A model generated the notes under the pieces. It worked only from the letters and a program-made list of their open reading frames with translations. It was not told the origin of the DNA and ran no database searches. Of a DNA stretch of 64,000 nucleotides, positions 1 through 64,000 are shown piece by piece (positions within the stretch are counted from its first letter, which is position 1; every line of letters starts with the position of its first letter). Origin of the DNA: Patescibacteria group bacterium (GTDB lineage Bacteria > Patescibacteriota > Patescibacteriia > 2-01-FULL-39-33); contig JBAZMW010000001.1 of assembly GCA_041649575.1 (NCBI GenBank), positions 154,711-218,710 of the forward strand, read 5' to 3'. The position numbers and the translations under genes were made by a program.

Positions 1-2004
1 CGTGAAGCTGGAGTTGGTGGCTCCGCTTATTGCCACGCCGTCCTTCTTCCACTGATACGAGAGCGGCGTCGTGCCCGAGGCCACAACCGTGAACGTAACC
101 AGCGATCCAATACTGGCCGTCTGTGATACCGGTTGCGTGGTGATCGTCGGGGCGACCGCTGTCGATTCGATTGTCAGTGTAGCCACATTGGACGTTGCTG
201 TTCCAGCGGCGTTTTTCACGACACAGCGATAGGCGCCTTCGTTGATCGCACCTGCCGACAGAATAGTGAGCGCGGAGCTCTTCACACCTATCGAAGCGCT
301 GTTCTCTGCGATGTCAACGCCGTTCATCTGCCATTGGTATGACAGCGGCGCTGTGCCCGTAGCCGTGACACTGAAGGTGGCCGACGCACCCAGGTCCACA
401 GTAAGCGAGTCTGGCTGTTTGGTGATCGTCGGGGCGACGGCTGTCGACGCTAGCGTCAGCGTTGCCACGTTCGACGTTGCTGTTCCAGCGGCGTTCTTCA
501 CGATACAGCGGTAGGCGCCAGCATTCACTGTGCCAACTGACAAGATTGTAAGAGTCGGACTCTTTATTCCCGTAGACGCGCTGTTCTCGGGAATGTCCAC
601 TCCGTTGTCTTGCCATTGGTATGACAGTGGCGCTGTGCCGGTGGCCGTGACACTGAAGATCGCCTGTTCGCCGACGTTTACCGTCAGTGAATCCGGCTGT
701 TTGGTGATCGCCGGGCTGATGGCTTCTCCTGCGGCCATGGCCACGTCGATTTTGTAGTAGCCGAGTCCTTGCCCGCTGGAGCCGGTCTCCTCGTGGAGTT
801 CGGTTCCGCCACTCACGCCGATGCCTTGCACTGTGCCGTTCTCGGCGGCATCGACCCGCCAGAGTTTGACCCAGTAGAAATGGTCGGAGTTCGGGTGTTT
901 GGCTGCGAGTCGTAGCTCGATCTGTTCGGCGCCGGCCATGTTCTGTTGCCAGACACCTTTGAGATTGATCACGGCCGGCGTACCATACTCCCAGTCGGGT
1001 GGTGGTACTGGCAGGATGATGCCGCCAGTATCGTTCGGGTACGCGCAAACCATCGCGCAGAGTCCGCTCGGAGACTGGTCATCGGGCCATCCGATGAAGC
1101 AGTTCCTCAGATCCCAGTGGTGTACATCGCAGTACACCGAGAGTTCGTCGCTGGTGTTGACGACGTTCAAGGTGACAATCGCGCTGTCGTCTTGCCAGGG
1201 GATTTCGCCCTCTCCTTCGCCTTCGCCTTCTCCTTCTCCGGCGTGATGGTTGGGATGGTCGTCCGGATTCAGTGGGTCGGTACCGGCATTGATTTCTTCG
1301 CGGTCCGTGTAGCCGTCTCCATCCGTGTCGGATCCGTACTGACCATACGGCAGGGTACCATAGAAGCATTCCTGCCAGTTGGGTACGCCATCGCTGTCCG
1401 GATCGCCTAGGGACCCGTTTTCGCCCGCCGGATCGTGCGGATCCAGCGAGTTTAGTGACTCCCAGAAATTGGGCATGCCGTCGCCGTCGGTATCGTCCAG
1501 TTCCGGAGCTTGCCGCCGGATGAAGATCGTGATCACAGAGTCGTGTCCGTTTAGTTTAACGGATAGGTCGACTCTGATCGACTTCGCCGCCGGGCTTGGT
1601 GGTACCGTTACCTCCCACTGCGTGCCGTCTCCTTCGATGTGGGGCGGGTCACTGGGAACACCAAATGGTTTACCCACCTCATTGAGATAGAGTCCATCGG
1701 TGATGCCACTGGCTTTGCCGCAGTCAAGCGGGAAGTCGACCCACTGGCCTTGCATTTCGGGCAGGGAAATCTCATACGAAACCGTCCCGCCCCTGGCGCA
1801 GTCGAAGTGGGCGCCGTCGATCTTGATCTTGGCCCCGTGTGAAATAACCACTCCAGGGTTGGCAACCTCGACAATTCCGATTTGCTGTCCGGTCTCGCCG
1901 AAGGTCGTCACCAGGATCGACATCTCTCTTTTTTCGGGGCATCCTACGAACAGAAGCCCCATGGCCAACGTAACTGCCACGCACATACTCACTCTCGTCT
2001 TCAT
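1..2004 (-). CDS. Secreted/lipoprotein-like surface protein (partial; C-terminus runs off the left edge). N-terminal domain has DxDxDG TSP3-like Ca-binding repeats, followed by at least three tandem Ig-like (I-set type) domains.
   Basis: I translated the reverse complement by hand from ATG 2004..2002 with no stops to position 1. It reads MKTRVSMCVAVTLAMGLLFVGC (signal peptide), then DTDGDGMPNFW / DPDSDGVPNW / DTDGDGYTD repeats and a GEGEGEGE run. Three ~90-aa repeats (VAPTITKQPDSLTV...TGTAPLSYQWQ.NGVDI...AYRC.VKNAAGTATS) show up in the DNA as ~270-bp tandem repeats. RBS AAAGGAGGcaacATG. About 60% GC. The provided ORF track omits it because no stop falls in the window. Confidence 0.75.
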   Translation of the reverse strand, partial: MKTRVSMCVAVTLAMGLLFVGCPEKREMSILVTTFGETGQQIGIVEVANPGVVISHGAKIKIDGAHFDCARGGTVSYEISLPEMQGQWVDFPLDCGKASGITDGLYLNEVGKPFGVPSDPPHIEGDGTQWEVTVPPSPAAKSIRVDLSVKLNGHDSVITIFIRRQAPELDDTDGDGMPNFWESLNSLDPHDPAGENGSLGDPDSDGVPNWQECFYGTLPYGQYGSDTDGDGYTDREEINAGTDPLNPDDHPNHHAGEGEGEGEGEGEIPWQDDSAIVTLNVVNTSDELSVYCDVHHWDLRNCFIGWPDDQSPSGLCAMVCAYPNDTGGIILPVPPPDWEYGTPAVINLKGVWQQNMAGAEQIELRLAAKHPNSDHFYWVKLWRVDAAENGTVQGIGVSGGTELHEETGSSGQGLGYYKIDVAMAAGEAISPAITKQPDSLTVNVGEQAIFSVTATGTAPLSYQWQDNGVDIPENSASTGIKSPTLTILSVGTVNAGAYRCIVKNAAGTATSNVATLTLASTAVAPTITKQPDSLTVDLGASATFSVTATGTAPLSYQWQMNGVDIAENSASIGVKSSALTILSAGAINEGAYRCVVKNAAGTATSNVATLTIESTAVAPTITTQPVSQTASIGSLVTFTVVASGTTPLSYQWKKDGVAISGATNSSFT

Positions 2005-2097
2005 GTTGCCTCCTTTGCCCTTGAGGGCTGTCTGTGTTGGTCGCCCTCGGGGCAACCGTCTTCACTATGTGACACTCCATTACAACACTCTTACTTG

Positions 2098-2118
2098 CAA
2101 ACGAACAACGCGGTTGTT
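2098..2118. promoter_or_regulatory. Perfect 9-bp inverted repeat (ACGAACAAC-gcg-GTTGTTCGT) upstream of the Ig-like gene; possible operator
   Basis: Palindrome read directly, about 95 bp upstream of the minus-strand start at 2004. Confidence 0.3.
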
Positions 2119-2264
2119 CGTTTTCCTTCTTTGTTTCAAAGGACTGCCGACCACGAGTTCCATGGTCGCTTAAACTGGCCTAAGTCAAAAGAAAGACCGA
2201 CCAAGTTTAATATATTATTTTAGCAAGATTATATTTTTTTGTCAAGATCTAAAAAATTTTTTAA

Positions 2265-2291
2265 AAATAAAAACAAAAAATTCTGATTATC
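2265..2291. terminator. Perfect palindrome AAAAAATTCTGA-tta-TCAGAATTTTTT, bidirectional terminator-like
   Basis: A-run/hairpin/T-run between the GC-rich 5' island and the host minus-strand operon. Confidence 0.4.
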
Positions 2292-2318
2292 AGAATTTTT
2301 TGTTTAAATTTAGATAAA

Positions 2319-3596
2319 TTATTTAGCCTGAACTTTACCGTCACTTTTTTCGAATTCATCTCTGGATAAAGCGGTGGTAATTGAGTAAGGAGTGACAATA
2401 TCAATCAGCTCGCTGGTAAAATCATCAGAAGCTGCCAAAGAAATGTTTTCTAAAAGGGAAGCCGGCTGGCCGATTTGTTCTTCAGTGGGAATAATTTCTA
2501 TTTCAAAAGCGGCCCCGACGCTGGGTAAAAAATTCGATGGCGCATAGACCTTGTCTATATTCCAGTTAATCTTTTTATTCGCTGGGTCATAAATGATAGC
2601 CGAACCGTTGGCAGCACTGAAGCGATTAGTCCAGGAGACGTTAGTTGGCAGTTGGGCGCTGATAGTAAGGTTATTCAAGTCGTTGTATTTATTTTCTAGG
2701 TTCAGAAAAATCCAATACCTGGTTGGCTGGCCAACTTGCGGTGGCAGTGGGCCAAAACCAAGCTGATCACTCTCCTCGGTATAATAGCGGGCAAAAGCGA
2801 CTACTTTACTTTCGGTGCTTATCCTCTGGTTCAATGGTTGACCGGTGCTAAAAATAGGGGACGAATTTCTTTCATTATTTCGATAAAATGCTTCGACATG
2901 ACTGCTAAGAACGAAATTCTTATCGTGAGCAGAGCTCTGCGGCAGTGACTTTTTGGTTTTGATGGAGAATTTAATTTCGCCAGTTTGTCCCGGATCCACC
3001 GAGGCCAGTTGCGGCAGCTGTTCTTTATTCCAGGTAATGACGCTTTCGCCGTCAATCATTCTTTCGTCAAAGATGGCTTTTAGTCGCAGGTCTTTCAAAA
3101 TAAAATTTTCTCGATTTTCATATTTAAGCACATAGGAATAAAATTGCCCCAGGTCGATATTTTTTTCGGATGAAACCAGGCTTAGGATTAAGTTGGTTTT
3201 GGCCGCCGGGACTGTTTCAGTGGTAGACGCTTCTTGATAATTGCCATGAGAAATAAAGCTGTTAGAAAAATCATTTCTTGTTTTCGGTGAGGACAGTAAG
3301 AGTAAAAGATTGAAAACAATAAGAAAGATAATAGTTATAGCCAGCAGCAAATCCACAATCAGGTGCCAGTAGCCATATTTGTTCTTTTGCGGACTGTAGT
3401 GCTTGTGCCAGCGCTTTCTGGCGGGAGAGATAAAAACATTAAGCGTGCCAATAATGACGTTGCCGCTTTTTTTGACTTTTAACTGATCGGGATAAATAGT
3501 GACGGCCGTCTGATCGTCCGATTCTCTGGGTTTGGCCTCGATGATCTCGGCTTTTGTTTCATCGGGAAGTTCTATCAGGGAAGTTTGATCCGGCAT
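2319..3596 (-). CDS. Hypothetical single-pass membrane protein (425 aa), last gene of the envelope operon
   Basis: ORF with a hydrophobic helix (HLIVDLLLAITIIFLIVFNLLLLL); no recognisable catalytic motif. Confidence 0.5.
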   Translation of the reverse strand: MPDQTSLIELPDETKAEIIEAKPRESDDQTAVTIYPDQLKVKKSGNVIIGTLNVFISPARKRWHKHYSPQKNKYGYWHLIVDLLLAITIIFLIVFNLLLLLSSPKTRNDFSNSFISHGNYQEASTTETVPAAKTNLILSLVSSEKNIDLGQFYSYVLKYENRENFILKDLRLKAIFDERMIDGESVITWNKEQLPQLASVDPGQTGEIKFSIKTKKSLPQSSAHDKNFVLSSHVEAFYRNNERNSSPIFSTGQPLNQRISTESKVVAFARYYTEESDQLGFGPLPPQVGQPTRYWIFLNLENKYNDLNNLTISAQLPTNVSWTNRFSAANGSAIIYDPANKKINWNIDKVYAPSNFLPSVGAAFEIEIIPTEEQIGQPASLLENISLAASDDFTSELIDIVTPYSITTALSRDEFEKSDGKVQAK

Positions 3597-3611
3597 TTTT
3601 TTTCTTGATTA

Positions 3612-5738
3612 TTAATTCGCGGCATATTCAAAATTATTATTTTTTTCGATAAAGCTGGTGGTAAAAACATTGGTGGTTAGCGCCAGTATTTCGGCCTGGC
3701 CATCACTGTCAATGTCGCTCGCCAGCGGCTTGACGCCTTCGCGTTTTTGCGGATTGTAGGCCAGCCAAGAATTTAACAACCTGCCTTGCTGATTGAAAAT
3801 TTTTATCTCCGGGCTACCGCCGAATCCAGGACCGGTGATGATCTCGTCTTGGCCGTCGCCGTTAACATCGCCGCAAGCGACATTGACGCCGCCGGCAAAT
3901 TTTTTATCGTAAGCGAAGAAACCCATTGACAATAGTTTACCACGATTATCAAAGATTTTCACATGAGGCCCGCCAGGACTGGAGGCGCCAACAACAATTT
4001 CGCTCTGGCCGTCGCCGTTAACATCGCCAGCAGCTACATTAACTCCCATTTTAGTCCAAGCTTTATTATAGGCATAAAAGCTGGTTGGTTTTGTTTTCCC
4101 TTGCCAGTTGAAAATTTTGACCAAATTAGCGCCGCCGGTTTCCGGGCCAGTGATAATCTCTTGCCAGCCATCATTATCCAAATCGGCGACGGCCAGAGAT
4201 AGGCCGCCGGCAAACTTAGAGCCATAAGGATAAAATTCGGCAATATTCTCTTGAGCGCTGTTATAAATTGTTATTTTATTTTTGGCGGCTACCAAAAATT
4301 CTTTTTGACCGTCATTATTCAAATCGGTTTTGCTGATTTTATTGCCTCCCAGAAACAGTGAAACATAAGCAAAGAAGCCATTTCTCACGGTGTGTCCATA
4401 AGCATTAAAAGGTCTGGCAAAAGAACCATTAGCAAAAACGCCATCTTCGATTTCCGCTAGCGGTCTCAAAAGAATGACGCCATCGCCGGCTTCCAGCGAT
4501 AGTTTATCAAGACGCGAGCCATTGTTTATTTCTGGGTCTTGGATGCCGTGTATTTTCTCGTATTCCGAGTCAAAGCTGACGGTTTGTTTTTTGTCGGTTG
4601 AATTTACAATAGCCACGCCGTTGGCAAAATCTCTTTGCCACAAGCCGGGCTGGAGATTATTGTTCGAAGTCAGGAGGTTTTTAGGAGAGGATTTGGCCGG
4701 ACCTAAGTTGACGTCATATTCGTCGTACCACCAAAAGTGCTCTCTTAGCTGGGTTCCAAAATTAAAACCATAATAGCCATTATAGAGCAGAGCACTGGCC
4801 AGTCCAAAGCGCATCAACTGGTAATTGGTACGATTGCCGGTATTATCGGTGTCAACGTTGATAATATTTAGACGCGGCAGATAGCCAGAATTATTGGTAT
4901 CGCGGTAGCGTTTCATCGAGCCATCCCAGCCACCTTCCCAATATTCGGGAAAACCTTCAAACATCCGGCCATTAAGATCCAAGTATGGGCCGTCGCCATT
5001 GCCGACAATCAGATATTTATCGCCAAATTTGTTTCTTAGATTTTTAAACAGATTTTTATAACCTTCTTGCCAAAGACGATCGATTTTTTCGGCGGAATCC
5101 AGATAACCGTCAGCGTCAATATCGATGCGCGAATTAACCCAGGAGACGTTTTGCCAGACATTGTCGAGCAGCAAGCCGTCCCAAAGGCCGGTGGCCAGCA
5201 CTTTATTCTGATAGAAGTCGGCTAAATAATCGGCATAAGACTTTCCGAGCCGGTTTTTGACATAAAGATTCATGGAAATATTGCCCGGCCAGAAAGAGAT
5301 ATTTTCTCCAGCCACGGTTTTCAATTGCCAGCGGGGGTCGCTCTCCTTGGCCAAGGTGTGCCACAGGCCAGCGCCTTGCGGCTCAACCACTGATAGCCTT
5401 TCGAGCGGGATTTCGTTGGCGGAAGTATAGGCCAAAATAACAATCCTGGGGTTTAGTTTCCTGATTAGTTTGATTTCTTGCTGACTAGTGCTTTGAGCCT
5501 GCATATCCAGAGCCAACAGATCATAAGCAGCCAGCTTAACAGCCTCTTCTTGAGTGATTGGAGTTTTCCAATATAAATTGACGGTACGAGGAAAGTTATA
5601 ACTAAGCAAATCGACAGCTAAAAGCGACTTAAGCGGCAGAAGAATGGCGCTGAAAAAAGCCGCTAAAATCAAACTGCCGGCCAGAATTTTTTGCCAAAGC
5701 TTTATTTGCAAGTTGGTTTTGGGAAACAAAACAAACAT
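3612..5738 (-). CDS. Membrane-anchored protein with a glycoside-hydrolase-like (TIM-barrel GHL-type) central domain and C-terminal FG-GAP/VCBS repeats
   Basis: N-terminal TM segment. C-terminal repeats DLDNDGWQEIITGPETGG..KIF, GDVNGDGQSEIVVGASSPGGPHVKIF and GDVNGDGQDEIITGPGFGGSPEIKIF are typical FG-GAP. The GH-like assignment for the middle domain is weaker. Confidence 0.55.
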   Translation of the reverse strand: MFVLFPKTNLQIKLWQKILAGSLILAAFFSAILLPLKSLLAVDLLSYNFPRTVNLYWKTPITQEEAVKLAAYDLLALDMQAQSTSQQEIKLIRKLNPRIVILAYTSANEIPLERLSVVEPQGAGLWHTLAKESDPRWQLKTVAGENISFWPGNISMNLYVKNRLGKSYADYLADFYQNKVLATGLWDGLLLDNVWQNVSWVNSRIDIDADGYLDSAEKIDRLWQEGYKNLFKNLRNKFGDKYLIVGNGDGPYLDLNGRMFEGFPEYWEGGWDGSMKRYRDTNNSGYLPRLNIINVDTDNTGNRTNYQLMRFGLASALLYNGYYGFNFGTQLREHFWWYDEYDVNLGPAKSSPKNLLTSNNNLQPGLWQRDFANGVAIVNSTDKKQTVSFDSEYEKIHGIQDPEINNGSRLDKLSLEAGDGVILLRPLAEIEDGVFANGSFARPFNAYGHTVRNGFFAYVSLFLGGNKISKTDLNNDGQKEFLVAAKNKITIYNSAQENIAEFYPYGSKFAGGLSLAVADLDNDGWQEIITGPETGGANLVKIFNWQGKTKPTSFYAYNKAWTKMGVNVAAGDVNGDGQSEIVVGASSPGGPHVKIFDNRGKLLSMGFFAYDKKFAGGVNVACGDVNGDGQDEIITGPGFGGSPEIKIFNQQGRLLNSWLAYNPQKREGVKPLASDIDSDGQAEILALTTNVFTTSFIEKNNNFEYAAN

Positions 5739-5740
5739 CT

Positions 5741-6922
5741 TTAATTATTTAGGTTTAGTAATTGGCTATAAATAGCTGACAATGCCTGGTAATGCTGTTG
5801 TGGATTGTATTTTGTTGCCGCCAGCTCTCTGGCCTTTAGGCCGAGCTTTTTTATCTTTTCACGATCGCCCGCTAATTCCATAATAGCATTTTTTAGGGCA
5901 GTCGGGTTGTCCGGCTCAAAAAGCAAACCAGTATCCTCGCTGACAATTTCCGGCACTGCTCCGACACGAGCGGCCACTACTGGCTTGAAACAGCCGTAAC
6001 TTTCCAAAATACTCAAACCAAAAGTCTCATGGACGCGTGACGGGAAAACAGTAAACAAACTTCTGGCGATAAGTTTGGTTAGTTCAGTACCGGTTTTGCG
6101 GCCGACAAACTGTATCCGGCCGGCTAAGCCAGACTCGGCAGCCAAGGCTTTTAGTTCATCTTCTTGCGGCCCGCCGCCGGCAATTTTTAATTTGATGTCC
6201 GGGATTTCTTTTAGAGCCCTGATTAATAAATCCACGCCCTTGCTTTCGTCGAGGCGGCCGAAAAACAGCAAGTAATCTTCCGCTGGCAGTGGCTGGGCCG
6301 GATAAGATTTCAGATCAATAAAATGCGGCAGGATTTGAATTTTTTCTTTTTTGAAGTTGGCTTTCAGTAGTTGATCTTTGACAAATTGCGAGGGGGCGAT
6401 AAAAAGATCGATATTATTCTGATAAATTTTTAGCAGTTTATGAAAATTGAACTCCAGCTTCAAAATCCAGGCGATAAGAGAAGAATTCTTGTGTTTGGTT
6501 GGTTTGTTGTCGGCACGCAAAGTATAATCCGGTTTAACCAGCTTGAAATCATGCACGGTCATTACTATTGGCAGGCCGGCTTGTTTGAGAACCGGCAAAA
6601 TAGAGGGAGAAAGCTGATGATAAATGTTGTGCAAATGGACGATTTGCGGCCGGTCGGCCTTAATCAGCCGGCTGATTTTTCTGCGAGCCGAGAGTGACCA
6701 AAACATCCTGGGGATTTTCATAGCGCTTCTTAGACTGAATCGGCCCAGCTCCCAATCGGTAAGAAAATATTTTTCTTGTCCGCTGTTGATATTTTTGGGA
6801 TTTTTTTGGGAGAAGTAAATTATCTCGTGGCCATGACCAGTCAAGAGGCGGCTTAAATTGAACAGGTAGGCTTCGGCGCCGCCGCGAGGATAGAGAAATT
6901 TATTGACTTGGAGGATTTTCAT
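5741..6922 (-). CDS. Glycosyltransferase family 4 (GT-B fold)
   Basis: C-terminal motif ...VFPSRVHETFGLSILESYGCFKPVVAARVGAVPEIV..GLLFEP, the typical GT4 E-X7-E region. Confidence 0.75.
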   Translation of the reverse strand: MKILQVNKFLYPRGGAEAYLFNLSRLLTGHGHEIIYFSQKNPKNINSGQEKYFLTDWELGRFSLRSAMKIPRMFWSLSARRKISRLIKADRPQIVHLHNIYHQLSPSILPVLKQAGLPIVMTVHDFKLVKPDYTLRADNKPTKHKNSSLIAWILKLEFNFHKLLKIYQNNIDLFIAPSQFVKDQLLKANFKKEKIQILPHFIDLKSYPAQPLPAEDYLLFFGRLDESKGVDLLIRALKEIPDIKLKIAGGGPQEDELKALAAESGLAGRIQFVGRKTGTELTKLIARSLFTVFPSRVHETFGLSILESYGCFKPVVAARVGAVPEIVSEDTGLLFEPDNPTALKNAIMELAGDREKIKKLGLKARELAATKYNPQQHYQALSAIYSQLLNLNN

Positions 6923-6931
6923 AAAATAGCG

Positions 6932-8428
6932 TTAGCCGTTTGTTTCCGCAGGCAGTTTTTGGTTGTTAATTATTTTTCCGGTGCGAATCAGACCCAGAAT
7001 CAGCCAAAAGAAGACGCCGGTTAGATTAGTTTCCAGATAAGGCTGGAACAGGCTGGCAAAAATCAGGGCAGTAAGACAAGCGACTAGACCCAGGTAGTAA
7101 GGATTTAAGTCCTCGTTTAAAAAAATTTTTTTCCAACTCTTGGCCAAGACCGTGGCGATGACTAATAAAAAAAGCAAGAGACCAATAATTCCCATTTGCA
7201 CTAAAATAGCTAGTAGCGAGTTGTGGATATTGCGGACCTCTTCGAAGGTGTGCCAATCTGGCAGTTCCAGGGGGATTTTAAGACCGAAGCCTACCCCCAA
7301 AAAAGGATTAAGCAGCCAGACTCTTTGAGCCGTCTGCCACAAACTGATCCGCCAGCTGGCGCTGGTGTCGCCGGCGGTATTTAAGATAGAAACGACGCGT
7401 TCTTTCAGGTCGCCGCCGTAGTTGTTGATTCCTTCTGGCAAGCCCTGTAGCGGCAGAAGGTTGACTACCAGAACAACCAGGACAACAATGCTGGCCAAAA
7501 CCATAAGATTTTTAAGGCCATAGCCGATTAGCTTTTTTCGGTTGGTTTTGGGGGCGATAAAAAGAAGCACTAAGGCGCCAACAACCAAAGCCAGCCAGAG
7601 GTGTCGCATCAAGGAGACGGCAATCCCCAGGCCCCAAAGCCACAAAACCAGGCTGGGCAAGCTATTGTTATAGAAACGTTTGGCAGCCAGTAAACTCAAA
7701 ATTATTAAAAAAGTTAGAACCAGATAGAAGGCATGAGTTCCGGCCAAGAGGCGGACGCCGCCGGTGGAGAGGGGAGTAAATTCAGTCCACAATCCCTGGC
7801 CTCTGAAAAAACCGATAGCAATAAAAACAATCAGCGCCAAGCCGCTTAAAATCATAATATGAATGAGGTTCTTAAATTTTTTACTGTCTTGAATAATATA
7901 TATAACCAAGAAGTAGAGAATCGGATAAAAAGCGTAATTTTTGAAACTGCTGAAAACTACGGCCGGATCGGCGTTAATATCTATCAGACCGCGCAAAAAG
8001 TAGAGGCCGGTCAGGGCCATGAAAAGCAAGAGGATTTTTTCCGGGGCTTCCAAAAATAATTTGGGACGACTTTTTCTGTAAAAAATATTAATTAATAGTG
8101 CCAGACCGGTAATCAAAATAACAAGGTCGAGCGGATAAATTTTGTAGGCGGCTTGTTCTATGACCAGTGACTGCAGAGTGAAAAAGCGCTCAAAGATCAT
8201 GGTCAGACAAACAATTATTCCCAGCCCGAGAGAGTTGAGGGGCAAAATAAAAATAGCGGCGACAACGACAAAGAGGATAAAAATCAAAGGCGAAAAACTG
8301 AAATAGATTATGCCGATAACAAAAGCGGCCAGATAGATATAGGCCACTATGTTGTAAAGCAGAGTCCAATTAGGCGTCCGGCGCGGTGGACTCTTCTTAG
8401 CGGTTAGGTTTTTATTTTTACCAGTCAT
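6932..8428 (-). CDS. Polytopic membrane protein, O-antigen ligase/polymerase (Wzy_C-like) family
   Basis: At least 10 predicted TM helices with a large loop; sits in an operon with a GT and a Wzz-like protein. Confidence 0.5.
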   Translation of the reverse strand: MTGKNKNLTAKKSPPRRTPNWTLLYNIVAYIYLAAFVIGIIYFSFSPLIFILFVVVAAIFILPLNSLGLGIIVCLTMIFERFFTLQSLVIEQAAYKIYPLDLVILITGLALLINIFYRKSRPKLFLEAPEKILLLFMALTGLYFLRGLIDINADPAVVFSSFKNYAFYPILYFLVIYIIQDSKKFKNLIHIMILSGLALIVFIAIGFFRGQGLWTEFTPLSTGGVRLLAGTHAFYLVLTFLIILSLLAAKRFYNNSLPSLVLWLWGLGIAVSLMRHLWLALVVGALVLLFIAPKTNRKKLIGYGLKNLMVLASIVVLVVLVVNLLPLQGLPEGINNYGGDLKERVVSILNTAGDTSASWRISLWQTAQRVWLLNPFLGVGFGLKIPLELPDWHTFEEVRNIHNSLLAILVQMGIIGLLLFLLVIATVLAKSWKKIFLNEDLNPYYLGLVACLTALIFASLFQPYLETNLTGVFFWLILGLIRTGKIINNQKLPAETNG

Positions 8429-9233
8429 AATAGCGAGGAGTGGTGCCTTGCCCGTCGTCCATTACTTCCGGGTCGATGTCATTTTCGGTTGCCGCCGTCA
8501 TAAAAGACAGAGCTTCATTGTTTAAATTCAGCTGCATCAGAGAAGGCTTATCGGTTTGGTCGTTTTTTTCTATCAGCTCCAGAGTTTCATCTTTGAGGCG
8601 GCCGATTTTCGGCTTGAAAATCGATTCAAAAAGCTGTTGCTCCGGAAAAATAATAATCAGAGTGAAACCTAAGACGATGCCGGCCACCAGACCCAAAACC
8701 GTATTAGTGGCGGTTCGCGGCTGATCGGGCTTATCAGAGGCCACCGGCGCGTCAATCATTTTTATCAGAATTCGATCGCCCAGCCCGTGATAAAGCTGAT
8801 GTTTGGTCATGACGGTATAGCTGATGGCTTGAGCAAATTGGTTTGCTTGGTCGCGATCGCGGTTTAAAACATTGATAAAAATAATGCCTTTGTTTTCCTC
8901 GGTCTTGACCTGAACGGCTTTCTTCCAGTTTTTCAAGCGAGTTTCCGCGCCAATGCCCAGCTCGTCTTTGAGATTAAAGTTGCTTTTAAAAGTGTTGTCT
9001 ATAAAAGAGTTGGTATAAACCACTTCGGTTAAAACGTTGGCGATATAATCGGCAGTGCGACTGGCAGTGTAGGGGTCGACGTTTTCCTGATTGACCACTA
9101 CCAAGAGCTTGACCGAAGACTTGTATTTGGGAGTTTGCAGCAAGCTCACTGCCAAACTGGCGATCATTACCAAAAGGCCAATAGTAATAATGGTTCTGAT
9201 GTTTTTGGCGTTAAAAAGATAAGTTGAACTCAT
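8418..9233 (-). CDS. Polysaccharide chain-length determinant (Wzz/Cap8A-like)
   Basis: N-terminal TM, a periplasmic coiled region, then a C-terminal TM (TVLGLVAGIVLGFTLIIIF); 11-nt overlap with the downstream gene. Confidence 0.5.
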   Translation of the reverse strand: MSSTYLFNAKNIRTIITIGLLVMIASLAVSLLQTPKYKSSVKLLVVVNQENVDPYTASRTADYIANVLTEVVYTNSFIDNTFKSNFNLKDELGIGAETRLKNWKKAVQVKTEENKGIIFINVLNRDRDQANQFAQAISYTVMTKHQLYHGLGDRILIKMIDAPVASDKPDQPRTATNTVLGLVAGIVLGFTLIIIFPEQQLFESIFKPKIGRLKDETLELIEKNDQTDKPSLMQLNLNNEALSFMTAATENDIDPEVMDDGQGTTPRYYDW

Positions 9234-9395
9234 ATTTGTTTAAATTTGGCTATTTTTTATAATTGTTTATTAACATCATAGATTATCATATTTTTTATAA
9301 AATGTCAAACATAGCCCTGTTCGATGGCCCAACGCTATTAGACAATAAAGCCATAAGCGATTATAATATTTATATCCGGCGTTGCCAATAAAAAT

Positions 9396-9770
9396 ATGAT
9401 TTTTTTTAAACTTCACGAATTAATTTGGGTTAATCCGGCCAAGCGCGACAAGGTAATCCTGATTAATTTGTCTTTAGCCCTACTGATTAACCTGGCCTTG
9501 ATAGCGGCGCTGATTTTTAATTTTTGGTGGGCCAAAGAATTCATAATTTTGCGTTTTAATATTTATTTCGGTATCAGCAGCCTGGGTGCTTGGTACAAGG
9601 TTTTTTTGATGCCGCTAATCGGCTTGATAATAATTGTTGTTAATTTTTTATTGAGCTTTTATTTTTATCTTAAAGAAAAATTATTGAGTTATTATCTGGC
9701 CGCCGCCGCTTTGGTTTGTAATTTGATTTTATTGGTAGCGGGGGCTCTTTTAATTTATATTAATTTATAA
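9396..9770 (+). CDS. Small hypothetical integral membrane protein (3-4 TM)
   Basis: ORF made mostly of hydrophobic helices. Confidence 0.4.
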   Translation: MIFFKLHELIWVNPAKRDKVILINLSLALLINLALIAALIFNFWWAKEFIILRFNIYFGISSLGAWYKVFLMPLIGLIIIVVNFLLSFYFYLKEKLLSYYLAAAALVCNLILLVAGALLIYINL

Positions 9771-9788
9771 TTAATACAACCATTTCTT

Positions 9789-10844
9789 ATGCTGATCGAT
9801 TTTTTTGTAATCAAAATTTTCTTTTTGGCCTTTTTGTCGTTTATAGTGGCGATTGCCTGGACGCCGGCTTTGACTCATTTTTTATACAAATACAAGCTGG
9901 GCAAACAAATCCGCACTTCCGATCGGGCGCCGATTTTTTCGCAAATGCATCAAAAAAAATCGGGCACGCCGGTGATGGGCGGCTTGTTGATTTGGGTGAC
10001 GGTTTTGGTTTTTGCTTTTGCTTTTCATTTTTTGGCAGTCTGGTTTGACGGCATTTTCGGCAAGTTTGATTTTTTGAGCCGATCCCAGACTTGGCTGCCA
10101 CTAGGAGCGCTGGTGGTGACGGCCCTGGTTGGGCTAGCAGACGACTTCTTAAATATCAGAAAGATCGGGCCCTATGGCGGAGGCCTGTCGGTCAGACATC
10201 GGCTGGTGGTTTACACCCTAATTGCTTTGGTGGTGGCCTGGTGGTTTTATTTCAAACTGGATTGGGACTTTGTGCGCATTCCTTTTTTGGCCACTTTTAA
10301 TATCGGTCTGTGGTACATACCTCTGGTAATCGTGGTGGTGGTGGCCACTGCTTTTTCGGTCAATGAAATTGACGGTTTGGACGGTTTGGCCGGCGGGACG
10401 CTCTTGGCCGCTTTCTCCGCTTTTGGAGCGATTGCCTTTGCGCAAGGCCGCTATGATTTGGCGGCTTTCTGCGGCGTGATTTTGGGAGCGCTTTTGGCCT
10501 TCTTGTGGTTTAATATTACGCCGGCCAGGTTTTTTATGGGTGATACGGGAGCAATGGCTTTGGGGGTGGTATTGGCGATAATGGCGCTACTGACCAATTC
10601 GGTTTTGCTCTTGCCGGTAATCGGTTTTTTGTTTGTGGTGGAATCGGCCTCGGTGATTATTCAGGTTGCCTCCAAGAAGCTGCGCGGTGGCAAAAAGATA
10701 TTTTTGTCGACCCCGATTCATCACCATTTTGAGGCCAAGGGTTGGCCCGAGGCCAAGGTGGTAATGCGTTTTTGGGTTATTTCCGCCATGACTTCCATTA
10801 TTGGACTGGTGATATTTTTAATGGATAGAGGAGCGTGGCGTTAG
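9789..10844 (+). CDS. mraY: Phospho-N-acetylmuramoyl-pentapeptide transferase MraY
   Basis: Motifs KKSGTPVMGG, GLADDFLNIRK, NITPARFFMGDTGAMALG, HHHFE; multi-TM. Confidence 0.9.
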   Translation: MLIDFFVIKIFFLAFLSFIVAIAWTPALTHFLYKYKLGKQIRTSDRAPIFSQMHQKKSGTPVMGGLLIWVTVLVFAFAFHFLAVWFDGIFGKFDFLSRSQTWLPLGALVVTALVGLADDFLNIRKIGPYGGGLSVRHRLVVYTLIALVVAWWFYFKLDWDFVRIPFLATFNIGLWYIPLVIVVVVATAFSVNEIDGLDGLAGGTLLAAFSAFGAIAFAQGRYDLAAFCGVILGALLAFLWFNITPARFFMGDTGAMALGVVLAIMALLTNSVLLLPVIGFLFVVESASVIIQVASKKLRGGKKIFLSTPIHHHFEAKGWPEAKVVMRFWVISAMTSIIGLVIFLMDRGAWR

Positions 10845-10850
10845 TCTGGT

Positions 10851-11049
10851 CGCTTTTCTTTTCTAGAAAAGAAAAGCGCACGCAAAAGAAAAGTCGCGAG
10901 CTAACATGAAAAATTTTGCGTTTCAGACAAAATTCTAACAAAATTTTTAAATTCCCCGCTCAGGCGCTGACGCGCTGAGCGGGTCAAACAGTAAAAATTT
11001 AGTAACGAATTTTGCCTTCACTTTTTTCAAAATTTTTCATAGGCTCGCA
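10851..11049. mobile_element. MITE-like dispersed repeat, copy 1. A 28-bp perfect palindrome CGCTTTTCTTTTCTAGAAAAGAAAAGCG (10851-10878) is followed by a ~155-bp element with imperfect terminal inverted repeats (GCGAGCTAACATGAAAAATTTT ... AAAATTTTTCATAGGCTCGC).
   Basis: About 75-80% identical to 61235..61413. Copy 1 carries an extra internal hairpin (CCGCTCAGGCGCTGACGCGCTGAGCGG). Confidence 0.55.
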
Positions 11050-11074
11050 TTGGGTAACTATCAAAAACAATTGT

Positions 11075-12205
11075 ATGAAGTATTTAGAATTAAGGAATAG
11101 GATTGAAAATTTTACCAAGTATCCAAAAACTCAAAAGATCTCTCGCTCCCTCATTGTTAACAAGGGATTTCATGGTAATTTTAATATTAGTTTTGGCGAA
11201 GCGCCGTTCCTTGAAAAGTTTGGAAATTATTTGGACAATTCAGAAGCGTATAATTTTTCCACCATTCAGCAAGTTATAAGGGTAAATGATTTTAGAGACG
11301 ACTTGGACTCAACACATCTCTTACTGTTTGATATGGCAGATGTTTCTGGTTTTATTGGTGGAAAAAATGTTTCAGATGATGAAAGAAAAAATATTGCCAG
11401 TTTTACCATCAGAAAAACATTTGAGTTTTTAATTAATGAGTTGAAACTAAAGCCGGAACGTTTCAAGATTTCGTATTTGACCGGAGGAAATGTTGAAGTA
11501 TTGACAGCTGGAAAATATAAATTTGATAAATATGTTGAAGGCGACTCTTTTATAAAAACTGCAAAAGAATTTGGTATTTGTGATGAACAATTTATCCCCG
11601 ACCAGACAAGAACAACTCTGCTAGCATTGAATTTTCAGCCACCAGTTTGTTGGGGTTATCGCAATGAAATTTTATATCAAACTGACAGCCCGAGCGAATT
11701 ATTAGATATTGCTTCTATCGAAAACTTACTTTGGCGGCCGGTGTTTAAAAATGGAATCATAGCCGATCTGGCTAGATGGGAAAATTTTTGGTCTTTTCAG
11801 GTTGTGGGTGTAGAAAGGTTATTAATGCTGATAAATAATTCGGACAAAGTTTATGCGGCTGATCATATTATGCCACTTATCACTAAATTTTCAGAAGTGA
11901 CAAATAGTTTGGATATCCATGTTTGCCGTATTACAATGGAGCTGCTACGAGTTTTCCATAGAATTGTAGCTGATATGGAAGGTTTTTCAATATTGTCCAG
12001 CTCGAGAAAAGAAAAGCTCATACCATATCGTAGAAAATTTTTACAAAATTGTGAAAAATTAGGCTTTGACTATAAAACAAATTTAAAAGAATTATTGACT
12101 CTTAACGGCAAATTGCAGCCATGTTATCCTGAACTCCTTTCGGGCACTGAAGCTAAAACTAATAAAATAATAGAATGGTTGAGAAAAGGAAAGATATATA
12201 CTTAA
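11075..12205 (+). CDS. Hypothetical protein (377 aa) inserted between mraY and murD
   Basis: Host-like AT-rich ORF. I placed the start at ATG 11075 because the track's upstream extension overlaps the repeat element. No recognisable motif. Confidence 0.45.
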   Translation: MKYLELRNRIENFTKYPKTQKISRSLIVNKGFHGNFNISFGEAPFLEKFGNYLDNSEAYNFSTIQQVIRVNDFRDDLDSTHLLLFDMADVSGFIGGKNVSDDERKNIASFTIRKTFEFLINELKLKPERFKISYLTGGNVEVLTAGKYKFDKYVEGDSFIKTAKEFGICDEQFIPDQTRTTLLALNFQPPVCWGYRNEILYQTDSPSELLDIASIENLLWRPVFKNGIIADLARWENFWSFQVVGVERLLMLINNSDKVYAADHIMPLITKFSEVTNSLDIHVCRITMELLRVFHRIVADMEGFSILSSSRKEKLIPYRRKFLQNCEKLGFDYKTNLKELLTLNGKLQPCYPELLSGTEAKTNKIIEWLRKGKIYT

Positions 12206-13611
12206 AAAATAAAAAAGTGACAGTCATGGGGCTGGGTTTATATGAAAATGGTAGCGGAATTTCGGCTACCCGTTTTTTGGTGGAGCAGGGCGCTCGGGTG
12301 ACAGTGACCGATTTAAAGACCAGGGAACAACTGACTGATCAGGTAAAGCGACTGGGGTCGTTGGCTAGGAAAATAAAATTTGTTTTAGGTGAACATCGAG
12401 AGGAGGATTTTAAAAATATTGATTTACTTGTAAAAAATCCAGGCGTGCCCAACATTTCAAAATATTTGCGAATCGCTCGAGAAAATAAGATTCCCATTGA
12501 GACGGATATCTCTTTGTTTTTTAAGCTGGTGCCGCGAGAAAGAATTATTGGCATCACCGGCACGCGCGGTAAAAGCACCACCACCAGTTTGATCTATGAA
12601 ATAGTAAAACTGGCCGACAAAAACGCGGTTTTGGGCGGCAATATCACCAAGTCGCCGCTGGCGCAGATGATGGAAGTAAAAAAGGGAGGCATGGTAGTGC
12701 TGGAGTTGTCTTCTTGGATGCTGGAAAGCTTAGAACCGCACAAAATGAGTCCGCAGCTGGCCATTTTTACCAATATTTACCCAGATCATTTAAATACTTA
12801 CAAAAATATTGCCGAGTACGCGGCAGCCAAAGAAAATATTTTCCAGTGGCAGAACAAAGATGATTTAGTGGTGCTAAACCGCGATAATAGCTGGACCAGA
12901 AAAATGGGCGCTAAAGTTCCAGGCAAAAGGTTTTGGTTTTCCAAAAAATATTTTGCGGCAGAAAACGGAGTTTATTTGAAAGGAAAAGATGTCTATTTTC
13001 GGCTCGCTGGCGAGGAAATAAAAGTCTTAAAAAAAGATGACATTCAAATTCTCGGTGAACATAATTTGGAAAATGTTTTGGCGGCGGTAGCCGCCGCTAT
13101 GGCCTGGGGAATCAGGCCGGAAACTGTCAGGCGAGGTGTAAAAAGCTTCAAAGGCATTAGCGATCGGCTGGAATTTTTGAGAGAAATAAAAGGGGTAAAA
13201 TATTATAATGATACCACCTCGACCACGCCAGAAGCGACGATGGCGGCCCTAAGGGCCTTAAGTTTAAAACCAAAAAGTAAAAGCTTAAAAGAAAAAAATA
13301 TTATTTTGATAGGTGGAGGGTCGGATAAAGGGTTGAATTTTAAAGAATTGGCCAGGGAGATAAGAGATAGAGTAAAAAATTTAGTTTTATTAAGGGGAAG
13401 TGGCAGTGAAAGACTGGCTAAAGAATTTTTAGCTTTAAGTTTTAAGTTTTCAGTTGTTGGCTCTATGGCTGATGCGGTTGGTTTGGCTAAAAGTTTTGCC
13501 AAGAGGGGAGATATTGTTTTGCTTTCTCCCGCCTGCGCTTCTTTTGGCATGTTTAATAATGAGCTTGATCGTGGCGCGCAGTTTAGGATGATAGTTAGGA
13601 AGTTAAAGTGA
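12175..13611 (+). CDS. murD: UDP-N-acetylmuramoylalanine--D-glutamate ligase MurD
   Basis: KKVTVMGLGL N-terminus, P-loop GITGTRGKSTTTSLIYEI, Mur ligase C-terminal region. Confidence 0.85.
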   Translation: MVEKRKDIYLKNKKVTVMGLGLYENGSGISATRFLVEQGARVTVTDLKTREQLTDQVKRLGSLARKIKFVLGEHREEDFKNIDLLVKNPGVPNISKYLRIARENKIPIETDISLFFKLVPRERIIGITGTRGKSTTTSLIYEIVKLADKNAVLGGNITKSPLAQMMEVKKGGMVVLELSSWMLESLEPHKMSPQLAIFTNIYPDHLNTYKNIAEYAAAKENIFQWQNKDDLVVLNRDNSWTRKMGAKVPGKRFWFSKKYFAAENGVYLKGKDVYFRLAGEEIKVLKKDDIQILGEHNLENVLAAVAAAMAWGIRPETVRRGVKSFKGISDRLEFLREIKGVKYYNDTTSTTPEATMAALRALSLKPKSKSLKEKNIILIGGGSDKGLNFKELAREIRDRVKNLVLLRGSGSERLAKEFLALSFKFSVVGSMADAVGLAKSFAKRGDIVLLSPACASFGMFNNELDRGAQFRMIVRKLK

Positions 13612-13629
13612 TGGCTTCGGCGAGGCAGG

Positions 13630-13712
13630 CCCGCCTGCGCCAGTTTTGGCATGTTCAATAATGAGTTCGACCGAGGCGCGCAGTTTAGGATGATAATTGG
13701 TAAATTAAAATA
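13630..13712 (+). repeat. Tandem GC-shifted duplicate of the murD 3' end, encoding ACASFGMFNNEFDRGAQFRMIIGKLK* (murD itself ends ACASFGMFNNELDRGAQFRMIVRKLK*)
   Basis: Direct comparison of 13530-13611 with 13630-13712: the same peptide with mostly synonymous, GC-increasing substitutions. The spurious minus-strand ORF 13203..13736 shows the same duplication. Confidence 0.7.
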
Positions 13713-13736
13713 AAAAAAATACGGCGGCGAGGACAC

Positions 13737-14100
13737 TTGCGTATCACTCGCCGCGCTCTAGGTCACGGACTGCGTTCACGATTGACCCCACGGACATGGG
13801 ATCGTGCTCCTGGGGGGCCGTCCCACAAAGCACGGCGGTTACCGGGGGCCGCGCGTCGCGTCCGCGACTGCACAGAGGCCTTTATGGAAGGCCCGGCGTC
13901 CGCGGTCTACGTCCGCAGGACGTGTCGCCGGTGCCCGTCGATGGCCGCGCCCGTCGCGCTTGTGCTCGGAAACAGATTCGAATTCGATATGGACAATGCG
14001 AGATGGGTGCCTTTTCGGTGCTGAATGTGCATAGTGCGTGTTCCTCCTTGTTTGTTCCATTGAACCTCTTCCAGATTGAAACTATGTAAGGCCATATTAG
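13737..14100. other. GC-rich (about 65%) structured ~360-bp islet of unknown nature between murD and ftsW; candidate ncRNA or foreign remnant. Best ORF candidate is a 41-aa minus-strand ORF (14032..13907) with SD AAGGAGG.
   Basis: Many stable hairpins (GCGGCGAG..CTCGCCGC; GGCCTTtatggAAGGCC; GTCGCGtccGCGAC). Every longer ORF is Arg-rich, i.e. non-coding-like. Confidence 0.3.
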
Positions 14101-14224
14101 CATATTAGTAAATTTTTGTCAATAATTAATTAAATAAAAAAATAAAAAATATTAATTTTTTGTTTAAATTTAGACAAAAATAATTGTTCGAAAATTATTA
14201 AAATAAATAGCCAAAGATCAAATC

Positions 14225-15370
14225 ATGAAAATAAAGGTCAGGGAATTATTAAGAGAAATCATAAAAGGCAAAAAAGATCAGCCGCCGGATTGGTATTTGG
14301 TGGGGCTGATTGTCTTTTTGACGGTTTTTGGCCTGATTATGCTGTCATCGGCCGGAGCGGCCGTTGGCTGGCAGAAATTCGGCGACAGTTACTGGCACGT
14401 TAAACACCAAATTCTTTTCGGCTTATTGCCGGGACTGGTTTTGTTTTTTATTTTTTCGCGGCTGGATTATCACCGACTGAAAAGCCTGGCCTCGCCCATG
14501 CTTTTTATTTCTTTGATTTTATTAGTTTTGGTGTTTGTGCCTGGCATTGGCGCCAGCTGGGGCACCTCAAAAAGCTGGATCAATTTTTTTGGTTTTTCGC
14601 TCCAGCCGTCAGAAATCGTCAAGCTCACTTATTTGATTTATCTGGTTTCTTGGCTGGCGGCCAAGGAAGAAAGACATTTAAAAAACTTGCAGCAGGGTTT
14701 TTTGCCGTTTTTGTTTGTTTTGGGTATAATCACCATTCTGATGGTTTTGCAACCGGACACGGGCACCATGCTGATCATTGTTCTGACTTCGCTGATCGTT
14801 TATTTTGTGGCGGGCGGCAGTTTTTGGCACCTGTCGTGGCTGTCGGCGGTAGGTTTGGGCGGGCTGGCTTTGATTATCAAGATTTCTCCTTACCGCGCGG
14901 CGCGGCTGACGACCTTTTTGCATCCCGAGCTCGACCCGCAAGGCATCGGTTATCATATTAATCAGGCGCTCTTGGCGGTTGGCTCGGGTGGCTGGCTGGG
15001 CCGTGGGTTTGGCCATTCGCGGCAAAAGTTCGCTTACTTGCCGGAGGTGGCCGGCGATTCTGTTTTTGCCATTTTGGCGGAAGAACTGGGATTTTTCATC
15101 TCGGCGGCCGTGGTGGCGCTTTTCGTTTTTCTGGCTTTGAGAGTTTTGAAAATGGCCAAAAATTGCCGTGATCCGTTTGGCTCGCTCTTGGCGGTGGGAA
15201 TTATCGTCTGGTTTGTCATTCAGGCTTTCTTGAACATAGGAGCGATTATCGGCGTTCTGCCGCTGACCGGCGTGCCTTTGCCTTTTATTTCTTATGGCGG
15301 CACTTCGCTGATGATTTGCTTGGCCGCTTCGGGAATTTTGGTTAATATTTCAAGGCACAATAATAATTAA
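14225..15370 (+). CDS. ftsW: SEDS-family peptidoglycan glycosyltransferase FtsW/RodA
   Basis: 10-TM protein with conserved SEDS C-terminus (PLTGVPLPFISYGGTS); dcw context. Confidence 0.85.
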   Translation: MKIKVRELLREIIKGKKDQPPDWYLVGLIVFLTVFGLIMLSSAGAAVGWQKFGDSYWHVKHQILFGLLPGLVLFFIFSRLDYHRLKSLASPMLFISLILLVLVFVPGIGASWGTSKSWINFFGFSLQPSEIVKLTYLIYLVSWLAAKEERHLKNLQQGFLPFLFVLGIITILMVLQPDTGTMLIIVLTSLIVYFVAGGSFWHLSWLSAVGLGGLALIIKISPYRAARLTTFLHPELDPQGIGYHINQALLAVGSGGWLGRGFGHSRQKFAYLPEVAGDSVFAILAEELGFFISAAVVALFVFLALRVLKMAKNCRDPFGSLLAVGIIVWFVIQAFLNIGAIIGVLPLTGVPLPFISYGGTSLMICLAASGILVNISRHNNN

Positions 15371-15383
15371 TCATTAACATAAA

Positions 15384-16439
15384 ATGAAAATTTTATTAGT
15401 CGGCGGCGGAACAATGGGTTCGGTGAGCCCGCTTATCGCCGTCTACCAAAAAATCAAACAGCAACAGCCGGAGACGGAATTCTTGTTTGTCGGCACCAAA
15501 ACCGGGCCGGAGCGGGCGGCCGTAGAGAGCTACAAGATTCCCTTTCAGGCGATTTCTTCCGGCAAGCTTAGGCGCTATTTCAGCTGGCAGAATTTCAGCG
15601 ATCCTTTCAGGATCCTGGCCGGACTGATCAGGAGCTTTTTTCTGATTTTGAGGTTTCGGCCCAATGCCATTATGATCGCCGGCAGTTTTGTGGGCGTGCC
15701 GGTAGCCTACAATGCCTGGCTGCTAAGGGTTCCGGTGCTTATCCACCAGCAGGATATTGTTGCCGGCTTGGCCAACAAACTGATGGGCAACACGGCCCAA
15801 AAAATAACCGTTTCTTTTGACATTTCGTTTAAAGATTTTTTCCCGAAAAAAACAGTTTTGACCGGCAATCCGGTGCGAGCCGAATTTTACGACTGTCAGC
15901 CGGCCAAGAGTCGCAAGTTTTTTGGTCTCAAAGAAGATTTGCCGGTGGTGTTGATTTTTGGCGGTGGTACCGGCTCGCAAAAAATCAACGAAACAGTCAA
16001 AAAATCTTTGCCGGAGCTGTTGCAGTTTTGTCAGGTTATCCATGTCACCGGTCGCGGCAAAACAATTAGCGTCAAGGCCGACGATTATCATCAATTTGAA
16101 TTTTTGACCAACGAGTTTACCGACGCCCAGTGTGCGGCCGATATTATTGTTAATCGGGCGGGCATGTCGACTTTGTCGGAATTGGTGATTTTGGCCAAAC
16201 CAACGATTTTGATTCCTTTGCCCGGGCATCAAGAAGACAACGCCAGTTATTTTCAAAAAAATAACGCCGTTATCACCCTCTCGGAAGCGAACTTAAATAA
16301 TGAAATTTTCACCAGCACGATAAAAGAGCTGGTTTTCAACTCGGGGCGAAAAAATAATCTGTCGAGGAATATGGCCAAGATGATGAAAACCAAAGGAGCC
16401 GAGGAAGTGGCGAGATTGCTCTTGGAAATAGCCAAATAA
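15384..16439 (+). CDS. murG: UDP-GlcNAc--undecaprenyl-PP-MurNAc-pentapeptide GlcNAc transferase MurG
   Basis: N-terminal GGGTMGSVSPLIAV and C-terminal GT28 domain; dcw context. Confidence 0.85.
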   Translation: MKILLVGGGTMGSVSPLIAVYQKIKQQQPETEFLFVGTKTGPERAAVESYKIPFQAISSGKLRRYFSWQNFSDPFRILAGLIRSFFLILRFRPNAIMIAGSFVGVPVAYNAWLLRVPVLIHQQDIVAGLANKLMGNTAQKITVSFDISFKDFFPKKTVLTGNPVRAEFYDCQPAKSRKFFGLKEDLPVVLIFGGGTGSQKINETVKKSLPELLQFCQVIHVTGRGKTISVKADDYHQFEFLTNEFTDAQCAADIIVNRAGMSTLSELVILAKPTILIPLPGHQEDNASYFQKNNAVITLSEANLNNEIFTSTIKELVFNSGRKNNLSRNMAKMMKTKGAEEVARLLLEIAK

Positions 16440-16456
16440 TCAAATTGAAATTTATC

Positions 16457-17851
16457 ATGTCCATTTTAGACACGAAGCTGGAAGCAATAAATAAAATATA
16501 TTTTATTGGTATTGGCGGTAGCGGCGTTTCGGCGGCGGCGCGGATTTTGCAAAAGGAGGGAAAAGAAGTCTGGGGCAGCGATATCAGCGGCGGCGAAATC
16601 GTCGAGGAACTGATCGGGGAAGGCATAAAAATTTTCATCGGCCAGAAAAAAGAAAATATTGTTTCGGATATTGACCTGGTTGTCTACAGCGTGGCCGTGC
16701 CTCAAGACAATCCGGAGAGGCAAACGGCGGAGAAACTGGGCCTTTGCCAGATAACTTACCCGCAACTTTTGGGTTTGCTGATGCGGGATAAGTACGGCAT
16801 CGGCGTTTCCGGCACCAATGGCAAAACCACCACCACCGCCATGTTGGCCAAAATTTTTTTGGCGGCGGGCGAAGATCCGACCGTAGTGGTGGGCAGTAAA
16901 GTTGATTTTTTGGCTGGCAACTCGCGAGTGGGCCAAGGAAAATATTTTATCTTTGAAAGCGATGAATATCGGCGGGCTTTCGATAATTATTTCCCCAAAA
17001 TCGCTTTGGTGACTTATATCACCGCAGACCATCTGGACTATTTTAAAGATTTGGAAGAAATCAAAGCGGCCTTTGGAGATTATTTAAACCGCCTGCCTCG
17101 AGCTGGCTTGGCGGTGATAAACGGCGATGATGATAATTCTCTGGCAGCGGCCAAAAACTGCCAGGCCAAAATAGTCTCTTTTGGCCTGGACAGGCCTGCC
17201 AATTATTTGGCCCAGGAAATAAAAACGGCCGGCGGCAAACAGACTTTTGAGGTGAGAGAGAGGGGCGGTGAGCCGGAGAAAATAACCATTAATTTGCCGG
17301 CCAAATATAATATTTATAATGCCCTGGGCGCCATAGCGGTGGCCAGGATTTGCGGTTTGAGCTGGCCGGTTATCAAGGGCGCTTTGGCCGATTTTACCGG
17401 CACTTGGCGGCGTTGGCAAAAAATTGGTAAAATAGGGAAGACAGAGATTATTGTCGATTATGCCCATACGCCGGACGCGGTGGAAAAAACCATCGCCGCG
17501 GCCAAAGGATATTATGCCGGCAAAAAAGTATTAATTGTGTTTCAGCCGCACCAATACAGCCGCACCAAGGAATTATTTTTGCCTTTCAGTAAAAGTTTTT
17601 GGCAAGCCGACTGGGCGATTATCACTGATATTTTCTATGTCAAAGGAAGGGAGAAGCCGGAGGATTTTGCTGTCAGTTCACAAAAGCTGGCTGAGGCGAT
17701 AATAACCAATGGCAGCCGCGCCGAATATGGCGGCGACTTGGCGCAAACAGAGGAATTGATAAGAAATAAAGCTGGCGATTTTGACGCGGTTCTGATGTTG
17801 GGGGCCGGCAATATTTACGAAGCGGCCAAGAGACTGTCAGAAAACAACTAG
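16457..17851 (+). CDS. murC: UDP-N-acetylmuramate--L-alanine ligase MurC
   Basis: IYFIGIGGSGVSAAARIL and GVSGTNGKTTTTAML P-loop. The track start 16445 is a TTG; I prefer ATG 16457. Confidence 0.85.
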   Translation: MSILDTKLEAINKIYFIGIGGSGVSAAARILQKEGKEVWGSDISGGEIVEELIGEGIKIFIGQKKENIVSDIDLVVYSVAVPQDNPERQTAEKLGLCQITYPQLLGLLMRDKYGIGVSGTNGKTTTTAMLAKIFLAAGEDPTVVVGSKVDFLAGNSRVGQGKYFIFESDEYRRAFDNYFPKIALVTYITADHLDYFKDLEEIKAAFGDYLNRLPRAGLAVINGDDDNSLAAAKNCQAKIVSFGLDRPANYLAQEIKTAGGKQTFEVRERGGEPEKITINLPAKYNIYNALGAIAVARICGLSWPVIKGALADFTGTWRRWQKIGKIGKTEIIVDYAHTPDAVEKTIAAAKGYYAGKKVLIVFQPHQYSRTKELFLPFSKSFWQADWAIITDIFYVKGREKPEDFAVSSQKLAEAIITNGSRAEYGGDLAQTEELIRNKAGDFDAVLMLGAGNIYEAAKRLSENN

Positions 17852-17889
17852 TTTAGTTAACAATAAAATAAAAAGTCGGAAGAGCAATT

Positions 17890-18159
17890 ATGAACAATCT
17901 TATCGACGATGACAGCCATAAAGAGGAGGAGGGGGAGGAGCTAATAGGCAGGGACCAGGAGGTAGAGCAAAAAATCGAGTGGGAAGAAGAGCTGGAGAGA
18001 ACTTATGGCCAAACGAATCGCCGTGAAAACCAGAAAGGAAACAAACTGACGGGCACTGGTTTTGCCAAACAGAAGCAAGTAATGGAAGCCAATAATTTTT
18101 ATCAGAAGCCGAGGCGCCGGCCGCCAGTCAAGCTGGTTGATCAAACCAAAGGAAAATAG
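17890..18159 (+). CDS. Small acidic/charged hypothetical protein (89 aa)
   Basis: ORF between murC and murB with low-complexity charged sequence. Confidence 0.3.
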   Translation: MNNLIDDDSHKEEEGEELIGRDQEVEQKIEWEEELERTYGQTNRRENQKGNKLTGTGFAKQKQVMEANNFYQKPRRRPPVKLVDQTKGK

Positions 18160-18184
18160 TTTTACTTGGTATTAAACCAAGCTC

Positions 18185-19156
18185 ATGGACACTTTAAATA
18201 AATTAAAGGCGGTGGTTTCTGGTTCCATAAAGGAGCGGGAAATTTTGGCGCCTTATACCACTTTCAATATTGGCGGCGCGGCCAGCTATTTTTATTTGGT
18301 TAATAATTCGGACGAGATGATTAAATTGGTGGCAGTGGCCGAAAAGAAAAAATTATCTTATCTTATTCTGGGCGGCGGCAGTAATCTGTTGATCAGCGAC
18401 CAGGGCTTTCAGGGTTTGGTCATAAAAAATAATTGCGCCAAAATCAGAATAAAGAATGATTTAGTGGAAGCGGAAGCCGGGGTCTTGCTTTCCAAGCTGC
18501 TGGGTGAAACGATGGCTGGCGCCTTGCTGGGACTCGAGTGGGCGACGGGGATTCCGGGCACGGTGGGCGGCGCTGTTTGTAATAACGCCGGCGCCTATGG
18601 CGGGCAGATGAGCGACAATATTATTGGCGTTAAAATCATAAGAAACGGCAAAATAAAAGAATTGACAAACAAAAAATGCCAATTCGCTTATCGAGAAAGT
18701 ATTTTTAAAAAGCAAGAAAAGCGTGATGTCATTTTGTCGGTAGTCTTGAAGTTGAAAAAGGGGAGCGCTGTCCAGCTAATGAAGGCCAGAGAAAACATCA
18801 AACTAATAAACAAAAAGCGGGGCAAAAAATTCAGTAGCGCTTCAGCCGGCAGTGTTTTTAAGAATATTTTTTTGGCCGAAAAGGAAATAATCGATTTTAA
18901 AAATAAATTTTCGCAACTGCCGGAAGAGTTTATGGAAAGTAGAAAAATACCAGCTGCCTGGCTGATCGATCAGTGCGGTTTGAAAGGCAGGGCTATTGGC
19001 GGCGCTAAAGTTTCAGAGGAGCATGCCGGTATAATTATAAATACCGGAACAGCTACCGCGGAAAACGTCATTATGTTAATTAGTGTCATCAAACAAAAAG
19101 TGAGAAGCAAGTTTAATTTGCAGTTGATGGAAGAGGTGGAGTACGTGGGTTTTTAG
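18185..19156 (+). CDS. murB: UDP-N-acetylenolpyruvoylglucosamine reductase MurB
   Basis: FAD-binding N-terminus (TTFNIGGAA), GGGSNLL, C-terminal MurB domain. Confidence 0.85.
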   Translation: MDTLNKLKAVVSGSIKEREILAPYTTFNIGGAASYFYLVNNSDEMIKLVAVAEKKKLSYLILGGGSNLLISDQGFQGLVIKNNCAKIRIKNDLVEAEAGVLLSKLLGETMAGALLGLEWATGIPGTVGGAVCNNAGAYGGQMSDNIIGVKIIRNGKIKELTNKKCQFAYRESIFKKQEKRDVILSVVLKLKKGSAVQLMKARENIKLINKKRGKKFSSASAGSVFKNIFLAEKEIIDFKNKFSQLPEEFMESRKIPAAWLIDQCGLKGRAIGGAKVSEEHAGIIINTGTATAENVIMLISVIKQKVRSKFNLQLMEEVEYVGF

Positions 19157-19262
19157 TTGTCATCGCGAGGGAGCGTAAGCGACCGTCCGCCTAGGTTTAG
19201 CGAGATAGGTGGCAATCTCGCGGGATTGCTTCGCTAAGCTCGCAATGACAATTAGTAATTAA
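19157..19262. repeat. Large imperfect inverted repeat built from two copies of a ~40-nt unit (TTGTCATYGCGAGG.AGC..AAGCGAC...) plus an inner hairpin GCGAGATaggtggcaATCTCGC
   Basis: Left arm 19157-19193 is the reverse complement of right arm 19215-19259 with few mismatches. A third, single-arm copy lies inside cysS (41887..41929). Confidence 0.6.
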
Positions 19263-19271
19263 CCAAAAAAC

Positions 19272-19577
19272 ATGCAAATCAACATCAAAGCGACCAAGGC
19301 GCAGCTCACGCCCCAGGCCCATGATATTATCAATGAAAAAATCGAGAGCCTGGCTAAATACTGCGACTGTATTATCAAAGCGGACGTAGAAGTGGGATTG
19401 ACCAGCCTGCATCACAACAAAGGCGATATTTATCGGGCAGAGGTAAATTTGGAGGTGCCGGGAAAAGTTTTGCGCGCCGAAGCCGAGACCGAAAATATAA
19501 CCAAATCAATGAACGAGGTGAGAGATAAATTAAAAATGGAATTAGTGAAGTACAAGGAAAAAATCAGAGAAAAATAA
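19272..19577 (+). CDS. hpf: Ribosome hibernation promoting factor / RaiA family
   Basis: MQINIKATKAQLTPQAHDIINEKIESLAKY..., a typical HPF/YfiA N-terminus; about 100 aa. Confidence 0.8.
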   Translation: MQINIKATKAQLTPQAHDIINEKIESLAKYCDCIIKADVEVGLTSLHHNKGDIYRAEVNLEVPGKVLRAEAETENITKSMNEVRDKLKMELVKYKEKIREK

Positions 19578-19729
19578 ATAAAAAAATGAACTACCCCAGT
19601 TCTGATAAGAATTAGGGTAGTTTTATGAATCCAGAAATATTTTAATAGTTTGGACAGGTGGGGCAGCTTTTATTTGCCTTATCTTGACTTTTTTGTTAAA
19701 ATAATGGCGTTATTATTTATTTTTATCAA

Positions 19730-22450
19730 ATGTCAATATTTTCTAAAATTTTCGGAGATCCCAATAAAAAAGTAGTTGTAGAAATGCAGGCAGTTATTGA
19801 GGAAATCAATAAGCTGGAAGCGCAACTGGAAAAACTGTCTGACGAGGAATTAAAGGGACAAACTCAAAAACTGAAAGAACAATTGACGCAAGGCAAGTCT
19901 TTGGACGATATCTTGCCCGAGGCTTTTGCCACGGTGCGGGAAGCGGCTAAACGCACCATCGGTCAGCGGCATTTTGACGTACAGCTTATCGGTGGCATTG
20001 TTTTGCATCGCGGACAAATCGCAGAAATGAAAACCGGCGAAGGTAAAACTTTGGTCGCCACCGGCCCGATGTATTTAAACGCCTTGGCGGGCAAGGGAGC
20101 GCATCTGGTGACCGTTAATGACTATTTGGCGCGCATTCACGCCGACTGGATGGGTAAAATTTATGATTTTTTGGGGTTGACCGTCGGCTGCATCCAACAG
20201 CAAAACACTTCCTATAAATTTGACGCCAAGTATGAGCGCCAGGAGGGTGACCCGATTTTGGACGTGCAAAATTTAGTGCCTTGCACCCGCCGGGAAGCGT
20301 ATGCCTGCGATGTTTTGTATGGCACTAACAACGAATTCGGCTTTGATTATCTGCGCGACAATATGGTGCAGTCGCTGGAGGAAATGGTTCAGCGCGAAAT
20401 TCACTTTGCTATTGTCGACGAGGTAGACTCGATTCTGATCGACGAAGCGCGGACGCCGCTCATCATCTCGGCGCCGGACATGGAGTCGACCGACAAGTAT
20501 TATCAGTTTGCGCAAATTGTCAGCAAGCTGGAGGCGGAAACGGATTATAATATTGATGAAAAAATGCGCGCGGCGACTTTGACCGAAGACGGTTTGTCTA
20601 AGGTAGAAAAAATACTGGGTGTGGAAAACATTTATACCGACAGAGGTATCAGCGAAGTGCACCATGTCGAACAGGCGCTCAAGGCCCGGGCGTTATTTAA
20701 GAAAGATCGGGATTACGTGGTCAAGGACGGCGAGATAATCATTATTGACGAATTTACCGGCCGGATGATGTTTGGCCGGCGTTATAGCGAAGGCTTGCAC
20801 CAGGCCATCGAGGCCAAAGAAAACGTCAAAGTGCAGAGAGAGAGCCAGACTTTGGCCACCATTTCTTTTCAAAATTATTTCAGGTTGTATCAGAAGCTCT
20901 CTGGTATGACCGGAACGGCGGCGACTGAAGCCGAAGAATTTTCCAAGATTTATAATTTGGAGGTGGTAGCGATTCCCACCAACAAAGCCATGATCAGGCG
21001 CGACTTAAGCGACCGGATTTATAAGAATGAAGCTGGCAAATTTAAATCGCTGGTTAAGGAGGTTAAGCAGCGTCATGAACAAGGGCAGCCAGTATTAATC
21101 GGCACCATCTCTATTGAAAAAAATGAACTATTGGCAGAGCTGTTGGCGCGAGAAGGATTGGAATACCAAATTCTTAATGCCAAACACCACGAAAAAGAAG
21201 CCCATATTATCGCGCAGGCCGGTAAATTCGGCGCGATCACAGTGGCAACCAATATGGCCGGCCGTGGCGTGGATATTATTTTGGGCGGTTATCCGTTCAA
21301 TCAAGAGGAATACGAGAAGGTAGTGAAAAGCGGCGGCCTGTGTGTCCTGGGCACCGAGCGGCACGAATCGCGCCGCATTGACAACCAGTTGCGCGGCCGC
21401 AGCGGCCGGCAGGGTGATCCGGGTGAATCGCGATTTTTTATTTCTCTCGATGACGACTTGATGCGAATCTTCGGCTCTACCAATATGAAATCGATCATGG
21501 AACGACTGGGTTTGCCCGAGGATATGCCTATAGAAAACAAAACCATCTCCAAATTAATCGAACAGGCGCAGAAAAAAGTGGAGGGTAATAATTTTGATAT
21601 CCGCAAGCACTTGGTGGAGTACGACGATGTGATGAACAAGCAAAGAGAAACTATTTATCGCAAACGGCGCGAGATTCTCAATAACATTGATACCAAAGAA
21701 AATGTCTTAAACGCTCTAACCAAAGAAATTCAAACGGTGGTCGACTTTCATACCCAGAATCCGGCCGAAGAAGAATGGAATACCAAGGAGATTTACGAGA
21801 CTGTCAATACAATTTTTCCTGTCAAAAATGAAATGCGGCTGTCTTTGGAACAGTTGAGGCTGGAGGCAGGGGACGATCAGCAGGATAAGATTTCTCGTGA
21901 TAAAATTTTTGGCTATCTGAAAAAATTGGTAATCGATACCTACAATAATTTGGAAGAAAAAATTAATCAGTTGCCCAACCCTTTGCCGGAAGTTTTGCCC
22001 ATGCGGCAGGTTGAAAGGGGCATGCTGCTAAGAGTAATCGACACTTTTTGGGTGGAGCATTTGGAGACGATGCAATATTTGCGTACCGGCATCGGACTAC
22101 GCGGTTATGGCCAAAGGGATCCGCTGGTAGAGTACAAGCGGGAGGCGCTTAGAATGTTTAAAGAATTATTGGCCAATATCGATAAGCAAATAGCTTACAG
22201 TATTTTCAAAGTCGGTTTTATCACTCCCAGTGAAATCGCAGTCGAGAAGCAGCCGAAGAATTTGCAATTTTCGGCTCCCAGTAAGGAATCGTCTTTTCAT
22301 TCGCCAATGGAAGCCGATGAGGGGCTGGAAGAAAGAAAAGCCGATAAAATTATCAAAGACAGCAGTCATTATGACGGGCAAAAAGTTGGCCGCAACGATC
22401 CATGCCCTTGTGGTAGTGGCAAGAAGTTTAAGAATTGTCATGGGAAGTAA
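19730..22450 (+). CDS. secA: Preprotein translocase ATPase SecA
   Basis: 906 aa; Walker A MKTGEGKT; DEAD-like DEVDSILIDEARTPLIIS; C-terminal zinc motif CPCGSGKKFKNCHG. Confidence 0.95.
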   Translation: MSIFSKIFGDPNKKVVVEMQAVIEEINKLEAQLEKLSDEELKGQTQKLKEQLTQGKSLDDILPEAFATVREAAKRTIGQRHFDVQLIGGIVLHRGQIAEMKTGEGKTLVATGPMYLNALAGKGAHLVTVNDYLARIHADWMGKIYDFLGLTVGCIQQQNTSYKFDAKYERQEGDPILDVQNLVPCTRREAYACDVLYGTNNEFGFDYLRDNMVQSLEEMVQREIHFAIVDEVDSILIDEARTPLIISAPDMESTDKYYQFAQIVSKLEAETDYNIDEKMRAATLTEDGLSKVEKILGVENIYTDRGISEVHHVEQALKARALFKKDRDYVVKDGEIIIIDEFTGRMMFGRRYSEGLHQAIEAKENVKVQRESQTLATISFQNYFRLYQKLSGMTGTAATEAEEFSKIYNLEVVAIPTNKAMIRRDLSDRIYKNEAGKFKSLVKEVKQRHEQGQPVLIGTISIEKNELLAELLAREGLEYQILNAKHHEKEAHIIAQAGKFGAITVATNMAGRGVDIILGGYPFNQEEYEKVVKSGGLCVLGTERHESRRIDNQLRGRSGRQGDPGESRFFISLDDDLMRIFGSTNMKSIMERLGLPEDMPIENKTISKLIEQAQKKVEGNNFDIRKHLVEYDDVMNKQRETIYRKRREILNNIDTKENVLNALTKEIQTVVDFHTQNPAEEEWNTKEIYETVNTIFPVKNEMRLSLEQLRLEAGDDQQDKISRDKIFGYLKKLVIDTYNNLEEKINQLPNPLPEVLPMRQVERGMLLRVIDTFWVEHLETMQYLRTGIGLRGYGQRDPLVEYKREALRMFKELLANIDKQIAYSIFKVGFITPSEIAVEKQPKNLQFSAPSKESSFHSPMEADEGLEERKADKIIKDSSHYDGQKVGRNDPCPCGSGKKFKNCHGK

Positions 22451-22462
22451 TCGGGACGGTCA

Positions 22463-22484
22463 CTTTTTTCCTAGGAGAAAAAAG
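22463..22484. terminator. Palindrome CTTTTTTCCTAGGAGAAAAAAG downstream of secA
   Basis: Perfect hairpin with a CTAG centre, the same architecture as the 10851 palindrome. Confidence 0.4.
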
Positions 22485-22524
22485 CTGACTAAAAAGAAAT
22501 AGCTCGCATTATATAATTAGATAT

Positions 22525-22956
22525 ATGGATCACGTTGCTATAATGAATAAGTCGTGGAAGCTGATCCCGAAAATTTTATCAGGAGAGAAAACCATCGAAT
22601 CTCGTTGGTATCAGACAAAGCGCTCGCCTTGGGGAAAAATAATGGCTGGCCAGACTGTTTATTTTAAAAATTCTGGTGAGCCTGTTATTGCTAAGGCTAT
22701 AGTCTCTGAGGCGATGCAGTTTGAAATTAATAGCATTGATGATGCAAGGGATATTGTAAGCAAATACGGCCAAGAAATATGCCTGGTCGATAATAATCCA
22801 GCCCGATGGAGAAGGCTGGCTAAGTATTGCATTCTCATTCGTTTGAAAAATCCTGAAAGGTTAGCCACGCCATTTCAAATTGATAAAAAAGGATTTGGGA
22901 GCGGTGCGGCCTGGATTATAGTAGAAAGTATAGAAAAGATCAAAATAAAAGAGTAA
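22525..22956 (+). CDS. ASCH/PUA-like domain protein
   Basis: N-terminus WKLIPKILSGEKTIESRWYQTKRSPWGKI resembles ASCH domain proteins; 143 aa. Confidence 0.4.
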   Translation: MDHVAIMNKSWKLIPKILSGEKTIESRWYQTKRSPWGKIMAGQTVYFKNSGEPVIAKAIVSEAMQFEINSIDDARDIVSKYGQEICLVDNNPARWRRLAKYCILIRLKNPERLATPFQIDKKGFGSGAAWIIVESIEKIKIKE

Positions 22957-22968
22957 TTTTTATTTAGT

Positions 22969-23226
22969 ATGGATATCCTGGAAGAACGAATAAAAAAGAT
23001 TGAAGAGAGAAATCTCAAAGTAGAGGTAGACAAAGCCTGGGAAACCAGCTGGACCAGGAGGCTTTGCGTTGCTATTTTTACTTATCTGGCTATCAGTTTG
23101 TATATGTTGGCGGTTGATATAGACCGGCCCTGGCTTAATGCTATTGTGCCCACGGTTGGTTTTATGATTTCTACACTCGCCATACAGCCTATAAAAAATA
23201 TTTGGATTAAAATTAATAAAAAATAA
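22969..23226 (+). CDS. Small hypothetical membrane protein (2 TM)
   Basis: ORF with two hydrophobic helices. Confidence 0.35.
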   Translation: MDILEERIKKIEERNLKVEVDKAWETSWTRRLCVAIFTYLAISLYMLAVDIDRPWLNAIVPTVGFMISTLAIQPIKNIWIKINKK

Positions 23227-23236
23227 CAAGAATTAT

Positions 23237-23716
23237 ATGGAAGGCAAAATAAAAAAGCCACTAACTTTATGCTTAGTGCATCAGGAGAATAAAATTCTCT
23301 TAGGTATGAAAAAAAGAGGATTTGGCGCTGGCAGATGGAATGGCTTCGGCGGAAAATTACAAGAAGAAGAAAGCATCGAAGCAGCGGCTAAAAGAGAAAT
23401 GCTAGAAGAAGCAGGACTGGATGTGAGGGATTTAGAATTAGTGGGTATTATGGAATTTGACGCCCCGCATTTTGAAAAAATTCTAGAGGTCCATGTTTTT
23501 CGAGCGGGTGATTTTGAGGGTGAGCCAATAGAATCCGAAGAGATGTTGCCCCAGTGGTTTGAAACAAATCAATTGCCGTTTGACTCAATGTGGCCAGACG
23601 ATATACACTGGATGCCGCTTTTTTTGGCTGGCAAAAAATGGCGCGGTAGATTCTTTTTTGATGAAAAAACCAACGAAATTGTGGAAATGGAGATATCAGA
23701 AGTTGACTCTTTGTAG
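23237..23716 (+). CDS. NUDIX hydrolase
   Basis: Nudix box GGKLQEEESIEAAAKREMLEEAGL (GX5EX7REUXEEXGU). Confidence 0.8.
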   Translation: MEGKIKKPLTLCLVHQENKILLGMKKRGFGAGRWNGFGGKLQEEESIEAAAKREMLEEAGLDVRDLELVGIMEFDAPHFEKILEVHVFRAGDFEGEPIESEEMLPQWFETNQLPFDSMWPDDIHWMPLFLAGKKWRGRFFFDEKTNEIVEMEISEVDSL

Positions 23717-23793
23717 CTTTGACAAAAAGCAGCTGTCATAATACAATGTCATTTTAGGAGCGTGGTACTTTCAACAACAAGGAGGATCTGGCC

Positions 23794-24162
23794 ATGTTAC
23801 TGGACTGCGGGGCTTATCTCGAATTACCGGGCAATCTTCAGCGTGAGCTGGCTAGGCCACTGGCCGAGCTCAATCAGGAGCTCGGAAATCTCTGGCAGCG
23901 AGTAGGCGCCCTGGAAGAAGGACAAGGGGACTACCGAGCACTCGCCCAGGAAGTCTTTGAACAGCTTCTGGCCGAGGTCAAGATGTGGGTCAGAGGCATC
24001 GCCGCGCGGGAAGTATTGGACAGCGGCAGGCAGGCCGAACTTGCCAGGGCAGCCCGCAACTTCCAACTGCGGGTGATCGAGGCGGTTTATACTCTGGGGA
24101 TAGAGTTTTCCTCTACCGTGCTGGTGGAAGAACCATCGGCGGCAGCAGCGGTTGTCGGCTGA
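23794..24162 (+). CDS. GC-rich islet ORF, 122-aa predicted alpha-helical protein of unknown function
   Basis: SD cAAGGAGGatctggccATG; about 58% GC against the ~38% host; followed by a rho-independent terminator. Confidence 0.5.
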   Translation: MLLDCGAYLELPGNLQRELARPLAELNQELGNLWQRVGALEEGQGDYRALAQEVFEQLLAEVKMWVRGIAAREVLDSGRQAELARAARNFQLRVIEAVYTLGIEFSSTVLVEEPSAAAAVVG

Positions 24163-24194
24163 AAAGGTTTCGCCTTGAAGTTCTGGTGGCACAA

Positions 24195-24236
24195 GAGCTG
24201 CTCCAACGGCTTGGAGCAGCTTTTTCTTTTGTTTTT
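24195..24236 (+). terminator. Rho-independent terminator (GAGCTGCTCCAAcggcTTGGAGCAGC + TTTTTCTTTTGTTTTT)
   Basis: Perfect 12-bp stem followed by a T-tract. Confidence 0.7.
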
Positions 24237-24281
24237 AAAATGTTAAAATTTATCTACCTTGAATTTAAATAATCAAAAAAC

Positions 24282-25142
24282 ATGCCAGAATTGCCGGAAG
24301 TGCAGACCGTCGTATCTGAACTGCAAAAAAAGATAAAGAATAAAAAGATAAAGGAAGTGCGGGTAAGGGCTGCTAAGGTAGCTTTGCCTAGCGTTAAAAT
24401 TCTAATAGCCAAACTAAAGAACAAAAAGATTCATGGCGTTTCTCGCCGCGGCAAGATGATTATTATTGATTTGGGCGGTGATCACAATATTTTAATTCAT
24501 CTGAAGATGACCGGTCAGCTGGTTTATGTGTCTAAGTCTGGTAAAAAGGTTTCGGGTGGCCATCCAATTGGCAACGTTGGAATTTTGCCTAATAAATTTT
24601 CTCACGTGATTATAAAATTTACTGACGGTTCGGTTCTGTATTTCAACGATATACGTAAGTTCGGCTGGGTTAAATATGTTGATAATGCCAGACGGGATTT
24701 GGCCAAACAAAAATACGGCATTGAGCCGTTTGACAAGGAATACAAAATTGATTGGCTTGGGTCGCTCTTGAAAAGATATAAAAATAAAAAGATTAAGCAA
24801 CTATTAATGGATCAAGAAAAAATCGCTGGTATTGGCAATATTTACGCCGATGAGTCGTTGTTTGCGGCCGGCGTTTTGCCCACCAGAACCAGCGGTAGCT
24901 TGAAAAAAGCGGAAATTAGTAAATTATTTGAGGCAATTCCTAAAATTTTGAAATTAGCAATCACCAAGGGCGGTACCTCGGCCGACAATTACGTGCGCAC
25001 CGACGGCACCCAAGGCGGTATGATGAAATATTTGAAAGTTTATGGCCGAAAAGGAAAAAAATGCCGGCGTTGCGGCGGCAGAGTTAAAAAAATAAAACTG
25101 GGCGGCCGTGGCACGCATTTTTGCCCAGCTTGTCAAAAATAA
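24282..25142 (+). CDS. mutM: Formamidopyrimidine-DNA glycosylase (Fpg/MutM)
   Basis: N-terminal MPELPEV (catalytic Pro2, Glu3) and C-terminal zinc finger CRRCGGRVKKIKLGGRGTHFCPACQ. Confidence 0.9.
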   Translation: MPELPEVQTVVSELQKKIKNKKIKEVRVRAAKVALPSVKILIAKLKNKKIHGVSRRGKMIIIDLGGDHNILIHLKMTGQLVYVSKSGKKVSGGHPIGNVGILPNKFSHVIIKFTDGSVLYFNDIRKFGWVKYVDNARRDLAKQKYGIEPFDKEYKIDWLGSLLKRYKNKKIKQLLMDQEKIAGIGNIYADESLFAAGVLPTRTSGSLKKAEISKLFEAIPKILKLAITKGGTSADNYVRTDGTQGGMMKYLKVYGRKGKKCRRCGGRVKKIKLGGRGTHFCPACQK

Positions 25143-25209
25143 GACAACTCTCTCCTTTGGTTCAAGGAGAGAGCATGTGTACGATTGTTCGCTTGGCGCC
25201 TCGGGCTGG

Positions 25210-25632
25210 CTAGGCGGCCGGTGTTTTAACAGTTCTTAATGCTTCTAGATGCGTCCGGCATTGCTCGGCGAGCTTCTGGGCGGTTTCATACATTCTCATA
25301 TCGGCCGCATGTTCCGCCTCATCTTCCTGTCTGGCTTGCGCGACCATTTCATCGGAGACTCTGGCTTTTGCTTCAGCGATTTTCTCCGCGTCGCCGGTCG
25401 TCAGTTCTTCTATCTCGCCCGCCAAAGTCCTGGGGTTGATATAAGCCAGTTGTGGCTTTGTCATGCCCTCAAGCTCTTTGATCAGGTCTTCCAGAAGAAC
25501 CATTGAGACCCTGTCGATGATGGTTTCCGGGGTGTCTCCCTCTCGCAGGTTGATGTGGGCGTCACCGGGAGCGCCAACGCCCCCTACGCCCACATTAATT
25601 GAGCTGATTGTCCGCGCGCTGTCGTCTGGCAT
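25210..25632 (-). CDS. GC-rich islet ORF, 140-aa acidic helical protein of unknown function
   Basis: SD AAGGAGGGttacttATG on the minus strand; about 56% GC. Hairpin CTCTCTCCTTTggttcAAGGAGAGAG at 25149-25174, between the fpg stop and this gene's 3' end. Confidence 0.45.
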   Translation of the reverse strand: MPDDSARTISSINVGVGGVGAPGDAHINLREGDTPETIIDRVSMVLLEDLIKELEGMTKPQLAYINPRTLAGEIEELTTGDAEKIAEAKARVSDEMVAQARQEDEAEHAADMRMYETAQKLAEQCRTHLEALRTVKTPAA

Positions 25633-25729
25633 AAGTAACCCTCCTTTCCAAGGACTAGCTATTTTATATCAGTTAACCGGCAAAAAAGCAAACACCCTGA
25701 TAAACGGGTGCTTGTTGGTTTGATGGAGA

Positions 25730-26164
25730 TTAAAGTATTATAAAAATCAAATAAAGCAAGATAGTCAGGCCGATGCCGATGCCCGTGCCGATAATTACTT
25801 CCATTAAGCCGTGGCCAACCCGTTCTGGCAGATAGGTGATCGTCTTTTTGTTTTTGAAAATTTCTTTGGCCAGACGATTGGTGAGAGCGGCATTATCGCC
25901 GATTTCGCGGCGGAAACCGATAGCGTCCCGCACTACTATCACCCACAAGACAAAGGCAATGGCAAAGGCGGCGGAGTCAAATCTCTGGGTCAGGCCGACA
26001 ACAGTAGCCAGAGAAGTGACAAAAGCCGCATGAGAAGAAGGCATGCCGCCGTAATCTCTGACCAGGTGTTGCCAAGTCAAATTATTTGGTATACCATCAA
26101 TAGAGAGTTTGATAATTTGAGTGGCGATACCCACTATAACGGGAATCAAGATTAACTCGAACAT
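25730..26164 (-). CDS. Divergent PAP2 family membrane protein (DUF212/YuiD-like)
   Basis: Motif YGGMPSSHAAFVTSLATVVGL, which is characteristic of this family, with flanking TM helices. Confidence 0.6.
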   Translation of the reverse strand: MFELILIPVIVGIATQIIKLSIDGIPNNLTWQHLVRDYGGMPSSHAAFVTSLATVVGLTQRFDSAAFAIAFVLWVIVVRDAIGFRREIGDNAALTNRLAKEIFKNKKTITYLPERVGHGLMEVIIGTGIGIGLTILLYLIFIIL

Positions 26165-26178
26165 AGTTTTGATTTTTT

Positions 26179-27027
26179 ATGCAATATTTTTTAGCAATTT
26201 TTGCCGGAGTTCTGCAGGGGCTGACTGAATTTTTACCGATTTCCAGCTCCGGACACCTGGTAATCTTTCATCAGATTTTTAAGGTTTCTTTTATTGGCGG
26301 TCCGGGCGCGGGCGAGAGCTTGTCGGGAGATTTATTGTTTGATGTGGTGCTGCATCTGGGAACTCTGGTGGCTCTCTTGGTCTTTTTTTTCCGTGATGTG
26401 GAAAAAATTGTTCGTGGTTTTTTCTCCAGCCTGACCAACTGGAACTGGGCCAATAATTTTAATCAACGCCTGGCTTGGCTGGTAATTATCGGCACGATTC
26501 CGGCGGCAATCCTGGGGTTTTTTCTGGAAGATTTAATAACTAATTACTCGCGTTCCGCTTTTTTAGTGGCTATAATGTTGATTGTGGTGGCGGTACTATT
26601 TTGGATTTTTGAAAAATATTCTTTGAAACAGAAAGATTTGCAAACCGCCAGTAGATGGGATTCCTTGATTATTGGTTGCGCTCAAGCCCTGGCTCTGATT
26701 CCCGGAGTTTCACGCAGCGGCATTACCATTATAGCAGGTCTGGGCAGAAAGATGAAGCGAATCGAGGCCGCTAGGTTTTCTTTTTTGCTGTCGATGCCGA
26801 TAATTTTTGCCGCCGGCATCAAAAAAATATTAGAAATCGACAGCTTGGCCAATGTTAATTGGCTAATTTTGATTATTGGTTTTTTGACGGCCACCGTCTC
26901 TGGCTATTTGGTGATAAAATACTTTCTTAAATACCTGAATCGTCATTCTCTGAATATTTTTGCCTGGTATCGATTGATAATTGGCTGTTTGATATTGATT
27001 TGGTTGATTTTTTTCTTTGGCGCATAG
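26179..27027 (+). CDS. uppP: Undecaprenyl-diphosphatase UppP/BacA
   Basis: LTEFLPISSSGHL motif; 8 TM; ...PGVSRSG... Confidence 0.9.
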   Translation: MQYFLAIFAGVLQGLTEFLPISSSGHLVIFHQIFKVSFIGGPGAGESLSGDLLFDVVLHLGTLVALLVFFFRDVEKIVRGFFSSLTNWNWANNFNQRLAWLVIIGTIPAAILGFFLEDLITNYSRSAFLVAIMLIVVAVLFWIFEKYSLKQKDLQTASRWDSLIIGCAQALALIPGVSRSGITIIAGLGRKMKRIEAARFSFLLSMPIIFAAGIKKILEIDSLANVNWLILIIGFLTATVSGYLVIKYFLKYLNRHSLNIFAWYRLIIGCLILIWLIFFFGA

Positions 27028-27728
27028 AGAATAAGGCAAAAGCCGACAAAAACCATCAGCAAATAATTGTTTAAGCGGTTGAGCTCTTCCAGGTTTTCCA
27101 GTCTGACCAGTTTTTGCCAAAAATCCTCGGGGTAAAAATAATTGGCAGCCGGCTTTTGGTCACTGGAGTCGGCAGCAGAATCGGTTTCGGTGTCGCCCAG
27201 GACTCGGCTGCCAAAAAGTTGCACCACCACTATGGCCGAGTGATTTTCAAACTTTCCTTTCAGAGCGGCCAGCCCGATTTCCTGGTATTGCGGCTTGACA
27301 ATATTGTCTCGATGACTGGGGCTGTCAATCCAGGCGCGAAAAAGGTCTTGACTGTTATTAAAATCAATAGCCAGGTTTTCGCCAACGTAAAAATAATTGT
27401 AATTAATTTCTTTGATCCATTGAGAGAACTTTTTGCCGCTGGGTGAGGTGTGGCTGAAATATTGATTAGTCAAAAGATCACTGGCCTTGTTAACCGCCGC
27501 CTGTGTCAGACGAGCATTGACTTTTAGGGGATTGAGCCCCAGGCTAAGCCGGTAATTATTGGTTAAATCAATCAACTCTTGCGGCTTAATGGCCGTTTCC
27601 TCGTTAAGATTCGGGTTTACCCGCGGATACAAGAAAATTGTCGTGGTTAAAGCGATTTTACTGATAATCAAGACTACCGTTAAAAACAAAATTAGTTTTT
27701 TGAAAGACTGGAGACTCAAATTTAGCAA
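26943..27728 (-). CDS. CAP/SCP/PR-1-like (YkwD-type) secreted domain protein
   Basis: N-terminal TM/signal, then ...FSHTSPSGKKF...YVGENLA...AWIDSPSHRDNIVKPQYQEIGLA, typical of the CAP domain. Its 3' end overlaps the uppP 3' end by 85 bp (convergent). Confidence 0.6.
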   Translation of the reverse strand: MLNLSLQSFKKLILFLTVVLIISKIALTTTIFLYPRVNPNLNEETAIKPQELIDLTNNYRLSLGLNPLKVNARLTQAAVNKASDLLTNQYFSHTSPSGKKFSQWIKEINYNYFYVGENLAIDFNNSQDLFRAWIDSPSHRDNIVKPQYQEIGLAALKGKFENHSAIVVVQLFGSRVLGDTETDSAADSSDQKPAANYFYPEDFWQKLVRLENLEELNRLNNYLLMVFVGFCLILYAPKKKINQINIKQPIINRYQAKIFRE

Positions 27729-27807
27729 TTAAAAATTAATTAAAACTCACATATATTATAGCATAAATATTGTCTTAGCGGTTAGGTCAGGCTATTAAAA
27801 AACAGTT

Positions 27808-28815
27808 ATGGTTATAAAAATAAAATTAATAATAATTTTGGTTTTAATCGCGGCGCTAATCGGCGGTTTTTATCTGGCGAGTTTGATTTTGTCGCCGGCC
27901 AGCCGTGAGAGTAAGGTGACTTATTTTTCCATTGAAAGCGGCGAGACGGTGGAACAAATTGCCCAGGATTTAAAAGAGCAAAAATTAATAAAAAGCGAGC
28001 TGGCTTTCAAAGCCTATGTACGCTTTGTGGGCGCGGGTAAAAAATTTGCGGCTGGCCAGCATCAGCTTGGGACCAATATGAGCACAAGAGAAATAGTCGG
28101 AGCTTTAACCAGCAGCGACAATATAAGTAATGAGAAAAAAATTATTATTTTAGAGGGCTGGAGAGCCGAAGATATTGCTAGCTATTTGGCCCGGGCCAAC
28201 CTGGTTGATAAAAAGGAGTTTCTCAAAGCCTTACGGCTCGCCCTTTGGCGCGATAAGTATGATTTTTTGAAAGAGGTGCCCGCTAATAATTTGGAAGGAT
28301 TTCTGTTTCCTGATACTTATCGTGTTTTTGCCGATGCCACCAGCAGCGAGATAATAAAAAAAATGTTGGATAATTTTAATCAGAAACTGACGGAAAAAAT
28401 GAGGGCGGACATTAAGCGGCAAAATGGGGATGTTTTCAGTGTGATAATACTGGCTTCAATTATTGAGCGCGAGGGCTTGTCCGATAATGACAAAAAGATG
28501 ATTGCCGATGTATTTATAAAAAGACTAGAGAAAGGAATAGGGTTGCAATCGGACGCCACTATAAATTATATTACGGGCAAAGGAGATCTGCGGCCAAGTT
28601 TGGCGGATTTGCAAATCGATTCACCATATAATACTTATAAATATCGTGGTCTGCCACCGGGCCCAATTTCCAATCCAGGACTGGTCTCGATAATGGCGAC
28701 AATTTATCCGCAGCAAAATGATTATTATTACTTCTTGACCGACAAGAATGGCAAAGCCATCTTTGCCAAGACCTACGAGGAGCATCAGGCAAACATCAGA
28801 AAATATTTAGAATAA
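27808..28815 (+). CDS. mltG: Endolytic murein transglycosylase MltG (YceG-like)
   Basis: N-terminal TM, then EGWRAEDIA, FPDTYRV, IIEREG, YNTYKYRGLPPGPISNPG motifs. Confidence 0.85.
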   Translation: MVIKIKLIIILVLIAALIGGFYLASLILSPASRESKVTYFSIESGETVEQIAQDLKEQKLIKSELAFKAYVRFVGAGKKFAAGQHQLGTNMSTREIVGALTSSDNISNEKKIIILEGWRAEDIASYLARANLVDKKEFLKALRLALWRDKYDFLKEVPANNLEGFLFPDTYRVFADATSSEIIKKMLDNFNQKLTEKMRADIKRQNGDVFSVIILASIIEREGLSDNDKKMIADVFIKRLEKGIGLQSDATINYITGKGDLRPSLADLQIDSPYNTYKYRGLPPGPISNPGLVSIMATIYPQQNDYYYFLTDKNGKAIFAKTYEEHQANIRKYLE

Positions 28816-28820
28816 TTTTT

Positions 28821-29372
28821 ATGGATCAAGGGCATTACACTCGTGGTGAAAAAGAATTTTTGTTAAAGATCGTCAGAACTACGCTGGAGAAATATTTACA
28901 GACGGATGAAAAGTTTGAGCCCCAGACAGTGAACCAGAGACTTTGGGAGAAGCGAGGCGTATTTGTGACTTTGCACAAAAAAGGCGAGTTGCGTGGTTGC
29001 ATTGGTTATATCGAGCCGGTTGAGCCCATAATGATGGCGGTACGCGATAACGCTATTGCGGCGGCTAATGATCCGCGTTTTTTACCATTGGCGGAAGAAG
29101 AATTAAAAGAAATAGAGATTGAGATTTCTATTTTGACGCCCTTGGAAAAAACGGTTTTGAGCGAAATAAAAAAGGGTGATGGCGTAATGATTAAACGAGG
29201 CAGAGCCGGCGCTACTTATTTGCCTCAGGTTTGGGACGATTTACCCGAGCCAGAAGTATTTTTTGGCAGTTTATGTCAGAAAGCGGGACTAGAAAGAGAA
29301 TGTTACAAAGATCAAAAGACAGAATTTTATAAATATTCGGCCATTGTTTTTAAAGAGGGGGAGATTTTGTAG
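28821..29372 (+). CDS. AMMECR1 domain protein
   Basis: LRGCIGYIEP motif and overall ~180 aa architecture. Confidence 0.8.
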   Translation: MDQGHYTRGEKEFLLKIVRTTLEKYLQTDEKFEPQTVNQRLWEKRGVFVTLHKKGELRGCIGYIEPVEPIMMAVRDNAIAAANDPRFLPLAEEELKEIEIEISILTPLEKTVLSEIKKGDGVMIKRGRAGATYLPQVWDDLPEPEVFFGSLCQKAGLERECYKDQKTEFYKYSAIVFKEGEIL

Positions 29373-29404
29373 GAGAAACGGGTGGAGTTAAAATTTTATT
29401 GCTG

Positions 29405-29432
29405 TTGACAAAATTTTTGTAGCTGCTATACT
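29405..29432 (+). promoter_or_regulatory. Sigma70-like promoter TTGACA-16-TATACT for the rplJL operon
   Basis: Read directly as TTGACAaaatttttgtagctgcTATACT. Confidence 0.6.
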
Positions 29433-29439
29433 GTTATTA

Positions 29440-29583
29440 ACAATCAAATTTTCCACAGACAATGGGCGCCCAAAAGGCTTAATTTACCGCCAAAGCGGTA
29501 GACCTATCGAGGAAATAAGGCTAGAGAGCCATTTTTCGAGTCTGTGGAAAACCACGGATTTTTATTTTATAATCATAATTTTT
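29440..29583 (+). ncRNA. Ribosomal protein L10 leader-like cis-regulatory 5' UTR
   Basis: About 145-nt structured leader directly upstream of rplJ with a long-range stem CCACAGAC...GTCTGTGG. Its position matches the known L10(L12)4 autoregulatory leader. Confidence 0.5.
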
Positions 29584-30111
29584 ATGCCAAAAACCAAAAT
29601 TAAAAAGCAGGAGATTTTAAAAAGCTTGGAAGAGCAAATCGCTCAAGCCAAGTCGGTTGTTTTCGTTAATTTTTCTGGTATACCGGTAAAAGAGATTGAT
29701 GCTCTAAGAAGTAAGGGTAAGGAACAAAAAATTTCTTATACGGTCACCAAAAAAACATTGCTAAAGAGGGTGTTAAAAGAGGGTGGCTATAAGATTGAGG
29801 CAGATAATGATTTTTCAGGGGAGCTGGCCGCTGTTTTAGGTTTGGAGGATGAGGTGGCGCCAGCCAAGCTGGTGAACGACTTTGCTAAAAGTAATGACAA
29901 GTTAAAAATTATTGGTGGTATTTTGGAACACAATCTGATCGGCTCTGATAAAATAGTGGCCTTAGCTAAGCTGCCTTCCAAAAAAGAATTATTGGCCAGG
30001 GCAGTTGGCAGTTTAGCCGCTCCGTTATCGGGATTGGTTAATGTTCTAGAGGGTAATTTGCGCGGTTTGATTTATGCCTTGGGCGCCATCAAAGACAAAA
30101 AGTCAGCTTAA
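29584..30111 (+). CDS. rplJ: 50S ribosomal protein L10
   Basis: 175 aa, conserved uL10 N-terminus, directly upstream of rplL. Confidence 0.9.
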   Translation: MPKTKIKKQEILKSLEEQIAQAKSVVFVNFSGIPVKEIDALRSKGKEQKISYTVTKKTLLKRVLKEGGYKIEADNDFSGELAAVLGLEDEVAPAKLVNDFAKSNDKLKIIGGILEHNLIGSDKIVALAKLPSKKELLARAVGSLAAPLSGLVNVLEGNLRGLIYALGAIKDKKSA

Positions 30112-30141
30112 TTAAAAAAATAAATTAATAATTTAAAATCT

Positions 30142-30570
30142 ATGTCAGAAGAAAAACCTGTCTCGCCGAGCCAAGGCGGAGAAGTGATTGTTCCGGAAAG
30201 GTTCAAAACACTGGTAGAGCAAATCGAAAAACTAAGCGTTTTGGATTTATCGGAATTAGTTAAGGTGTTGGAAGAAAAATTTGGCGTGTCCGCCGCCGCT
30301 CCGGTAGCCATGATGGCTGCTGGCGCCGCCGCCGCTCCGGCCGAAGCTGTCGAAGAAAAGAGCAGTTTTGATATCGAGTTAACCGCCGCCGGAGAAAACA
30401 AGATTGCCGTCATCAAGGCGGTGCGGGTGGTCACCGAACTGGGCCTGAAAGAAGCCAAAGATTTGGTGGACGGAGCTCCTAAGATGGTTAAGGAAGGCGT
30501 CAAAAAAGAGGATGCCGAAAAGATCAAGAAAGAATTGGAAGCGGCCGGCGCCACCGTCACCCTAAAATAA
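30142..30570 (+). CDS. rplL: 50S ribosomal protein L7/L12
   Basis: Ala-rich hinge plus C-terminal [56 protein letters not shown]. Confidence 0.95.
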
Positions 30571-30592
30571 AAGGGCTGATAAAAACACCCCG

Positions 30593-30629
30593 AAAGATCT
30601 CGGGGTGTTTTTGGTTTTTAGAAATTAAT
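30593..30629. terminator. Rho-independent terminator (AACACCCCGAaagatcTCGGGGTGTT + TTTTGGTTTTT), bidirectional
   Basis: Perfect stem and T-tract; overlaps the stop of the convergent minus-strand gene. Confidence 0.75.
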
Positions 30630-33023
30630 GTCGATTTGGTAAATTTTATTATCTGCCAGCAGGTAGATTTTTTTATCTTTTTCGGCCACCGACATGGCTT
30701 TTATTTCAGAAAAGTTTTTGGAAATGAATTGGGTCTTCAGGTTGCCTTTTTTGTCTACGACAACGATTCTTTTATTGGTTCGATTTAGCAGGTAAAGATA
30801 GTTAGAATCGGCTTCGGTTTGGATTTGGGCGATATCACTGAAGGCTGGGTCGAGCTTGATACTGAAAGATTCTTTTATTTTGCCGGCAGCCAAATAATTT
30901 ATTTCCCCATTGTTTTTGGCGGTAAAAACACCGCCGTCGATAGCCAAGGCGGTGGCCTCCTTAACGCTGGTACCGTCTTTAATCCAGGGACTACCGGAGT
31001 TGTAGACGTCATTACTGGGGTAGTGTTTGAAAATTTGATTTTTGGCGGTTTTGAGCGTATAGAGCTTGTCGCCATAAACAGCAAAATCTCTAATAGCAGT
31101 GTCGGCGGTGAGAACTTTCTCGGTGGTACCGCCGGAAAAATTGTGGCGGAAAAATTCCCGGTCGCCATTTAAAATTAAAACGCTATTATTTAAGGCGACG
31201 ATCTTGGCCACTTGAGTTAAGGGGTTGTTGAGCTGGATAGGGATGGTTTGCGATTTATCCAAATCTATTTTATAGAGTTTTTGATTCTGGTTGTCGAAGG
31301 TAAACAGCAGACCGCCACTCTTTGCTAAACCGACCGTCTGGGAATCAGGGTTCTGATTTTTTAGATCGGCGACTACTTTAGGATTTTCCAAGTAAGAGAC
31401 TTTTTGCAAAAGCTGATTCAGATCGGAGACTTTTTTGCCTAAATCGTCGCGGGTTTTTTTGTATTTGCGGGTCAAGGGAATTTTTCCCAACAGCTCGCTG
31501 GCCTGGCTCAGGGAATTCTTGGCTCCCGCTTCGTCATTGAAAATATTTTGCGCTTCGGCGGAGTTGATGCTCTCCTCGATTTGTTTGGTCAGCTCATCAA
31601 TATTTACTTGGGAGTTGGCCGTTGCCTCCCGTCCTTGCCAGACCAGACTTTGGCAAAACAAAAAAACCAAAACAAAGAGAGCGATTATTAGTATTTGCTT
31701 GGGTCGGCGAAGGTTGATAAATTTGGCGATTTGCCGGTTTAGCCAGTCGCTAATAGCCAAGAGCGGCCTGGGTCTTTTTTGAAAAGTTATTATTTTTTTG
31801 TAATTATCCAGGTTGATCTGATCGGCGATTCTTTTTATTACCGCGGCCGGCCGGATAATCTTTGGCTCTCTTGTTTCGGCCAACTCGTTTGAGGCCAACG
31901 ATTCATCGGCCATTCTTTTTTTAGCAACCTCGATTCTTGGCGGCTCGGCGGCGCTGGACAAGGCCTGCTCCGGAGCGGTTTCGTCAGCGAAAGAAAAATC
32001 TTCTGGAGTCGGCTTGACCTGGGGCCGGCGGGCAACAATTTTTTGTTTGAAACCAGAGAAAACGGCAGAAACTGCCAGGCCAATTTTTGCCAAACCAATT
32101 TTTAGATAACCAAATAATTTTTTTGTCGCTTTACCCAGAGCGGAAAAAATTATAATCAGCGCCTTCTTCCAATTAGGCAACAGGGAAGGGGTAAGATACT
32201 TTTCGGTTTTTTCCTGGGTGTCGAGTAGCCGGTTGATGGAGTGTTGGGGGTGGGCATTGGGTCCACTAAGAGCTCTGTCTGCTACCAGTCGTTGGCTTGT
32301 TTCTTTGGTGGCGGCTTCTTCCTCGGGGCCTGGCGATTGGATAATAACGGCATAAAAATTACCCTTGGCTCCTTGCATTTTCAGCACTTTTTCTATTTCA
32401 CTGATAGTGGCCATGGAAGTGTTTTCAGCGGCAATCTCCATTAAGTTGCTTTGCGACAAATATTCTAGAATAGCGTTGTTACAAATCAGCAGGTCGTCTT
32501 TGGAAGTAATAGAGCCGCTGATAATATTGGAGAACATCTTTTCCGGATTGTGCTTGGATTTTTTTTCTCCCGCTTGGCTAAAAATGTCAATGATTAAATG
32601 TTCGTAGCGTTTTTTGTAATGGAAGAGAAAGGCGTTGTTTTTGCCGATCTGGCTAAGATAGATTTTGTTTTTGTGGATCAGGCCGATTAAGGAATTAATG
32701 CCGCCCAGATCGATTTCGGCAATGGATTCCTGGATCATCCTGTAAAGCCGGCGGTTGGCTCGTTGCAGGCATTCCTCGAATCTTTTTTCCAGGCCGTATT
32801 CTATCTCGAAAGGCGGCAAATAATATTCTGTCTGTAAATCAGAAATAATTTCGGAAAATTTTTCCGTCACCTCGTCGGGTAGGCCGGAAAGTTCTATAAT
32901 ACCGAAAATCACGCCTAGTTTGTTTTTAAGCTCTTTATCGGTATCGGCGATGAAAGCGTCGCCCAGCACGTCCGGATCGGTCTCCCAGGCCAGCCGGCCA
33001 ATTTTTATTGGAAAGTTAGTCAT
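30618..33023 (-). CDS. Large hypothetical membrane protein (801 aa) with a cytoplasmic N-terminal domain, TM segments and a C-terminal beta-rich (propeller-like) domain
   Basis: Long ORF with hydrophobic segments (ALIIIFSALGKA..., ILIIALFVLVFLFCQ); no confident motif. Confidence 0.45.
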   Translation of the reverse strand: MTNFPIKIGRLAWETDPDVLGDAFIADTDKELKNKLGVIFGIIELSGLPDEVTEKFSEIISDLQTEYYLPPFEIEYGLEKRFEECLQRANRRLYRMIQESIAEIDLGGINSLIGLIHKNKIYLSQIGKNNAFLFHYKKRYEHLIIDIFSQAGEKKSKHNPEKMFSNIISGSITSKDDLLICNNAILEYLSQSNLMEIAAENTSMATISEIEKVLKMQGAKGNFYAVIIQSPGPEEEAATKETSQRLVADRALSGPNAHPQHSINRLLDTQEKTEKYLTPSLLPNWKKALIIIFSALGKATKKLFGYLKIGLAKIGLAVSAVFSGFKQKIVARRPQVKPTPEDFSFADETAPEQALSSAAEPPRIEVAKKRMADESLASNELAETREPKIIRPAAVIKRIADQINLDNYKKIITFQKRPRPLLAISDWLNRQIAKFINLRRPKQILIIALFVLVFLFCQSLVWQGREATANSQVNIDELTKQIEESINSAEAQNIFNDEAGAKNSLSQASELLGKIPLTRKYKKTRDDLGKKVSDLNQLLQKVSYLENPKVVADLKNQNPDSQTVGLAKSGGLLFTFDNQNQKLYKIDLDKSQTIPIQLNNPLTQVAKIVALNNSVLILNGDREFFRHNFSGGTTEKVLTADTAIRDFAVYGDKLYTLKTAKNQIFKHYPSNDVYNSGSPWIKDGTSVKEATALAIDGGVFTAKNNGEINYLAAGKIKESFSIKLDPAFSDIAQIQTEADSNYLYLLNRTNKRIVVVDKKGNLKTQFISKNFSEIKAMSVAEKDKKIYLLADNKIYQIDINF

Positions 33024-33134
33024 TTAAATAAATAATAAAGAAACAGAGAAGCTTAAATGATTTTACATTAAATCTACAATATTATACAATATTTAACAGA
33101 GTTAAGTCCAATATTACTTTACAGGACACAAGGC

Positions 33135-33758
33135 ATGCTTGAACAACTTTTTGGTTCAAAAACCAGAGTTTGTTTACTTCGGCTTTTTTTAAACAACCCG
33201 GAGAAATTTTTCTTTGTGCGAGAATTGTCCAGAAATTTAGAATTACAGCTCAACTCAATCCGCAGGGAACTGGAAAATCTGGAAAATATCGGCATCATTA
33301 CCTGCCACACAAAAAGGGATTTGGAGAAGGAAGTGGAAAAAGAATTAAAGGACAACAAAAAGTATTACAAACTCAATAATAATTTTGTTTTTGTCGAGGA
33401 ACTTCGTGTGCTGCTTATTAAGGCTCAGCTGATATTGGAAAAATCGCTGGTGGAAAAGGTGGAAAAACTGGGCAGCGTTCATTTCTTTTTGTTGTCGGGA
33501 ATTTTTGTAGGTCGCAGTGACGCGCCGGCTGATTTATTGGTAGTCGGCAAAGTCAATCGCAGAAAGTTTCATAATTTGATCAAGGGATTTGAGAAAGAAT
33601 TGGGCCAGTCGATAAATTATACCGTAATGACTAGAGCCGATTTTCAATATCGTCGCGATGTGACTGATAAGTTTTTATACGATTTGTTAGAAGGAAAAAA
33701 CATGGTGATTATGGACAGGTTGCCGCCACAATCAACCAGAGTTTATAAAAAGCATTGA
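33135..33758 (+). CDS. Putative winged-helix transcriptional regulator (207 aa)
   Basis: N-terminus KTRVCLLRLFLNNPEKFFFVRELSRNL looks wHTH-like; the C-terminal domain is unassigned. Confidence 0.35.
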   Translation: MLEQLFGSKTRVCLLRLFLNNPEKFFFVRELSRNLELQLNSIRRELENLENIGIITCHTKRDLEKEVEKELKDNKKYYKLNNNFVFVEELRVLLIKAQLILEKSLVEKVEKLGSVHFFLLSGIFVGRSDAPADLLVVGKVNRRKFHNLIKGFEKELGQSINYTVMTRADFQYRRDVTDKFLYDLLEGKNMVIMDRLPPQSTRVYKKH

Positions 33759-33777
33759 TTTTAGAAACTAAAAGTTT

Positions 33778-35175
33778 ATGAATAACAGAATCGGTTGGCT
33801 GATTTTTGGGGGATTGTTTTTGGGAGGATTATTTTTTTTGCCACAATTGTCGCTGGCCGTGACACCAAAAATTTTACCGGAGATTAAAATTTTTGACGCG
33901 CAAGGCGTTCTCAAAAAGAGTTTTTTGGTTTTCGGTAAAAATTATCAGGGGACAGCCGATTTGGCGGTTGTGGATTTGGGTGGCGATGGCACCAAGGAAA
34001 TCATAGTCGGCGCCGGCGGCGGCAACTGGCCGGCGGTGGAGGTTTGGCGCGGTGAGGGCAGTAAAATTTATGATTTTTTGGCTTATGATAAGAATTTTAA
34101 AGGCGGGGTTTTTGTCGGCGCTGGCGATATTGACGGTGACAAAAAAGAAGAGATCATCACGGGCGCCGGCTATGGCGGCGGGCCGCACGTTAGAATTTTT
34201 AAGGACAAGGAGCCGATTTTGAACTTTTTTGCCTTTAATAAAGACGATCGGCAAGGGACAAAAGTAACAGCAGCCGATTTGGGCGGCGACGGCCGGGTAG
34301 AGATATTGGCCGGCTCCAGCTTCAATCAACAGCCAGAGTTGTTGCTTTTTGACAATCTGGGCGGCAAATTAAGCACCGGACAAAAATTTAATTTTTCTTC
34401 GAATAGCGGACTAAATTTAAGCAAGCTGGACATTAACGGCGACAAGAAAAATGAGATTCTTTTGGCTTCAGGCTATGGCAATCCGCCGGAAGTTTTTATT
34501 TTGGATAATCGGCTTAAGGAAATAGGCAAATTTTTGGCGGCGGAAGCGAACTACCAGGGAGGCATTAATGTGGCCGGCGGGGATATTGATAATGACGGCC
34601 AAGACGAGATAATCACCAGTATCAGTTTTGCCGGCCAGCCGAGAATAAAAATTTTCAAAGCCAATGGTGAATTAATCAAAGAGTTTTGGGCTTACGATAC
34701 GGGCTACCGGGGCGGGGTCAAGGTGGCGGCGGGAGATGTCGACGGCGACGGTCGGCTGGAAATTATCACCCTGCCGGAGAGAATTTTCGGCAATTTAAGG
34801 ACGGAATACAAATACATAGAAGTTGACTTAAAGCAACAGCGCTTAAAGTATTGGCAGGGCGGCTATCAGCTGGGTAGTTTTTTAATTTCTTCCGGTTTGG
34901 CCAAAACGCCAACACCGACAGGAGAGTTTGTGATTTATAACAAGCGTCCCAAGGTGACGATGAGCTGGTATTACGGACCCAACAATCCTATGAATTATAA
35001 TTTACCCGGCGTACCCTGGGTCTCGTCTTTTTCCGGCCATTATACCATTCATGGCACCTATTGGCATAATAATTTCGGCCACCCCATGAGCCATGGCTGC
35101 ATTAATATGAAGACACCAGAAGCAAAAATAATTTATGACTGGGCGGATCTGGGAACTAAAGTGATTATTAACTGA
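33778..35175 (+). CDS. Secreted FG-GAP repeat protein fused to a C-terminal L,D-transpeptidase (YkuD) catalytic domain
   Basis: Signal peptide; six FG-GAP repeats (e.g. GDIDGDKKEEIITGAGYGGGPHVRIF); catalytic motif HGTYWHNNFGHPMSHGCINM of L,D-transpeptidases. Confidence 0.8.
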   Translation: MNNRIGWLIFGGLFLGGLFFLPQLSLAVTPKILPEIKIFDAQGVLKKSFLVFGKNYQGTADLAVVDLGGDGTKEIIVGAGGGNWPAVEVWRGEGSKIYDFLAYDKNFKGGVFVGAGDIDGDKKEEIITGAGYGGGPHVRIFKDKEPILNFFAFNKDDRQGTKVTAADLGGDGRVEILAGSSFNQQPELLLFDNLGGKLSTGQKFNFSSNSGLNLSKLDINGDKKNEILLASGYGNPPEVFILDNRLKEIGKFLAAEANYQGGINVAGGDIDNDGQDEIITSISFAGQPRIKIFKANGELIKEFWAYDTGYRGGVKVAAGDVDGDGRLEIITLPERIFGNLRTEYKYIEVDLKQQRLKYWQGGYQLGSFLISSGLAKTPTPTGEFVIYNKRPKVTMSWYYGPNNPMNYNLPGVPWVSSFSGHYTIHGTYWHNNFGHPMSHGCINMKTPEAKIIYDWADLGTKVIIN

Positions 35176-35180
35176 TTTTT

Positions 35181-35582
35181 ATGATTCTAATCATTAACAC
35201 CGCTGGTAGCGATTTCTCGGAAATAATTTTGGCTAAAACCAAGGATAAGTTTTTGATCAAAAAAATAGCCGGACATGGCCGACAACAATCAGAAAAATTA
35301 TTGGCAACAGTGGATGCTTTTTCAAAGAAAAATAAAGTAAAGCTGGCTCAGCTTAAAGCTATTGGGGTGGTGAGCGGTCCCGGAAGTTTTACGGCGCTAA
35401 GAATAGGCGTTACAGCAGCCAATACCCTGGCTTATGCTTTAAAGTTGCCGCTCGTTGGCTTAAAATTAGGAGAATTTAACGACAGCAAACAGCTGGTTGA
35501 TAAAATTTTTAGAAAAATAGTAAAAACCAAACCAGGAAGAATCGTGTCTCCCTTCTATAACAAAGAACCCAATATAAGTTAG
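35181..35582 (+). CDS. tsaB: TsaB/YeaZ-like tRNA t6A biosynthesis protein (short form)
   Basis: VVSGPGSFTALRIGVTAANTLAYALKLPL motif; only 133 aa. Confidence 0.55.
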   Translation: MILIINTAGSDFSEIILAKTKDKFLIKKIAGHGRQQSEKLLATVDAFSKKNKVKLAQLKAIGVVSGPGSFTALRIGVTAANTLAYALKLPLVGLKLGEFNDSKQLVDKIFRKIVKTKPGRIVSPFYNKEPNIS

Positions 35583-35685
35583 CTGGCCTTATTTATCCCC
35601 AATTTATTAACTTATTGTCGAAATAATGAAAAAAATGGCTTAAAATCAGGCCATTTTTTGTGTTTAAAAATAATTGACGCCAGTG

Positions 35686-35744
35686 TTGAAAAGTAAAATA
35701 AAGTGGTGTATAATAAATGATATATGGGGAAAAGTGGGGAAAAC
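35686..35744 (+). promoter_or_regulatory. mraZ promoter (TTGAAA-17-TGTATAAT, extended -10) followed by two direct TGGGGAAAA repeats, candidate MraZ operator
   Basis: Read directly; repeats at 35725 and 35736 upstream of mraZ. Confidence 0.5.
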
Positions 35745-35800
35745 CTGTTTGGTAAGAGGATAAATCCAATACAAAATTATAAAAAAGTCAATTAAAGACC

Positions 35801-36229
35801 ATGTTTGTCGGCCAATATTCACACAATTTAGATAATAAAGGCAGGGTGGCGGTGCCAGCCAAGTTTCGTCAGGAATTGAAAAAAGCAGTGGTTACCAAGG
35901 GTTTGGATGACTGCCTTTTTTTATATCCCAAAAATGAGTGGGACAAAATTGCCACCAAGGTGGCTAATTTGCCCATGGATAAGCCGGAAAATCGCGCTTT
36001 CGCCCGCTCGCTTCTGGCCGGCGCTTCGGAAACAGAGTTTGATAAGCAAGGAAGAATAATTCTGCCGGAGTATTTAAGGGAGTTTGCCGGCATCAATAAA
36101 AATGTCATCATAGTCGGTTTGTATAATCGTTTGGAAATCTGGGATGAAAAGAAATGGGATAATTATAGAAAGGAAAGCGACAGGAATTATAACAACATCG
36201 CTAACGCGTTGAATGACTTAAGATCCTGA
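35801..36229 (+). CDS. mraZ: Transcriptional regulator MraZ
   Basis: MFVGQYSHNLDNKGRVAVPAKFR, two SpoVT/AbrB-like halves. Confidence 0.9.
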   Translation: MFVGQYSHNLDNKGRVAVPAKFRQELKKAVVTKGLDDCLFLYPKNEWDKIATKVANLPMDKPENRAFARSLLAGASETEFDKQGRIILPEYLREFAGINKNVIIVGLYNRLEIWDEKKWDNYRKESDRNYNNIANALNDLRS

Positions 36230-36235
36230 AAAATC

Positions 36236-37135
36236 ATGCTGGAAATCCAGAGCCTACATCAGCCAGTATTATTGAGAGAGGTTTTATCTTATCTTAGTCC
36301 ACAGCCCGGCAAAAATTTTGTGGACTGCACTTTTGGCGGCGCCGGACACGCTTTGGAAATTTTGGAGAAGATTAAGCCGCAGGGCAGATTAATCGGTATT
36401 GATTGGGACGATTCGGCGATTCTGACCAGCCGTAATGAGAATTTAATCTTAGTCAATGATAATTATAAAAATTTAAAAAAAATAATCAATGATGCTGGAA
36501 TTGATAAAATTAGCGGAATACTGCTGGACCTGGGGCTGTCTTCAAATCAGCTCGGCCGAGAGGATCGGGGATTTGGTTTCCAGAGCCAGGGACATCTTGA
36601 CTTAAGATACAGCCAGCAGACCAACGGATTGACGGCGAGAGATATTTTAAAAAGTTACAGCGAGGAAGAGTTGTTTCAAATATTTAAAAATTATGGAGAA
36701 GAGCCACTGTCTCGGCCAATCGCCAAGAAAATAATCGCGAAACGCCAAGAAGGTCGGGCCATTGAGACGGCTGAAATGCTTGTCCAGCTAGTCTCACAAG
36801 TCTACTCCCATTATTTTAAATCACGTTCGCGCCGTAATCCGGCCACCAGAGTTTTTCAGGCGCTAAGAATCGCTGTTAATGATGAATTTGGCAATCTGCG
36901 GAGTGTTTTGCCGCAAGCAGTGGAGGCCCTAGTTCCTGGCGGCCGGCTGGCGGTAATTTCCTTTCATTCTGGAGAGGATCGTATTGTCAAACAGTTCTTC
37001 AGGCAGGAGGCCAAAAAAGATCGGCCGACAGTTAAAATTTTGACCAAAAAGCCGATAACAGCTTCGACTCAAGAGAGAGAAAAAAATCCCCGCAGCCGCA
37101 GCGCTAAACTAAGAGTAGTCGAAAAAATTAATTAA
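36236..37135 (+). CDS. rsmH: 16S rRNA (cytosine1402-N4)-methyltransferase RsmH
   Basis: HQPVLLREVL..DCTFGGAGH..DLGLSSNQL motifs. Confidence 0.9.
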   Translation: MLEIQSLHQPVLLREVLSYLSPQPGKNFVDCTFGGAGHALEILEKIKPQGRLIGIDWDDSAILTSRNENLILVNDNYKNLKKIINDAGIDKISGILLDLGLSSNQLGREDRGFGFQSQGHLDLRYSQQTNGLTARDILKSYSEEELFQIFKNYGEEPLSRPIAKKIIAKRQEGRAIETAEMLVQLVSQVYSHYFKSRSRRNPATRVFQALRIAVNDEFGNLRSVLPQAVEALVPGGRLAVISFHSGEDRIVKQFFRQEAKKDRPTVKILTKKPITASTQEREKNPRSRSAKLRVVEKIN

Positions 37136-37163
37136 TAATAAAAGTGGCTAGCAAAACAAGTTT

Positions 37164-37535
37164 ATGTGCAAACTTTGGAAAAAAGAAGAGAGCAATCATC
37201 ATTTTCCCGAACTGAACAAAAAAAAGAAAATCGTTTCCATAGTTAAAAGTTGTTTCGGTTGGAACAAGCTGAGTTTGGTTTTGGTGGCCCTAACCATCAC
37301 GATCGGCCTGACTTATTTGTTTCAGACCAATGCCACGGTAGCCGACGGTTATAAAATTAAAGGATTGGAAGATAAAATCAACAGTTTAAAAGAGGAAAAT
37401 AAAAAATTAAATTTAAAAAGCATTGAGTTGCAGTCAATGGCCAATATTTCCAGTCAAGTAGCCGACCTAAATTTAGTAACGACCAAAGACATCGAAATTA
37501 TAACGCCAGTTGGTTCGGCCGTGGCCTTACGTTAA
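37164..37535 (+). CDS. ftsL: Cell division protein FtsL-like (single TM plus coiled coil)
   Basis: Small bitopic protein between rsmH and ftsI. Confidence 0.55.
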   Translation: MCKLWKKEESNHHFPELNKKKKIVSIVKSCFGWNKLSLVLVALTITIGLTYLFQTNATVADGYKIKGLEDKINSLKEENKKLNLKSIELQSMANISSQVADLNLVTTKDIEIITPVGSAVALR

Positions 37536-37541
37536 AAAGAA

Positions 37542-39437
37542 ATGAGTTGGCGGCAAAACAAACCAGAAAAATCGGGAAACCATGGCGGCAGCAAGGTTAG
37601 AATCAGACTTCTAGCCATTTTTTTTATAGTTTTTGGATTTTTGGCGATAGTCCGGTTATTCGATCTGCAAATTTTAAAAGGCAGTTTTTATACCGCCTTA
37701 GCTTCTGGTCAACATGAGTTGTATCAGCGGTTATTTCCCGAAAGGGGCTCGGTTTATGTGATAGAAAAAGAGGGCAACAAAGAAACGCTTTTCCCTTTGG
37801 TTACTAATCATGATCTATACATGCTTTATGCCATACCGAAAGAAATTGTCGATCCCGAGGAAACAGCCAAAAAAGTAATGGCTATCTTCGGTTTGCCGGA
37901 AGAGATTAATTTTAAGCAAGTGGAAAAAGAGTTGTTTGCCGATATCTCGGCCAGTACTAGTCCCAAGCTGGCGGCCGAAATAAAAGAGGAGAGAAAGAAG
38001 AAGTGGTACCAGGAGCAGCTGGATTTGGAAATAAAAAAATTAGCTGACAAATTTTCCAGAAAAGAAGATCCTTATGAGCCGATCAGGCATAAATTAACGC
38101 CAGAGCAGGTGGAAGAGATCAAGGCATTGAATATTGATGGGCTGGCTTTTCAAAAAGAAGTTTGGCGATTTTACACGGAAAAAGGTTTGGGTGGCCATCT
38201 TTTTGGCTTTTGGGGTTTTGCCGGCGATAATCGTCAAGGAAAATATGGTTTGGAGGGTTATTTTGATCAAATTTTGGCGGGCAAATTCGGAGAAATTCAC
38301 TCGGAACGCGATGCTTGGGGCAATATCATAGCGGTCGGTAAGAATTCGTTGGTAGAAAAGATTGATGGTTCTGATTTGGTTTTGACCATTGACAGGGCTG
38401 TTCAGTACAAGGCTTGCCAGGCGTTGTATCAGGCGGTAGATCATTTTGAGGCGGCTGGCGGAGCGGTGGTGGTGATGAATCCTAAAACCGGAGCCATTTT
38501 GGCTATGTGCGGGGCTCCCGACTACAACCCCGACGAATATAATAAAGTTGACGATATCCAAGTTTATAATAACCCGGCGATTTTCAAGGCCTATGAGCCA
38601 GGCTCGATTTTCAAAGTGATCACTATGGCGGCGGCTTTAGACGCTGGCAAGATAGAACCAACAACAACCTATGAAGATAAAGGAGAAGTGGTTTACGATC
38701 ATTTTCATATCAAGAATTTCAATGACAAAATATATGGCCGCCAGACAATGATCGAGGTTTTGGAAAAATCAATAAACACCGGAGCCATTTATGCCATGAA
38801 ACAGACGACGGCCAAAGTTTTTACTAAATACGTGAAAGACTTCGGTTTCGGACAAAAGACCGGAATCGAATTGGATAAAGAGGTGGTTGGCGACATTTCC
38901 AATTTAGACAGAAGAGGCGAGATTTATGCGGCCACCGCTTCTTTTGGACAGGGTATTATGGTGACGCCGCTCCAGATGTTGACAGCGGTTTCGGCTATTG
39001 CCAATGAGGGAAAAATTATGAAGCCATATATCGTGTCTAAAATTATCAGCCACAACAAGGGCCAGGATGAGATTGAGGAGTTTCGGCCGCAGGAAGTGCG
39101 GCAGGTTATATCTCCTAAGGCGGCGGCCATGCTTTCCGGCATGATGGTGAGCGTGGTGGAAAGCGGCCATGGCAAACCGGCAGCAGTGCCCGGCTATCGA
39201 GTGGCCGGCAAGACCGGCACCGCCCAAATAGCCAACAAAAATAGCGGCGGTTATTCCTCGGCGGTTTATACTTCTTTTGTCGGTTTTGCTCCTTTCGCCG
39301 ACCCCAGGATCGCTATAATTGTGAGCCTCGACAATCCGCAAAGAGGCCGAGAGGCGATGGTGGTGGCGGCGCCGGTTTTTGCCGACATTGCCAAATTTGC
39401 CCTGCAGTATTATAATGTGCCTTACGATAATAAATAA
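37542..39437 (+). CDS. ftsI: Peptidoglycan D,D-transpeptidase FtsI (class B PBP)
   Basis: SXXK (GSIFKV), SXN (KSINTG), KTGT (GKTGTAQ) motifs; N-terminal TM. Confidence 0.85.
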   Translation: MSWRQNKPEKSGNHGGSKVRIRLLAIFFIVFGFLAIVRLFDLQILKGSFYTALASGQHELYQRLFPERGSVYVIEKEGNKETLFPLVTNHDLYMLYAIPKEIVDPEETAKKVMAIFGLPEEINFKQVEKELFADISASTSPKLAAEIKEERKKKWYQEQLDLEIKKLADKFSRKEDPYEPIRHKLTPEQVEEIKALNIDGLAFQKEVWRFYTEKGLGGHLFGFWGFAGDNRQGKYGLEGYFDQILAGKFGEIHSERDAWGNIIAVGKNSLVEKIDGSDLVLTIDRAVQYKACQALYQAVDHFEAAGGAVVVMNPKTGAILAMCGAPDYNPDEYNKVDDIQVYNNPAIFKAYEPGSIFKVITMAAALDAGKIEPTTTYEDKGEVVYDHFHIKNFNDKIYGRQTMIEVLEKSINTGAIYAMKQTTAKVFTKYVKDFGFGQKTGIELDKEVVGDISNLDRRGEIYAATASFGQGIMVTPLQMLTAVSAIANEGKIMKPYIVSKIISHNKGQDEIEEFRPQEVRQVISPKAAAMLSGMMVSVVESGHGKPAAVPGYRVAGKTGTAQIANKNSGGYSSAVYTSFVGFAPFADPRIAIIVSLDNPQRGREAMVVAAPVFADIAKFALQYYNVPYDNK

Positions 39438-39477
39438 GGAAAACGCGGTTTATCAAATTTAATAACAGGAAAGAAAA

Positions 39478-40764
39478 ATGAAATTTTTTAAAAAGATTGT
39501 CCAAAAAATTTTACGGCTGTTGGCGCGGCTGATTTTGAATAAATACCAGCCGGAGATCATTGGTATCACCGGCAGCTTTGGCAAGACTTCGACCAAGGAA
39601 GCGATTTACACCGTTTTATCAAAAAGATTTAACGTGCGAGAGAACATCAAAAATTACAACAACGAAATCGGTTTGCCTTTGACAATTATTGGCGCCGGTA
39701 GCGGCGGTCGTTCGGTGTGGGGCTGGGTAGGAGTATTTGCCAAGGCGTTAGTGTTGTTGATTTGGAAAGACAAAAGATACCCGGAAATTTTGGTTTTGGA
39801 AATGGCAGTCGATCGGGTGGGTGATATGAAGTATCTGACCGATTTGGCGCCTTGTAAAATAGGAGTGGTCACCAATATCGGCCCGGTGCATCTGGAGTTT
39901 TTCAAAACCCTAGAGAGAATCGCCAAGGAAAAATCAGTGATTGTCTCGCAACTGACCACCAACGGCTGGGCGATCTTAAATGCCGATAATGATTATGTGC
40001 GGCAGATGGCCGAAGAGACCAAAGCCAGAATCATGACTTATGGTATTTTAGAAAAAGATACAAGTATCAGGGCATCGGAAATCATTATTTCACAGAATAA
40101 TCAAGAAGAGATCGCGGGTTTGAGTTTTAAACTCTCATACCGTGGCAGTACGGTGCCGGTTTTCCTGCCTAATATTTTGGGCGAACATTTGATTTACGCG
40201 GCGCTGGCGGCAGCGGCCATCGGCCTGGTTTATGAAATGAATTTGCTGGAAATTTCCGAGGCTTTGCGACTGTTTAAAGCGCCAAGCGGCCGCATGAACT
40301 TGCTGGTAGGAATCAAGCAGACAAAGATCATTGACGATAGCTATAATGCCGGTCCGGATTCGATGCTGGCGGCTTTGAAGGTTTTGGGAAAAATTAATGG
40401 CGGTGGCAGAAAAATAGCGGTTTTGGGCGATATGTTGGAACTGGGCGATTATACCGACGAAGGACACCGTCAGGTAGGGGCGGAAGTGGTTAAGAATAAG
40501 ATAGATATTTTAATTACAGTGGGCGAGAGAGCGAGAACAATCGCGGCCGAATCGCAAAGACAAGGCCTGGACAGTGATCTGATTTTTAATTTTTCCGACA
40601 CGGAAAGAGCCGGATCTTTTTTGCAGGAAAGAATGGAAGAAGGCGACCTGGTTTTGGTCAAAGGGTCGCAAGGAATGCGAATGGAGAAGATTGTCAAAGA
40701 AATAATGGCCGAGCCGCTTAGAGCCAAAGAACTTTTAGTACGCCAGGAAAAGCCCTGGAATTAG
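39478..40764 (+). CDS. murF: UDP-MurNAc-tripeptide--D-alanyl-D-alanine ligase MurF
   Basis: GITGSFGKTSTKEAIY P-loop, Mur ligase middle and C-terminal domains; follows ftsI directly with no murE. Confidence 0.85.
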   Translation: MKFFKKIVQKILRLLARLILNKYQPEIIGITGSFGKTSTKEAIYTVLSKRFNVRENIKNYNNEIGLPLTIIGAGSGGRSVWGWVGVFAKALVLLIWKDKRYPEILVLEMAVDRVGDMKYLTDLAPCKIGVVTNIGPVHLEFFKTLERIAKEKSVIVSQLTTNGWAILNADNDYVRQMAEETKARIMTYGILEKDTSIRASEIIISQNNQEEIAGLSFKLSYRGSTVPVFLPNILGEHLIYAALAAAAIGLVYEMNLLEISEALRLFKAPSGRMNLLVGIKQTKIIDDSYNAGPDSMLAALKVLGKINGGGRKIAVLGDMLELGDYTDEGHRQVGAEVVKNKIDILITVGERARTIAAESQRQGLDSDLIFNFSDTERAGSFLQERMEEGDLVLVKGSQGMRMEKIVKEIMAEPLRAKELLVRQEKPWN

Positions 40765-40837
40765 GTTTGCTAAAAATTCTAGAAAATTTTAAAATTATCA
40801 TATTAATAATTAAACAGATGGCTGTAATCGAGGATTT

Positions 40838-42265
40838 ATGCCAAAAATTTATAACACCTTAACTCGCAAAAAAGAAGAATTTGAACCACTTAAAGACAAA
40901 GTGGTTACTTTTTATCAATGCGGTCCGACGGTTTATTGGACACAGCATATCGGCAATATGCGAGCCATGGTTTTGGCGGATTTGATTAGGCGTTCGCTGG
41001 AATATTTGGGTTATAAAGTGAAGTTTGCCAGAAATTATACCGATGTCGGCCACTTGACCAGCGATGAAGACGAAGGCGAGGATAAAATGGCCAAGGCCGC
41101 TAGTAGGGAAAAATTAACGCCGGAAGAAATCGCGGATAAATATATTGGAATTTTTGAACAGGACGTGAAGGCCCTGAATTGCGAGGAGCCAACTTATGAG
41201 CCACAAGCCACCAAGTATATAAAAGAGATGCAAAAAATGGTGCAAACCTTGATTGACAGGGGCTATGCTTATGCCACTGATTTGGCGATTTATTTTGATG
41301 TTAATTATTATATTGAAAAAGGCGGGGATTATACTGGTCTGTCCGGCCAGGATTTAGAAAAAAATATTACTAATGCCGGCAAGGGCGAAGTAAGTGACAA
41401 GCAAAAAAAGAAGCCGCAGGATTTTGCAATCTGGTTTTTTAAAGTCGGTGAACACCAAAATGCTTTGCAGACTTGGGACAGCGAGTTCAAATTGCCTGAC
41501 GGGCAAAGCATAAAAAAAGAAGGTTTTCCGGGCTGGCATTTGGAATGTTCGGCGATGAACAAGGCGCTATTTGGCGATACGATTGATATTCACATGGGCG
41601 GCATTGAACATGTTCCGGTGCATCACACCAATGAGATTGCCCAGAGCGAGGCGGCCAACGGCAAGAGGTTTGTAAATTATTGGCTGCATAATGAGCATTT
41701 GACGATTGACGGTGGAAAGATGTCTAAATCTGAAGGCACAGCCTATTCTTTGGCAGATATTAGAGCCAAGGGACTTGACTCGCTGGTTTTGAGATACTTC
41801 TTTTTGCAGGCGCATTATCGCAGCAAACAAAATTTTACTTGGAAGGCATTGGAGTCGGCCAGTGTGGCTTTGAATAATTTAAAGAATGTCATTGCGAGGA
41901 GCAAAGCGACGAAGCAATCCCGTGGCAATATAAGCGAAGAGTTTAAACAAAAATTTACTGCCGTTTTGGGTGATGATTTCAATATTCCGCAGGCCTTATC
42001 TATTGTTTGGGAAATATTAAAATCGAATTTGCATGATGAGGACAAGGTGGCGACTATTTTGGATTTTGATAAAGTTTTGGGCTTAGGACTTGATAAAATT
42101 AAGGCAGAAGAGATTCCGCAGGCGGTAATTGATTTGGCCGAGGAGAGACTGAAAGTCAGGCAGGACAAGGATTTTAAAAAATCTGATGAGTTGAGAGAGA
42201 AGATGAAAGAGACGGGTTGGGAGATAGAGGATGAGAAGGAAGGATATAAATTAAAGAAGTTATAA
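40838..42265 (+). CDS. cysS: Cysteine--tRNA ligase
   Basis: HIGN (TQHIGNMRA) and KMSKS motifs, CysRS Zn ligands; 475 aa. Confidence 0.9.
   Translation: MPKIYNTLTRKKEEFEPLKDKVVTFYQCGPTVYWTQHIGNMRAMVLADLIRRSLEYLGYKVKFARNYTDVGHLTSDEDEGEDKMAKAASREKLTPEEIADKYIGIFEQDVKALNCEEPTYEPQATKYIKEMQKMVQTLIDRGYAYATDLAIYFDVNYYIEKGGDYTGLSGQDLEKNITNAGKGEVSDKQKKKPQDFAIWFFKVGEHQNALQTWDSEFKLPDGQSIKKEGFPGWHLECSAMNKALFGDTIDIHMGGIEHVPVHHTNEIAQSEAANGKRFVNYWLHNEHLTIDGGKMSKSEGTAYSLADIRAKGLDSLVLRYFFLQAHYRSKQNFTWKALESASVALNNLKNVIARSKATKQSRGNISEEFKQKFTAVLGDDFNIPQALSIVWEILKSNLHDEDKVATILDFDKVLGLGLDKIKAEEIPQAVIDLAEERLKVRQDKDFKKSDELREKMKETGWEIEDEKEGYKLKKL
41887..41929 (+). repeat. In-frame copy of the 19157-family palindromic repeat unit inside cysS (GTCATTGCGAGGAGCAAAGCGACGAAGCAATCCCGTGGCAATA)
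   Basis: Shares GTCATTGCGAG and AGCGAAGCAATCCCG blocks, in the same order, with 19157..19262. Confidence 0.5.
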
Positions 42266-42277
42266 ATAAAATTTTTA

Positions 42278-42325
42278 GACAAATTTAATACCGGAAAGTC
42301 GCTGGCGCAACCTTCCAGTATAGTG
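42278..42325. repeat. Direct repeat copy 1 (TTTAGACAAATTTAATACCGGARRGTCGCTKGCGCAACCYYCCRGTAT), hairpin-containing, immediately 3' of the minus-strand 122-aa gene
   Basis: Differs from 42782..42829 at 5 positions. Contains inverted TACCGG..CCGGTA arms and a TTGCGCAA palindrome. Confidence 0.7.
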
Positions 42326-42348
42326 TTTACCGTGCATTATAATCCAGC

Positions 42349-42717
42349 TCACTCTACTTGAGCATTGATTTCTGCTGTAATGCCGGAGTACAACTTGTGG
42401 CGTTCCGGCCCCACGATAAATGAGAGAGCGACAAACCCCAGTACAGTTTTATTATGTTTGTATCGAATGTTCCGGCAAAGCCTTTTCATGATGCCATGTA
42501 AGTACACTGGGTGAGAGCGAATCAAGGCACGGCGAGTGCGTGGGTCCTGCCATTCTTTCAACACCTCCCATGCTTTTTGTTCGTCGTATTTTTGACTTTC
42601 TTGTAATGCCTGGCGTAATTCGTCCGCATAGTCGCGGCGAAAGTTGTCGATCTCTGCGATCGACAAGACTATTGGCACCCCATCATCCATTTCCCCGTTT
42701 CCACTTTCCGTTCCCAT
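42349..42717 (-). CDS. GC-rich island gene 1, 122-aa hypothetical protein
   Basis: SD AGGAGGGatcgtcATG; about 57% GC; no recognisable motif. Confidence 0.55.
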   Translation of the reverse strand: MGTESGNGEMDDGVPIVLSIAEIDNFRRDYADELRQALQESQKYDEQKAWEVLKEWQDPRTRRALIRSHPVYLHGIMKRLCRNIRYKHNKTVLGFVALSFIVGPERHKLYSGITAEINAQVE

Positions 42718-42781
42718 GACGATCCCTCCTGTTGTAGGTACTGTTTTTAGTCTATCAGATGGTTTTAAAATAGTAAAATTT

Positions 42782-42829
42782 ATATTTAGACAAATTTAAT
42801 ACCGGAGGGTCGCTTGCGCAACCTCCCGG
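42782..42829. repeat. Direct repeat copy 2, immediately 3' of the minus-strand 475-aa gene
   Basis: See copy 1. Preceded on the gene side by a second small hairpin ATCGCCgtcaGGCGAT. Confidence 0.7.
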
Positions 42830-42858
42830 TATGTTGATGTACGATCGCCTGACGGCGA

Positions 42859-44286
42859 TTAGTTGAGAGCGACTGCCTCCTGCCTGCCCTCGGTGCTCAG
42901 GACCACATGGTCCTCCTCGAGCCTTAGCACGGCGATGGCGGCGCTGCCCGCGCTCTCATAGGCGTGGTTCTCGTAGATCAGCCGCGGCTCCTGGCCCGGC
43001 ACCATGACATAGAGCTCATAGCGTAGTTGCGGGTCGGCGATGCGGTGATCGATCTGCTCCTCGGCCACGAAGACCGCCAGGCCCAGTCGCGCGCTTATGA
43101 TCCTGTGCCGTACCGACGGCGTGCGGTAGGACACTTGGCCGGGAGTCCCCATCGGCATCTGTATGACTACGCCGTACTTCTGATCCCCGTAGTCTTGGTA
43201 CATCTTTGGCTTCAGGCGCCAAGATGCCATCTTTTGCGCCAGGATCTGGGCGATCGCCGCGTCCACCTCGCCCTCAAAGGCGGCCTGCTCGGTCTCGTTG
43301 AGCTTGGGCGGACTCGGAGTCGCTTCAGTCGGCTCGAAGACAAACTCGGCGATGCGGTTGCCGTACTCCTCGTTGACGAGTTCGACGGTGATTTTCACCT
43401 GGCCGCCCCTTTCGTCAATTTGGATTTGCCCCAGGTCGTTGATGCACAAATCGTGCCGGTCGGCGCTACTGCTGTAGCGGTTGCGCCACTGCCATTCTTG
43501 CATCTGGTCTCGGCCGTGGTGGTAGATCACCACTTGATCGAAGTAGCCGATGCCGCCACTGCCACCCCACTCGCTTCGGGCTACCAGAAACACGGCCGTG
43601 TCGGGATCGAGCACCCTGACCTTCCCGATACTGCACCGCTCCATCTTCATCAACTCCTCAATGAACAACCGGAGCCGTGCCGACACTTCTTGCCCGCCGA
43701 GTACCTCGGCCAATGCCTCCTCATGACTCAACCGCGAGTCATCCTCCAGCAATGCTTTGACGCTGGCGGCGGCTTCGGCCAGCTCTTCCCGCTTCTGCTG
43801 GATTTGGCTGGCAAACTCTTCGCCACCGAGAAGAGCCAGCGCTTGGTGTGCGTCGGAGTAGGATTGCCGCCCGATCTCGTAAGTTTCCCGCGGGAAGTTG
43901 TCGGGGGGGAGCTCTTGTACCAAACTCCTGATGCCCAACTCATCGGTCAGGGCCAGGAACTTTTCCGTGAGCTTTCTTTCACAGCAACCACAACCATTCA
44001 TGGTCGGGTCGATTGCACTGAAGGCCTCGGCGATCGCCAGCCGGACCAGGGGATCGGGCTGGGCATTGATGGCCTTGACGATCCGCCCCCGTTCCTCGGC
44101 CGGCAATTCGCGGAGGCGTTGCACATACTTCCCGCCGCGCTGGCCATCGGCCATGGTCACAGGGATGCCGGTGACCTGCTGGGCAACTTGTAGGCAGACA
44201 GACAATTCCAACTGCCGCAGTTGTCGGCCAATCTCTTCCTCCACTTTCCGCGCTTCTTTCAGCGCTCTTTCTCTTTCCTTGTTCAT
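42859..44286 (-). CDS. GC-rich island gene 2, 475-aa hypothetical protein (no recognisable domain)
   Basis: SD GGAGGAGacaacaATG at 44286. The track's longer 509-aa version overlaps the upstream gene. Coiled-coil-like N-terminus (MNKERERALKEARKVEEEIGRQLRQL), a CGCC cluster, C-terminal beta-rich half. The antisense 388-aa ORF is Arg/Gly-rich and rejected. Confidence 0.6.
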   Translation of the reverse strand: MNKERERALKEARKVEEEIGRQLRQLELSVCLQVAQQVTGIPVTMADGQRGGKYVQRLRELPAEERGRIVKAINAQPDPLVRLAIAEAFSAIDPTMNGCGCCERKLTEKFLALTDELGIRSLVQELPPDNFPRETYEIGRQSYSDAHQALALLGGEEFASQIQQKREELAEAAASVKALLEDDSRLSHEEALAEVLGGQEVSARLRLFIEELMKMERCSIGKVRVLDPDTAVFLVARSEWGGSGGIGYFDQVVIYHHGRDQMQEWQWRNRYSSSADRHDLCINDLGQIQIDERGGQVKITVELVNEEYGNRIAEFVFEPTEATPSPPKLNETEQAAFEGEVDAAIAQILAQKMASWRLKPKMYQDYGDQKYGVVIQMPMGTPGQVSYRTPSVRHRIISARLGLAVFVAEEQIDHRIADPQLRYELYVMVPGQEPRLIYENHAYESAGSAAIAVLRLEEDHVVLSTEGRQEAVALN

Positions 44287-44308
44287 TGTTGTCTCCTCCG
44301 TTCGTCGC

Positions 44309-44606
44309 CTAGTGCGCGAACGCGTTGAGAAACTTTGCCAGCTCCCTCGGCTCTTTCTTGGAATGCCGAAGGAATCTGACGCACGCACCCACTAACTCTG
44401 CTCCGAAATTCTCTTCCCGGCAGGCGATAGCGTACCACCTGGCTGCCAGCGCCTTTTTGCGTTTGCCGGTCCTGGCTAGGACCAGATTATACGCCTTGGA
44501 AGGACTGGTAGCAGACTCGGTGAGGTTGAGCAGTTCGGGTACGGCCCAAACCGCCTTGGCGCGTGCCAATAACTCGATCAGACGCTTGACGTCTTTTGGT
44601 GTCATG
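44309..44606 (-). CDS. GC-rich island gene 3, 98-aa basic helical protein (possible small regulator/partner)
   Basis: SD AGGAAAGGAGcaagccATG; 20-bp gap to gene 2; a probable operon with it. Confidence 0.5.
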
Positions 44607-44773
44607 GCTTGCTCCTTTCCTCTGTAAGGTGCTATCAAGCTGATTGCCAGCTTAACTAATAATTATATCATATTATAACATAATTGTCAATGGTATTTTG
44701 TTATTTTATTTAAATTTAGCCAAAAATAATAAGTATTTTTGCCAAAAGTAGCAATTTGAATTAAAATATAGTT

Positions 44774-45853
44774 ATGAATTTTTGGAAAAAAATAAAAAAG
44801 CCCTGCCTATCCGGCAGGCAGGCGATTTTGGCTCTAGCCCCAATGGCTGGGGTTTCTGATTCGGCTTTTCGACAGGTCTGCAGAGAGTATGGCGCCGATG
44901 TAGTCTATACCGAAATGGTATCGGCCGACGGCCTTTTTTATGATTCCAAAAAAACTTTGGAATTTTTAAAATTCAATAAAAAAGAACATCCGGTGGTAAT
45001 TCAGCTGTTTGGCAAACAGTCTGAAAGATTCACTAAGGCCGCGCAAATTTGCGAGCAAGCCGGCTTTGACGGTATTGATATTAATTTTGGTTGTCCGGCC
45101 AAAAAAGTTGCTGGCCATGGCGGCGGAGTGACGCTGATGCGCGATTTGCCAAAGTGTCGAGAAATCATTGAGGCGGTTTTGGCTGGCACCAAGTTGCCGG
45201 TATCGGTGAAGTTGAGATCTAGTATTAATGTCAGGGGTTTGCCATGGCAAACCCCTGCATGCGGCAACCTGGTGACAGCTTTGGATTTTATAAAATTTAT
45301 GAAAGATTTGCCGCTCTCGGCAGTGATGATTCATGGCCGGCCATACGAAAACCCTTTCAATGCCGAAATAGATTATGAGATGATTAAGAAATGCGTTGAA
45401 TTTATAAAAAATAATTATTATTTAATGACACGGGATTGCCACCTGTCTCGCCGAGCCAAGGCGGACGCTCCGCTCGCAATGACAGCGCCAATAGTTTTGG
45501 GTAATGGCGGTATTAAGACACCAGAAGATGCAAAAAGAATGTTGGAACAAACCGGCGCCGATGGTGTTGGGCTGGCTCGCGGGCTTTATGGCCGGCCGTG
45601 GCTGTTTCGGCAAATTAAAGACTATTTAAAGAAAGGAAAATACAGTAATCTAAAACTAGAAGAGATAAAAAAAATTATTTTAGAGCATGCTAAATTGGCT
45701 TTTGAAAACAAGGATAAACACGGCATAGTGGAATTAAGGAAGCATTTGGCTTGGTATATTACTGGCCAGCCTGGCGCCAGAGAGTTAAGGGCTAAGTTGG
45801 TACGGGTGGAAGATGTAAAAGAAATAAAAGCGATTTTAAAGTATTTAAAATAA
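44774..45853 (+). CDS. dusB: tRNA-dihydrouridine synthase (Dus family)
   Basis: LAPMAGVSDSAFR...VDINFGCP...catalytic Cys region; FMN-binding TIM barrel. Confidence 0.8.
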   Translation: MNFWKKIKKPCLSGRQAILALAPMAGVSDSAFRQVCREYGADVVYTEMVSADGLFYDSKKTLEFLKFNKKEHPVVIQLFGKQSERFTKAAQICEQAGFDGIDINFGCPAKKVAGHGGGVTLMRDLPKCREIIEAVLAGTKLPVSVKLRSSINVRGLPWQTPACGNLVTALDFIKFMKDLPLSAVMIHGRPYENPFNAEIDYEMIKKCVEFIKNNYYLMTRDCHLSRRAKADAPLAMTAPIVLGNGGIKTPEDAKRMLEQTGADGVGLARGLYGRPWLFRQIKDYLKKGKYSNLKLEEIKKIILEHAKLAFENKDKHGIVELRKHLAWYITGQPGARELRAKLVRVEDVKEIKAILKYLK

Positions 45854-45911
45854 TTTATTTTATTAATCTAAAAATACCGGCCGTTAAGACCGGTATTTTT
45901 AAAGGAAATTA

Positions 45912-46853
45912 TTACAACAATTTTTTTTTCTTGAAGATAAATAACAGGAAAAGGACGGTTAGGAGCATCAGAATGATAACCCCCCAAAAGCCGGCTTGAT
46001 TATCAAGAAAGGGCATGCCAATGACAGTATTCATGCCGAAGATGCCGGAGATTAAAGACAAGGGGAGAATTAAAACCGAGAAGACGGTCAAAGTTCTCAT
46101 AATATCGTTAAGCTTGAAATAAACCAAAGAGCCGTTGGTGTCCTCCAAGGCCTCGATCATTTCTTTGTGGCTGTTAAGCAAATCCCAAATATTTTTGGTG
46201 TGTTCAATCAGGTTATTATAATAGGCCTTTTGTTTGTTGACAGGAAAATACTCAACTCCTTCGTGGATGATTTTCTGAATGACATTTTTGTGGTTTTCCA
46301 TGATTTTGCGGAAATTCAAAATATTTCTTTTGATGTTTAGGATTTCGGTGACCATGCGCCGTTCGTGCCCGGCGAAGATGTTTTTTTCGATGTTTTTGAC
46401 ATCCAAACTGATATGGTCGAGGATGGGATAGCAGTATTCTTGCAAGCGGACAATGATTTCGTAAAGCAAGGCGGCGTTGTTGCCGGTCAGGTATTGGCGG
46501 CAATAAAACTCGTCGCTGGAACAAAGATTGAAGATTTCGGTCAGCGGCGGCAGGTTGTTTTTGTGTACGGTGATAACAAAATCTCGGCCGATGAAAAAAT
46601 CAACTTCTTCCGGCTCGATGGAGCGGCTCTTGCTGTTGTAGAAAGGAAATTGCAGAATTAGGAAGCAGTAATTTTGGCGTTGGTAAAATTTGGGCCGCTG
46701 GGCATATTGCGAGGCGAAAGAATCCTTTAAATCCAATTCGTTAAACTTGTATTTTCTTCTTAGATATTCGATTTCTTTTTTTTGGGCGCTAATGATATTA
46801 ATCCAGGCAAGATTGCCGGTCGGGGATTTTAGGGTGGTGATATTTTTGTTCAT
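45912..46853 (-). CDS. corA: CorA-family Mg2+/Co2+ transporter
   Basis: C-terminal two TM with GMN motif (IFGMNTVIGMPF). Confidence 0.8.
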   Translation of the reverse strand: MNKNITTLKSPTGNLAWINIISAQKKEIEYLRRKYKFNELDLKDSFASQYAQRPKFYQRQNYCFLILQFPFYNSKSRSIEPEEVDFFIGRDFVITVHKNNLPPLTEIFNLCSSDEFYCRQYLTGNNAALLYEIIVRLQEYCYPILDHISLDVKNIEKNIFAGHERRMVTEILNIKRNILNFRKIMENHKNVIQKIIHEGVEYFPVNKQKAYYNNLIEHTKNIWDLLNSHKEMIEALEDTNGSLVYFKLNDIMRTLTVFSVLILPLSLISGIFGMNTVIGMPFLDNQAGFWGVIILMLLTVLFLLFIFKKKKLL

Positions 46854-46903
46854 TTGAAGCCAGGTTAGTAATTACCTTTTTATTATAGCATAAAAATATT
46901 GTT

Positions 46904-47473
46904 TTGTGCTATAATAAAAATGAAATAATTACTCCGTCAAACCAAATGGTTGATTCGCAAAAAATGAAAAAAGTGGAGCAAGAACCCTTGGGTACGGCCG
47001 ATTTCAAGCCGGAGGCTTTCAGGCTGCCCCAAAAAGAAAAAGCTCCTTTGCCGGTGCCAGAGAAACCGCAACTGGAGTCCGGGGACAATCTGGAATCCTC
47101 CAGGCTGTCCAACCAGTCGGAGATGGTGCAGGCGGGGGAATTGATTCAGCGCCATGCTCTGCCGCCAACCGCCAGCCTTTACGAAGAAGACTACCGGCGC
47201 ATCGAGAAGGTGCTGGAGGAGAATTTGAGTGATTTTTATTTTCGTCTCTCGCCCTTGGAACAACAGAAGTTCAAGCAAAAAGGCGAGGAGACAACGGTGG
47301 CAATTTTAAGGATTATTTCCAAGCCTAGATTCAAAATAAGAAGAATAGTGGAGCTGATAAAAAATTGGCTGAAGCTGTTGCCGGGAATCAACCGTTTTTT
47401 TCTGGAGCAAACAGCCAAGATTAAAGCCGATAAAATCATAGTGGAAGTCACCAGAAAAAGACCATATTTTTGA
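46904..47473 (+). CDS. Hypothetical protein (189 aa), translationally coupled to the downstream ATPase
   Basis: ORF whose stop overlaps the next start (ATGA). Confidence 0.4.
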   Translation: MCYNKNEIITPSNQMVDSQKMKKVEQEPLGTADFKPEAFRLPQKEKAPLPVPEKPQLESGDNLESSRLSNQSEMVQAGELIQRHALPPTASLYEEDYRRIEKVLEENLSDFYFRLSPLEQQKFKQKGEETTVAILRIISKPRFKIRRIVELIKNWLKLLPGINRFFLEQTAKIKADKIIVEVTRKRPYF

Positions 47474-50037
47474 TTATGGATCTGACTCTTAATCAAACAA
47501 CCGCGGTATTGCCGGAGCTGGTAAACCAAATTGCTTTTTGGCTGGTTTTTGGCTTGGCCCTAGCGCTGGCGGTGGTTTTAATTTTGTTGACTTTGAGAAA
47601 GATTTTGCGTTCTTATAAAATTTATGCGGCGGTTTTTGAAAATAAAATTTTTCGGCTGACGCTGCCCAAAAGAACAATCGAAAAAGAAGAAGAACGCAAA
47701 ACTGTCAAAGAAATGCTCTCCGGCGTGGAAAATCTCTATGCCAATTTGGGAGGACTAAGGGCGTCGCGCGGTTTCAAGACCTGGCTGTTCGGCCGCTATG
47801 ATCATTGGGCGCTGGAGATCGTGGTGGGCGAGGACCAGCTGATCACTTTTTATCTGGCGGTGCCCAAATATTTGGAAGATTATTTAAAACAGCAGTTTTT
47901 GTCGCAGTATCCGTATTGTCAAATTGAAGAAGTTGAAGATTACAATATTTTCAAGCCCCAAGGCTATGTGGCGGTTGGCCACTTAAAGACGATAAAAAAC
48001 AAAATGTTTCCCATTCTGACCTATAAACAGATGGAGATCGATCCTTTGGTGGCGGTTTTGAGCTCGCTGGCCAAGCTGCCACCGGGGCAGACGGCCGCTA
48101 TCCAGCTGGTGATGCGTTCGGCCAGAGGCGAATGGCGCAACCAGGGAATCAAAGTCGCTTCCCAAATGCAGCAGGGCAAAAATTTAAAACAAGCCCTGGG
48201 CGCGGTCAGTTCCAAAGGAGTTTCCGGCGCTCTAGGCAAGCCGGCAGACTGGTTTTATGCCGCCGGCACCGGCAAAAACAAGTCGCAACAACTTAACAAG
48301 CAACCGGAGCTATATCGCTTGTCGCCGATGGAAGAGCAAGTGGTCAAATCTCTGGAAGAAAAGGCTTCCAAGGCCGGGTTGGACGTCAATATCAGAATCG
48401 TGGCCTTTGCTCCGCTGGAAAATCAGGCCAAAGAGATTTTGCGGCGGATTTGCAACTCTTTCGCCCAGTATTCCAGCTACGAATATGCCAATGGCTTTAA
48501 GGCCGTAATCAAGGGTACGGGCAGAAAATTGATCGGCGATTTCATTTACCGTCATTTTGACGAAAGCATCAACATGATTTTAAATACCGAGGAACTGACT
48601 TCTTTGTGGCACTTGCCGCTACCCAATACCGAAGTGCCCAATATTCTTTGGCTCCAGGCCAGAAAGCTGCCGCCGCCGGTCAATATGCCGCCAGAGGGAA
48701 TAATTTTGGGAGAAAATGTTTACCGCGGCCAGCAGACAATCGTTAGAATGAAAGACGCGGATCGCCGGCGCCATATGTATATTATTGGTATGACCGGCAC
48801 CGGCAAATCGACAACCATGGCCACCATGGCCATTCAGGATATCAGAGCCGGCAAGGGCGTCTGTGTCATTGATCCGCACGGCAGCCTGATGGAAGAAATT
48901 ATTCCCCATATTCCCGAAGAAAGGTTTGAAGACGTGATTATTTTTGATCCCGCCGACGTCGAGCGGCCGCTGGGGCTTAATATGCTGGAGGCCAAGAGCT
49001 CCTACGAAATGGACACGGCGGCTCAAGAAATGATCACTATTTTTTATAAATTATTGCCGGATCCGGCCATGGCTGGCCCGATGTTTGAGCATTATATGAG
49101 AAACGCGCTTTTGGCGTTGATGGCCGATCAGGATGATCCTGGCACCTTGGTGGAACTGGCCAGAATTTTTACCGACGAGCCGTTCCGCAAAAAGAAATTG
49201 GAGCATGTCAAGGATATTTTAGTCAAGGATTTTTGGGAAAGAGAATACACGGCCTCGCAAAAGGGATCGACCGGCGCCGACATGCTTTCTTATGTCATTT
49301 CCAAAACCGGCCGTTTTGTGGAAAACGAGCTGATGAGAAATATCATTGGTCAGTCGAAATCAGGCATCAACTTTCGCGAGGCGATGGACCGGCAAAAAAT
49401 ACTGCTGATGAATTTATCCAAAGGAAAAATCGGCGACACCAATAGTAATCTATTGGGGCTGATCGCCGTTTCCAAACTGCAAATGGCGGCTTTAGCCAGA
49501 GCCGACATGCCTGAGAGCCAGCGTAAAGATTTTTATCTGTATATCGATGAGTTTCAGAATTTCATTACCGACAGCATTTCTGTAATTTTATCGGAGGCCA
49601 GAAAATACAAACTCAATTTGGTGATGGCTCACCAGTACATCGCCCAATTAGTGCAGAACAACGATACGCGGGTTAAGGACGCGGTTTTTGGCAATGTGGG
49701 TACGATAGTCTGCTACCGCATCGGCGTGGACGACTCCGAGGTGATGGCCAAACAACTGGCTCCGCAAGTCAATGAGTTTGACGTGATGAATATTGAAAAA
49801 TACCATGCCTATGTCAGGCTGTTGATAGATAACACCGCCTCGGAAACTTTCAATATGCTGGCTTATCCGCCAGACAAAGTGGCGGCCAGCTCGGCGGATC
49901 CGGAAATCGTCAAGCCGCTGAAAGAGCTGTCCCGGCTGAAATACGGCCGTGACCGCAACTTGGTGATAAGAGAAATAATAGAGCGGTCGAAAATCGGGCA
50001 GCTGGGCGTCAAGCCGCCTAGCCCGCTTGGCAAATAA
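47470..50037 (+). CDS. Membrane-anchored P-loop ATPase of the VirD4/TraG (T4SS coupling protein)/DUF87 superfamily
   Basis: N-terminal TM; Walker A HMYIIGMTGTGKST; Walker B-like DFYLYIDEFQNF; 855 aa. Confidence 0.55.
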   Translation: MIMDLTLNQTTAVLPELVNQIAFWLVFGLALALAVVLILLTLRKILRSYKIYAAVFENKIFRLTLPKRTIEKEEERKTVKEMLSGVENLYANLGGLRASRGFKTWLFGRYDHWALEIVVGEDQLITFYLAVPKYLEDYLKQQFLSQYPYCQIEEVEDYNIFKPQGYVAVGHLKTIKNKMFPILTYKQMEIDPLVAVLSSLAKLPPGQTAAIQLVMRSARGEWRNQGIKVASQMQQGKNLKQALGAVSSKGVSGALGKPADWFYAAGTGKNKSQQLNKQPELYRLSPMEEQVVKSLEEKASKAGLDVNIRIVAFAPLENQAKEILRRICNSFAQYSSYEYANGFKAVIKGTGRKLIGDFIYRHFDESINMILNTEELTSLWHLPLPNTEVPNILWLQARKLPPPVNMPPEGIILGENVYRGQQTIVRMKDADRRRHMYIIGMTGTGKSTTMATMAIQDIRAGKGVCVIDPHGSLMEEIIPHIPEERFEDVIIFDPADVERPLGLNMLEAKSSYEMDTAAQEMITIFYKLLPDPAMAGPMFEHYMRNALLALMADQDDPGTLVELARIFTDEPFRKKKLEHVKDILVKDFWEREYTASQKGSTGADMLSYVISKTGRFVENELMRNIIGQSKSGINFREAMDRQKILLMNLSKGKIGDTNSNLLGLIAVSKLQMAALARADMPESQRKDFYLYIDEFQNFITDSISVILSEARKYKLNLVMAHQYIAQLVQNNDTRVKDAVFGNVGTIVCYRIGVDDSEVMAKQLAPQVNEFDVMNIEKYHAYVRLLIDNTASETFNMLAYPPDKVAASSADPEIVKPLKELSRLKYGRDRNLVIREIIERSKIGQLGVKPPSPLGK

Positions 50038-50098
50038 ATTAAATTGTGATATATCAAATATTGCTAGGGAGCGTCTAACTTGGGAAGGAGGAAACACC

Positions 50099-50359
50099 AT
50101 GATTACGACCGTGACCCTGACAAAGCCTTTACAGGTGGCGGATTTTTCCGGCAGTGACTGGAAGTTTCGGACTCTGCCACAAGGAGAGTACCAGGTGGAG
50201 GATGTGGCCAATCCCTTGGGTCTGGCAGGCGAAGACGATCATTGGCTGGTGCTGGCAGGCACCCAGGAAGGCATGAGAGAAAGCGTCTGGCGACGGCACT
50301 GCTGCAGGGGGCAGAAGCGGAGCTGGCTAAAGACTTTGCCAGAGCCGTGTCCGGCGTAG
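50099..50359 (+). CDS. GC-rich islet ORF, 86-aa hypothetical protein
   Basis: SD GGAAGGAGGaaacaccATG; about 56% GC; followed by an imperfect hairpin and T-run at 50375-50428. Confidence 0.45.
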   Translation: MITTVTLTKPLQVADFSGSDWKFRTLPQGEYQVEDVANPLGLAGEDDHWLVLAGTQEGMRESVWRRHCCRGQKRSWLKTLPEPCPA

Positions 50360-50434
50360 GACTCGTGGAGGACTAGTATTAGAGACGGCCGTTTAACCGA
50401 GGCAACCGGTTAGACGGCTCGATTTTTATCTAAG

Positions 50435-50463
50435 TTGCCGAAAACCAAGCCTTGGCCTATAAT
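50435..50463 (+). promoter_or_regulatory. Sigma70-like promoter TTGCCG-17-TATAAT upstream of dnaX
   Basis: Read directly. Confidence 0.5.
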
Positions 50464-50488
50464 TAAAGAAAAGAAAACACGGGTTTTT

Positions 50489-52219
50489 ATGTCGACTTTA
50501 TACCGCAAATACCGGCCGCAAACTTTCAAGGACTTAATCGGCCAGAATCATATAAAAATCACTCTGCAGCATGAGCTGGAGCTGTATCAGATCGGCCACG
50601 CTTATCTTTTTTGCGGGCCCAGGGGTCTGGGCAAAACCAGTGCGGCGCGGTTGTTTGCCAAGGCGGTTAATTGTCAAAACATAAAAGAAGGCGAGAGCGA
50701 GCCCTGCAATGTTTGCGAATCTTGCCTGGCGATTACCAGCAGTCGAGCGCTGGATATTATAGAAATCGACGCGGCCAGCCATACGGGCGTAGATCAGGTG
50801 CGGGAAAACATTATCGAGAACGTGCGCTTTACCCCCAGCGGCAGCAAATACAAAGTTTTTATCATTGACGAGGTGCACATGCTGTCGATTTCGGCCTTTA
50901 ACGCTTTGCTAAAAACACTGGAGGAGCCGCCGGCGCACGCCATTTTTATTTTGTGCACCACCGAGATCCACAAAGTGCCGCAGACGATCATTTCCCGCTG
51001 CCAGCGTTTTGATTTTAGAAAAGTTTCTAAAGCCGATTTGTTAAAAAGATTAAAATATATTGTTAAGGCAGAAAATAAGCAGGTGGCCGACAAGGTGTTG
51101 GAGAACATTATTATTTATTCCGAAGGCTGTGTGCGCGATGCGGAGAGCCTGCTGGGTAAGATTTTGACTTTGGGCGATGATATTAGCGAAGAGATGGCCG
51201 AGATAGTTCTGCCGCATTCTGATTTCAGCCTGATTGTTTCTTTTTTGGATTTTATTCTGGAGAAAAATACCACCGGCGCCATAGAATTAATCAATAAGCT
51301 GGTCACCGACGGCGTTGATTTGCAAATTTTCACCGACAGTCTGGTTGAATTTTTGCGTAAGGTTTTGTTATTGAAGGCGGGCGGCAGTTTGGGAGAATTC
51401 GGCATCGAACTGGACGAAGCAACAGAAGCCGCGGCGGCCAGACTGGCGGAAAGGTTCGACTACGCCAAACTACTTTCGGTAATAGAGTTATTCTTGGCTA
51501 AAAAGCAGGAACTGAAAACCGCTTTTATCCAGCAGTTGCCTTTGGAAACGGCGGCGGTGCAGCTAAGCGAAGAAGTGATTTGCCGGCGGGATGACGATTC
51601 TGAAAATAAGGATTCCGGCGCCGGCGGCTGTCCGGAAGGTTTTAAAAAGGAAAAACAAGAAGACAAGGAAGCGGCAGAGAAAAAAATCAAAGAAAAGATA
51701 AAAGATCGGCTGGCGCGTTTTAGCCATTTAAAAAGCAAGGAGGCGGCGCCGGAAACAGCAGAGAGCCAGGCAGCCAGCGATCAGCCAGAAAGTAAAACCG
51801 ATGAAAACCAAAAAATAGTTAGTTTTGAAGAAATAACAGAAAGTTGGCAAAAAATAATCGAAGTCTTATTGAAAAAAAACTACACTTTGGGCTCGCTACT
51901 GAAAATCAGCCGGCCATTGGAGTGCCAAGACAACATCTTGGAAATCGGCCTGAAGAGCAAGTTTTATAAAGATCGTCTGGAGGATTTGAAAAACAAGAAG
52001 CTGATTGGCGACGTAGTTTCGGAAGTAGTAGCGGCGGCGGTGGTTGTCAGGGGAGTGATAAAAGAAGACGTTGAGCCGTTGATGGCGGGGCAGCAGAGCG
52101 GGCCGGCTGCCGGCGCCGAGGCTCTCGATGCCAAAATCGAAAGCGCTGCAATTAGTATTGAACCGATAAAAATCCAAAAATCAGGCGATGTGGCCCAGGA
52201 AGTGATAGCCATGTTTTAG
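50489..52219 (+). CDS. dnaX: DNA polymerase III subunit gamma/tau
   Basis: MSTLYRKYRPQTFKDLIGQ, GHAYLFCGPRGLGKTS, Zn module CxxC...CxxC, DEVHML. The start is set at ATG 50489 because the track start overlaps the promoter. Confidence 0.85.
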   Translation: MSTLYRKYRPQTFKDLIGQNHIKITLQHELELYQIGHAYLFCGPRGLGKTSAARLFAKAVNCQNIKEGESEPCNVCESCLAITSSRALDIIEIDAASHTGVDQVRENIIENVRFTPSGSKYKVFIIDEVHMLSISAFNALLKTLEEPPAHAIFILCTTEIHKVPQTIISRCQRFDFRKVSKADLLKRLKYIVKAENKQVADKVLENIIIYSEGCVRDAESLLGKILTLGDDISEEMAEIVLPHSDFSLIVSFLDFILEKNTTGAIELINKLVTDGVDLQIFTDSLVEFLRKVLLLKAGGSLGEFGIELDEATEAAAARLAERFDYAKLLSVIELFLAKKQELKTAFIQQLPLETAAVQLSEEVICRRDDDSENKDSGAGGCPEGFKKEKQEDKEAAEKKIKEKIKDRLARFSHLKSKEAAPETAESQAASDQPESKTDENQKIVSFEEITESWQKIIEVLLKKNYTLGSLLKISRPLECQDNILEIGLKSKFYKDRLEDLKNKKLIGDVVSEVVAAAVVVRGVIKEDVEPLMAGQQSGPAAGAEALDAKIESAAISIEPIKIQKSGDVAQEVIAMF

Positions 52220-52269
52220 CTTGATTTTTTTGCTTTTTTTTGTTAAATTAATTATTCGATTATTTTTAT

Positions 52270-52343
52270 TGCGGGATCGTCTAATGGTAGGACACGCCCC
52301 TCTGGAGGGCGGTATCATGGTTCGAGTCCATGTCCCGCAGCCA
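52270..52343 (+). tRNA. tRNA-Gln (anticodon CTG)
   Basis: I folded it by hand: acceptor TGCGGGA/TCCCGCA, anticodon stem CGCCC/GGGCG with loop CTCTGGA, T-arm CATGG-TTCGAGT-CCATG, CCA encoded. Confidence 0.8.
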
Positions 52344-52401
52344 ATTGCGTTTTTCTGGTTATTTCCTATAATAAAGTCAGAATTACCTAACTAAAAAACA
52401 T

Positions 52402-55400
52402 ATGAAAAAAGGCAAACTAATATTTGTTGGTTTGGCTTTATTTTTTTGTTTGATTGGTATTTATAAGCTGGTTTTGGCGCAAACCAGCTGTTATTTCAAG
52501 GGCCCTGAGACTTCGCCGGATCTTTTGCGTCTAAGCAGCCTTGATATTAGCGGTAACGGCAATTTGCTAGTTGGGGATACGGTGACGGTCGGTTTTAATT
52601 TGCAAAATTATGGCCAAAGCGATATCAAGCTTGGTTCAAAGGGAATCTTTGCCGCTGGATTCGATCCCAGCAGTTCCGACGCCTCGTTTGGCTTTTCTTA
52701 CGCCAATGCCATCTTAAAGCCGGGGCAAACAGTTTCTTTCAAGGCTTCAAGAGTTTTGGATAAAGAGGGGGTTTGGACAATCTGGCCGTCATATCAGATT
52801 GTTAGCGGCAAGACGGAAAAACTAGGGCCAGACAATTGGCGCGCCTGTCCTTTAAGCGTAGCGGCGGCTCAAAAAGACTCCGACCAGGATGGCGTTTATG
52901 ACGAAAGCGATAATTGTCCCAGCGCTTATAATCCCAATCAGGAAGATATTGATGGCGACAAAATTGGCGATGCCTGCGATGGTTGCGATGACAGGGATTG
53001 GGATCAGGATAAGATTAAGAACTGCTCCGACAAATGTCCCGATCAGCCAGAGATTTTTAATCAATATCAAGATGAAGACGGCTGCCCCGACGAAAAGCCG
53101 CAGGAAACCAAAGACAGCGATCAAGATGGAGTTGATGACAGCAAAGATAATTGTCCGAACGCTTATAATCCCGATCAAAAAGACGGTAACAGTAATAACC
53201 AGGGCGACGCTTGCGAACAAAGAACAGACGGACAAGATTTACCGGAAGAGAACAAAGAATCGCCGGTTTCACTAGTTACCGGTTTGCCAGCCGAGACTGC
53301 CGGCAATGTTAATTTAAATATCAATGCTTCGCGAGTCCCGACAGAAGAAATAAGCGTCCCTTGCGACCTTTCGGGAACGATTTGGAATTTTAAATATTTG
53401 TCAAAAACCTTAAAGGTGAGGATTTGCGAAGCCGAAAGAATCGGTGGCGGCTGTCTGCCAACCCCGCCGTTTACCTGCACTGGTGGCGCTGTCAGTTGTA
53501 AAGAAGGTGGCGCCAGTTGGCTAGAAAATGTCAGTCGGGTTTGGACCGGAGAGGAAGCCTACCGTAATCCCGGGCCGCTGTCTTACCGGGCCAGGGTCGG
53601 TTGTGGCAGTAGTTATTTGATTACGCCGAGCTACGAACCATTCGAACAAGAATGCCAGTGGCAGGGACGTTTTAGCCCAACCAGAAGCAATTTTGTCAAT
53701 ATGAGCGGCACCAGCCAGACGGGTTATGATTTTAATTTCACTGCCAACGAACTCACGCCACCCAGTGTTAACATGATAAGTGACGATGTCAGGCGGCCGG
53801 CTACCTTTAAGGGCGAAGGTAATTTTAAGGTTTTGGTTAACGCTTTTGACGCCAGCGGTATCAAAAACATAAAGATAACCGGCAGCTATACGGTGAAGTA
53901 TTTTTCAGCCGATGAAACCGGGCCGTTGGAAACTGGCCGCGGTGATGAGACGGTGACAGTGGACAGAAGTTGCAGCATTTCTCCCTGCGATGTGTTTTTG
54001 CCTTATTATGCTGGAGGCAAACAAATCAGCTTTGATTTGCATATTAGCGCCTGCGACAACAACGGCAATAAAATTGAAACCACTTATAACCATGTTTTTC
54101 CCGATAATTCGGGCGATCTTGTTGTCGCCGCCACCGATCCGGTGCAAGTGATTTATGACGCGCCTTTGGTCAAAAATAAGAACACGGCTTTTCGGATTAA
54201 GGTCAATTCAACTTTTCCTTATCCGACAGAAGCCAAGTTTCGTCTTGATTTGCCGCCGGATAAATGGAGCATGACCAGCCGTAGCGGCAGTTATCTTTTG
54301 GGGTTTACTCCAGGTTGGCGCTATAAAGATCTGTGGGGGCCGATAAAAATTCCGGCCAACGCCAGGAATCATGAGATCATGTTGCCGATAATTGCCGATT
54401 GGCAAAAAGAACTCGATTATGACAGTACCGCTGACAGGGAAGGCAAGGTGTTGCGCGGACGCGAGGTTAGCGGCGTTTGGGGACTGGATGTCCGATTATT
54501 GCCCATTCCCGCGGCTGACAGAGTAAATTATTCCGTCAGTATTGATCCGGAAAACCAAATTTCCGAAACTAACGAGAGAAATAATATTATTAATTCCGTT
54601 GAATATTCGACAGCCAAAACTAAGGCTTGGCGGTTTTTGTTCATTCCTTATCGTGATGGTTCTGGCGGCGGTATGTGCGCGCCAACCGAGGGCATGCGTC
54701 AAGGTGGAGCCAAAAGACAACTGGAATATGTGCTGGCCACGTTCCCAATCGCTGAAAACAAAATTGAATATGGTTTTTCTTATACCAATTTTTCCCTTGG
54801 TTGCGGCGGCGATCCTGACGGCCAGTGCGAATATGCGCGGGCTTTTAATGTCAGCCGCGGTGAATTTTTGAGGTGGATGGCGCGTTTGGCTCTGGACGAG
54901 GGTTATGATTTCGGCGTGGCTATTGGCTGCGGCGGCGGTGGCGGCGCCGGCGGATCAGATAAGGCCGTGTTTATCGGGGCAGACGGAAATGAAGCGCTGC
55001 TGGCGCATGAGTTTAATCATGTGGTATCGCCGGTCAGCGACGTTTATTCTCGGGATTGCTATAGCAGCTGGAATGAAAGCTACTGTGAGAAGCCGGATGG
55101 CCAACGTTTCTACTGCTGCTGGCAGGATTACAACGACGAGAAAGACCGCCGTGAAAGCAATGGAGTCGATCCAATGGAAGGCTGCACGGTTGACTGCGGC
55201 CAAAACGAGACTTCGGGTTGTGATGGAGCTTGCTGCCACGCCCGCTGTCAGCCGGGTTGCGCTGCGGCCGGTGGTGTTAATTATTACGCACCGGATTTAC
55301 GGATTGATCTGCCGGCCACTAACGGTTTTTGGGCCAATGAATGGCAGAAAAAAGAAAGCAAGCAATATTTTATGGACGGTCCAAGAGGTGATAACTGGAT

Positions 55401-56229
55401 GACGGCCCGAAGCGTGCGGGACAGCGGTTTCAGCTTTTGTCCCAGCCCGGATATCAATGTTGATTATGATGGTTACCTGAATTTATTAAACAACCCTCGT
55501 TTCAAGAGCGCTAGCGACCCCCAGGGCTTATTAGTCAGCGGTACGATTAATAAAAATGGCACAGTTAAATTTGACCCGTTTGTCTATTTGCCAGAAACCT
55601 TTCTTGATTTAGAACCAAATAGTGGGGGTGACTACCAGTTTGTTTTACTCGATGAAAACAAAAAGGAATTAAGCAAGTCGGGTTTTGATGTTTATTTTTA
55701 TCAGTATGATCCCGGTGGCGGGCCGCTGGAGGAGACTTCTTTTGCCTACCGGATTGAGTGGAAGGAAGGAACTAGCTTGATAGAATTACGCAACAAAGCC
55801 GGTCAGGTTTTGGCTAGCCGGCAGGTATCAAAGAACAAGCCGGAAATCGAAGTGGTTTATCCCAACGGCGGTGAGGTTTTTAAGATTGGCAAAAAAATAG
55901 AGCTTAATTGGCAAGCGAGCGATGCCGACGGCGACGAATTGTTTTATTCTTTGGCCGTAAGCTCGGATGGCGGCAAAAGTTGGCTACCCGTGGACATGGA
56001 TTTGAAAACGACAAGCTATGAACTTAATACCGCCGCTTTAAGGCCGGGCGATTATCTACTTAAAGTCAAGGCCAGTGACGGTGTAAATACATCACAGGAT
56101 GTTTCTGACAAGACTTTTGAAGTTAAGGCTGTAAAAAAAATCAAAAATTTGTATTTTTTGGCTTGGGGCGTGGCGATGCTGATTTTATTGGGGATTTTAT
56201 GGAAGAAAAAGTTTGTCCGAAAGAAATAG
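52402..56229 (+). CDS. Giant surface protein (1275 aa) with signal peptide, TSP3-type Ca-binding repeats, a CARDB-like region, a putative zinc-metalloprotease HExxH site (HEFNH), Cys-rich modules and a C-terminal TM anchor
   Basis: DSDQDGVYDESDNCPSAYNPNQEDIDGDKIGDACD repeats; ALLAHEFNHVV; C-terminal LAWGVAMLILLGILWKKK. Confidence 0.7.
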   Translation: MKKGKLIFVGLALFFCLIGIYKLVLAQTSCYFKGPETSPDLLRLSSLDISGNGNLLVGDTVTVGFNLQNYGQSDIKLGSKGIFAAGFDPSSSDASFGFSYANAILKPGQTVSFKASRVLDKEGVWTIWPSYQIVSGKTEKLGPDNWRACPLSVAAAQKDSDQDGVYDESDNCPSAYNPNQEDIDGDKIGDACDGCDDRDWDQDKIKNCSDKCPDQPEIFNQYQDEDGCPDEKPQETKDSDQDGVDDSKDNCPNAYNPDQKDGNSNNQGDACEQRTDGQDLPEENKESPVSLVTGLPAETAGNVNLNINASRVPTEEISVPCDLSGTIWNFKYLSKTLKVRICEAERIGGGCLPTPPFTCTGGAVSCKEGGASWLENVSRVWTGEEAYRNPGPLSYRARVGCGSSYLITPSYEPFEQECQWQGRFSPTRSNFVNMSGTSQTGYDFNFTANELTPPSVNMISDDVRRPATFKGEGNFKVLVNAFDASGIKNIKITGSYTVKYFSADETGPLETGRGDETVTVDRSCSISPCDVFLPYYAGGKQISFDLHISACDNNGNKIETTYNHVFPDNSGDLVVAATDPVQVIYDAPLVKNKNTAFRIKVNSTFPYPTEAKFRLDLPPDKWSMTSRSGSYLLGFTPGWRYKDLWGPIKIPANARNHEIMLPIIADWQKELDYDSTADREGKVLRGREVSGVWGLDVRLLPIPAADRVNYSVSIDPENQISETNERNNIINSVEYSTAKTKAWRFLFIPYRDGSGGGMCAPTEGMRQGGAKRQLEYVLATFPIAENKIEYGFSYTNFSLGCGGDPDGQCEYARAFNVSRGEFLRWMARLALDEGYDFGVAIGCGGGGGAGGSDKAVFIGADGNEALLAHEFNHVVSPVSDVYSRDCYSSWNESYCEKPDGQRFYCCWQDYNDEKDRRESNGVDPMEGCTVDCGQNETSGCDGACCHARCQPGCAAAGGVNYYAPDLRIDLPATNGFWANEWQKKESKQYFMDGPRGDNWMTARSVRDSGFSFCPSPDINVDYDGYLNLLNNPRFKSASDPQGLLVSGTINKNGTVKFDPFVYLPETFLDLEPNSGGDYQFVLLDENKKELSKSGFDVYFYQYDPGGGPLEETSFAYRIEWKEGTSLIELRNKAGQVLASRQVSKNKPEIEVVYPNGGEVFKIGKKIELNWQASDADGDELFYSLAVSSDGGKSWLPVDMDLKTTSYELNTAALRPGDYLLKVKASDGVNTSQDVSDKTFEVKAVKKIKNLYFLAWGVAMLILLGILWKKKFVRKK

Positions 56230-56239
56230 CTTATAATAA

Positions 56240-56273
56240 AAACACCCCCGATAATTTTCGGGGGTGTTTTTTT
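56240..56273. terminator. Bidirectional rho-independent terminator (ACACCCCCGataattttCGGGGGTGT + T7)
   Basis: Perfect 9-bp stem between convergent genes. Confidence 0.75.
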
Positions 56274-56284
56274 ACAAATAAGCT

Positions 56285-57358
56285 TTAATACAGGGGACAA
56301 GTTTGAGATAAAATTGGTTTATTGGCGGTAGTGCCGCAATTATTAATATCTAGACAATTCCGGTATCTTTGACCGTCTAAATAGCAGACGCTCCAGGCAG
56401 TGCAGGACCAATTTTCAGTGCAGAGGCAGGCTTGGCTGGTGCTGGGTCGGTAGTAATAAGTGCCGCAGCTGTTGCTGTCGGTACAGGAGCGGTATTGCTG
56501 GCCGCCTTGGCAGACGCCCCAATTATTACAAGTCCAATTTTCAACGCAAGAAAAACAAGATTGGCTTTCCGGAGGTTTATTATCATTTACACCGCAGCGA
56601 TTACTGTCAGTGCAGGTGCGGTATTGTCTATTGTAAACGCAAGAAGACCAGCTGTTACAGGTCCAGTTAGGATTGCAATGATAATTCAGGCTGACGCTGA
56701 TTTTGGTCAGGGCATCTTCGCGGTTGTAGATTGTCGATCCATTGGGGTAGGTCATTGAAGGATCCACGTCGAGAATCACCGATTCGAAACGAAAATTATT
56801 ACTGGTAAAGCCACTGTCGGTCACCAGTCGTTTTTGGCCGTTTTGGATGTAGTAAGTATCAAAAGAATTTTTATAGCGCAGCAGCGTGCCGTCTGGCAGT
56901 TTTTGATTGGAAGTGATATCACAAACGCCGTCATTGTAGTAACTAGATTCAAAGCCGGCGGGAATAACCAAAGCGCGGTTATATTGGTAGTTGCCATAAT
57001 GAGCAGGAGCGCGGCAAAGTCTTCCGTTGGGCAGTACGGCGTACATCTTTAGGCTGCTGCCAAACCGCACCAGAGCATAGCCAGGGCGAACCGTGACGTT
57101 TTTTCCGACAAGCAGCTGGTTAAACTCTGATTCCGAAACGGTGATAACCGACTGGTTTTTCCAAGAGCCGGTATACCAACTGAAGAAAGTTGATTCGGTC
57201 GGAAAGAGATGGCGTCGATCATTGGCATCCACATAATAAACACTGGGGTTGTTGCGGATTTTAATCAGATCACCATCGCTCGGATAATAAGCCAGTGCCG
57301 GCGCGGTGACCAGAACCGACAACGCCATAATGGCTAAAACAAGCAGTTTTTTGGTCAT
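56285..57358 (-). CDS. Secreted protein with three tandem ~40-aa Cys-rich modules (C-x2-NWxC-x2-W-x2-C...R-x-C-x-D-x-N-x-CG)
   Basis: Signal peptide MTKKLLVLAIMALSVLVTAPALA; repeats CNPNWTCNSWSSC..RTCTDSNRCG, CVENWTCNNWGVC..RSCTDSNSCG, CTENWSCTAWSVC..RNCLDINNCG. Confidence 0.6.
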   Translation of the reverse strand: MTKKLLVLAIMALSVLVTAPALAYYPSDGDLIKIRNNPSVYYVDANDRRHLFPTESTFFSWYTGSWKNQSVITVSESEFNQLLVGKNVTVRPGYALVRFGSSLKMYAVLPNGRLCRAPAHYGNYQYNRALVIPAGFESSYYNDGVCDITSNQKLPDGTLLRYKNSFDTYYIQNGQKRLVTDSGFTSNNFRFESVILDVDPSMTYPNGSTIYNREDALTKISVSLNYHCNPNWTCNSWSSCVYNRQYRTCTDSNRCGVNDNKPPESQSCFSCVENWTCNNWGVCQGGQQYRSCTDSNSCGTYYYRPSTSQACLCTENWSCTAWSVCYLDGQRYRNCLDINNCGTTANKPILSQTCPLY

Positions 57359-57516
57359 AGTTTTTAATCAAGGTAGTTAAAAGTTGTTAGAAACTTAACA
57401 AAAAACAACCGGCTTGTCAATTAGAAAAATTGGTTGTTGGCAGCGGCAGAAAGTTTGAGCCAAACGGTTGTTTTCCTTTCTAATTTTGCTATACTTAAAT
57501 TCAGTTAAGTGTTTTT

Positions 57517-58881
57517 ATGAAAATTTCTTTTTACGGCGCCTGCCGCGAGGTCACCGGCTCGTGTATTTTGGTGGTAACAACCAAAAATAAATTTTTGGTT
57601 GACTGTGGTATTTTTCAGGGCGAAAAATTTGCTATGGCAAAAAATTTTGAACCGTTTGAATTCGACGCCAGTTCGATAGATTTTGTGCTACTGACTCATG
57701 CGCATCTAGATCATTGCGGCCGGCTGCCCAAGCTGGTCAAGGCGGGATTTAAGGGAAAAATATATTGCAGCGAACCAACCAAGGATTTGACCGAAATTAT
57801 TTTAGAAGATTCGGCCAGAGTGATCCAGGAAGAGGCAAGACGGCACCAGCACCAGCCGCTTTATCTGGCCAAAGATGTTTTGAGAGTTAAACCGTTTTTA
57901 TCGCCCTTAGCCTATGGCCAAAAGATTAAAATTAATTCTAATACTAGTATTAGAATTTTAGATGCCGGGCACATTTTGGGTTCGGCAATTTTTGAAGTTT
58001 GGCTTAAAGAGAAAGATGGAGAAAAGAAGCTGGTTTTTTCCGGTGACTTGGGCAACCCACCGGCGCCGATAGTGAGAGACACGGAATTTGTCTCAGGCGC
58101 TGATTTGGTGGTTGTCGAGTCAACTTATGGCGGCAGGACCCACGAGTCGCCGGAACTACGACGACAACTCCTGCAACAAGCGGTTAAGGATTCTGTCGGT
58201 CGGGGAGGGGCGCTCTTAATCCCGGCTTTCGCCCTTGAAAGAACGCAGGAAGTTTTGTACGAATTAAATTTTTTGGTGGAAAACAAAATGGTGCCGGCGG
58301 TGCCGATTTTTGTCGACAGCCCTTTGGCCATCAAGGTCACTAGTATTTATAAAAAGTACGCCTCGTTTTATGATCAGGAGTCGAGAAAGCTGATTGAGGC
58401 TGGTGATGATTTGTTTAATTTTCCAGGCTTGGTTTATACGCCGACAGTGGAAGAATCGAAAAAGATTAATATTACACCGGCGCCAAAAGTGATTTTGGCC
58501 GGCAACGGCATGGCTAACGGCGGCCGCATTCCCTACCACTTGAAACTAAATCTGGACAATCCTAACAACCAGCTGTTGATTATTGCCTATCAGGTGGCCG
58601 GATCCTTGGGCAGGCAGCTCTTGGATGGCGCAGAAAAAGTGATTATCGACGGGGCAGAAGTAAGAGTCAGAGCTAAAGTGACGGCCATTGGTTCTTATTC
58701 TTCCCATGCCGACGGGCCCACCCTGCTGCATTGGCTGGAAAAAATAAAGCAGCCGAAACCCAGGCAGATTTTTGTAGTGCATGGCGAAAAAGAGTCAAAC
58801 TTCATGTTGGCCGACAAAATCAAAGAAAAATTAGGAATTTCGGCGACGGTTCCCGAGCCCGGCCGAATTTATGAAATTTAA
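57517..58881 (+). CDS. Metallo-beta-lactamase fold beta-CASP ribonuclease (RNase J/CPSF-like)
   Basis: HAHLDHCGRLP motif 2, downstream beta-CASP motifs; 454 aa. Confidence 0.75.
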   Translation: MKISFYGACREVTGSCILVVTTKNKFLVDCGIFQGEKFAMAKNFEPFEFDASSIDFVLLTHAHLDHCGRLPKLVKAGFKGKIYCSEPTKDLTEIILEDSARVIQEEARRHQHQPLYLAKDVLRVKPFLSPLAYGQKIKINSNTSIRILDAGHILGSAIFEVWLKEKDGEKKLVFSGDLGNPPAPIVRDTEFVSGADLVVVESTYGGRTHESPELRRQLLQQAVKDSVGRGGALLIPAFALERTQEVLYELNFLVENKMVPAVPIFVDSPLAIKVTSIYKKYASFYDQESRKLIEAGDDLFNFPGLVYTPTVEESKKINITPAPKVILAGNGMANGGRIPYHLKLNLDNPNNQLLIIAYQVAGSLGRQLLDGAEKVIIDGAEVRVRAKVTAIGSYSSHADGPTLLHWLEKIKQPKPRQIFVVHGEKESNFMLADKIKEKLGISATVPEPGRIYEI

Positions 58882-58945
58882 AAACCGCTTGCCTATTAAT
58901 CATCAAAGTTATAAAATAAGAAAAAGATAATTAACAAACAACAAT

Positions 58946-59704
58946 ATGGAAAATTTCAAATCACCCAAGGCGATTATAGCCCTTTTGGCGTTAATCGCCA
59001 TTACGGCGGTAGTTATCATTTCGATTTTAAGAGATAGAATCGTTAACCAGCAGCCTTGGCAGGTGGCGGTCGTCGGCCAAGGCAAGGTGGCTTATCAGCC
59101 GGACATTGCCGATGTCACTTTGGGGGTACAAATAGACAAGGTGGCCAAGGCGGAAAACGCCCTAAATCAGTTGAATGACAAAGTTAATAAAATTATCGCG
59201 GCCGTAAAGGCGGCCGGCATTCCGCCGGAAGATATTCAGACTCAAAATTATTCTCTTTATCCGCAATATGATTCGCCAGACAATGTCATGAGTCTATCGG
59301 GGTACAATGCCAATCAGCAGCTATTAATAAAAGTCAGGGGCATAGACAAGGAACCAGAGAGGGTCAGTAAGGTGGTGGCGGAAGCCACTAAGGCCGGAGT
59401 CAATCAAGTGGTGGGAGTAAGTTTTGATGTCTCTAATTTGGAAGAATTAAAGCAACAGGCGAGAATCAAGGCCATAGGCGATGCGCAAATCAAGGCCAGC
59501 AGTCTGGCCGCGGCGGCCAGAGTGAGATTGGGCAAGGTTATTGGTTGGTGGGAAAATATAATTCAAGCGCCAGGAATAGGTAATGCTTATTATGGTGATA
59601 AGGGAGGCATGGGAGGCGGACTGGGCACGGGAGCGACGTCTTCATTGCCGACCGGCAGTCAAGAAGTTATTTTAGAAATCAACCTTAATTATCAGGTTAG
59701 ATAA
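58946..59704 (+). CDS. SIMPL/DUF541 domain protein
   Basis: N-terminal TM then QNYSLYPQYD and overall SIMPL-like pattern; 252 aa. Confidence 0.6.
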   Translation: MENFKSPKAIIALLALIAITAVVIISILRDRIVNQQPWQVAVVGQGKVAYQPDIADVTLGVQIDKVAKAENALNQLNDKVNKIIAAVKAAGIPPEDIQTQNYSLYPQYDSPDNVMSLSGYNANQQLLIKVRGIDKEPERVSKVVAEATKAGVNQVVGVSFDVSNLEELKQQARIKAIGDAQIKASSLAAAARVRLGKVIGWWENIIQAPGIGNAYYGDKGGMGGGLGTGATSSLPTGSQEVILEINLNYQVR

Positions 59705-59729
59705 ATTGTATAAAAAAGTTATTAAAAAT

Positions 59730-59756
59730 GACTCCGTTAAAACGGAGTTATTTTTT
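59730..59756 (+). terminator. Rho-independent terminator (GACTCCGTTaaAACGGAGTT + ATTTTTT)
   Basis: Hairpin plus T-tract after the SIMPL gene, followed by a TTGACA-16-TAAAAAT promoter-like sequence for the tRNA cluster. Confidence 0.6.
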
Positions 59757-59803
59757 GACAAAATTAATAAAAAATGTAAAAATATCAGATAAATGGGCTT
59801 ATG

Positions 59804-59841
59804 GTCTAGTGGTATGACGCCACATTCGTCCCGCCCCTTTT
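59804..59841 (+). pseudogene. tRNA-like 5' fragment (acceptor plus D-arm, GGGCTTATGGTCTAGTGGTATGAC...) lacking an anticodon or T arm
   Basis: Resembles the 5' third of the tRNA-Gln at 52270, but no complementary anticodon stem or 3' half can be drawn before tRNA-Ala begins. Confidence 0.3.
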
Positions 59842-59915
59842 GGGCTCGTAGCTCAGTTGGCTAGAGCGCCGCATTCGCATTGCGGAGGTCAGGGGTCCGA
59901 CTCCCCTCGAGTCCA
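59842..59915 (+). tRNA. tRNA-Ala (anticodon CGC), with G3:U70
   Basis: Acceptor GGGCTCG/CGAGTCC with the G3-U70 identity pair, anticodon stem CCGCA/TGCGG, loop TTCGCAT, T-arm AGGGG-TCCGACT-CCCCT; CCA not encoded. Confidence 0.8.
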
Positions 59916-59983
59916 AAAGGAGCGGGATGGAGGCGGCAGCCTGCCTGCCGGCAGGCAGGTTTGATTCGGTCTAGATCCAATTG

Positions 59984-60057
<74 letters not shown>

Positions 60058-60075
60058 ATGATTATTTTTTTCATG

Positions 60076-61020
60076 TTTAAGCGACATTCAAAAATTTTTT
60101 ATTTTATTTTTTTTCTGGCCGGGGTAGCGGTTTTTTTATTATTGGCCAGCCCGAGTCTGTCCTCAAAAGTCAAGCCGTTTTTTGTAAAGCCAGCCGTTGA
60201 AAAATCAGCTGATAGCTTGGAAGGCAGGGAAACGGAGAGCGCGGAAATATCAAAGATTTTTGGGGCGGCTATTAACACGGCCACTACCACAGCCACCACT
60301 CATAGTCAAGCTCGATCGTTTAGTGAAACAAAAACAGCAAAAAAAATATCTCTGGAGTTGCCCATCCTCATCTATCATCATATCGACAAACTACCACAGA
60401 AAACTGCTTACCCGGGTTTGTTCAATGATCCGGCTGTTTTTGAGCAACAGTTGATTGCTTTGAAAAATGATGGTTACCAAACGATTTTTTTGAAAGACCT
60501 GGCCGAAGCGTTGACAGGCAAAAAACAGCTGCCAGTCAAGTCATTAGCCTTGACTTTTGATGATGGTTATGAAGATTTTTATCAGCAGGCTTTTCCTTTG
60601 CTGAAAAAATATGACAGCAGGGCCACCGTTTTCGTAATTGTTGATTCTTTGAATACTCCCGGGTATTTGACAACAAAACAGCTAAAAGAAATGTCGGCCA
60701 GCGGCTTGGTGAAAATCGGTTCGCACACCTTGAGCCATATTAATTTGAAAATAGCTTCTGATCAGCAGATCAGAGAAGAAATTGTAAACAGCAAAAAGAA
60801 GTTAGAAAAGATTTTGGGTCAGGCGGTCGATGATTTCGCCTATCCTTACGGTTTTTTTAACGGCCGCGATGAGCAAACCGTTAGAGAGGCTGGTTATTCC
60901 TCGGCCGTGTCCACCAGGATCGGAAAATATCAGAGCCAAAATGATATTTTTTCTCTGCGGCGTCTGCGACCGGGCAATAGGGTGGCCAGCGGATTATTAG
61001 ATTTTTTAAAAGCTTTTTAA
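60076..61020 (+). CDS. Polysaccharide deacetylase (NodB/CE4 family), membrane-anchored
   Basis: N-terminal TM, LTFDDGYEDFY and HTLSH motifs. The start is set after tRNA-Val. Confidence 0.8.
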   Translation, partial: FKRHSKIFYFIFFLAGVAVFLLLASPSLSSKVKPFFVKPAVEKSADSLEGRETESAEISKIFGAAINTATTTATTHSQARSFSETKTAKKISLELPILIYHHIDKLPQKTAYPGLFNDPAVFEQQLIALKNDGYQTIFLKDLAEALTGKKQLPVKSLALTFDDGYEDFYQQAFPLLKKYDSRATVFVIVDSLNTPGYLTTKQLKEMSASGLVKIGSHTLSHINLKIASDQQIREEIVNSKKKLEKILGQAVDDFAYPYGFFNGRDEQTVREAGYSSAVSTRIGKYQSQNDIFSLRRLRPGNRVASGLLDFLKAF

Positions 61021-61234
61021 TTCTTATGAAAAATCATGCTAAAGTCGGCGGGCGCAAAGGTCTGCCGGGATACCGGACACCTTCGAGCTTTAGGTTTCGT
61101 AAAGACTTAGCAGTAAAAAGCTTGAAAGCTTTTAAAAGGGTTAAATAGTTGTCAGGAGGCACAGAGTTTGTTATACTAGTCCCTAGCCGACCAAAGCACG
61201 GTGATTTTTGCGTATATTTGCGTATATAAGTTAT

Positions 61235-61413
61235 TTTTTCTTTTCTAGGAAAAGAAAAAGCTAACAAAAAGAAAAGTCGCGAGCTAGATGAAAATTTGGC
61301 GCTTCAAGTCAAAATCCTAACAAAATTTTATAACTCCTCGCTTCGCTCGTCAAACAGATGAAACTTAGTAACGAATTTTGACTTACGCTTATCCCAAATT
61401 TTCATAGGCTCGC
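61235..61413. mobile_element. MITE-like dispersed repeat, copy 2 (palindrome TTTTTCTTTTCTAGGAAAAGAAAAAG, then a TIR-bounded element GCGAGCTAGATGAAAATTT...AAATTTTCATAGGCTCGC)
   Basis: Aligns with 10851..11049 at about 75-80% identity and lacks that copy's internal hairpin. Confidence 0.55.
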
Positions 61414-61437
61414 AAAATAAGAAAACAATTTTTAATA

Positions 61438-63276
61438 ATGTCAGGAAAATTATTTAAATTAAAATCTAAATTTGCCCCAGCGGGCGATCAGCCTCAAGCG
61501 ATTGAGAAGCTTTGGCATGGCCTTGAGAAAGGGGATGCTTTTCAAACGCTGCTGGGCGTTACGGGGTCAGGCAAAACTTTTACCATGGCCAATTTGATAG
61601 CCCGACTAGATCGTCCAGTACTAGTGATGGCGCCGAACAAGGCTTTGGCGGCCCAGCTTTATCGCGAGTATAAAAATTTTTTTCCGGAAAACAGTGTTAA
61701 TTATTTTGTGTCTTACTATGATTATTATCAGCCGGAAGCGTACCTGCCGACGACTGATACTTATATCGACAAAGAAGCGATGATTAATGAAGAGATAGAT
61801 CGTTTGCGGCACCAGGCCACTTCGGCTTTGTTGTCGCGACGGGATGTGATCGTGGTGGCCTCGGTTTCCTGTATTTACAACCTGGGTCTGCCGGAAAGCT
61901 ATTTGGAGTCGCGTCTGCATTTGACGGTCGGCCAGCCGATTGTTCGCGCCGATCTGATTCGCCAACTGGTCAAAATCCAGTTTACCCGGACTCCTGGTGA
62001 GCTGAAACGCGGGACTTTTAGGGTGCGCGGTGATGTTTTTGAGATTATGCCGGCAGCGGCGCAGGTGGTTTACAGAGTAGAATTAGCGGAGCAAAAAATA
62101 AAAGAAATTCACATTATCAATCAATTGACAAGAAAAAGATTGGCAAGTTTGTTCGAGCTTGTTGTTTTTCCGCCCAAACACTTTGTTTCTTCCAAGCCGG
62201 AAATCGAAAGAGCCATTAAAGATATTAAATTAGAATTGAAAGACAGATTGAAATACTTTAATAAAAAAAATTTATATTTGGAGACGGAGCGACTAGAGCG
62301 GCGCACTCGTTATGATATGGAAATGTTGAAAAGTATCGGTTATTGCCATGGCATCGAGAATTATTCGCGTCATTTGACTGGCAAACTGTCGGGTGAAGCG
62401 CCGGAGACATTACTAGCCTATTTTCCTAAAGATAAGAAAGGCCAGCCAGACTTTTTGACTATTATGGATGAATCACATATCGGCTTACCGCAAGTGCGAG
62501 GCATGTACGCTGGCGATCGAAGTAGAAAAGAAGTTTTAGCGCAGTATGGTTGGCGATTGCCCTCCGCTTTGGATAATCGGCCACTGACTTTTGACGAGTT
62601 TTTGCGGCGTATTGGCCAAACTATTTTTACTTCAGCGACTCCGGGTGATTGGGAAATTAAGCATTCGACTCAAGTGGCGGAGCAGGTGATTCGGCCGACC
62701 GGACTAATTGATCCGCCAGTAGAGGTAAGGCCGGTTTTTGACAAAAAGAATAATTACAGTCAGGTTGATGATGTGATTAAAGAAGCTAGAAAAATAGTAA
62801 AGCAGGGTGAGCGGGCGATTATTAATACTTTAACTAAGAAGCAAGCTGAGGATTTGGATAATTATTTGCGCGGCAAGGGAATCAAATCCGATTACTTGCA
62901 CAGCGACATTAATACGATCCAGCGCACCGAAATTCTAATGAATTTCCGCAAAGGCAGGTTCGATGTTTTAATCGGCGTCAATTTGCTCCGGGAAGGCCTG
63001 GATTTGCCGGAAGTGACTTTAGTGGCTATTTTGGATGCGGATAGGGAAGGATTTTTGCGCAGCGAGGTATCGCTAATGCAAACCATGGGTCGGGCGGCCA
63101 GAAATGTCACCGGCAAGGTAATTTTGTATGCTGATAATCTGACCGGTTCGATTAGAAGGGCGATAAAAGAGGTAGCCAGAAGGCGTAAATTACAAATGGA
63201 ATACAACAAGCAACACGGCATTCGGCCGGAGACAATTATCAAAGAGATTGAAAATTTTTTGGATATTGAAAATTAA
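61438..63276 (+). CDS. uvrB: Excinuclease ABC subunit B UvrB (short form, 612 aa)
   Basis: GVTGSGKTF Walker A, beta-hairpin region YYDYYQPEAY, helicase motifs, VLIGVNLLREGLDLPEV. The C-terminal UVR domain appears to be absent. Confidence 0.9.
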   Translation: MSGKLFKLKSKFAPAGDQPQAIEKLWHGLEKGDAFQTLLGVTGSGKTFTMANLIARLDRPVLVMAPNKALAAQLYREYKNFFPENSVNYFVSYYDYYQPEAYLPTTDTYIDKEAMINEEIDRLRHQATSALLSRRDVIVVASVSCIYNLGLPESYLESRLHLTVGQPIVRADLIRQLVKIQFTRTPGELKRGTFRVRGDVFEIMPAAAQVVYRVELAEQKIKEIHIINQLTRKRLASLFELVVFPPKHFVSSKPEIERAIKDIKLELKDRLKYFNKKNLYLETERLERRTRYDMEMLKSIGYCHGIENYSRHLTGKLSGEAPETLLAYFPKDKKGQPDFLTIMDESHIGLPQVRGMYAGDRSRKEVLAQYGWRLPSALDNRPLTFDEFLRRIGQTIFTSATPGDWEIKHSTQVAEQVIRPTGLIDPPVEVRPVFDKKNNYSQVDDVIKEARKIVKQGERAIINTLTKKQAEDLDNYLRGKGIKSDYLHSDINTIQRTEILMNFRKGRFDVLIGVNLLREGLDLPEVTLVAILDADREGFLRSEVSLMQTMGRAARNVTGKVILYADNLTGSIRRAIKEVARRRKLQMEYNKQHGIRPETIIKEIENFLDIEN

Positions 63277-63583
63277 AACCCGCAGGCTGGAGTGCTTGCG
63301 GTGTTAGAGAACAGGGGGGGGGATGTGCTGCTAGCGGGTTAAGGTGCGCGGTGATCCGGAGGTGGGAGGGGGAACTTCGGGTGATTTGATTTGAAGCCCG
63401 AGGAGTCCGTGTTAGAAATGTGCTGGCCGACAACTTTGACCGCGTTGCCGACTTCCTGGTAACAGCCCAGGGCGAAGTTATGAGGAAGAAGAGGGGCGTT
63501 AGGGTTAGGATCAGTCCCAAAAACAGAGCCATCACGCAACCTTTGGGGGGAGGCCCTAGTGGCGTTTCATTGGTGTTTTCCAT
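63239..63583 (-). CDS. GC-rich tail-region ORF, possible small membrane protein (TM helix VMALFLGLILTLTPLFFLITSPW). The C-terminal two-thirds are low-complexity and overlap the uvrB 3' end, so probably only the first ~45 aa, if any, are real.
   Basis: SD AAGGAGActgatcATG; antisense to the 63420..63638 ORF. Confidence 0.25.
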   Translation of the reverse strand: MENTNETPLGPPPKGCVMALFLGLILTLTPLFFLITSPWAVTRKSATRSKLSASTFLTRTPRASNQITRSSPSHLRITAHLNPLAAHPPPCSLTPQALQPAGFNFQYPKNFQSL

Positions 63584-63638
63584 GATCAGTCTCCTTGTGG
63601 GGTTAATGTACGCATTGATAGTTAATTATATTGTTTAA
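63420..63638 (+). CDS. GC-rich tail-region ORF, 72-aa protein with a C-terminal TM helix
   Basis: SD GAGGAGtccgtgttagaaATG; ends directly before a strong terminator hairpin. It is mutually exclusive with the antisense ORF. Confidence 0.35.
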   Translation: MLADNFDRVADFLVTAQGEVMRKKRGVRVRISPKNRAITQPLGGGPSGVSLVFSMISLLVGLMYALIVNYIV

Positions 63639-63650
63639 TAGTAATTTGTC

Positions 63651-63712
63651 AATAAAAAAAAGAGTCCCCGAAAACCAGTCTTCCGCGAAGACCGGTTTTC
63701 GGGGGGTTTGTC
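63651..63712. terminator. Strong bidirectional terminator: A8 + CCCCGAAAACCaGTCTTccgcgAAGACcGGTTTTCGGGG + GGTTTG
   Basis: 16-bp stem with one mismatch. T-run on the minus strand (for gene 63921..63721), G/T-rich on the plus strand. Confidence 0.75.
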
Positions 63713-63720
63713 AACCTTGT

Positions 63721-63921
63721 CTAACTGACAAGAGCGAGCGGCTGAGCAACGGACGTACACTCATATGGATACGCCCAGCGCTTGCCAGCCAGGCCAGCAA
63801 AGTGAAGAGTCAGAAAGTCTCCTGGCTCGGCGACGACACTAGCTGTCTTGCCGTTAAGTTTGTTTCCTCCTTGAGCTGAATTGAAGATGACGGTTCTGTT
63901 CTGGCGATGTGTTTCACTCAC
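63721..63921 (-). CDS. GC-rich tail-region small ORF (66 aa, GTG start) of unknown function
   Basis: SD GAGGAGaaacagctGTG; terminated by the 63651-63712 hairpin; beta-rich sequence (VIFNSAQGGNKLNGKTASVVAEPGDFLTLHF). Confidence 0.4.
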   Translation of the reverse strand: MSETHRQNRTVIFNSAQGGNKLNGKTASVVAEPGDFLTLHFAGLAGKRWAYPYECTSVAQPLALVS

Positions 63922-64000
63922 AGCTGTTTCTCCTCATAGTTGTTGACAGAAAATGGAGCTTCTGTAGTGTATTACATAATAAGAATTTTGTCAAATATTA

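Follow-up and report, generated by a model that had tools for sequence, protein, structure and literature searches.

A recoded second copy of the murD 3' end and a palindromic junction that recurs at other duplicated gene ends

In this uncultivated Patescibacteria group bacterium, the essential cell-wall gene murD is followed by a second, displaced copy of its own 3' end, which encodes a nearly identical peptide, and the joint between the two copies is an imperfect palindrome. The same palindrome occurs at duplicated gene ends in distant genomes, and this recurrence points to a small undescribed site-specific insertion process, as far as sequence comparison can tell, and not to a one-off scar. 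The explanation we favour, to which we would give somewhat less than an even chance, is that a gene-end replacement module of about 100 bp was inserted at CCCGCCTGCG, and that a GC-rich islet further downstream is a separate insertion. Throughout, the window denotes the whole 64-kb stretch of DNA analysed, which is part of a 245-kb contig.

The duplicated end of murD

The elements of the duplicated end are as follows (window coordinates).

12175..13611, plus strand: murD (UDP-N-acetylmuramoyl-L-alanine--D-glutamate ligase), assigned from the open reading frame and a cluster with Mur ligase Pfam domains
13528..13611, plus strand: copy 1, the in-frame, functional murD 3' end (27 codons and TGA)
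13612..13629, plus strand: spacer TGGCTTCGGCGAGGCAGG, the conserved junction linker, 18 nt (6 codons, in frame), 72% GC
13612..13642, no strand assigned: imperfect palindrome TGGC-TTC-GGCG(A)GG-CAGG-CCCGCC-TGC-GCCA, read from the sequence
13630..13713, plus strand: copy 2, the displaced murD 3' end (27 codons and TAA), with no start codon of its own

The start of murD is placed at 12226 by gene callers (461 aa) and at 12175 at NCBI (478 aa), and the cluster that carries the Mur ligase domains (P0001) is 100% identical to the MurD of the window. The nearest MurD is 70% identical. Replacement of the whole gene by a distant donor is not supported, as identity to the MurD of a syntenic relative (70.7%) matches that of the neighbouring genes (57-85%). 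The murD reading frame ends in PACASFGMFNNELDRGAQFRMIVRKLK and a stop codon, and past the spacer the segment 13630-13713 codes for PACASFGMFNNEFDRGAQFRMIIGKLK and a stop codon. Copy 1 opens with an 11-nt core, CCCGCCTGCGC (13528-13538), and an identical core is found at 13630. Aligned over their full length, the two copies match at 70 of 84 nt (83%). A repeat search of the window reports them as 85% identical over 80 nt with a period of 102 nt, which places copy 2 in frame with copy 1, and finds no other repeat of the tandem gene-end kind in the 64 kb. Eleven codons differ between the copies: seven synonymously, one of these being a two-step serine switch (TCT vs AGT), three by replacement (L/F, V/I and R/G, among 27 residues) and one as the stop codon (TGA vs TAA). 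The original prediction of a tandem second murD 3' end with a near-identical peptide is thus borne out, whereas its description of the second copy as far more GC-rich is not, the GC content being 45.2% in copy 1 and 44.0% in copy 2; GC-rich sequence is limited to the spacer and the downstream islet.

By its sequence, copy 2 appears to be the original tail. Copy 1 has a leucine (NELDRG) where nearly all of 120 homologues have a phenylalanine (NEFDRG), and this near-invariant residue is kept in copy 2, whose last codons (GGT AAA TTA AAA TAA) resemble those of the relative (GGC AAA TTA AAA TAG). The region of the copy 2 stop codon is also repeated 17 nt before ftsW, which ties this copy to native downstream DNA. 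The interval between murD and ftsW measures 614 nt in the window and 8 nt in the nearest relative, so the whole interval is an insertion relative to that relative. The genes called between 9.3 kb upstream and 8 kb downstream have no integrase or transposase domain on record, and the Pfam families on record between 4226 and 21611 all belong to cell-envelope, dcw-cluster or housekeeping genes. A 376-aa open reading frame upstream of murD was considered as a candidate enzyme and rejected, being a stand-alone paralogue of the AlaRS catalytic domain.

The duplication is real. The original prediction had itself raised the possibility of an assembly artefact due to a strain variant. A head-to-tail joining of murD ends from two variants would suit a source that is a metagenome-assembled genome and copies that differ as strain or species variants do. 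The junction is, however, base-identical in three assemblies from different pipelines, and stretches of 17.4 kb and 9.7 kb that include it recur at 100% identity in an ENA MEGAHIT contig and a single-run Logan contig (run SRR8542065). The longest exact word common to both copies, read from the sequence, is 21 nt, below the k-mers used by such assemblers, which exceed this length, and the same architecture and junction recur in unrelated samples and genomes. We therefore reject an artefact, the chance of which we consider close to nil.

Only the spacer lies between the copies. In the window its 18 nt pair with the first 12 nt of copy 2, so that the palindrome consists of TGGCTTCGGCGAGGCAGG followed by CCCGCCTGCGCCA; the general form of the junction is CTTCGGCG(N)GGCAGG followed by CCCGCCTGCG, an imperfect palindrome of 24-30 nt. 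The predicted hairpins (-12 to -19 kcal/mol) are no more stable than those of shuffled GC-rich sequence, and hairpin stability was dropped as evidence. Allowing up to three mismatches, the junction pattern has one match in the 64 kb of the window, the junction itself. A literature search for the junction sequence returned nothing relevant, BLAST against plasmids and phages gave chance-level GC-rich partial matches only, and scans of IMG/VR found no contig bearing a murD tail.

Other loci carrying the junction

Among 80 MurD loci from GTDB genomes, a second tandem murD tail is present in one (L052, MurD 43% identical) and absent within 3 kb downstream in the other 79. The L052 junction, TAG-GCTTCGGCGGGCAGG-CCCGCCTGCGCC, matches that of the window. 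A scan of metagenomes for the junction added a third murD case (L099, MurD 37% identical), and the same junction was found at a duplicated hsdS 3' end (L087, L098 and L100, with an in-frame 63-nt unit lacking a stop codon) and, in the diverged orthologous loci L104 and L106, at an MBL-fold gene with a duplicated 5' end. Since L099, L087, L104 and L106 were retrieved by the junction itself, only the window and L052 are unbiased cases. The duplication starts exactly at CCCGCCTGCG in each case. The linker recurs in L052, L099, L087, L104 and L106 and is retained base for base by hosts that share 32-43% MurD identity. The outer pair of the palindrome is U:A in the window and A:U in L052, the inner G:C pair is U:A in the L087 variant, and in the variant CTTCGGCGTGCAGG followed by CACGCG the linker covaries with the core.

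The exact codons CCCGCCTGCG occur in three of about 46 readable MurD loci, and the module is present in one of these three, compared with none of the roughly 43 that have other codons; the nearest relative has CCGGCC at the target codons and no module. We count this apparent dependence on the exact target codons in favour of insertion.

From stop codon to core the distance is 18 nt in the window, 15 nt in L052 and 14 nt in L099. Copy 2 is in frame in the window, in L052 and in hsdS, where it is translated, and the palindrome stem of the window is followed by a short U-run (GCC AGU UUU GG). These features might be taken to indicate an arrangement kept by the host for its function, either because the old PACA-SFG codons form a hairpin or terminator at the mRNA 3' end or because stop-codon readthrough gives an extended MurD. 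We consider this very improbable. In L099 a 23-nt insert breaks copy 2, which is also out of frame, the stop codons differ (TGA in the window, TAG in L052 and L099), a terminator scan makes no call at the palindrome, and a terminator would have no need of 72 further protein-conserved nucleotides.

Many further sequences that fit the pattern are REP-like tandem arrays, terminators or ordinary coding sequence of GC-rich genomes; they include tandem arrays of core-flank-linker units in GC-rich metagenomic contigs and, in L090, an ordinary terminator-like hairpin after PEP-CTERM genes. Such matches suit an explanation by illegitimate recombination assisted by homology, with no dedicated enzyme, in which DNA from a related strain recombined through homology on the left and microhomology on the right. 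The donor would have had a REP-like or terminator hairpin right after its murD stop codon, with a 3' arm, CCCGCCTGCG, equal to the PACA codons of the recipient, and the outcome would be the donor tail and a hairpin arm, with the recipient's own tail behind them. REPs have been described next to stop codons, as the source of stop codons and inside open reading frames (PMC3733652), and in both L052 and L099 the TAG stop lies directly against the linker. Recombination of this kind would also account for tails from related lineages that are conserved in protein and diverged at synonymous sites. On the other hand, a hairpin with no duplication is seen at none of the 80 GTDB murD loci, all three hairpin-bearing murD loci being duplicated, and these genomes do not carry the motif in multiple copies (one match in the window, one locus in the roughly 560 kb of the 80 MurD loci). 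The same rare accident, with the same imperfect linker, would be needed at least five times. We regard this explanation as unlikely.

The L087 variant of the linker adjoins the displaced tail of a PLD gene, beside a defence-gene island. This tail was considered as an occupied site and rejected, there being no partner copy within 12.7 kb; other displaced PLD tails, next to type I R-M islands, have junctions that lack the linker. No recombinase, integrase or HUH transposase is common to the other junction loci.

The GC-rich islet between murD and ftsW

The GC-rich islet next to the duplication, which the original prediction had described, is present, and the features in and around it are listed below.

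13704..13714, plus strand: left copy of an exact 11-nt direct repeat, ATTAAAATAAA, which includes the copy 2 stop codon
13712..13755, minus strand: putative intrinsic-terminator-like hairpin of a minus-strand transcript, from sequence and predicted fold
13720..14050, minus strand: GC-rich islet, an orphan, 62% GC overall with a peak of 73% (window 45%)
13907..14095, minus strand: 62-aa open reading frame, the sole gene called in the islet, without a homologue
14094..14122, minus strand: sigma-70-like promoter TTGACA-17-TAATAT with extended TG, for the islet transcript (10 of 12 consensus positions)
14154..14178, plus strand: box AATTTTTTGTTTAAATTTAGACAAA, an imperfect palindrome, 96% identical to 2294-2318
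14197..14207, plus strand: right copy of ATTAAAATAAA, with 17 nt between it and the ATG of ftsW (14225)

The islet lies outside the murD repeat, downstream of copy 2, and is flanked by its own direct repeat; an 11-nt match was reached in 13 of 2000 shuffles. The terminator-like hairpin has its stem at 13755-13747 and 13732-13722, followed by U8 on the minus strand (13719-13712), and was missed by a simple terminator scan, so we treat it as putative. A minus-strand transcript of about 375 nt, from about 14087 to 13712, may therefore be proposed. Within the open reading frame, an internal AAGGAGG-N10-ATG would give a product of 41 aa. Box AATTTTTTGTTTAAATTTAGACAAA also adjoins the other two GC-rich units of the window and is overlapped by a promoter-like TAGACA-16-AATTAT (14171-14198) facing ftsW. 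The motif ATTTAGACAAA was considered as a cassette boundary, being enriched (11 matches vs 2.6 expected), yet it also occurs at ordinary intergenic sites, so that a promoter or operator motif of the host is the likelier reading.

Neither a coding nor a known RNA origin of the islet is supported. None of the six frames has a codon-position (GC3) bias, there are no Pfam, PHROG or PADLOC matches, and the 62-aa product has no homologue among 5.8 billion proteins. No Rfam match was found at E <= 1 between 13000 and 14600, and at gathering thresholds the whole window yields three tRNAs and an L10 leader only, with no tmRNA found; the fold z-scores of the islet are -2.7 on the minus and -2.0 on the plus strand. 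By blastn and tblastx the islet resembles nothing in the rest of the window or in any fetched locus. Homology to a structured 200 nt after copy 2 of L052 was rejected, as it comes down to scattered GC-rich patches with no match by blastn.

The original prediction took the duplication to be the scar of an integrative element and the islet to be its leftover cargo. The first part stands in so far as there are an att-like core, a recoded tail and recurrence at the murD of two distant genomes; no integrase, cargo or IMG/VR contig goes with them. The second part is not supported: flanked by an 11-nt direct repeat of its own and equipped with a promoter and a terminator on the minus strand, the islet looks like a separate insertion, and since only 18 nt separate the copies, an element bounded by them has no cargo. 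It may be a second insertion at the murD stop codon, consisting of an orphan transcription unit on the opposite strand bounded by a promoter and a terminator.

A remnant of a larger, integrase-bearing element in the murD 3' end, mostly lost and with the islet as surviving cargo, would agree with the att-like anatomy of an identical core and recoded tail, with the 614-nt insertion relative to the nearest relative, and with an islet that is foreign in composition and shares its promoter and box architecture with two other GC-rich units of the window. The partnerless PLD tail at the L087 linker variant, beside its defence-gene island, could be read in the same way. Against this stand the position of the islet outside both att-like copies, the lack of any integrase on record in about 9 kb upstream and 8 kb downstream, and the lack of a second murD tail within 3 kb downstream at the 79 other loci and of any murD-tail contig in IMG/VR. 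The stop-to-core distance is, moreover, 14-18 nt in all three murD cases, and identical deletions in distant lineages are implausible. Such a remnant thus seems quite unlikely to us.

Origin of the duplication and comparison with known systems

Protein sequence is kept in every displaced copy, while synonymous sites are largely or fully diverged. The values of pN and pS between copies are 0.084 and 0.47 in the window, 0.13 and 1.05 in L052, 0.14 and 1.05 in L099, 0.17 and 0.95 in L087, and 0.05 and 1.14 in L104, where an arginine codon has also undergone a two-step synonymous switch (AGG/CGC). When the 13 sense-codon differences of the window were randomized, none of 20,000 simulations had three or fewer amino-acid changes and no stop codon. 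We also applied a lenient null, in which half of the differences fall in the working copy and are all synonymous while the other half fall at random in the displaced copy. The six p-values obtained are 0.13, 0.029, 0.20, 0.23, 0.00035 and 0.032 (about 6e-5 combined by Fisher's method); for the window alone (p = 0.13) the null is not rejected. From these comparisons the displaced copies appear to be free of decay. Within a genome both tails have lineage-specific residues in common (AQFRM in the window, HEFDRG..QFN.CVK in L052, KNYKERG.LFK in L099), which indicates that the incoming tail came from a related lineage.

From the observed anatomy, recurrence and pattern of conservation, we infer insertion rather than duplication in situ, as well as mobility and a role for the palindrome. 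In the insertion that we favour, a 102-bp unit (13528-13629), composed of the core, an alternative murD tail, a stop codon and the 18-nt GC-rich spacer, would have entered murD at CCCGCCTGCG(C), supplying a new 3' end, equivalent in protein and derived from a related lineage, and pushing the original 3' end (copy 2, 13630-13713) beyond the reach of the reading frame. This unit would be essentially the whole element, the spacer being its only conserved part. Spacer and regenerated core would rebuild the palindrome, which an enzyme acting in trans may recognise as a single-stranded DNA hairpin or as a symmetric binding site, and the 10-nt core may be the crossover or target sequence. Passing between related genomes, modules of this kind may be maintained as presence/absence polymorphisms; this would account for protein-level selection on both tails. 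A bolder proposal, which we put forward as doubtful, is that there exists an undescribed class of miniature gene-end swap modules (about 60-100 bp), each a recoded gene end and a 14-18-nt linker that regenerates a 24-30-nt palindrome with the 10-nt target CCCGCCTGCG, mobilised in trans by a hairpin-recognising single-stranded DNA recombinase, polymorphic, and with both ends under selection.

Several observations speak against insertion. A double-stranded circle of 60-100 bp is an implausible substrate for classical integrases, which makes the mechanism speculative, and about 9 kb upstream and 8 kb downstream are without any recombinase, integrase or HUH transposase on record. In L052 the GC3 of copy 2 (0.35) departs from that of copy 1 (0.65) and the gene body (0.77), marking copy 2, and not copy 1, as the foreign-looking tail. 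In the window the two stop codons are each followed by the same 8 nt, CGGCGAGG, a hint that the repeat may continue beyond the stop, as in a simple tandem duplication.

Such a duplication could have arisen in situ, by slippage or unequal crossing-over between the murD core and the same 10-11 nt in a downstream hairpin, followed by drift. It would fit the exactly tandem arrangement with its 102-nt period, the linker-like GGCTTCGGAGGACAGG after copy 2 of L099, the tandem core-flank-linker arrays of GC-rich genomes, and the lenient null that stands for the window alone. An untranslated copy should, however, lose its frame and gain replacements, whereas the displaced copies are protein-conserved at saturating synonymous divergence, with two-step synonymous switches in the window and L104, and the linker keeps its every base between very distant hosts. 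Taken together, we find duplication in situ rather improbable.

Insertion of a module has partial parallels among known systems. Integrative elements that enter the 3' end of a protein-coding gene and bring a replacement end include e14 and phage 21 in icd of E. coli. As in these, the gene remains whole, its old end lies displaced without being translated, and the duplicate that comes after the short identical core encodes an equivalent protein end, with mostly synonymous divergence; unlike them, the window unit has neither integrase nor cargo, the copies are 14-18 nt apart, and one junction palindrome is found at murD, hsdS and an MBL-fold gene with units of 63-102 bp. CIMEs are flanked by attL and attR, lack recombination genes and are mobilised in trans. 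The murD unit likewise has att-like ends and no recombinase of its own, but the whole unit is about 100 bp, whereas CIMEs extend over kilobases and go back to known ICE/IME families. We know of no cognate element for it.

Slipped-strand tandem duplications are also exactly head to tail, with a joint at a 10-11-nt repeat, but their copies start out identical and the untranslated one decays, and a joint sequence common to very distant hosts sets the present case apart. Diversity-generating retroelements (DGR VR/TR) likewise show a direct repeat of a gene 3' end just downstream and GC-rich, hairpin-prone sequence after the stop codon; we reject them here, as the differences are not adenine-specific (A in copy 2 at 6 of about 15 positions and in copy 1 at 1), no RT domain is on record among the neighbouring genes, and the target is a housekeeping ligase. 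REP/BIME-RAYT systems (PMC3733652) resemble the junction in that an imperfect, GC-rich palindrome of 24-30 nt adjoins a stop codon or lies within an open reading frame, and closely related motifs form tandem arrays on GC-rich metagenomic contigs. REP systems, however, have many dispersed copies per genome, against a single one in the 64 kb of the window. The junctions have no consistent GTAG/CGTC tag (GTAG precedes the linker in L099 only, the window having GTGATGG there), no RAYT gene was seen in the roughly 9 kb upstream and 8 kb downstream in the window, and REPs are not described with recoded duplications of a neighbouring gene end.

If the duplication were due only to slippage at a terminator hairpin, the finding would be an ordinary one. 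If insertion is correct, such units create pseudo-duplicated gene ends that may mislead annotation pipelines and strain-resolved assemblers, the recoded pairs would be a built-in record of recombination between diverged lineages, and the compact natural 10-nt target with its palindromic joint would be testable in vitro. The process would amount either to site-specific integration in a new and minimal form or to an activity that is new for REP-like hairpins, and essential conserved genes of uncultivated bacteria would be open to insertions with a total footprint of about 100 bp, the gene being kept working by the recoded end that the insertion itself supplies.

The second murD tail and its host locus

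The stretch lies on a Patescibacteria (CPR) contig, its MurD protein is listed by NCBI under the source MAG 'Patescibacteria group bacterium', and the nearest named homologues come from Buchananbacteria and Falkowbacteria. The dcw cluster reads mraY, a 376-aa ORF, murD, ftsW, murG, murC, murB, and the 461-aa form of MurD (P0001) is recorded in JGI, ENA and Logan. The original prediction of a second murD-tail stretch next to the end of the gene was confirmed by alignment, as the two 84-nt copies agree at 70 of 84 positions.

Features of the murD 3' end
Up to 13611, plus strand, copy 1, the in-frame murD end, ...PACASFGMFNNELDRGAQFRMIVRKLK-TGA
13612-13629, spacer of 18 nt, TGGCTTCGGCGAGGCAGG
13630-13713, copy 2, the displaced murD end, PACASFGMFNNEFDRGAQFRMIIGKLK-TAA

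The repeat period is 102 nt, and copy 2 is therefore in frame with copy 1. The copies share their opening 11 nt (CCCGCCTGCGC), their longest common word is 21 nt, and CGGCGAGG is present after both stop codons. Eleven codons differ, seven of them synonymously (including Ser TCT/AGT), three by replacement and one as the stop codon. Copy 2 had also been described as far more GC-rich, which does not hold (44.0% versus 45.2% in copy 1); it is the spacer that is GC-rich, together with the islet, a stretch at ~13720-14050 before ftsW.

That the duplication is an assembly artefact is very unlikely, because an ENA MEGAHIT contig (17.4-kb stretch) and a Logan contig of run SRR8542065 (9.7 kb) both agree with the window at 100% identity over the junction, and because the same architecture recurs in unrelated samples. 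Since no word longer than 21 nt is common to the copies, the de Bruijn graph is unambiguous there, given the k-mer sizes usual for these assemblers.

In the nearest relative (L113-L116), which is fully syntenic, the murD stop is followed by the ftsW ATG after 8 nt, the second tail and the islet are both absent, and the core, the short sequence opening both copies, reads CCGGCC at a position where the window has CCCGCC. Its MurD is 70.7% identical to that of the window, a value typical of the neighbouring genes (57-85%), and by this comparison the gene as a whole is not foreign. Three features mark copy 2 as the likely original tail: it has the Phe shared by essentially all 120 homologues, in place of which copy 1 carries Leu; its final codons (GGT AAA TTA AAA TAA) resemble those of the nearest relative (GGC AAA TTA AAA TAG); and the 11 nt at its stop (ATTAAAATAAA, 13704-13714) are exactly repeated at 14197-14207, 17 nt 5' of ftsW, a match reached in 13 of 2000 shuffles. 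Copy 2 is thereby linked to the native boundary between murD and ftsW, and the incoming piece would be the 102-bp unit, composed of core, tail 1, stop and spacer.

The 376-aa ORF (11075-12205, plus strand; 397 aa with a TTG start at 11012) lies between mraY and murD and has no counterpart in the syntenic nearest relative. The ORF encodes a stand-alone paralogue of the alanyl-tRNA synthetase (AlaRS) catalytic domain (profile against PDB, E = 4.5e-13; AF2 model pLDDT 95.7; Foldseek TM ~0.75 to AlaRS catalytic fragments) from a family of ~123 representatives without a Pfam model at threshold, and such an AlaRS-like ligase, placed among peptidoglycan genes, may work on the stem peptide or the cross-bridge. 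Upstream of murD, a conserved non-coding element of ~170 nt (10866-11036) has a second copy 50 kb away (61249-61402, 75-82% identical) and is found at the same place in the nearest relative (L113, 2780-2960); it matched no family in an Rfam search and could be a leader or small RNA.

The GC-rich islet and similar units

Features of the islet
13715-14196, the islet, a separate unit
14122-14094, minus strand, near-consensus promoter TTGACA-17-TAATAT with TG
13755-13712, minus strand, terminator-like hairpin followed by U8, read from sequence

The islet had been proposed as the remaining cargo of an element at murD, a role that its position argues against, as it lies outside the murD repeats and is bracketed by its own 11-nt repeat (ATTAAAATAAA). 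From the promoter and the hairpin with U8, a minus-strand transcript of ~375 nt is predicted. No codon-position bias was found in any frame, the single called ORF (62 aa) had no homologue among 5.8 billion proteins, and the islet matched neither Rfam nor anything else fetched; the lack of coding signal favours a small RNA over a micro-protein.

Two further GC-rich (58-63%) minus-strand units, at 1-2100 and 42859-44638, occur in this 45% GC genome, one a lipoprotein gene with 282-nt tandem repeats and the other a pair of orphan genes (509 aa and 109 aa) without Pfam, PHROG or PADLOC matches. Both carry a near-consensus TTGACA-17-TAnAAT promoter (read from sequence) like that of the islet, and the box TTTGTTTAAATTTAGAYAAA adjoins all three. 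The islet thus probably belongs, like these two, to a set of horizontally acquired units. An imperfect palindrome, TTTGTTTAAATTTAGACAAA, or its half, ATTTAGACAAA, lies beside each GC-rich unit and is enriched (11 matches at up to one mismatch, 2.6 expected); it may be a host promoter/operator motif or a cassette boundary.

Positions of the palindrome or its half
2294-2318
9235-9261
14154-14178
42273-42283
42784-42794
44714-44724

Between cysS and one GC-rich unit, direct repeats of 51 nt (42271-42321 and 42782-42832, 88% identical, each with a hairpin) bracket a 122-aa orphan minus-strand gene, a layout that looks like cassettes stacked behind repeated terminators.

A palindromic junction in distant hosts

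Together, the spacer and the 12 nt that open copy 2 make up an imperfect palindrome, TGGC-TTC-GGCG(A)GG-CAGG-CCCGCC-TGC-GCCA, whose hairpin energy is not distinctive. We screened 80 MurD loci from GTDB species representatives for a second tail and found one, in L052, a MAG of 62% GC whose MurD is 43% identical to that of the window. There, ...CGA-TAG is followed by GCTTCGGCGGGCAGG and then CCCGCCTGCGCC..., with a second tail of PACASFGLFVHEFDRGEQFNQCVKRLP against the in-frame PACASFGLFLHEFDRGDQFNACVKQPR. Linker and core differ from those of the window by one base in hosts that otherwise share little, and at the outermost pair of the palindrome the window has U:A, L052 A:U. Directly 3' of the displaced tail in L052, a ~200-nt segment (4437-4640) folds very stably (z-score -5.1), is closed by the inverted repeat GGACGTACGCGTTTGGTGT / ACACTCAAACGCGGAAGTCC and has no detectable similarity to the islet.

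A metagenome scan with the pattern TTCGGCGN{0,2}GGCAGGCCCGCCTGCG returned 30 loci; apart from the window itself, L052 alone was detected without using the junction as bait. Many matches lie in GC-rich genomes, with related motifs in tandem REP-like arrays (L083, L093, L094, L102, L105, L107, L111), some are terminator-like hairpins after genes (L090) and some merely coding sequence (L092/L109, L091/L096). In L090, palindromes of the family GCTTCGGCGGGGCAGGCCCGCCTGCG then TTTTGCTTTT (1884-1930 and 2945-2990) lie 3' of two paralogous PEP-CTERM genes and look like ordinary intrinsic terminators. The tandem arrays in GC-rich genomes, together with CGGCGAGG after both stops, lend some support to slippage duplication in situ, an origin that we regard as unlikely.

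Several matches are duplication joints of the window's kind. L099 is a third murD case (MurD 37% identical to the window's), in which the TAG stop is followed by CTTCGGCGGGCAGG and the core, and copy 2 is interrupted by a 23-nt insert and out of frame. In L087/L098/L100 a unit of 63 nt that lacks a stop is inserted in frame in the 3' region of hsdS (product ...PPASELLEKIKMEREG-LRRAG-PPASELLKKIRTEKE...). In the diverged orthologous loci L104 and L106 an MBL-fold gene on the opposite strand has its 5' end duplicated, and the upstream displaced copy retains its ATG. Every junction-bearing duplication starts exactly at CCCGCCTGCG. Of the 80 MurD loci, only three have these exact codons for Pro-Ala-Cys-Ala; the module is present in one of them and in none of the ~43 loci that use other codons. 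In L087, a variant linker, CTTCGGCGTGCAGG|CACGCGATTGC..., adjoins a displaced PLD-gene tail, and both arms of its stem are altered, with G to T on one matched by C to A on the other.

That PLD fragment, which carries CTTCGGCGTGCAGG, also adjoins iteron-like GTCCGAGTA repeats. Metagenomes commonly contain displaced 3' fragments of PLD/Nuc (HKD) nuclease genes, 65-84 aa long (L087, minus orientation, ~12200-12749; L117-L121). These fragments directly adjoin islands of type I restriction-modification or defence genes, a pattern suggesting that such islands integrate repeatedly at this gene.

Divergence of the paired tails and a possible mechanism

We compared copy 1 with copy 2 at each locus by Nei-Gojobori counts.

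Divergence between paired copies
Window, pN 0.084, pS 0.47
L052, pN 0.13, pS 1.05
L099, pN 0.14, pS 1.05
L087, pN 0.17, pS 0.95
L104, pN 0.05, pS 1.14

In L104 all codons differ except the core and initiator Met (an Arg AGG/CGC switch among the synonymous differences), with 15 of 16 residues unchanged. When all differences were random, none of 20,000 simulations gave so few replacements. Under a lenient null, with half of the differences assigned to the working copy as synonymous changes and half placed at random on the displaced copy, p was 0.13 for the window and 0.029, 0.20, 0.23, 0.00035 and 0.032 for the other loci (~6e-5 combined by Fisher's method). By these counts the displaced copies are not decaying pseudo-copies, both tails having diverged mostly as working gene ends. 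Lineage-specific residues are common to both tails within each genome, which indicates that the two tails stem from related lineages and not from some promiscuous distant source. The signals on which copy is original are mixed elsewhere: over ~20 codons each, GC3 makes copy 2 look foreign in L052 (0.35 versus 0.77 in the gene body) and is lower in copy 1 in L099 (0.40 versus 0.57).

The paired tails bear the signature of integrative elements that bring a replacement gene end with them, such as e14 and phage 21 at icd. Of the proposed integrative-element scar, the att-like gene-end duplication with core and recoded tail thus stands; cargo between the copies and a recombinase, both defining of such elements, are absent, the latter near the window junction (enzyme search over 64 kb of the 245-kb contig) and near the other junction loci. 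A degraded larger element is accordingly an unlikely source. The palindrome resembles REPs, but it is single-copy within these 64 kb, where neither a consistent tag nor a RAYT gene was seen; that incoming allelic DNA was joined through microhomology at a REP-like terminator hairpin is conceivable, if somewhat unlikely, and a host function scarcely probable. A diversity-generating retroelement (DGR) was rejected, as the differences show no adenine specificity and a reverse transcriptase is absent. A limited literature search found no description of the junction or of palindrome-joined recoded gene-end duplications.

The site CCCGCCTGCG and the conserved linker jointly form the palindrome, a recoded, protein-equivalent gene end lies on its gene side and the displaced end on its far side, and the junction recurs in distant hosts and different genes. 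We tentatively propose, from sequence comparison and as the likeliest reading, that the unit was inserted at the core by a palindrome-recognising process. The agent could be a hairpin-dependent single-stranded DNA enzyme working in trans, like those handling REPs, IS200/IS605 ends, integron attC and CTX phage attP. As presence/absence polymorphisms, modules would then be exchanged among related genomes, and both gene ends would thereby stay under selection.

Follow-up and report, generated by a model that had tools for sequence, protein, structure and literature searches.

An orphan small-ORF gene may account for a GC-rich island between murD and ftsW in a Patescibacteria genome

A GC-rich island between murD and ftsW in a genome of the Patescibacteria (CPR), related to Candidatus Buchananbacteria, is best read, at what we judge to be about even chances, as the body of an autonomous, lineage-specific orphan gene on the minus strand that holds a small ORF and a GC-rich 3' tail. 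Since the element matched no RNA or protein family and displayed no unusual structure, it would be a lineage-specific orphan and not a demonstrable new structured RNA. The gene order around it is mraY, an orphan ORF, murD, the element, ftsW, murG and murC. Throughout, "the window" denotes the whole 64-kb stretch of DNA that was analysed.

We examined how closely this locus is represented in public data. No MAG protein of the genome collection exceeded 76% identity to FtsW (14225-15370), and in a library of 5.8 billion proteins its nearest relative after the exact match was 75% identical; no closer strain, sought for covariation or dN/dS, was found there. The exact locus is present in ENA contig k141_2274303 (ERZ27247363), which is identical to the window over 6146 nt. 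Three contigs contain this FtsW, which is recorded in JGI, Logan, ENA and NCBI, and the product of a 62-aa ORF called in the element is recorded in JGI, Logan and ENA. Given these several public sources and the three FtsW contigs, an assembly artefact at the murD-ftsW region is unlikely.

The island is the GC maximum of the window, reaching 74.7% in the 150 nt from 13809 (window mean 45%), with 69.5% over 13720-13965 and 63% over 13720-14060. A previous sequence-only reading had described a discrete element at 13737-14100 with about 65% GC, set between spacers of 30-35%. The island proved real and sharply bounded, as that description implied, and its GC is indeed extreme for the window, but over 13737-14100 it amounts to 59.9%, and the flanking values fit neither side: the spacer has 19% GC toward ftsW and 46% toward murD, the latter because a relic of murD sits in it. 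The true unit, at 13712-14122 on the minus strand, is wider than the interval first described.

Table 1. Features of the predicted minus-strand unit, the two murD ends beside it, and the GC-rich SD-led genes of the window
Feature	Position	Strand	Remarks
Near-palindromic motif GTCTAAATTTAAAC	14162..14175	-	38 nt upstream of the -35 hexamer
Predicted sigma-70 promoter TTGACAAAAATTTACTAATATGCTAATAT	14094..14122	-	TTGACA, 17-nt spacer, TAATAT, TG extension
Predicted 5' leader, about 55 nt	14033..14087	-	SD AAGGAGG at 14049-14043 within
41-codon ORF MHIQHRKGTHLALSISNSNLFPSTSATGAAIDGHRRHVLRT	13907..14032	-	ends in TAG
GC-rich (about 70%) untranslated 3' tail, about 150 nt	13757..13906	-	no frame preferred
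Predicted intrinsic terminator	13712..13756	-	hairpin 13756-13721, then U8 at 13719-13712
Relic copy of the last 27 murD codons and stop	13630..13713	+	borders the unit, not part of it
Live murD end	13528-13611	+	85% identical to relic
Lipoprotein with Ig-like repeats	starts 2003		runs leftward off the window; consensus SD-ATG
GC-rich SD-led orphan gene	23794-24162		consensus SD-ATG
GC-rich SD-led orphan gene	25632-25210		consensus SD-ATG
Three-gene GC-rich SD-led island	44605-42349		consensus SD-ATG
GC-rich SD-led orphan gene	50099-50359		consensus SD-ATG
GC-rich SD-led orphan gene	63583-63239		consensus SD-ATG

The features of the unit are collected in Table 1. A sigma-70 promoter and an intrinsic terminator bracket the element on the same (minus) strand, as in an independent transcription unit. 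The promoter agrees with the consensus at 10 of 12 positions and carries in addition the TG of an extended -10, and it lies back to back with the upstream region of ftsW. Across the window, six sites fit the pattern TTGACA-N13-15-TGNTANNNT, where chance would give 0.07. Further upstream, the motif GTCTAAATTTAAAC, when up to two mismatches are allowed, occurs seven times in the window against 0.99 expected, and four of these matches precede minus-strand, SD-led, GC-rich units, namely those with promoters at 2245, 14122 and 44690 and the gene at 42717; the motif may be an operator or an UP-like element. Transcription would start near 14087, about 7 nt past the -10, and the leader folds in an ordinary manner (z -0.93). 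Its consensus SD is followed after 10 nt, a functional spacing, by the ATG at 14032, so that the unit possesses an ORF with a ribosome-binding site, as expected of small-ORF genes or dual-function RNAs. At the other end, the terminator hairpin has a folding energy of -24.2 kcal/mol (z -4.9), with none of 200 shuffles equally stable, and adjoins the stop codon of the relic murD end.

We then asked what the element could encode. ORFs of at least 60 aa occur in five of the six frames and are rich in Arg; they had earlier been judged non-coding in appearance, with which their lack of Pfam matches agrees. The 41-aa ORF at 14032..13907, which the same reading had singled out as the only one preceded by an SD, is present and is the element's only credible ORF, although it is not strictly the only one so preceded, since a second, weaker SD-like site in the tail (AGGAG, 9 nt, ATG) opens a 17-aa ORF at 13797-13744, the stop of which falls in the 5' arm of the terminator. 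The source's gene caller annotated a longer, 62-aa version of the 41-codon ORF. A codon-usage model, for which seven unambiguous GC-rich genes from this window served as the training set, ranked the 41-codon frame best of six, weakly and narrowly (-0.10 bits per codon). In the tail (13766-13906) the model found neither residual codon bias nor a preferred frame in any frame, and GC by codon position (0.72/0.72/0.64) is not coding-like and differs from that of the intact GC-rich genes.

Homology searches of the element were uniformly negative. No homologue of the 41-aa ORF was found, nor any Pfam, PHROG or PADLOC match to it, and six ORFs in five of the six frames yielded no credible Pfam match, the only one seen being sub-threshold (E 0.023). 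A 95-aa plus-strand frame had no HMMER match among 1.84 billion representative proteins, a 110-aa minus-strand frame with its stop masked found only its own 62-aa gene call among 5.8 billion proteins, and two further frames found nothing by tblastn against plasmids. At the DNA level, blastn and nhmmer against related loci (170 in all by the end) detected no homologue of the element, blastn against phages and plasmids detected nothing, and no exact 24-31-mers were found in viral contigs. Clear protein homology, named in advance as the result that would speak against the first reading, did not appear in the frames searched. The proposal of a decayed foreign gene received no support, three frames being without homologue in large collections and the tail without a preferred frame. 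We also rejected a protein relic (no Pfam, HMMER or tblastn homologue in the frames searched, and only a self-match for the minus frame) and a MITE or other mobile element (the window has the element only once, and inverted repeats do not flank it). As read from its sequence, the peptide MHIQHRKGTHLALSISNSNLFPSTSATGAAIDGHRRHVLRT is basic and polar and has no hydrophobic segment; with this polarity and without a PADLOC match, a type I toxin was likewise set aside.

The element had been described as dense in hairpins and possibly a novel structured RNA, and we therefore compared its folding with that of dinucleotide shuffles. The whole 379 nt gave minimum free energy z scores of -1.9 on the minus strand and -2.5 on the plus strand, the 155-nt 3' tail alone gave -2.2, and the unit body without its terminator gave -0.37; coding controls reach similar values, and z does not separate coding from ncRNA units. 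The terminator hairpin is the sole part of the unit that stands out in folding, and the energy of the unit is not clearly below that of shuffles, as would be expected of a generic structured ncRNA. The claimed hairpin density is thus what composition predicts. Rfam 15 covariance models matched nothing in the element at gathering thresholds, and at E<=10 gave only three chance-level matches (E >=6) to unrelated eukaryotic or Burkholderia families; ARAGORN found no tRNA or tmRNA gene in 13000-14800. The earlier failure to recognise RNase P, tmRNA or SRP in the letters was therefore sound, and these RNAs, 6S and other known RNAs were rejected on the lack of Rfam or ARAGORN matches in the window and 18 related loci. 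One near-miss, to the raiA-hairpin family (E=0.087), fell below threshold and outside the window, in relative L001. Homologues of the element core in which compensatory changes might be seen were found neither in the 170 loci (169 relatives and the source contig) nor in phages, plasmids or viral contigs. A novel structured RNA consequently gained no positive support, its stability being no greater than composition gives and homologues for covariation not being found; moreover, the design of the unit (strong promoter, consensus SD, ATG) is common to protein-coding GC-rich orphan genes of this genome. A literature search found no paper on structured ncRNAs in Patescibacteria intergenic regions.

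The murD side of the element carries a duplication of the gene's 3' end, which had been noticed before and was confirmed (13528-13607 against 13630-13709, 85% identity). The relic keeps the frame and the stop, and it differs from the live gene by about 10 synonymous-type changes, three conservative replacements and a TCT/AGT serine switch; it has the clade-wide NEFDRG where the live gene has NELDRG, and the lineage-specific AQFRM is common to both. The mostly synonymous differences, the kept frame and stop and the shared AQFRM argue that both copies would have evolved under selection in closely related lineages, and murD may have been replaced by a sister-lineage allele with one illegitimate junction. 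The two copies, whose starts are separated by 102 nt, are found on one and the same side of the unit and do not flank it. After each murD stop codon there is an 8-nt match, CGGCGAGG, which MAFFT did not align; it is suggestive, but only that, of a duplicated piece that reached into the unit's terminator arm, in which case the unit would predate the duplication. The idea that the element is the relic of whatever duplicated the murD end is thus unsupported, since the repeats do not flank the unit. The duplication is a separate recombination scar and was not made by the element; no recombinase ORF, terminal inverted repeat or other copy, such as an att scar would lead one to expect, was found in the window.

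The SD of the unit sets it apart from the core genes of this CPR genome, which have no SD sites. An SD-like motif, even of 4 nt, precedes only 3 of 45 crudely called genes of the window; in relatives, 24 dcw-region genes from an independent gene call were all without one. A consensus SD-ATG was found at GC-rich (0.48-0.61) orphan ORFs at 2003, 23794, 25632, 42717, 44286, 44605, 50099 and 63583, and at the 41-aa ORF. The GC-rich SD-led genes had no Pfam or PHROG match, and the 475-aa member of the class has homologues only in other Patescibacteria. The unit resembles these genes in its elevated GC and in a consensus SD placed 4-10 nt ahead of the ATG; some of them share the GTCTAAATTTAAAC motif, as noted above, and those with promoters at 2245 and 44690 share the extended -10 type, while the 3' ends that were examined (23794, 42349 and 42859) have an intrinsic terminator, as the unit does. 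In contrast, the other genes encode clear proteins of 86-475+ aa with coding codon bias, whereas the unit has only 41 codons, and its tail is non-coding and richer in GC than any of them; at 150 nt and 70% GC, this tail also far exceeds, in length and in GC, what follows the other SD-led genes of the genome at their 3' ends. The unit is the smallest and most GC-rich member of this recognisable class of GC-rich SD-led orphans.

We extended the comparison to the same spot in relatives. Of the related loci, 98 contain murD as well as ftsW; the distance between the two is mostly 0-70 bp, and gaps above 120 bp occur in only 19, several of which are the same genome held in two collections. Minus-strand units of the same design were found in the same place in L001, L003, L004, L007, L008, L092, L162, L163, L165 and L170, relatives whose FtsW is about 66-75% identical to that of the window. 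L163 has two tandem paralogous units (L163A and L163B) and L164 a promoter at the contig end; no such unit lies between murD and ftsW in L002, L005, L006, L010, L081, L167 or L168. The same promoter type, in the same place and orientation upstream of ftsW, is present in L162, L163, L164, L001, L004, L007, L008 and L170, and a GTCTAAATTTAAAC-like motif stands 27-28 nt upstream of the -35 in L162, L004 and L007. As in the window, the terminator adjoins the murD stop in L004, L007, L003, L162 and L092. Among 12 units located between murD (or its replacement) and ftsW in relatives whose FtsW is at least 66% identical, all on the minus strand, nine had an SD-ATG ORF of at least 10 aa. In 300 rounds of shuffling the number averaged 0.84 and never exceeded 3, and the antisense strand gave one.

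The sequences of these units were compared in several ways. Only the promoter and the T-run of the window unit aligned with the units of L004, L007 and L003, all-against-all blastn related only L163A to L163B and L008 to L170, and a k-mer search across the units gave SD and T-run motifs as the sole common words. The unit peptides (13-59 aa), which vary in length, showed no similarity in sequence when compared all against all. We observed that the 59-aa product of L092 resembles a real small protein; a short ORF of L003 considered as bS21 was dismissed, the likeness being by eye only and Pfam giving nothing at E<=1. The L008 and L170 units have no small ORF and contain a long hairpin kept by 3-4 compensatory changes, as judged from these two sequences only.

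In favour of an orphan small-ORF gene are the near-consensus extended promoter, the outstanding terminator, the consensus SD that the unit has in common with the GC-rich orphan genes of a genome whose core genes go without, the enrichment of SD-led ORFs across units (9 of 12 against 0.84) and the first rank of the 41-codon frame by codon usage. Against it, the codon-usage score is negative and its lead narrow, searches gave no homologue of the peptide, the syntenic units have short ORFs that resemble one another neither in sequence nor in length, and the long tail exceeds the 3' ends of other SD-led genes. Part of the Parcubacteria are reported to have no anti-SD motif in 16S rRNA, and often no bS21 (PMC9297842); the 16S gene lies outside the window, and SD use here is thus a prediction. 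The L008 and L170 units, which look like a hairpin ncRNA, also weigh against the small ORF, and they lend some credit to a reading of the unit as non-coding, an RNA of about 375 nt with a regulatory or structural role, in which the GC-rich part would be the functional structured domain and the SD-ATG would be incidental or serve only for ribosome binding or RNA protection. A GC-rich island in an AT-rich spacer is a classic sign of a structured RNA gene, on which GC-based intergenic screens rely, and such an RNA would also fit the unit's own strong promoter and terminator and a tail without coding signal. Five relatives' units (L163A, L163B, L001, L008 and L170) have fold z scores of -3.2 to -3.9, although coding controls reach similar values. 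However, the RNA body in the window is no more stable than shuffles, Rfam is silent even at E<=10, homologues for covariation were not found, and SD-ATG ORFs are about tenfold over chance across the units; we therefore consider a non-coding RNA unlikely, if well short of negligible. A rather low probability also attaches to the idea that a longer accessory gene of the GC-rich, SD-led kind is decaying here, with its promoter, SD and terminator preserved and its coding part degenerating. A candidate 89-codon minus-strand frame is open from 14032 to a TGA at 13763 save for the TAG at 13909-13907, and, continued past this TAG, it ends 7 nt before the terminator hairpin; the design is that of the intact GC-rich SD-led genes of 86-475 aa, and neither a conservation nor a structure signal is seen. 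On the other hand, an open stretch of 47 codons at 70% GC would arise by chance in about 40% of cases by our own base-composition estimate, the tail has no residual codon bias, its GC1/GC2/GC3 is unlike that of intact genes and its GC of about 70% is above the 52-61% of the intact class. Furthermore, the layout of short ORF and long tail recurs in relatives, which is unlikely for independent wrecks, and small CPR genomes usually purge dead DNA.

Two further explanations appear very improbable. The island could be a plus-strand cis element within an mRNA that reads through from murD into ftsW, where it might serve ftsW as a structured leader or a processing site: on that strand 13712-13756 reads as an A-run followed by a hairpin, which is not a terminator, so that read-through from murD is possible, and the plus strand has the lower fold z of the two. 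Yet the short murD-ftsW gaps of most relatives hold nothing comparable, no riboswitch or leader family matched, and the minus strand carries all of the promoter, SD and terminator signals. We give equally little credence to a foreign origin, in which DNA of a mobile element or a high-GC donor inserted here and thereby duplicated the 3' end of murD as an att-like scar. The GC is extreme for the genome, and since most differences between the two murD ends are synonymous, one of them would derive from a diverged allele; but the copies are adjacent and both upstream of the unit, the repeat may extend into the terminator arm, to judge from the 8-nt match behind each stop, and AQFRM in both makes the donor a close relative and not a high-GC organism. 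Likewise, the window offers no integrase, terminal inverted repeat or second copy, and the searches described above gave no phage or plasmid DNA match and no exact 24-31-mers in viral contigs, nor did any of the frames searched match a protein.

If the unit is an orphan small-ORF gene, it could work as follows. The extended -10 promoter would start an RNA of about 375 nt near 14087, in which, after a leader of about 55 nt, the SD AAGGAGG and the ATG would open the 41-codon ORF, and about 150 nt of untranslated sequence at 70% GC would follow before the hairpin and U8 end transcription just short of the murD end. The ORF would be translated into a small, basic, non-hydrophobic peptide. The GC-rich tail might form a stable 3' end that slows 3' decay, or it might be a regulatory part of the RNA, as in dual-function small RNAs. 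The transcription and translation of the unit, the role of its tail and its biological function are all proposed here from the signals in its DNA.

Known systems offer partial parallels. The familiar dual-function small RNAs (Staphylococcus RNAIII/hld, E. coli SgrS/SgrT, Bacillus SR1/SR1P) are alike in layout only: they too are free-standing and a few hundred nt long, with their own promoter and intrinsic terminator, a 5' SD-led short ORF and a long, hairpin-rich untranslated part, but there is no homology of sequence or structure, the stability of the tail does not go beyond composition, and the peptide is a predicted one. Bacterial orphan microprotein genes likewise combine a short ORF, a canonical ribosome-binding site and their own promoter and terminator with a restricted lineage and no family; the unit differs in its unusually long, GC-rich 3' untranslated tail and in a host whose core genes have no SD. 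High-GC intergenic ncRNA candidates and RNase P, tmRNA, 6S, raiA, ROOL, GOLLD and HEARO share the GC-rich body in an AT-rich spacer and the own promoter and terminator, whereas the unit matches no Rfam model at E<=10 and has neither excess folding stability nor conserved homologues. Type I toxin-antitoxin loci resemble it in that a structured RNA, a few hundred nt long and encoded between core genes, contains a small ORF led by an SD, yet the peptide here is basic and polar without a hydrophobic helix, and no overlapping antisense RNA gene is evident.

Taken alone, the element is an orphan small gene of modest weight. What is notable is the division between core genes without SD and GC-rich orphan genes led by one, together with the recurrent slot upstream of ftsW. 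A bolder reading of the sequences, which we regard as improbable, would see in these units a fast-evolving, clade-wide set of strongly expressed short-ORF or RNA genes that, in Buchananbacteria-like Patescibacteria, keep a fixed position and orientation upstream of ftsW, share their regulation with other GC-rich genes by way of a TCTAAATTTAGA-like motif and are translated from SDs in a genome whose core genes are SD-less. If this were true, accessory or surface genes would have a separate translation-initiation regime, with a logic comparable to the SD-dependent control of bS21 in Bacteroidia. If these units are expressed, they would offer a way to study how Patescibacteria divide their translation start signals among classes of genes, and they point to a lineage-specific gene set, including a surface lipoprotein, that may matter for the symbiotic lifestyle.

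The last 27 codons of murD, with the stop codon, are present in two copies (13528-13611 and 13630-13713), and the differences between the downstream relic and the live end are mostly synonymous. While AQFRM is common to both copies, the relic retains the clade consensus NEFDRG and live murD carries NELDRG. The repeat looks like the scar of an allele replacement from a sister lineage, rather than a neutral duplication in place. On the other side of murD, an orphan ORF of 397 aa extends 31 nt into the start of murD, and in two related loci, L162 and L168, murD directly follows mraY. This ORF may have arrived together with the replaced murD allele.

An RNA-like unit shared by the related loci L008 and L170 (73% identity) lacks an ORF and has an extended -10 promoter and a terminator, and its long hairpin is kept through 3-4 compensatory changes between the two sequences. 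Neither copy matched Rfam at gathering thresholds, nor did that of L170 at E<=10, and we consider the unit a candidate ncRNA of Buchananbacteria. L163 has two tandem paralogous units and no murD between mraY and ftsW; a DUF488 gene stands there instead, along with other small genes. Of the relatives with a large gap, L001 is the closest. At 1786-3900 it has a 455-aa gene inserted after murD, whose product appears by eye to be a putative RNase J-like protein of the metallo-beta-lactamase fold. In the same region, this gene is followed on the minus strand by a unit (about 600 nt; GC 50-63%; fold z -3.7) with a sub-threshold raiA-hairpin match (E 0.087). Finally, in L167 (1-1490), from another Patescibacteria genome of the same sample, the gene lying 10 bp upstream of ftsW codes for a Mur ligase of the MurL type (840 aa) that includes an epimerase domain; its Pfam domains are MurL_N, MurL_epimerase_C and Mur_ligase_M.

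Positions of the features described in the window and in related loci
Feature	Locus	Coordinates	Strand	Remarks
Near-palindromic motif sites	window	2302-2315, 14162-14175, 42778-42791, 44708-44721		
SD-led ORF starts	window	2003 (leftward), 23794, 25632, 42717, 44286, 44605, 50099, 63583, 14032		
Large SD-led GC-rich gene	window	1-2245	-	extends beyond left window end
Its extended -10 promoter	window	2245-2217	-	ATG at 2003
Orphan ORF, 397 aa	window	11012-12205	+	low GC (0.34); between mraY and murD
Three-gene island (98, 475, 122 aa)	window	42280-44690	-	GC about 0.6
Conserved RNA-like unit, about 200 nt	L008	3735-3942	-	between murD and ftsW
Conserved RNA-like unit, about 200 nt	L170	1270-1462	-	between murD and ftsW
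Two tandem paralogous units	L163	1615-2440	-	promoter and last 60 nt or so in common; middles differ

A near-palindromic motif, GTCTAAATTTAAAC / TCTAAATTTAGA, was over-represented (7 observed against 1 expected). It sits upstream of minus-strand units, at a distance of 27-70 nt from their -35. The motif also occurs just upstream of ftsW in L162, L004 and L007, and may be an operator or UP-like element.

The three-gene island has SD sites and an extended -10 promoter of its own, as well as two near-identical terminator-plus-motif repeats (…ggttgcgcNagcgac…ccggtattaaatttgtctaaa) near 42780-42830 and 42280-42320. Its proteins had no match in Pfam or PHROG searches, the sole PADLOC match was marginal (E 0.005), and homologues of the 475-aa protein were found only in a few Patescibacteria. 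The SD-led gene at the left end is absent from the window's ORF list because the window edge cuts it. Its product has a lipoprotein signal (…LFVGC), after which come Asp-rich, calcium-binding-like repeats and recurring Ig-like modules.

Core genes are essentially devoid of an SD motif, which was present at 3 of 45 crude gene starts in the window and at none of 24 dcw genes (those of the mraY/murD/ftsW region) in relatives. A consensus SD at proper spacing precedes scattered GC-rich (0.48-0.61) orphan genes in the window. By their translation start signals, the genes of this genome therefore fall into two classes, SD-less core genes and SD-led GC-rich orphans.

Follow-up and report, generated by a model that had tools for sequence, protein, structure and literature searches.

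The repeat units and the genes that carry them

The window, a stretch of 64,000 nt of a Patescibacteria genome to which all statements on the source genome are limited, contains four units of a short repeat. Two of these lie in the spacer between murB and hpf, one lies in frame within cysS, and one lies in frame within dus, a tRNA-dihydrouridine synthase gene (Table 1). The units have the architecture TGTC-ATTGC-GAG-(variable hairpin)-CGNN-GCAAT-CYCG, and all four bear the tag TGTC. The original prediction that these short palindromes form a repeat family, one copy of which is in frame in cysS, agrees with the sequence; the dus unit, the module in rplL and the second dus hairpin listed in Table 1 go beyond it.

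Table 1. Positions of the repeat units, nested modules and related hairpin in the window
Feature	Position	Strand	Remarks
Long-form REP unit, murB-hpf spacer (left)	19158..19220	+	63 nt; tag TGTC 19158-19161; basal stem ATCGC/GCAAT, one mismatch; carries nested module; tail CTCG
Nested inner module in left intergenic unit	19187..19211	+	Diverged copy, CCGCCTAGGTTTAGCGAGATAGGTG
Short-form REP unit, murB-hpf spacer (right)	19221..19250	-	30 nt; TGTCATTGCGAG CTTAGCGAA GCAATCCCG
Inner module alone, 5' end of rplL (ORF 30142-30570)	30155..30180	+	ACCTGTCTCGCCGAGCCAAGGCGG; TGTC plus hairpin with 5-bp stem
REP unit in frame in cysS (ORF 40838-42265)	41887..41922	+	Residues 351-362, VIARSKATKQSR
TGTC-tagged perfect hairpin in frame in dus	45229..45259	+	TGTC AGGGGTTTG CCATGG CAAACCCCT GCA
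Long-form REP unit in frame in dus (ORF 44774-45853)	45431..45484	-	
Nested inner module in dus unit	45440..45464	-	CCGCCTTGGCTCGGCGAGACAGGTG

The motif GTCATYGCGAG, which had been proposed as a search pattern, occurs exactly four times in the window (19159+, 19239-, 41888+ and 45473-), while about 0.06 occurrences are expected by calculation for an 11-mer with one Y on both strands. When one mismatch is allowed, the number of matches rises to five, compared with a mean of 1.24 in shuffled sequence, and one of 100 shuffles had as many as five. The search for further copies was also productive elsewhere, as the outer motif is found at at least 120 loci in IMG/VR and at least 120 loci in species-representative genomes. 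A covariance model trained on 23 units, all from unrelated phage and bacterial contigs, gives 40.6 bits (E=5.5e-9) for the cysS copy, 33.1 bits (E=6.6e-7) for the right intergenic unit and E=0.034 for the dus unit, and matches nothing else in the whole window. Rfam, run on the whole window at the gathering threshold and on the spacer region 19050-19350 to E=10, returned only noise and no family. No GTAG-tagged hairpins are present in the window, and the ORFs of its GC-rich island have no Pfam matches.

The units had been described as palindromic, and this character is visible in the murB-hpf dimer and in the covariation of the family as a whole; the single window units, however, are weak hairpins. 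Folded as DNA they do no better than shuffles (z ~0), and therefore no stable lone hairpin is claimed for the cysS copy.

The murB-hpf dimer

The two intergenic units adjoin tail to tail with zero spacer and with their TGTC tags outward, thus forming an HH dimer (19158-19250) whose left unit begins 1 nt past the murB stop codon (19154-19156). The 93-nt dimer has imperfect inverted ends of 16 nt, and the spacer RNA folds into a hairpin of ~100 nt with an MFE of -45.8 kcal/mol (z = -4.8; 0/200 shuffles as good). The inverted arrangement and the hairpin had been foreseen correctly, but the two copies, both put at ~40 nt, are in fact unequal. Neither a terminator-like T-run nor a promoter consensus is present in the dimer. 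The spacer measures 115 nt here and 33-46 nt, free of REP units, in syntenic relatives, and comparison with these empty relatives reveals no target-site duplication.

Copies within protein-coding genes

The structural model of CysS places residues 351-362 at the end of helix 335-357 and the start of the next loop, with a pLDDT below that of the neighbouring blocks. The copy had been taken to span 41887-41929 and 14 codons. It is indeed in frame, but the element comprises 12 codons, the residues G and N being ancestral. Alignment with orthologues, which had been suggested as a check for an insertion, shows that CysS proteins lacking the element have a different, shorter loop at the site, unrelated in sequence in most of them, and that this loop is hypervariable in both length and sequence. 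Since the modal loop is ~9 codons long, the gain amounts to only ~3 codons, so that the copy is not a simple insertion.

The cysS copy is common to relatives at 71-80% protein identity, and the orthologous site in relatives also holds other variants of the element, in which the interiors differ and the termini are kept; one of these is in another frame. In-frame copies are found in many CysS orthologues. In one relative (L273), the copy has been eroded by synonymous changes with retention of the peptide, which indicates that nucleotide structure is without constraint there. Judged from these comparisons, the cysS copy appears to be an old insertion rather than a clean recent one, and it now seems to evolve as coding sequence and as a part of the protein. 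The hypervariable loop and the small net gain might suggest instead that the match arose by chance, or that native CysS resembles the repeat fortuitously. However, a model built from foreign units matches all 36 nt of the element, most orthologues have unrelated sequence at the site, and relatives hold variants of the element at the same spot, even in a different frame. Chance resemblance is thus ruled out by the orthologue comparison together with the model match, and we assign it a probability close to zero.

In dus, the sense strand of the gene is the reverse complement of the unit and encodes RDCHLSRRAKADAPLAMT (RDCH...PLAMT). The insert is 54 nt or 18 codons long if one of the two AATGACA repeats (45424-45430 and 45478-45484) is counted in; this 7-nt direct repeat equals the tag end of the element itself. 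It falls in a gap of the alignment to solved DusB, and no such 18-codon insert is found in the relatives L274 and L275 or in all 119 other Dus orthologues. In-frame inserts of REP type are common among the Dus orthologues of Patescibacteria, about a third of which contain one. The Dus of L275 holds a canonical CGTC-1-like unit in frame. At the Dus codons ATT AAT GTC, the same TGTC is followed by different hairpin bodies in different genomes, and one long-form subfamily recurs across genomes, in CysS of L275 and L276 and in Dus of L282. The second TGTC-tagged hairpin of the window's dus gene, at 45229-45259 (DNA fold z=-5.1), sits in the loop where many orthologues hold REP-type inserts. Compared with the cysS copy, the dus copy and the murB-hpf dimer appear to be younger and lineage-specific.

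The nested module is ~24-25 nt in length (24 nt being exactly 8 codons), bears its own TGTC tag, and occurs inside two REP units as well as free-standing. It is repeatedly found in frame in proteins, including RNase H, PGK and others. The rplL module is identical to the nested copy in dus at 25/25 positions; it encodes PVSPSQGG if the start codon is the ATG at 30142 and belongs to the 5'-UTR if the start is the GTG at 30184. Probably, rplL is a further gene with an in-frame copy, here of the nested module. A scan of viral sequences with the inner 24-nt module gave 0 matches, which indicates that this module is far more restricted than the outer unit.

Structure and distribution of the family

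The phyla represented among the matches listed include Chloroflexota, Patescibacteria, Proteobacteria, Nitrospirota, Bacteroidota, Firmicutes and others, that is, most bacterial phyla. In the alignment of 23 units, 87.7% of the paired cells are complementary versus 70.6% in shuffles, and 0/500 shuffles reach the observed value. Compensatory changes on both sides occur in all 6 apical pairs and in 3 basal pairs, and the basal-stem variants ATTCT, ATCGC, ATCCT and ATTAC are each accompanied by a matching partner. The internal loop, GAG opposite CGNN, is conserved, and the stem starts with A-U at columns 5-36 (23/23 units) followed by U-A at columns 6-35 (22/23). The base before GTC is T or C in 459/493 units of other genomes (93%, among the matches listed). 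Interiors vary, with lengths of 9, 15, 19, 20 and up to 33 nt in foreign units and 42-52 nt in the long forms of the window. Behind the basal stem (GCAAT), most units have CTC or CCC as the tail, a count partly biased by the search pattern.

Most units lie between genes: among the matches listed, 14/170 genome units are inside long ORFs, as compared with 98/170 random positions. Where units are paired, the HH arrangement prevails (39 HH, 3 TT and 8 HT at the genome loci listed), and the strand of the unit shows no bias relative to the flanking genes (39 vs 30, same loci). In some phage contigs nearly every intergenic gap contains a unit; one of these is L048, where all 12 units are co-oriented with the genes. 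Elsewhere, one unit spans the gap from a stop codon to the next start codon. At one genome locus (L198), six identical units form a tandem array with a period of 34-37 nt and spacers of 8-11 nt. A 36-nt database query that matches the cysS unit at 34/36 bases gave 100% identity over 32 nt in plasmid pOB3b1 of Methylosinus trichosporium OB3b and a 91% match in pNL2 of Novosphingobium aromaticivorans. These plasmid copies are CGTC...CCA HH dimers between genes. In addition, canonical CGTC-1-like units, with ATTCCCGC stems and CCA tails, are present in the same loci as the repeats described here.

A purine-rich flank had suggested a 5'-UTR element upstream of ribosome-binding sites, a candidate that was rejected because the start of a long ORF lies within 60 nt downstream of 53/160 units versus 49/160 random positions; start codons are only weakly commoner in the 30 nt that follow a unit (42/160 vs 29/160, among the matches listed). 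The purine-rich signal is partly due to adjacent inverted units. Likeness to K-turns, hammerheads, attC sites and CRISPR repeats was also rejected on inspection, as the defining nucleotides or spacing are absent; the attC boxes RYYYAAC/GTTRRRY, in particular, are missing from the unit sequences.

Mobility and the search for an enzyme

Related phage contigs exhibit filled and empty versions of the same sites. The junctions show microhomology, TGTSAT or CTCA, and in one case the empty site already reads TGTGAT. No general target-site duplication was found across the sites compared (phage pairs and murB-hpf). TTAC is the target of IS608, but a corresponding role of TGTC as a pre-existing target was rejected, as most empty sites are without TGTC.

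A phmmer search with one IS200 query sequence, which divergent RAYTs could escape, found an IS200-like TnpA at 1/279 loci, not adjoining a unit, and no Y1 transposase among the window ORFs. Clustering of the neighbouring genes at 240 loci among the matches listed revealed no enrichment of integrases, cas genes or recombinases. The largest of these clusters look like phage structural proteins common to related contigs.

Relation to known repeat systems

The closest known relatives are the REPs of the CGTC-tagged superfamily (Di Nocera, De Gregorio & Rocco 2013, BMC Genomics 14:522, PMC3733652). In the text of that article, they are defined by an unpaired CGTC tag (variants TGTC and CCTC), a stem starting A-T, T-A, and a short unpaired tail of 3 nt, mostly CCA; HH dimers are predominant and TT dimers rare, and the units are mainly intergenic with some in-frame intragenic ones. 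The four families described there have a contiguous stem of 8-9 bp and a loop of 4-5 nt, were reported from 5 phyla, and have no known transposase according to the same text. The repeat described here is similar in its YGTC tag, A-T/T-A stem start, mostly HH dimers and mostly intergenic location with occasional in-frame units; it also has a C-rich tail, and no associated transposase was found in the window and loci searched. As far as the descriptions of CGTC-1 to CGTC-4 go, there are also differences: the stem is interrupted, in that the basal 5 bp are followed by the GAG/CGNN internal loop and then by an apical hairpin that varies in sequence, and the interior is 9 to more than 45 nt long and may hold nested modules. 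In addition, the tail is CTC/CCC in most copies, CCA being found in the alphaproteobacterial plasmid copies, and the distribution extends far beyond the 5 phyla reported, to Patescibacteria and phage contigs. Because of the interrupted stem and variable interior, the repeat is not filed under CGTC-1 to CGTC-4. Set apart by the text descriptions of these families, it is likely to represent a family or variant of the CGTC/TGTC-tagged superfamily that has not yet been named. The intragenic peptides in Additional file 3 of PMC3733652, so far as that file covers them, provide no match to the window family and no ARND or VIAS peptides. Literature searches by sequence or peptide (GTCATTGCGAG, CTCGCAATGAC, LRFARND, RFRGND etc.) gave unrelated primers or nothing.

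A likeness to the Rickettsia RPEs had been proposed, and it is closer than proposed. RPE-4 and RPE-6 of R. conorii are placed in the same tagged superfamily, as CGTC-4 and CGTC-1, respectively, in the text of PMC3733652, and like the repeat described here they are small palindromes that lie in frame in housekeeping proteins without destroying them (Ogata et al.) and that encode short peptides in several frames. However, the body of RPE-6 encodes VIPAKAGI / DSRFRGND and that of the window family VIARS..KQS / ..LAMT, which makes them different families; the host here belongs to a free-standing lineage of Patescibacteria and not to Rickettsia, and the interior is modular and variable. The accompanying view that such elements are rarely described outside a few lineages calls for some moderation, since the text of PMC3733652 documents intragenic REPs in several species and Dus inserts are common in Patescibacteria.

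Other systems share single features with the family. REPs are normally lineage-specific, and those with a GTAG tag are mobilised by RAYTs, the tag being the cleavage site. Like the GTAG REPs, BIMEs and REPINs of E. coli and Pseudomonas, the units described here are 20-40 nt long, have an unpaired tetranucleotide next to the hairpin base, occur as inverted doublets able to fold as one larger hairpin, take an intergenic 3'-proximal position, and are proposed to move as ssDNA. They differ in that the tag is YGTC, that no RAYT was found in the window and loci searched, that the units are frequently coding in Patescibacteria, and that the sequence is common to many phyla, whereas REPIN-RAYT systems are vertical and lineage-specific. 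Cyanobacterial small dispersed repeats (SDR) of 21-27 nt are reportedly nested in larger hairpin repeats (ascribed to Elhai et al. 2008, Genome Res). By that description, the 24-nt module, nested in two REP units and also free-standing, is similar, but it has its own TGTC tag and is repeatedly in frame in proteins. MITEs are 70-300 bp long, with terminal inverted repeats of 15-30 bp and target-site duplication. Of these features, the murB-hpf dimer has a length of 93 nt and imperfect inverted ends of 16 nt, with no duplication visible against empty relatives, and the dus unit has the 7-nt direct repeat that equals its own tag end; the single units here, at 26-36 nt, are far below that size. 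Palindromic elements of Methanocaldococcus supply peptide segments to proteins. To our knowledge, they and the small repeats of Coxiella are longer, TIR-type and lineage-restricted, and we know of no tag-plus-hairpin unit described for either. The MITEs of Coxiella burnetii, the subject of PMC5896051, are similar to the present repeats in supplying peptide segments to proteins.

Interpretation

Overall, the units are probably copies of a non-autonomous REP-type palindromic repeat. Such a unit would consist of an unpaired (T/C)GTC tag, an ATTGC/GCAAT basal stem of 5 bp, a GAG/CGNN loop, an apical hairpin with no fixed sequence or length, which may itself contain smaller modules tagged with TGTC, and a tail rich in C. 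The units would spread within and between genomes, including those of phages, and would as a rule insert in intergenic DNA, frequently in inverted pairs whose tags point outward. In the gene-dense Patescibacteria genome, some copies may have landed in coding DNA, where they would survive only if the frame is kept, no stop codon is introduced and the site is a permissive surface loop. By analogy with GTAG REPs and RAYTs, movement could proceed through an ssDNA hairpin whose tag is recognised by a trans-acting enzyme of HUH/Y1 type. The murB-hpf dimer might, at most secondarily and in the manner of E. coli REPs, act as an RNA hairpin that modulates the stability or translation of the murB/hpf transcript. 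Several observations count against this reading: no transposase was found in the window and loci searched, no target-site duplication recurs consistently, the cysS copy gains only ~3 codons over the modal loop, and stem and loop depart from those of the four described CGTC families. In addition, REPs are seldom so nearly identical over many phyla, and strong covariation would also fit a functional RNA or ssDNA structure.

The motif could be primarily a functional structured RNA or ssDNA element kept for a role in host or phage, serving for example in 3'-end protection of transcripts, as an RNase site or as a protein-binding hairpin, with its repetition reflecting recruitment. The compensatory changes in both stems, the conserved internal loop and the near-identity across phyla and phage contigs are consistent with such an element, as are the units between almost all genes of some phage contigs (12/12 co-oriented in L048), the unit that fills a stop-to-start gap, and the position of the window dimer immediately after murB. 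However, there is no Rfam match, no orientation bias to flanking genes among the matches listed, and no T-run or promoter consensus at the dimer; start codons shortly downstream are only weakly commoner. Furthermore, units occupy coding regions in both orientations (sense in cysS, antisense in dus), are present or absent at orthologous sites, and in L273 decay synonymously within cysS. A primary role as structured RNA or ssDNA is therefore unlikely.

We also consider it improbable that the units spread with no transposing enzyme, by template switching, microhomology copying or gene conversion anchored on tag and tail. It is true that no transposase was found at the loci, nor is one known for CGTC REPs in the text of PMC3733652, and that junctions show microhomology with some sites tag-like beforehand (TGTGAT, AATGACA, CTCA). 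The exchange of hairpin bodies after the same TGTC at one Dus codon, and the cysS-site variants with differing interiors, retained termini and in one copy another frame, would also suit such copying. However, it leaves unexplained the new insertions at element-unlike sites (one phage pair and the murB-hpf spacer) and the near identity of units from unrelated phyla and phages, and the tag, conserved and unpaired, resembles the GTAG site at which RAYTs cleave. As for attC-like recombination sites or solitary CRISPR-like repeats, the 26-40 nt hairpin with conserved ends and an apex reminiscent of attC in its variability, and the tandem array at L198, bear some resemblance to them. The boxes of attC are absent, though, neither integrases nor cas genes are enriched around the 240 loci listed, tandem spacers of 8-11 nt are far too short for CRISPR, and units lie within essential genes, so that this origin is very improbable. 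A non-autonomous REP-type repeat remains the preferred reading.

Implications

The CGTC-tagged REPs are an orphan class of repeats with no known mobilising enzyme or function, and the window adds to it a structurally distinct, modular member from a tiny Patescibacteria genome. A unit of 26-40 nt that is almost unchanged across very distant phyla and phage contigs points to horizontal carriage, and these cross-phylum units offer ample comparative material in which to look for the missing enzyme. In metagenome annotation, the units also give rise to spurious ORFs and unusual peptide motifs, and they may mislead the alignment of otherwise conserved proteins.

In Patescibacteria, the elements repeatedly turn coding in the same permissive loops of CysS, Dus and possibly L7/L12, which extends the presence of Rickettsia-type selfish DNA in protein genes to a second lineage with reduced genomes. 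Finally, it is possible, although we hold it to be doubtful, that TGTC-tagged hairpin modules, including the 24-nt ACCTGTCTCGCCGAGCCAAGGCGG, constitute one modular, nestable mobile system across most phyla and phages, driven by an enzyme or by an ssDNA mechanism independent of transposases, and a major source of loops in Patescibacteria. If this is true, the system would be a recurrent source of surface-loop segments in essential proteins of these bacteria.

Repeat Units in the Window

The 115-nt murB-hpf spacer is almost entirely occupied by two abutting inverted repeat units, whose combined RNA fold is a hairpin some 100 nt long (minimum free energy -45.8 kcal/mol, z = -4.8). The original prediction had described this inverted pair along with a third copy in cysS. 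A pattern search of the whole window for GTCATYGCGAG gave exactly four occurrences, adding to these a minus-strand copy within the tRNA-dihydrouridine synthase gene (dus). A covariance model was made from 23 foreign units, all of them on unrelated phage or bacterial contigs, and it recovered the cysS unit (40.6 bits, E=5.5e-9), the right intergenic unit (E=6.6e-7) and the dus unit (E=0.034), with no further match in the window. Because such a model recovers three of the window copies, the repeat is real and lies far outside what chance would give. Of the four copies, the left intergenic one and the one in dus belong to a long form with a shared inner module of about 25 nt. Overall, the original prediction is correct, and the finding is richer than it stated but of a known kind.

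Repeat units, genes and other features located in the window
Feature	Position	Strand	Remarks
murB	18185-19156		Pfam MurB_C + FAD_binding_4
Left intergenic unit	19158-19220	+	TGTC-ATCGC-GAG...GCAAT-CTCG; long form
Right intergenic unit	19221-19250	-	TGTC-ATTGC-GAG-CTTAGCGAA-GCAAT-CCCG
hpf	19272-19577		Ribosomal_S30AE
Ribosomal protein L10 leader	29435-29574		Rfam RF00557, 54 bits; upstream of rplJ, as expected
Lone inner module	30155-30180		5' end of rplL; 25/25 identical to dus copy
801-residue ORF	30618-33023	-	only a sub-threshold DUF6923 repeat match
cysS unit	41887-41922		GTCATYGCGAG match
GC-rich block (~2.3 kb)	42600-44640		55-63% GC vs ~40-45% around
ORFs of the GC-rich block	42349-42717, 42859-44388, 44309-44638	-	no match in Pfam search
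TGTC-tagged perfect hairpin, other sequence type	45229-45259		in frame in dus; 9-bp stem; z = -5.1; encodes VRGLPWQTPA
dus unit	45431-45484	-	long form
tRNAs	52270, 59842, 59984		

Structure and Placement of the Units

Between its conserved termini a unit forms a hairpin whose sequence varies freely; the shortest form is a GCGNAGC-type mini-hairpin. A gap-free alignment was made of 23 distinct units that had to show basal complementarity with no more than one mismatch; the apical stem played no part in the choice. In it, paired cells made up 87.7%, compared with 70.6% in shuffles (0 of 500 shuffles as high), and compensatory changes occurred in all six apical pairs. The basal stem covaries as well, ATTAC/GTAAT, ATCGC/GCGAT and ATTCT/AGAAT being examples of its variants. 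Of 493 units, 72% have T and 21% have C just before GTC.

In the genome loci, long open frames contain just 14 of 170 units, as against 98 of 170 random positions; units are modestly enriched in intervals between convergent genes and exhibit no preferred orientation relative to co-directional flanking genes (39 vs 30). Adjacent units are arranged with tags outward in 39 pairs, with tags inward in three and in tandem in eight, and the murB-hpf dimer of the window has the tags-outward arrangement.

Units Within Genes

The CysS segment that follows the conserved ALNNL helix is hypervariable among 120 orthologues. As the segment is delimited here, it has 18 residues in the window compared with a modal 15-16; the insertion is not a clean one, since 12 codons replace about nine. 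The peptide V(I/V)ARS.ATKQS.G is common to orthologues P0002 (80% identity), P0004 (71%) and P0029, the last with extra interior. Among relatives, the Buchananbacteria locus L274 keeps the DNA motif, while the closest relative, L273, has lost it by synonymous changes with the peptide retained, and therefore selection at this site now acts on the protein and not on a nucleic-acid structure. L275 and L279 have identical termini with different interiors, and in L276 the left terminus overlaps the ancestral ILSL codons and is translated in a different frame. This sharing and variation among relatives show that the element is old at the site and that its interior turns over. In the AlphaFold model of CysS (mean pLDDT 86.1), residues 351-357 prolong helix 335-357 and residues 358-366 form a loop to the next helix, the element region being locally less confident (a 10-residue block of pLDDT 76 vs neighbours of 94 and 90). 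In P0007, P0020, P0005 and P0035, orthologues from other lineages, the same loop holds peptides of a kind typical for other hairpin repeats (ETGHAPSLQ; ETHCYASKMSTETHVNASLQ). It seems to act generally as a place where palindromic elements of several unrelated families land or are tolerated.

The dus unit corresponds to an 18-codon segment, RDCHLSRRAKADAPLAMT, which is missing in the syntenic relatives L274 and L275 and in all other 119 orthologues, aligns to a gap relative to solved DusB, and is flanked by AATGACA as a 7-nt direct repeat, the same sequence as the element's own tag end. The second TGTC-tagged hairpin of this gene sits in another Dus loop, after residue 152, where about 35 of 120 Patescibacteria orthologues have extra segments of at least seven residues, many with REP-type peptide signatures. 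These segments include in-frame tags-outward (HH) dimers of the ATTGC family in L282 and L283, confirmed in the DNA sequence, and in L275 the loop holds a CGTC-1-like dimer with a nested insert. The long-form interior of the L282 Dus copy is that of the CysS copies in L275 and L276; therefore, one variant entered different genes in different genomes. The GC-rich block, which parts cysS from dus, looks like a foreign insertion; the two genes directly adjoin in L274.

The inner module, ACCTGTCTCGCCGAGCCAAGGCGG, consists of TGTC and a hairpin with a 5-bp stem, and its 24 nt make exactly eight codons. In the rplL frame (from 30142), homology to solved L7/L12 begins at residue 23-24, after an extension of about 20 residues in which the module would encode PVSPSQGG. 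Translation may instead begin at GTG 30184, which has GGAG just before it; the module would then fall in the 5'-UTR, within the rplJ-rplL spacer. The module was found at 32 loci of the metagenome collection and at none of the viral collection, with unrelated flanks. Its copies in long open frames are read in three phases; by their sequence, several of these frames resemble RNase H, phosphoglycerate kinase and RsmH. At metagenome loci L243, L250 and L254, GTTCATAAAGT repeats flank copies of the module. The way small tagged modules nest inside larger ones, within their loops, resembles what is reportedly found in the small dispersed repeats of cyanobacteria described by Elhai et al. in 2008.

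Mobility, Mechanism and Function

The nearest relatives by CysS, Dus and MurB are annotated as Buchananbacteria or Falkowbacteria. Two comparisons speak for mobility of the units, one at the murB-hpf site and one between phage contigs. The murC-murB-hpf-secA synteny is conserved in relatives, whose murB-hpf spacers are 33-46 nt long, AT-rich and REP-free, compared with 115 nt in the window. Among related phage contigs, a given site is filled in some and empty in others: one unit fills exactly the gap from a stop codon to the next start codon, and another has been added beside an existing unit, giving a dimer. In a Buchananbacteria relative (L286, 2470-2895), murB and hpf are separated by an inserted gene with a 23S_rRNA_IVP domain, on whose flanks stand runs of a TTCATAAAG-like 9-10-mer resembling the GTTCATAAAGT repeats.

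No regular target duplication was present at the junctions of the phage pairs, the dus site or the murB-hpf site, and junction microhomology is with the tag (TGTGAT in the empty site), with the tail (CTCA) or absent. A single IS200-like TnpA query had a match in one of 279 loci, at a distance of 6 kb from the unit there, but none in the window; clustering of neighbouring genes returned only apparent phage structural proteins shared by related contigs. This agrees with the published description of CGTC REPs as orphans without a dedicated transposase (PMC3733652). As these searches linked no transposase to the units, we infer the mechanism: by analogy with RAYT cleavage at GTAG, the favoured reading is that units would move through recognition of a single-stranded DNA hairpin, with the tag as the possible cleavage or joining site. 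The main rival explanation is that template switching or gene conversion spreads the units.

Four observations argue against the view that the family exists to serve a strand-specific RNA function: the lack of orientation bias, presence and absence at orthologous sites, the finding of both orientations in coding DNA, and the synonymous decay in L273. The window dimer, which starts 1 nt 3' of the murB stop codon, contains no T-run and no promoter hexamers. In Escherichia coli, REP hairpins that lie so near to stop codons can make the message upstream more stable or disturb translation termination, and by analogy secondary effects of the dimer on the murB message or on the termination of its translation are plausible.

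Relationship to Known REPs

REPs have been split into GTAG-tagged and CGTC-tagged superfamilies (Di Nocera, De Gregorio and Rocco, 2013; PMC3733652). According to that paper, CGTC REPs have a 3-nt tail, mostly CCA, occur predominantly as HH dimers (tags outside), and include intragenic units in several species, with VIPAKAGI and DSRFRGND among the encoded peptides. The window family shares the tag, stem start, dimer arrangement and distribution of this superfamily, and its Methylosinus and Novosphingobium copies have the canonical CGTC tag, the CCA tail and intergenic HH dimers. However, it departs from CGTC-1 to CGTC-4, in which the stem is contiguous over 8-9 bp and the loop has 4-5 nt. Therefore, as far as the published text describes those families, we place it as a new, modular family or variant within the CGTC/TGTC-tagged superfamily. 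The same authors noted that families with bulged structures may have evaded their screen; none of the intragenic peptides that they published corresponds to the window family, and a 2025 REP survey (PMC12306157) makes no mention of Patescibacteria or the window motif. Loci with window-family units also contain canonical CGTC-1-like units (ATTCCCGC stems, CCA tails). The analogy first drawn with Rickettsia RPEs turns out to be a true relationship at the superfamily level, in that CGTC-1 has been equated with RPE-6 and CGTC-4 with RPE-4 in R. conorii (PMC3733652), whose in-frame copies are analogous to those of the window.

Distribution of the Family

The pattern GTCATTGCGAG-N(6-36)-GCAATCYCG matched at least 120 loci in IMG/VR and at least 120 in a one-genome-per-species collection. 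Among the matches listed are Chloroflexota, Patescibacteria, alpha-, beta-, gamma- and delta-Proteobacteria, Nitrospirota, Bacteroidota, Armatimonadota, Firmicutes, Zixibacteria, Atribacterota and others, including the cultured isolates Mucilaginibacter gossypii, Bradyrhizobium sp. and Litorivivens lipolytica. The matched loci (1.86 Mb) contain 745 left termini, 614 of which have GCAATC within 70 nt. BLAST with a 36-nt consensus-like query, identical to the cysS copy at 34 of its bases, gave intergenic copies on plasmids of Methylosinus trichosporium OB3b (32/32 identical), Methylocystis, Novosphingobium, several Nostocales, Halomonas and Legionella.

An Anaerolineae MAG (L198, 1826-2030) has six identical 26-nt units (GTCATTGCGAGCGAAGCGAAGCAATC) in tandem, with a period of 34-37 nt and spacers of 8-11 nt. 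The IMG/VR phage contigs L048 and L110 hold 10-12 units in 12-15 kb, and several of their apparent ORFs seem to be made up of units; in L048 all 12 units are oriented as the genes.

Overall, three things are of some interest: that a nearly invariant unit has such extreme phylogenetic breadth, phage contigs included; that an 8-codon module is nested; and that such units recur so often in the same loops of Patescibacteria housekeeping proteins.
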